Assembly: GCA_039028615.1 (NCBI GenBank)
Contig: JBCCHT010000086.1
Span: forward strand, 1 to 12,729
DNA from: Myxococcota bacterium
Lineage (GTDB): Bacteria > Myxococcota_A > Polyangia > Nannocystales > Nannocystaceae
DNA: 12,729 nt
Direction: 5' to 3'
The first letter of the stretch is position 1, and each line of letters begins with the position of its first letter. Below, piece by piece: positions 1 to 12,729 of this stretch. Made by a program: the position numbers and the translations under genes. The notes beneath the pieces were generated by a model that worked only from the letters and a program-made list of their open reading frames with translations, was not told the DNA's origin and did not search any database.

Positions 1-80
1 AAAGCTTCAGCCTCCTTGGCGGTGGGGGTCCCGGGTCGAACTTCGATGTTGGCTCGAGTACTCATCGTGTCGCCTTCCAT
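1..80 (-). CDS. 5' end of a hypothetical protein running off the left edge (MEGDTMSTRANIEVRPGTPTAKEAEA...)
   Basis: In-frame ATGs at 80 and 65, each preceded by a purine-rich GGAAGG/GAAGG RBS-like tract; frame is open to the window edge. Too short to assign function. Confidence 0.45.
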   Translation of the reverse strand, partial: MEGDTMSTRANIEVRPGTPTAKEAEA

Positions 81-152
81 TCGTCGAGCCTTCCTTCGCG
101 GGGGCTGAGCGAACGTGTGCAGTGACGAGCATCACCATCGGGCACGCGGAAG

Positions 153-360
153 TCAAAGGTCTCCGCGGGACATGACACGACGTCGCATCCGCGCCGAAGC
201 CGATGCCTGCGCGGTCAGACGTACGTCGCCGAGAAGCCGCGCGACCGGCATCTGCTCCCCGGGCATGAGCAGGTCATCGCCGTCGTCAAACGCCAGAAGC
301 AAGTCGTCCTCGCGCGGTCGGACGCCGAGGCATCGAACGTCGAGATATCGGTGCTGATGT
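153..360 (-). pseudogene. Probable gene fragment (…YLDVRCLGVRPREDDLLLAFDDGDDLLMPGEQMPVARLLGDVRL…)
   Basis: Only the C-terminal ~65 codons of ORF 153..698 read like protein; the + strand here shows the Ser/Arg-rich antisense-shadow pattern. No convincing start. Confidence 0.25.
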
Positions 361-410
361 CGGGGCCGCGTACACCAGGGCCACGAGCCCCTCGCTTCGC
401 GCCGGCCTGA

Positions 411-719
411 AGCGAGGTTGCCGACGCCGCATGCGTTCCCGAGAACTCGAACGTCGTGATTGAGCTGCGGCGACACTTCATCGCCGGAAGTCGTGGGAAC
501 GACGTGCGAGCGAAGTTCGAGAACAGTAAGAACTGCGATCGAATCTTCGGTGTATCGGGCATGGATCGGTACCTCGTCTCCCTGCTCCAGAAGATGCACG
601 TCGGGAAGACGAGTGATGCCGCCCCACCGTCGTGGGCCATTGAGGATCGCGCAGCGACACGGCTCTCCGCGTGTAATGAGCAAGTGCGTAGCCGTCATGG
701 GTCGTGCGACTCAAGATGA
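411..719 (+). pseudogene. 5'-truncated gene remnant or small hypothetical protein
   Basis: Frame is open from just after TGA 408-410 to TGA 717-719, with mostly G/C-ending codons (GAG AAC TCG AAC GTC GTG…TTC GAG AAC). No RBS before GTG 456. Confidence 0.3.
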
Positions 720-1664
720 CCTGATGTTGTCGGAGTAGGGGATCCCGATCGATGCGGCGACTCGCTCACACACGGCGACCGTCACCGAGGCGGGCGCGTG
801 TCGTCCCACCCATGCTTCAACGCGGCGCACGAAGCCGAGTCGGTCCTCTTCGAGCCGTCGGAGCATCAAACGGTACTGTCCAAGGGAGACGGACGCGGGC
901 TCATCGGGTGAGTCGGGATCGACGAAGAGCACCTTGCCGCCTTCGAGCCTCGCGGTTGTGAAGGGATCGTGCCCGTTCCACGGTGGGGAGCCATCCTCCA
1001 GGAGGTCTCGCCATTGGATCCACTCGTGTGGCTCGGCGCAGCAGCCGTAGCCGATCACGGATCTTCCCTCGACCCACGCCTCTATCCCGCCTTCGAGCGA
1101 AAACGGCGGGTCGTCGCCGTCGATGGTGATCCCCGCCAGGCCTTCGAGGGCAGCGGGAAGGGACTTCGACCGTACCTCGGCATCCTCGACGAGATGAGCG
1201 AACATGGTGCCCAGCAGCTTGTCGGAAACCTCCGCACAGATTCGGAACCGCACGAATAGGCCGGGGTCGTGATGAAGCCAGGGCATGCTCGTACGCAACG
1301 GGAGGAACTCGAGCACACTCGACAGCAGGCTCCCGGTGGGCGGCTGAACGGGGGCACCACGCTCCGGCTCGATGCCGCGAAGCGTGGATGGTTGTAGCTC
1401 GAGGTCGCGACCCGACGACTGCGGCTGCCATCCCTGCGCCTGCGCGTGGTGAATCAGTGCCGCCACGTAGCGTGGGGTGATCCGTGGGATGGAGTCGGTG
1501 CCGTGCACGCCCTCGAAGGCCAGTACCAAACGTTGCCCTTGCCCTGCGGCGTGTTCGACGAGCAATCGCAGATCCCACCCGCCGGGGCCGATGCGCCTCA
1601 CCAGCCACCGATAGCGTTCGGCGTCCACCGTGATGCCGCGCGACTTGTCCTTCGGCAGTGTCAT
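711..1664 (-). CDS. Hypothetical protein, 317 aa, apparently two domains joined by a Pro-rich linker
   Basis: Long ORF with protein-like composition. N-terminal module MTLPKDKSRGITVDAERYRW…ITPRYVAALI…GWQP; C-terminal module with GCC-x-E…W and W-x-GHDP motifs. Confidence 0.8.
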   Translation of the reverse strand: MTLPKDKSRGITVDAERYRWLVRRIGPGGWDLRLLVEHAAGQGQRLVLAFEGVHGTDSIPRITPRYVAALIHHAQAQGWQPQSSGRDLELQPSTLRGIEPERGAPVQPPTGSLLSSVLEFLPLRTSMPWLHHDPGLFVRFRICAEVSDKLLGTMFAHLVEDAEVRSKSLPAALEGLAGITIDGDDPPFSLEGGIEAWVEGRSVIGYGCCAEPHEWIQWRDLLEDGSPPWNGHDPFTTARLEGGKVLFVDPDSPDEPASVSLGQYRLMLRRLEEDRLGFVRRVEAWVGRHAPASVTVAVCERVAASIGIPYSDNIRSS

Positions 1665-1844
1665 CTCTAGTCGTTGTACGCAACAATCCTGCGAGGCCCA
1701 ACGAGGGCGCTCGTGGACTCATGCCGCATCATTCGCGCAGGCAGGAGGCCAAATCGTGCCGAGATCCACGTTGCTCCGAGCGCGGGAGCACGTCCTGTCC
1801 CGCAACGAGTCAGCGAAGAACAGGACCCAAACAACTTCTGTATC

Positions 1845-1906
1845 GAAGCGTTGTTAGAGTTGGTGCTCATGCCGGAGGTCGCGGGTTCGAGCCTCGTCCG
1901 CTCCGC
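1845..1906 (+). pseudogene. Degenerate tRNA-Asp copy (3' half well preserved; possible att-site scar)
   Basis: 1867-1906 TCATGCCGGAGGTCGCGGGTTCGAGCCTCGTCCGCTCCGC resembles the 3' half of bacterial tRNA-Asp(GTC): T-arm GCGGG-TTCGAGC-CTCGT and acceptor 3' strand CCGCTCC-G. No intact GTC anticodon and no CCA. Upstream GAAGCG…GTTAGAGT resembles a deleted or decayed 5' half. Confidence 0.7.
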
Positions 1907-1907
1907 G

Positions 1908-1939
1908 AAGCCTGAGAGCGAAGCGGTCCTCAGGGCTTT
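1908..1939 (+). terminator. Terminator-like hairpin directly after the tRNA fragment
   Basis: AAGCCTGAG…CTCAGGGCTTT imperfect inverted repeat ending in a short T run. Confidence 0.4.
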
Positions 1940-2401
1940 GTCGAGCGATGACGAGCAGCTTCGAGCCTGACTCGCAATCACAGCCACACTCATGTTGCAC
2001 GATCGCTCCCCGGAAAACGAAACCCGGCCCGATGAGGTCCGCGGTGCAGGACCACGGCGACGACGAGGCCTCGTGCAAGCCCGGGGAAGCGCCGTCGACC
2101 GGCAGACGTCTATGGGCCTGCGGTCCGCTGGAACGGCCGCGCACGGACGACCAAACCTGCCCAGCGTACCTTCGCCGGGCAACAGGGCGGTCCCTCGTAC
2201 GAACCCTCGAGGACGTTCCCCGGGGTCGCCCGTCGGTGATTGCCCGACAGCGGCTTCGCGCGTCTTTAGTGGGGTGGACGGAGCCCGGAGCCGTCAGGAA
2301 TGCGGTCTACCCGCACCCGTCGGCGGTTTACTGAACGGCGACATCCATGGCATACCTTCCCAACGCGAGGGGCCGGCGGCACCTCCGGCACGCAACTGCT
2401 C

Positions 2402-2812
2402 ATGACCGAAAAGCCAGGGGAGTTCTGGGCCTTTCCGCCTAACCGCGCACGCGTGAAGGTCTACGGGAACATCGAGGAGGCCGAAATCTCTCGGGTCCTG
2501 ATGCAGGTTCTCGACTTCTCGCAGGGCACCGACTTTCTCATGCTCGAGATCGACATCTCCGAGATGACGGGGGCGACCCCAGAGGCTCGGCGGGTGTCGG
2601 CCAAGATCTTCGGGGAAATGCCGGCAATGGCGTTTGCGCTGGTGGGCGGCTCGTTCTCTCAGCGTGCGCTGGCGAAGCTCGTGCTCAAGGCAGTGGAGCT
2701 GCTGCGGGGAAAGAAACGACAAGTAGTGTCGTTCTTCAAAGAGTCGGAGCCGGCAGTGAGCTGGCTGGAGCAGCAGGGCGAGCACTACACCGCCAACGGA
2801 CGCTTCAAGTGA
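2402..2812 (+). CDS. STAS/SEC14 (SpoIIAA-like) domain protein, 136 aa
   Basis: Pattern LEIDISEMTGATPEARR…FALVGGSFSQRALAKLV…FFKESEPAVSWL is typical of SpoIIAA-like/STAS-SEC14 proteins. Start moved to ATG 2402 because the upstream in-frame extension is not protein-like. Confidence 0.8.
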   Translation: MTEKPGEFWAFPPNRARVKVYGNIEEAEISRVLMQVLDFSQGTDFLMLEIDISEMTGATPEARRVSAKIFGEMPAMAFALVGGSFSQRALAKLVLKAVELLRGKKRQVVSFFKESEPAVSWLEQQGEHYTANGRFK

Positions 2813-2853
2813 AGCGCACCGCGGCGACTACGGGACCCGCTCGAACGGCCTGA

Positions 2854-4020
2854 TCAGGTCGTCGCGCTGCCGGGTCGGGGGAGGTGCATCCCCTCGAGGC
2901 TGTGCACGACTTCGTTGGTCTTGATTCCGTCGGGGATCGAGTCCGAGTACCGATCTACCGTCAGGCACCAGTCCATCCACGATCGATGCATGGAAGTGCA
3001 TAGTTCGTGGAACTCCCTGAACTCGGGGTGGTCCTCGATGATCAGGGCCCCACAACGCAAGAAGTCGTACATCTCGTTGTTGTGGAACTGGAACACGCGC
3101 CGGAAGGCAATCTCCAGGCGGTTGCCGGGCGAGTTCTCCCGCACGAGTTCATTGAACTCGGCCGCAATGAGATTGTGGTACTGGCCCATCCACGCGTTGG
3201 CTTCGACTTCCTTCTTGAAGGAGATGATGTCGTTGATGACACCACCGAGTCTGTCGATTGCCCGCAGTACCCGATCGAACAAGGGGTGCGCCTGTACCCG
3301 CGGGCTCAACTCGATCCCGAGCACCGACGCGACCAAGACGACCGTCGGGCGAAACCCAACATTGATCTCCCGGTTGGAGATTTGTGTCTCCCGTGAGAGC
3401 GGAAGCCTCTTACTCGACAGATAGACTTGTTGAAGCACGCCGCGGAAGTAGCCGCACATGCCGGAGACGAACTGCTCGTACTGAGTCGGGGTCGTGACTG
3501 CCCGCGTACGCTCTCTCAGATCGACCAACGCCGCGCAGGTGCCCCGATACTGCGGGTAGTCGATCTCGGGGACGTCGTCGGAGCCCTCCAGCACCGCACG
3601 ATAGTTCGCGAACACCTTCTGAAGGAGGTCGAACCCCGCAACACGTCGCTGACCAAAGAAACGCTCGGCGGTGTCGTCGACGATTGTGATCATCACACAA
3701 TAGTCGGGAATCAACGCGGCAACCTCGGGCTTGCACTCGGGCACACAGTCCGTCCACAGAGTGCTGAACTGAAGAGCCTCGAGGGACGCTAGGTTCTCGC
3801 GCCGCCAAAGGCCCACGTCCATCGCCCACTGCTCGTGCCGAGCCTGGATCTCTTCTTCTTTGGCGTGCGGAGCCAGCTTGGGCAGGCACAGCACCTGCCC
3901 CTTGAGGTCGCTCTGATAGTCGAGGAAGTTGGCCGACCCCAAGTCGATCTCGACCATGGAGCAGGTCGGCAGGCAGTCGCGGCTTTGGCTATCCACCGCA
4001 GCGGCCAGGGTTTCAGCCAT
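2854..4020 (-). CDS. Class I terpene synthase (cyclase), ~388 aa
   Basis: Asp-rich motif variant DDTAE (3664-3678), pyrophosphate-sensor Arg in NREINVG, NSE triad NDIISFKKE (3208-3234) and WxxxxxRY as WCLTVDRY (2947-2970), all in canonical order. Start is ATG 4020 or the in-frame ATG 3957; the extension to 4251 is not protein-like. Confidence 0.92.
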   Translation of the reverse strand: MAETLAAAVDSQSRDCLPTCSMVEIDLGSANFLDYQSDLKGQVLCLPKLAPHAKEEEIQARHEQWAMDVGLWRRENLASLEALQFSTLWTDCVPECKPEVAALIPDYCVMITIVDDTAERFFGQRRVAGFDLLQKVFANYRAVLEGSDDVPEIDYPQYRGTCAALVDLRERTRAVTTPTQYEQFVSGMCGYFRGVLQQVYLSSKRLPLSRETQISNREINVGFRPTVVLVASVLGIELSPRVQAHPLFDRVLRAIDRLGGVINDIISFKKEVEANAWMGQYHNLIAAEFNELVRENSPGNRLEIAFRRVFQFHNNEMYDFLRCGALIIEDHPEFREFHELCTSMHRSWMDWCLTVDRYSDSIPDGIKTNEVVHSLEGMHLPRPGSATT

Positions 4021-4386
4021 GGTGGCGCCCGACTTCTCGGTGGAAGTGTTCCGGTGTGGCTCGCCGCACGAGTCCGCCCGACCAGTACTCGGTGGCGTTG
4101 GGCGCGGGGCTTGATGAAGAATCGGAGCCCGGCCGTTGGATTGGAGTGCCATGGGAGTAAAGGACAGGTCGGTCGATGACGTTAGTCGCCGGGGGTGTGC
4201 GACTGGGCTCTCGATACCATTTCGGTCCGATGCAGGGAGAAGCGTCGGCAAAGGTGTCGAGTTGGACGCGGATTGGCCCCCCGAGGCGCTGTCGATTGGA
4301 GGTGATCAACTTACACCCGCGAGGTGGGGTCCCCCGAGAACCCCAAGGCATCGCTTGCAGATCGAGCAGGGCGCTGCTTCGACGGC

Positions 4387-4406
4387 TGGTGCGCAGCTGC
4401 GCACCA
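4387..4406. promoter_or_regulatory. Perfect 20-bp palindrome TGGTGCGCAG|CTGCGCACCA
   Basis: Exact dyad symmetry with no spacer, ~370 bp upstream of the terpene synthase start. Function is inferred. Confidence 0.45.
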
Positions 4407-4532
4407 AGTGAACGGTGCCATAGGAGACGCGACACGGTCAACTCAGAAAGCCCGTAAACACCGCGTAGACGGGCGTCTCTTGTAGGATGGGTGCCCACGT
4501 CTCCGAGTCGGAGAAGCCCTTATGCCAAAGCG

Positions 4533-4568
4533 AGTAACGGAAGTTCAGTAACGGAATTCGTACTGGAA
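4533..4568. repeat. Direct repeats AGTAACGGAA x2 plus a degenerate GTACTGGAA
   Basis: Copies at 4533-4542, 4547-4556 and 4560-4568 (period 13-14 nt) in an AT-richer intergenic patch. Confidence 0.55.
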
Positions 4569-5121
4569 TCGATGACTCTTGAACATTGATTCTCGGGCCT
4601 CGAACGACGAGGATCTTGCGCTGAGCGCGAGGTTTTCCGGTGGTACGGCACCCGGGACACGCCAAGGCAGCAGCCAGGCGGGAACGACGGCGCGCCAGCA
4701 CGAAAGCGGTGATGATTCACGTTTTCCGTGACGCAGTCGCGGCGATCCCGGCCGACGCCCAAAGGGGCCTCCTCGACAAATCACGTCGTCGAGCCAACAA
4801 TTTATGGGACAAACGCCGCCGATTCCGACCACGAGCATCGACCCCTTCGGAGACGGCACAACCGCCGACTTCCATTGGTGGACTCCACCCACATCATGAA
4901 CCCCGCGCGCCTTGGGCTTCGCGACGTCACAGAACGCCGAACGACGGCCTCGAGGGGAAGAGAAAGATCCGCGCAACGTGGGTTCTACGGCCGTGAATCG
5001 CGAGCTGAGCCCGATTCCTTTGGGGCACGACGTCGAACCGGTGGACTCGAGGTCGGCGATACCGAGGAGCCGTTGAGGGACGTACTCTGGAGCTCGAATC
5101 TGTGACGACTGTCTTCGAACG

Positions 5122-5170
5122 GTAGAAATTGAACAGAGGCAGAATGCCACAACGGCATTCTGCCTCTGTT
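5122..5170 (-). terminator. Intrinsic terminator of the protease gene (17-bp perfect stem)
   Basis: AACAGAGGCAGAATGCC (5132-5148), 5-nt loop, GGCATTCTGCCTCTGTT (5154-5170). On the minus strand the stem is followed by CAATTTCT and starts 26 nt after the stop at 5197. Confidence 0.75.
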
Positions 5171-5196
5171 GATGAGACCCGTGCTCGTTCTCCCTC

Positions 5197-7122
5197 TCAG
5201 CTCTCCCAATCAAAGAACCTAAAGTGAAACCCATCATCCGTGACCGAGTGGTCACTGGTGAGTCGCAGGTCGATCGCCTGCCGATTGCGCCTCCCCGCGA
5301 CCTGGCGGGTTGCTGGCGTGTCGCTGAACTGTGGGCTCGTGTGCACGCCGGTCTGGGTGGTGCCGTCGGTCAGGTGCAGGAAGTCGAAGCTAGGCTCGAG
5401 CTCGAGGTAGTCGCCGTGGAGGGTGACGTCGCTGGCGGTGGCGGGTAGGCCGACGATGTAGCGTCCGTCGCTATGGTTGGCGTAGGGATGGTCGGTGACG
5501 ATGTCGAGGTAGACGCGGTGGCCCCAGGTGTTGGGCTCGCAGACACCGGCGAGGTCGGCGAGATCGAGCTGGTCACCGAGCTCGAGGGCGGTGCTGCGGT
5601 TGGGTCGTGGGTTGCATTCTTGGGCGAAGAACGTGTACGGACTGGTGGGGATGTCGGGGCAGCCGACGTGGCTGGGACCGCCGCAGGTCGTGCGGTCGTC
5701 GACGCTGCCGTCGCCATCGAGATCCATGGGGTTGGGGATGACGTCGATCTGGAGCGAGTACTCTCCCGTCGCTCCGTTGTGACCGTAGACGTGGGCATAC
5801 ATGACGGACGCACCCGCTCCGCCCGCGGTGGCGGACACGGTCTCGGTGTTGCCGTAGGACTGTGAGGCATCGACTTGGTGGCCGCCGTCGTCGTAGAGCT
5901 TCAGGTCGAGGTCGCCGGCGGTGCCGTCGAACGCGATGGTGACCTCGACGTCGTCGGTGCCATAGACGGGGATGGCGATGAAGTCGTCGTCCCAGCTCCC
6001 GTCGATGCGACGGTAGGTGCGGCCATTGTCGCCTTGTCGTACGCCCAGAGACTCGTAGATTGCCGTTCCGCGCTGTTGGGGCTGCAGCGAGATCGGGCGA
6101 TCGAAGACGTTGCCCATGAAGTTGTTGGGCTCACCCACGTCGCGGAAGCGGCCCATGGTGTCGAGGGTGACGACGCTCTCGGGCGCGCGGTGGCTGGTGT
6201 GATTGTCGGGCACGGCATTGACGACGTTGCAGGTGCCGTTGGGCACGTAGTCGGTCTCCCCGCGCACGAGGATGCCGACGACGTCGCCGCTGGCTTCGTC
6301 GAAGACGGGCGAGCCCGAGTGCCCGCCGAAGGTGTCGGTGTTGGCCCGCAAGCCCCAGGTCTCGAGCGACCGCACCTCGCCACCACCGTCGATCTTCTTG
6401 AGCAGGCGACTGCCGTGACCGATGACGACCAGATCGTCACCCGCGGTCATGGACGGGCTGGGATCGACGGGCAAACCAGGCCGACCGGTATCGCGATCGA
6501 GGTCGAATACGGCGTAGTCGATGCCATCGGGAGTGTAGTGGTAGTCGACCACGCGCTCGCATCGGAAGACGTCCTCGGTGGAAATCTCGTCGCGTTGGCC
6601 ACCCGGGTTCAGCTCGAAGTCGAAGGCGACGATCATGTCGTCGCACTCGGCTTGTAGGGTTGCCGGGTCACCATCGATGTCGTTGGCGGGCGATTTGTAG
6701 AAACAATGGCCGGCGGTGACCATGCGCGTGGGGCTGATGAGCCACCCGGTACAGTCGCCCTGCACGGCGATGGCCTGGTTCTCGAAGGCTTCACCCGGGC
6801 ACAGGTTGCGCGAGTTCCCGAGGGTGTCCTCGGGGAAGGTCACGGCCCCGGTGTTCGGGTCGACGGTGAGCACGGGGTTGGCGGAGAGGGCCTCGTCCAG
6901 GATGAGCGCGACGGACTCGGACCGCTCGCGCATGCCCATGTCCGGGTAGTTGTGGGGGTCGAGCCGATCGTCGGTACCGTAGACGACCCGCTCGGTGACC
7001 TCCTCGAGTTCGTCGTCGAACCCGAGCTCGTCCTCGGTGTCGGCCACGCAGGCGGGAAGCAGGAGGGCAGCACCCAAGGCGAGCAATGCAGTACGCGAAC
7101 GCGCGTCGGAATTGATGATCAT
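5197..7122 (-). CDS. Lipoprotein trypsin-like (S1) serine protease with PPC-like, Cys-rich and CUB-like C-terminal domains, 641 aa
   Basis: GAGGAG RBS before ATG 7122; lipobox LLPAC; catalytic motifs TAGHC (His), DYAVF (Asp), DTFGGHSGSPV (Ser); PPC-like DLDLKLYDDGG…YAHVYG…YSLQI; CUB-like LEPSFDFLHLTDG…LRLTSDHSVTDDGF. Confidence 0.9.
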   Translation of the reverse strand: MIINSDARSRTALLALGAALLLPACVADTEDELGFDDELEEVTERVVYGTDDRLDPHNYPDMGMRERSESVALILDEALSANPVLTVDPNTGAVTFPEDTLGNSRNLCPGEAFENQAIAVQGDCTGWLISPTRMVTAGHCFYKSPANDIDGDPATLQAECDDMIVAFDFELNPGGQRDEISTEDVFRCERVVDYHYTPDGIDYAVFDLDRDTGRPGLPVDPSPSMTAGDDLVVIGHGSRLLKKIDGGGEVRSLETWGLRANTDTFGGHSGSPVFDEASGDVVGILVRGETDYVPNGTCNVVNAVPDNHTSHRAPESVVTLDTMGRFRDVGEPNNFMGNVFDRPISLQPQQRGTAIYESLGVRQGDNGRTYRRIDGSWDDDFIAIPVYGTDDVEVTIAFDGTAGDLDLKLYDDGGHQVDASQSYGNTETVSATAGGAGASVMYAHVYGHNGATGEYSLQIDVIPNPMDLDGDGSVDDRTTCGGPSHVGCPDIPTSPYTFFAQECNPRPNRSTALELGDQLDLADLAGVCEPNTWGHRVYLDIVTDHPYANHSDGRYIVGLPATASDVTLHGDYLELEPSFDFLHLTDGTTQTGVHTSPQFSDTPATRQVAGRRNRQAIDLRLTSDHSVTDDGFHFRFFDWES

Positions 7123-7337
7123 GACGGTCGTCTCCTCGAAGGGGCTCGATGAAGCGCGAGCGCACCACACGACAGTGCGTGGCCTCGCGACTTGGGGGCG
7201 GGGCGCCACTTCAGGCGCTGCCATCGAGCCGTCGACTGCGAAGTCCGGGTCGACCGGGGAGGGATTGCGGAACCCGCAAAAAAGACGGGCATGCTCGACC
7301 GCGCGACGCGAAAGCCACGCGGGGCGCGGTCACGGGC

Positions 7338-7343
7338 TATACT
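7338..7343 (+). promoter_or_regulatory. -10 box TATACT, probably driving a leaderless transcript
   Basis: TATACT lies 7 nt before in-frame GTG 7351; no Shine-Dalgarno sequence present. Confidence 0.5.
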
Positions 7344-7350
7344 CCGCGTG

Positions 7351-7980
7351 GTGCTCACCTGGAGCCTGACCTTCGGCCTGCTGATGGCAGGACCCACGCC
7401 GCCCTGCCCGATCGACGCCGTGGCCGATCGAGTCGCGGAGCTTGCTCCCGACCTCGGACGACCTCAGCCGACCTTCGACGACGGCGTGCTCTCGCTGGAG
7501 TTCTCGCGCAAGGACGAAGGCGCGATCGCTCTGTTGACGGTGCAGCTGGCCGACGGCCAGATGGCGACGGTGGGCACGTCGCCGGTCGTCAAAGAGGTCC
7601 GCGAGTCGCTCAACGAGCTCGGGCCGAAGCTGGCCACGAACCAGGACGTCCTCCAGGCGCTGGTCCAGTGCCCCGCGGGAAGTACGACCGCGCAGGCGCG
7701 AGCCGATGCGTGGGAGAAGACCTTCCACGAGAAACGGAACGAGCCGAAGCCGGAGCCAAACCGAGAGCTCGAGCCGGAGCCCGAGCCGAGCCACGGTGCT
7801 CACGACGCATCCGAGCGCGAGGTCGCCGAGCAGGAAAACGCGGCCGAGGCCGACGACGGCGCGGGCGACGAGGCTGACCCCGAGCAATCGAGCCAGGCGC
7901 TTTGGCTCACCATCGGGGGCGCAGCGGTCCTGCTCGTCCTGTTCTTCTTGCTTGCGCGTCGCCGGACCTCCGACGATTGA
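7351..7980 (+). CDS. Exported protein with acidic Pro/Glu linker and C-terminal membrane anchor, ~209 aa
   Basis: Hydrophobic N-terminus (LTWSLTFGLLMAG), two Cys, EPKPEP…EPEPEP and D/E-rich stalk, then TM helix LWLTIGGAAVLLVLFFLLA followed by RRR. Confidence 0.75.
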   Translation: MLTWSLTFGLLMAGPTPPCPIDAVADRVAELAPDLGRPQPTFDDGVLSLEFSRKDEGAIALLTVQLADGQMATVGTSPVVKEVRESLNELGPKLATNQDVLQALVQCPAGSTTAQARADAWEKTFHEKRNEPKPEPNRELEPEPEPSHGAHDASEREVAEQENAAEADDGAGDEADPEQSSQALWLTIGGAAVLLVLFFLLARRRTSDD

Positions 7981-7984
7981 CGGC

Positions 7985-9298
7985 ATGAGCACGGGGCCGA
8001 CCGCGATCGTCGTAGGAGCCGGAATCGCCGGCCTCACCGCGGCGTTTCGCCTCCAGCAAGCAGGCTTTGCCGTGCGCGTGCTCGAGGCGGAGGCGGTCGT
8101 CGGCGGCCGCATGAGCTCGATCGAGTTCGGCGGCTTCGTGATGAACCGAGCGGCCACCGTGCTGCCAGGCTCCTACCGGGCCATCCTCGAGCTCGCGGCG
8201 GAGGTCGGCTTCGAAGGACTCGAGCGCTTCGACGGGACCATCGGCATCGTGCGGGACGGCGTGATCCATCGGATGCGCTCCGATCATCTCGCGCTCGATG
8301 GCTTCCGTACCAAGCTGCTGTCGTGGATGAGCAAGCTACGACTGAGTCGACTCGCCTTCGATGCGCTGCGCATCCGGGGCAAGCTCGGGCACGACGACAT
8401 CAGCGTGGCCGCCCCCTTCGACACGCAGACGGCCGAGGAGTACGGCGCGCGACACTTCAACGACGAGAGCCGGGAGTACGCGATCCGCCCCGTCATCCGC
8501 GGCTTGGCCCCCGACGCGTCCATCGTCGAGTTCTTCAATGCGTCCATCAACATCCTCGGGGCGGGCTTCATTCGGTATCCGGGGGGCATCGGTTTTCTGA
8601 CCGAAGCGCTCGCGCAACGGCTCTCGGTGACGACGGAGGCCCGCGTCCTCCCGGTTCGGCGCGAGGGTGAGCGCGCCCGCGTGCAGTGGGAGCACGCGGG
8701 CGAGGTCCATGCCGCGGACGTCGATGCCTGTGTGCTCGCGGTGCCCTCCGTCGTGGCTGCGAAGCTCCTGGCCGACGCGGACCCTGGCCTCTCGGAGCTG
8801 CTGTCGAAGTCGCTGCGTTACACCACCGCCTTCGTCGCACACTTCGGGCTCTCGTGCGCTCCCGCGGAGCCCTCCATGTTCTTGATGCTGCCGAAGTCCG
8901 AGGATCCCGGGATGTACTCCCTGGTCTTCGACCACAACCTGCAGCCCGACCGTGTGCCCGAGGGTAAGGGATTGCTGGCGACCAGCTGGGAGCACGACTG
9001 GTGCGAGCAGCGGCTGGAGTCGAGCGACGACGAGCTGATCGAGCAGATGTTGCCTTCGGTGGAAGCACTCGTGCCCGAGGTCCGCGAGCACCTCGAGTTC
9101 ACCCGCGTTCATCGTTGGCGACCCGGCGTGTTGCGAGGCTCGCCCGGCTACTGCACGGCAATCGCCGAGCTCGTCGAACGACTCGAACAAAGCGGCCCGG
9201 TGCAGCTAGCGGGGGACTTCTTCACCACCTCGAGCACCGATGGAAGCGTGGTCTCGGCCGAGCGCGCGGTGACCCGACTGATCGATCGCATGGGGTGA
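7985..9298 (+). CDS. FAD-dependent oxidoreductase, protoporphyrinogen oxidase (HemY)-like / flavin amine oxidase superfamily, 437 aa
   Basis: N-terminal VVGAGIAGLTAA (GxGxxG), EAEAVVGGRM, central YPGGIGFLTEALA and C-terminal LAGDFF. ATG 7985 follows the upstream stop after a 4-nt gap. Substrate is not assignable. Confidence 0.88.
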   Translation: MSTGPTAIVVGAGIAGLTAAFRLQQAGFAVRVLEAEAVVGGRMSSIEFGGFVMNRAATVLPGSYRAILELAAEVGFEGLERFDGTIGIVRDGVIHRMRSDHLALDGFRTKLLSWMSKLRLSRLAFDALRIRGKLGHDDISVAAPFDTQTAEEYGARHFNDESREYAIRPVIRGLAPDASIVEFFNASINILGAGFIRYPGGIGFLTEALAQRLSVTTEARVLPVRREGERARVQWEHAGEVHAADVDACVLAVPSVVAAKLLADADPGLSELLSKSLRYTTAFVAHFGLSCAPAEPSMFLMLPKSEDPGMYSLVFDHNLQPDRVPEGKGLLATSWEHDWCEQRLESSDDELIEQMLPSVEALVPEVREHLEFTRVHRWRPGVLRGSPGYCTAIAELVERLEQSGPVQLAGDFFTTSSTDGSVVSAERAVTRLIDRMG

Positions 9299-9471
9299 GC
9301 GAGCCGAGTCGCACGATCCCGGACGGCCGATAGCCGCCAGGGGAACGTCGATTTCAGTCGAGTCTCTGATTTTTTACTTTGTCGCGTCACGCCCCGCGGC
9401 GACGCCGTCCAGGGATGGGTACCTCCGTCGCCGTGCCCCACGCGCGGTCGATGAACAGGAGACCCACCATC

Positions 9472-10749
9472 ATGCGACGTTTCAATTTCAGCGCCCCCCT
9501 GACGACGGTCCCCGTGGCCGCGATCGCCTGGTTTTCCCTCACCTCGACATCCATGGCCGCGGATGTCGGCCGGGTGACTCGCTTCGACGCTCCCGTGCCC
9601 ACCCCGACGGTCGTGCAGACCAATAGCCGGGTGGGCGTCGACTTTGCCGTGGAAGCGGAGTTCGATCCGAACGACCCCTTCGAATGTCGATGCGTGGAGT
9701 ACCGCCAGCAGGTCCGGGGCAAGTTCACCAAGGACGGCAACAAGCTACGGCACATGCTCACCCTCGATGACCCCGACAACCCGGGCAGCACGAAGGAAGT
9801 GGAGATGTCCGAGACCGATTTCCTGCCCGACTCTCCCGACTACGGCAACGGCCGCGTGCGCTACGGGCATCGAGGCGAGGCCAAGTCCGCGACCGAGAAC
9901 TACACCAACGGAGGAACCGGGACGAACGCCAACGACGAGAATCGGGCAACGGGATGCAAGTACGCGCTCACCGACGGGCCCGGGATCACGAACCTGCAGC
10001 CGGGTCACACGTACGTCGTGGACCTCGACTTCGCCGGAACGACCCTCGGTGTGTGCGAGGCCTGTGACACCTGCGTGAGCAAGACCTGGGAAGCCAACGC
10101 TACCCACACGACCCCGGCCGCACCCGCTCCGGGTGGCGGAGGAGGCGGAGGCGGAGGCGGAGGCGGAGGCGGATGCAACATCGGCAGCGATGCGCCCAGT
10201 CCCGCCCCGTTCATGATGTTGGGCTTGCTTCCGCTGCTGGCCTGGAGGCGACGCTACACTGCGATGGCCTTGTCTGGGCTCGTGGCTCTTTCGGTGAGTG
10301 GATGCGTGGGCGGAACTTCTGGAACGAGTAGCGCGGGTGGCGGTGGTGGTGGCGGGAGCTCGACGCCGGGCTCGTCGGCGTTCGGCCCCGGCAACTGGAC
10401 GATCCTCAACCCGGTACGGACCGGCTTCGCGGGCAAGGAGGCCTCGGGCGTCAGAGCATTGCCAGCCCTGACGGTGGGCGACAACGGCATCATGGTCGAC
10501 GTTCAGATGGCCGCGCCCGGTGACGGCCCCGGTGCGCCAGTGGGCTCCGATCTGAGCATGCAGGTGCGCGTCGGCGGGTCCAACGTGGCCGAGCTCGAGG
10601 GCCCCGGCAGCGGCCCGGTGCTCTCCGTTCAGGGCGCCGCGCATCCGGTTTGGTACTTCGCGCGAGGCACGGGCGATGTCGAGCTACTCGAGTTCACCTA
10701 CAAGGGCGACTCGATCGTGTGGAAACCGGCGGAAGGTACCCCCCTGTAG
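9472..10749 (+). CDS. Secreted 425-aa protein with an internal MYXO-CTERM-like signal followed by a second, lipoprotein-type signal and domain
   Basis: AGGAG RBS (9457-9461); Sec signal MRRFNF…TSMAA; Cys-containing domain; G14-C-NIGSDAPSPAPFMMLGLLPLLAWRRR; then YTAMALSGLVALSVSG-C, a Gly/Ser tether and a ~115-aa domain. Confidence 0.85.
   Translation: MRRFNFSAPLTTVPVAAIAWFSLTSTSMAADVGRVTRFDAPVPTPTVVQTNSRVGVDFAVEAEFDPNDPFECRCVEYRQQVRGKFTKDGNKLRHMLTLDDPDNPGSTKEVEMSETDFLPDSPDYGNGRVRYGHRGEAKSATENYTNGGTGTNANDENRATGCKYALTDGPGITNLQPGHTYVVDLDFAGTTLGVCEACDTCVSKTWEANATHTTPAAPAPGGGGGGGGGGGGGGCNIGSDAPSPAPFMMLGLLPLLAWRRRYTAMALSGLVALSVSGCVGGTSGTSSAGGGGGGGSSTPGSSAFGPGNWTILNPVRTGFAGKEASGVRALPALTVGDNGIMVDVQMAAPGDGPGAPVGSDLSMQVRVGGSNVAELEGPGSGPVLSVQGAAHPVWYFARGTGDVELLEFTYKGDSIVWKPAEGTPL
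10132..10173 (+). repeat. Poly-Gly14 tract containing (GGAGGC)5
   Basis: GGT GGC GGA, then GGAGGC x5 (10141-10170), then GGA; in frame. Confidence 0.9.
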
Positions 10750-10844
10750 GCCCGGCCACGAGGGCCGAGCAGGCGCGGAGTGAATCGCGGAGCTCTGGAT
10801 GAAAAAGAGTCCGCACATCCGCGGACATCTGGAGAACCCCTCTA

Positions 10845-12239
10845 GTGATGACGCTCTTCGCTGCTCGCTCGGCCTCGCTCGTTTTGTTGTTCCCCCTGGC
10901 CGCCTCGTCGCTCGGTTGCGTGCAGGTCGTCGACTTCGGCGGTGCAGACACGGAGACGGACACCGATCCGGTGGCGAGCACCAACCCCGCCGCCACCCCG
11001 AACCCGAGTGCCGACGACGGTACCGGCTCTTCGGCGACGACGAGCACACCCGAGGACTCTACGGGCGACACCGGATCCAGCAGCGACGAAACGGGAGGCA
11101 CGCCGGTCGACCCCCCCGACGGCGGCGGTGCGATCTGGCCCGCGCCGCTGGGCGCGGCGGTCCACGGCATCGCGCCGCTGGACGACGGCGGCATGGTCGT
11201 CGTGGGGCGGGTGGAGAACGAGCAGGGGCGGTTCGGAGCCGTGCGTGTGCTCGATGCCGCCGGAAAAGTCGTGCACGATCATGCCCCCGCCGAGCTCGAG
11301 GATCTGTATTTGTGGGACGTGTGCGTGCGCCCCGACGGCAGCCTCTTGGCGATCGGGATCGTGGCGGACTCCGACGGGACCGACTTCGAGAACAAGGCGT
11401 ACGCGGTCTTTCTCGATGACACGGGCGCGGTCCTGTCGACGGACGTCTACGACCCCTTTTTTGTGTACCTCGACTATGTGTCGATGGTGGACATGCCACG
11501 CCTGGTCTGCAACGGGAAGGAACGCGCCTGGGCGGTGCTGTCGTATCTCAACGAAAAAGGGCGAGAGCCACTCTTCACGCTGGCGATCGAGTCGAAGGGC
11601 TTCGGCAACCAGGGGCAGGGCGCCTGGCACTACGGACAGAGCGCTCTCATCGGGATGGGTGGCGACCCCACGGGGGGCTACCACTACGCCGTGAACGCCG
11701 AGGTGTACCCCAAGGACGTGCTGCGCGTGATGTGGCAGAACCACTCCGCGGATGGGCTCGTGGGCCATACCAACTCCATTCACTCCCCCGAGCTTCCGGG
11801 CGAAGACTCGCTGCCTCTCGCGTTTCATGCAGTCGGTGAGCGCGGTGTCGTCCTCGGTTCGGACGCGCCGACCGACACCCACTGGCTGGTCGCCTACGAT
11901 CTCGAGGGCAACGAGCTTTGGCGCACCGATGACCTCCCCGCCCCCTCCGAAGCCTGGCACCCCCAGCAGATGGGCGTGGCGAGCGATGGCCGAGTCGCGA
12001 TCGCAGGATGGGCCGGACCCGATACGCAGCAAGCCGTGAGCCTGCTGGTCTTCGACGCCGACGGCAGTCGCTCGTGGTCGGCCGAGTACGACGACCTGGA
12101 AAAACCCGGGTACTCACCGAGCCACCTGGAGGTCGGTGAGATCGTGGTGACCCCTGACCGCATCGATCTCGGCGGGAGTTTCCGGCCGTTCGCGGACGAG
12201 GACACGACCTACGGCTGGATCCTTCGCATCGACGGCTGA
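10845..12239 (+). CDS. Lipoprotein with Ser/Thr/Asp-rich tether and probable beta-propeller domain, 464 aa
   Basis: GGAG at 10831; lipobox SSLGC; low-complexity DTETDTD…TGDTGSSSDETGG; repeated blades such as DDGGMVVVG, PDGSLLAIG, YDLEGNELW, SDGRVAIAG, FDADGSRSW. Confidence 0.85.
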   Translation: MMTLFAARSASLVLLFPLAASSLGCVQVVDFGGADTETDTDPVASTNPAATPNPSADDGTGSSATTSTPEDSTGDTGSSSDETGGTPVDPPDGGGAIWPAPLGAAVHGIAPLDDGGMVVVGRVENEQGRFGAVRVLDAAGKVVHDHAPAELEDLYLWDVCVRPDGSLLAIGIVADSDGTDFENKAYAVFLDDTGAVLSTDVYDPFFVYLDYVSMVDMPRLVCNGKERAWAVLSYLNEKGREPLFTLAIESKGFGNQGQGAWHYGQSALIGMGGDPTGGYHYAVNAEVYPKDVLRVMWQNHSADGLVGHTNSIHSPELPGEDSLPLAFHAVGERGVVLGSDAPTDTHWLVAYDLEGNELWRTDDLPAPSEAWHPQQMGVASDGRVAIAGWAGPDTQQAVSLLVFDADGSRSWSAEYDDLEKPGYSPSHLEVGEIVVTPDRIDLGGSFRPFADEDTTYGWILRIDG

Positions 12240-12244
12240 GCGAG

Positions 12245-12729
12245 TCAGTCGGCGGCCGGGCACACCGTCATCGCATGGCGAGCGATGTTGGAATCCGGGT
12301 AGCGTCGCAGCAAGAGCCGGGCCTCGCCGCGCGCCTGCGGCGTCCTGCCCAGCGCGCACAAGACTTCGACCCTCAGGGCGGACCGCACCTCGTCGAAACC
12401 GCCCTCGGGGAACGAGCGTGCGTGGGCCTCGAGAAGCGCCAGGGCGGCTTGGGGTCGACCGTCCTTGAGCGCACGACGGGCTGCGGCGAGGCGACGCGCG
12501 CACTCGCCGTCATCGGGAGGTGGACGTGCCGCGGGAGTCGGCGTCGGCCTCGGACGAGCTTCGGGGTTCGGAGAAGACGTGGGGTCCACCGCCCTGGGAT
12601 CGGGCGCGTCCTTGGTGGGAGGCGGGGACGCTGACATCGCGTCGCCATTGCGCCGTCGCTCCGGCTCCTCGCCATCGGTGGGTGCGTCGCTCGAAGCCAC
12701 GACCGCCGGAGGCTCGCCTTCACGCGACG
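12245..12729 (-). CDS. C-terminal part of a protein with Pro-rich linker and TPR/BamD-like helical domain (type commonly encoded after ECF sigma factors in myxobacteria)
   Basis: Frame is open to the right edge; motif LAAARRALKDGRPQAALALLEAHARSFPEG…ALRVEVLCALGR…RYPDS. The anti-sigma role is inferred; no sigma gene lies in the window. Confidence 0.8.
   Translation of the reverse strand, partial: SREGEPPAVVASSDAPTDGEEPERRRNGDAMSASPPPTKDAPDPRAVDPTSSPNPEARPRPTPTPAARPPPDDGECARRLAAARRALKDGRPQAALALLEAHARSFPEGGFDEVRSALRVEVLCALGRTPQARGEARLLLRRYPDSNIARHAMTVCPAAD

Follow-up and report, generated by a model that had tools for sequence, protein, structure and literature searches.

The MYXO-CTERM tag normally closes a protein, with only 0-15 residues behind it. 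An open reading frame (ORF) at positions 9472-10749 of a contig from a Myxococcota bacterium (Nannocystaceae) continues for 164 residues beyond such a tag and passes directly into a hydrophobic stretch that ends in a lipobox. Does this ORF encode a single precursor that is resolved into two lipid-anchored proteins, or does its layout reflect a membrane hairpin, an accidental read-through, or an artefact of assembly? The window referred to below is the whole stretch of 12,729 nucleotides that was analysed, and all positions are counted from its first nucleotide. The source genome was recovered from a marine metagenome and measures 12.3 Mb.

A MYXO-CTERM tag joined to a lipoprotein signal

The 425-residue translation of ORF 9472-10749 contains no internal stop. 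Its features are given below; the Shine-Dalgarno-like motif and the two tethers were read directly from the sequence.

9457-9461, + strand: AGGAG, Shine-Dalgarno-like, 10 nt upstream of the ATG at 9472
9472-10749, + strand: ORF of 425 aa, candidate two-protein precursor; stop codon at 10747-10749
9472-9558, + strand: Sec signal-like N-terminal segment, residues 1-29, ending SMA/AD (putative cleavage at the slash); hydropathy peak at residues 10-23
9559-10116, + strand: domain A, approximately residues 30-215; six Cys; predicted mostly beta
10117-10173, + strand: tether of Pro/Ala and Gly14 (G14 at 10132-10173)
10162-10254, + strand: internal MYXO-CTERM tag with Gly-Cys235 (10174), spacer NIGSDAPSPAP, helix FMMLGLLPLLAW, and RRR (10246-10254); TIGR03901 match
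10244-10266, + strand: possible two-gene relic, tentatively interpreted, with GGAGG at 10244-10248, TAC at 10255-10257 (one base from a stop codon), and an in-frame ATG at 10264
10246-10305, + strand: internal lipoprotein signal with RRR as n-region, 13 uncharged residues, hydrophobic YTAMALSGLVALS, and lipobox VSG-Cys278 (10303)
10306-10365, + strand: tether of Gly/Ser/Thr including Gly7 (10336-10356)
10366-10746, + strand: domain B, approximately residues 299-425 (127 residues); predicted all-beta

By inspection, the N-terminus combines a basic start, a moderately hydrophobic stretch, and the motif SMA/A. The hydropathy profile of the ORF shows this N-terminal stretch and two peaks that flank RRR, the second of which spans residues 263-281. 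GC content at third codon positions is 0.84 in domain A, 0.86 in domain B, and 0.84-0.86 in the adjacent genes, which indicates gene-like codon bias in both domains. The initial annotation had named the N-terminal signal, G14, Cys235, RRR, VSG-Cys278, and G7, and each of these lies where it had been placed. The Gly tethers that it described as mirroring each other are likewise real but ordinary, since most terminal tags are preceded by low-complexity linkers, and stand-alone lipoproteins have such linkers behind their Cys.

The tag had been proposed for residues ~230-262, and TIGR03901 matched residues 231-261. The score was 23.5 bits in a genome search, above the curated cut-off of 20, and 19.4 bits, just below it, when the whole protein was scanned with hmmscan. 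Because these scores lie around the cut-off, we call the tag borderline yet recognisable. Three sequence traits of MYXO-CTERM are present, namely the Cys motif (one Cys, versus the common CxC), the hydrophobic helix FMMLGLLPLLAW, and the Arg cluster. With the MYXO-CTERM/myxosortase system (TIGR03901; MrtX with TraA, MXAN_4924; MrtZ here) the ORF further shares a signal-like N-terminus, a cognate enzyme encoded in the genome, and a type II secretion system; it departs from that system in that the tag does not sit at the extreme C-terminus.

Lipoprotein signals comprise a basic n-region, 7-22 uncharged residues, and a lipobox of the form [LVI][ASTVIG][GAS]C. The stretch that follows RRR satisfies this strict rule. 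It has in common with substrates of the Lgt/LspA/Lnt pathway the basic n-region, the uncharged h-region, the strict lipobox, and a low-complexity tether. The difference is that this Sec/SPII-type signal begins at residue 259 instead of the chain N-terminus, with no well-spaced internal start codon, and that the tail of another sorting signal provides its n-region. Scanning with Pfam and NCBIfam gave no signal-model match for the internal lipoprotein signal.

Integrity of the junction and nature of the two domains

An artefact of assembly or sequencing that removed a stop codon or shifted the frame might produce the same layout. The source is a metagenome assembly, and contigs of sequencing run X1 left the Gly repeat at 10128-10182 unbridged; the repeat is, however, composed of whole codons. 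The lost-stop check suggested in the initial annotation came out in favour of the ORF: a separately assembled contig from run X1, which may be the source sample itself, was identical to the window over 10183-11400, RRR region included, with 0 differences, no gaps, and a depth of ~20. The assembler therefore lost no stop at RRR. The same layout is also found in P0005, on an 11.1-Mb contig, and in locus L266 of the one-contig genome G074, and we consider an artefact very improbable.

Accidental read-through deserves closer attention. A stop codon may recently have changed to TAC, in which case domain B would still have a translation start of its own, at 10264, or else the two products would include a non-functional one. 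This reading has real support in the sequence: TAC at 10255 is followed three codons on by ATG at 10264, GGAGG lies at 10244-10248, this orphan gene had no relative in the searches described below, and its 12.7-kb contig has 65.5% GC versus 68.3% for the genome. Yet the distance from GGAGG to the ATG is 15 nt, and the product of such a start (MALSGLVALSVSGC) would lack a basic n-region. Even a recent fusion, moreover, would show both signals to the same enzymes.

Searches with the two domains returned little. Homologues of the whole ORF or of domain A were absent among proteins of 233-744 aa in the collection searched, and comparison of the ORF with the genomes of 60 relatives gave matches in 4, by the Gly-tether/tag only. 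Domain A had no homologue in 72 genomes or in the genome contig collection, and domain B had none in 300 genomes; a single 23-residue metagenome match to domain B was dismissed as too short. The family search found no domain-family match for either domain, the PDB fold search found nothing for domain A at E≤0.001, and the Atlas lookup of both domains gave no feature matches and only structure rows below the naming bar. Single-sequence folds of domains A and B were unusable (pLDDT 40 and 37, respectively). A suspected likeness between domain A and the C-terminal domains of DUF4157 proteins was unsupported by every search and is not claimed. Because both domains are orphans, the fusion in ORF 9472-10749 could represent a recent stop loss. 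By analogy with the GH15+GH13 enzyme pair described below, domains A and B may be two partner envelope proteins that are kept co-expressed.

Other genes in the window include a terpene synthase (PF19086; 2854-4251, - strand) that adjoins a small DUF7793/SpoIIAA-like gene (2300-2812, + strand), as well as a trypsin-like protease (5197-7224, - strand) that contains a PPC domain and begins with a lipobox-like sequence. In the product of 7192-7980 (+ strand), which has a Glu-Pro repeat, the C-terminal helix is followed by RRR, but a Cys is lacking; its only matches, to LPXTG and PVV-CTERM, are weak. The ORF is flanked by a member of the flavin amine oxidoreductase family (7706-9298, + strand) and by a lipoprotein that matches the delta-60 repeat weakly (10845-12239, + strand), and no tie of either to ORF 9472-10749 was seen. 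An Rfam scan of the window gave no match; the window contains no promoter-like site, and terminators occur at chance level only.

Internal tags and processing enzymes in the source genome

A TIGR03901 search of the source genome, in which 150 of 401 candidates were scored, gave 117 matches, 94 of them over the cut-off. More than 40 residues follow the tag in three of these 94, and in all three the tag leads directly into a hydrophobic stretch that is followed by a lipobox Cys. One is ORF 9472-10749. The second, the C30 protein (G000:C30:51422-56440; L006:5423-10441), joins GH15, tag, lipobox, and a GH13 amylase in 1,672 aa. The third, the C37 protein (G000:C37:92179-95016; L007:5180-8017, - strand; ~945 aa), joins a DUF11-containing module, tag, lipobox, and a second lipoprotein module. 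Six weak, long-tailed TIGR03901 rows (E>0.6) that lack the tag motif were excluded as non-tags.

The background was drawn from 17,433 RRR positions in long frames, non-coding frames included. A lipobox follows RRR at 57 of these positions (0.33%) under a relaxed rule and at 13 under the strict rule; two TIGR03901 matches of ≤11 bits were omitted as non-tags. Among the internal tags of the source genome, the relaxed rule is passed by 3/3 and the strict rule by 2/3. The tag-then-lipobox arrangement of ORF 9472-10749 is not due to chance.

The source genome encodes the myxosortase MrtZ (NF040915, 415.5 bits; cut-off 325), along with over-cut-off matches to LspA (four), Lgt (five), Lnt (two), and GspD (two). 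The numbers of LspA and Lgt matches imply that a paralogue could serve MYXO-CTERM tags or internal signals. An lspA-lgt-lspA cluster lies at G000:C59:20189-22307.

Recurrence in other genomes

The initial annotation had called for a search of Myxococcota for internal tags followed by a lipobox. The layout recurs, in 9/180 tags of six genomes and in 114 pooled junctions. The first sample started from tags and took the 30 best TIGR03901 matches from each of six other genomes. Of these 180 tags, 170 lie at the C-terminus; a 43-residue tail follows one, and nine have more than 300 residues downstream. All nine long internal tags open into a signal (by eye, seven with a lipobox and two with A-x-A), and none of the 180 tags is a long internal one without a following signal. 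Genomes G467 and G189, which were chosen after a junction hit, contribute six of the nine; the remaining four genomes contribute 3/120, all with a signal.

The second collection was built with a 15-row junction profile and led to 97 cluster representatives. Internal tags are present in 41 of these, and 11 have two or more. Pooling gave 114 distinct internal junctions from ~33 upstream/downstream family pairs. This pool is biased towards signals because the profile used to collect most of it covers the second helix; it contains 75 lipobox junctions, 32 A-x-A junctions, and seven unclassified ones, all seven of which still have a hydrophobic stretch. Since ~32 of the 114 are of type I (A-x-A), the layout is not confined to lipoprotein signals. 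A phylum-wide junction search was positive in 9 of 401 genomes, which gives no prevalence estimate because only 17 candidates were scored per genome.

Several proteins contain more than two modules. P0043, P0038, P0039, P0037, P0047, and P0059 are chains of 3-5 modules, often tandem paralogues, with MYXO-CTERM tags and type I signal peptides between them. P0043 has five tags, four of them internal, in 4,697 aa, and P0059 has three DUF2330 modules. A partial protein of 928 aa, P0104, assigned to Planctomycetales by its source, contains four internal PEP-CTERM-like tags, each of which leads via RRR into a signal-like stretch.

Conservation and origin of the fusions

The GH15+GH13 fusion is conserved in 25 other clusters, with identity over the aligned part down to 35%. 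The order Cys-helix-RRR-helix-lipobox is kept in 26 of 33 matches (919-2,926 aa), one of them the source genome's own gene; the other seven lack the GH15 half. In relatives with separate genes, GH15 has a terminal tag and GH13 an N-terminal lipoprotein signal. A tree built quickly from 39 GH15 domains, in which fused rows were enriched by a length filter, requires four changes between the fused and split states, three of them forced by well-supported branches, which indicates that a covalent link between the halves is not needed.

The family of the C37 protein (P0003) is fused in 8/60 other genomes. Its split relatives follow the same division: the first half ends in a tag, and the second starts with a lipoprotein signal. 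In genomes G035 and G018 the halves are two genes that overlap by GTGA or ATGA directly after the tag, and such overlapping pairs would be a natural precursor state of the fusion. ORF 9472-10749 may have originated when two adjacent, coupled genes were joined and the Arg cluster of the tag took the place of the start and the basic residues that the lipoprotein once had.

A start codon with a Shine-Dalgarno motif just 5' of the Arg run was found in 2/42 lipobox junctions, versus a background of 5.9%, and 16/42 have no start codon within the 10 codons before the Arg run. On these two counts, we rejected the idea that internal translation starts explain the junctions in general. The second count also weakens the case for accidental read-through. 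A near-stop codon after the Arg run, like that of ORF 9472-10749 (TAC, then ATG), occurs in only 6/42 junctions, which fits a recent read-through here. We judge read-through to be quite unlikely for this ORF.

Relation to known systems

FbcH, the cytochrome b/c1 precursor of Bradyrhizobium japonicum, is reportedly encoded by one gene and separated into two membrane proteins at an internal signal-like site; unlike ORF 9472-10749, it is said to serve a single fixed respiratory complex and to lack both a C-terminal sorting tag and a lipobox. A Haloferax ArtA substrate is said to have a non-terminal tripartite tag, such that a sorting tag of the C-terminal type works in mid-protein, whereas it reportedly belongs to an archaeosortase system and its downstream part is not re-exported. 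The structural polyprotein of flaviviruses combines a stop-transfer helix, a short basic loop, a signal helix, and a cut by a host peptidase. It shares no homology with the ORF, and it differs in being viral, in its use of eukaryotic signal peptidase, and in the absence of lipid-Cys anchors.

Cleavage of MYXO-CTERM by MrtX has been demonstrated experimentally and depends on the Cys, and internal tags are described as rare in ORFs, according to the portions of PMC11980579 available to us. The same portions describe MXAN_5598 of Myxococcus xanthus, a protein listed among vesicle proteins in the available part of PMC4158809, as a likely fusion of two genes with an internal MYXO-CTERM, the N-terminal part of which is proposed to be processed and surface-anchored. 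MXAN_5598 and ORF 9472-10749 are alike in their internal tag. The second half of MXAN_5598 is a beta-barrel and OmpA module, for which those portions of PMC11980579 name no second signal or cut; in ORF 9472-10749, by contrast, the tag is followed by a lipobox and a 127-residue orphan domain, a putative lipoprotein, with no beta-barrel or OmpA module. Another locus, L161:1-3093, contains, by eye, a tag, a type I signal, a beta-barrel-like region, TSP3 repeats, and an OmpA-like start; its layout resembles that of MXAN_5598, and it has a second signal as well.

The initial claim that the arrangement lacked any earlier description thus stands in part. An internal MYXO-CTERM is in print (MXAN_5598), which leaves the second signal and the generality as the new elements; neither was found in the available portions of PMC11980579. 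Literature on MYXO-CTERM, myxosortase, PEP-CTERM, and bacterial polyproteins yielded no paper that describes a tag continuing into a second signal, although an earlier mention may exist, and the words 'internal', 'lipoprotein', 'fusion', and 'polyprotein' are absent from the available text of the Haft preprint (10.1101/2023.06.07.544157). The multi-module chains, too, were not found in print in the sources as available.

A model for processing and its implications

We propose that ORF 9472-10749 probably encodes one precursor, which a myxosortase and LspA would cut into two lipid-anchored proteins. The topology, lipidations, cuts, and final locations set out here follow the model in the available portions of PMC11980579 and general lipoprotein biology. 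The N-terminal signal would direct domain A through Sec, and the helix of the tag would act as a stop-transfer sequence that leaves RRR in the cytoplasm. The hydrophobic stretch after RRR would then serve as a second export signal and thread domain B out, such that the chain forms an out-in-out helical hairpin in which Cys235 and Cys278 both face the periplasm. Lipidation and cleavage at Cys278 by Lgt and LspA would produce lipoprotein B (~14.4 kDa before lipid), and lipidation of Cys235 with a cut by MrtZ would produce a C-terminally anchored protein A (~21.5 kDa), which would become available to the type II secretion system for surface transport. A residual hairpin of 42 residues (4.4 kDa) would remain after both cuts.

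Alternatively, the hairpin could be retained, or just one of its sides could be cut. This would give a two-helix inner-membrane protein with periplasmic domains or, if LspA alone acted, a domain A held by the hairpin. Two short helices linked by RRR make a normal membrane hairpin, and the available portions of PMC11980579 report residual surface localisation without MrtX and propose anchoring by uncleaved tags. A plain anchor, however, would need neither Cys nor lipobox, and both Cys and the lipobox are present in every fused GH15+GH13 and P0003 row; the A-x-A sites are likewise preserved at type I junctions, one of which opens, by eye, into a beta-barrel/OmpA-like module bound to leave the inner membrane. 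We therefore regard a retained or half-cut hairpin as unlikely.

The initial annotation had suggested that a single RRR serves both signals and that two proteases release the two proteins. Recurrence of the layout, its conservation in two other fusion families, the split orthologues, the lack of an excess of internal starts, and the enzymes encoded in the genome all fit that suggestion, in which cleavage and lipidation are the steps that we infer. More tentatively, we lean towards the view that the tag-RRR-signal unit is a general, portable self-processing linker, which would allow several surface proteins to be made as one polyprotein and resolved by host membrane proteases alone, as in flavivirus polyproteins. 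Consistent with this view, the unit joins at least 33 unrelated gene pairs in Myxococcota, is combined with second signals of type II or type I, occurs in chains that reach five modules (4,697 aa), and has a PEP-CTERM version in a Planctomycetales protein.

A linker of ~45 residues that gives two anchored proteins per message would be a useful tool for co-display. If the model is correct, two questions become testable: do Lgt/LspA and myxosortase process signals within a membrane hairpin, and which enzyme attaches lipid to the MYXO-CTERM Cys? The second can be addressed because the hairpin would unite both kinds of Cys in one substrate. Many very long proteins annotated as 'MYXO-CTERM domain' would each represent several proteins, and secreted polyproteins would be a recurring bacterial habit rather than a one-off.
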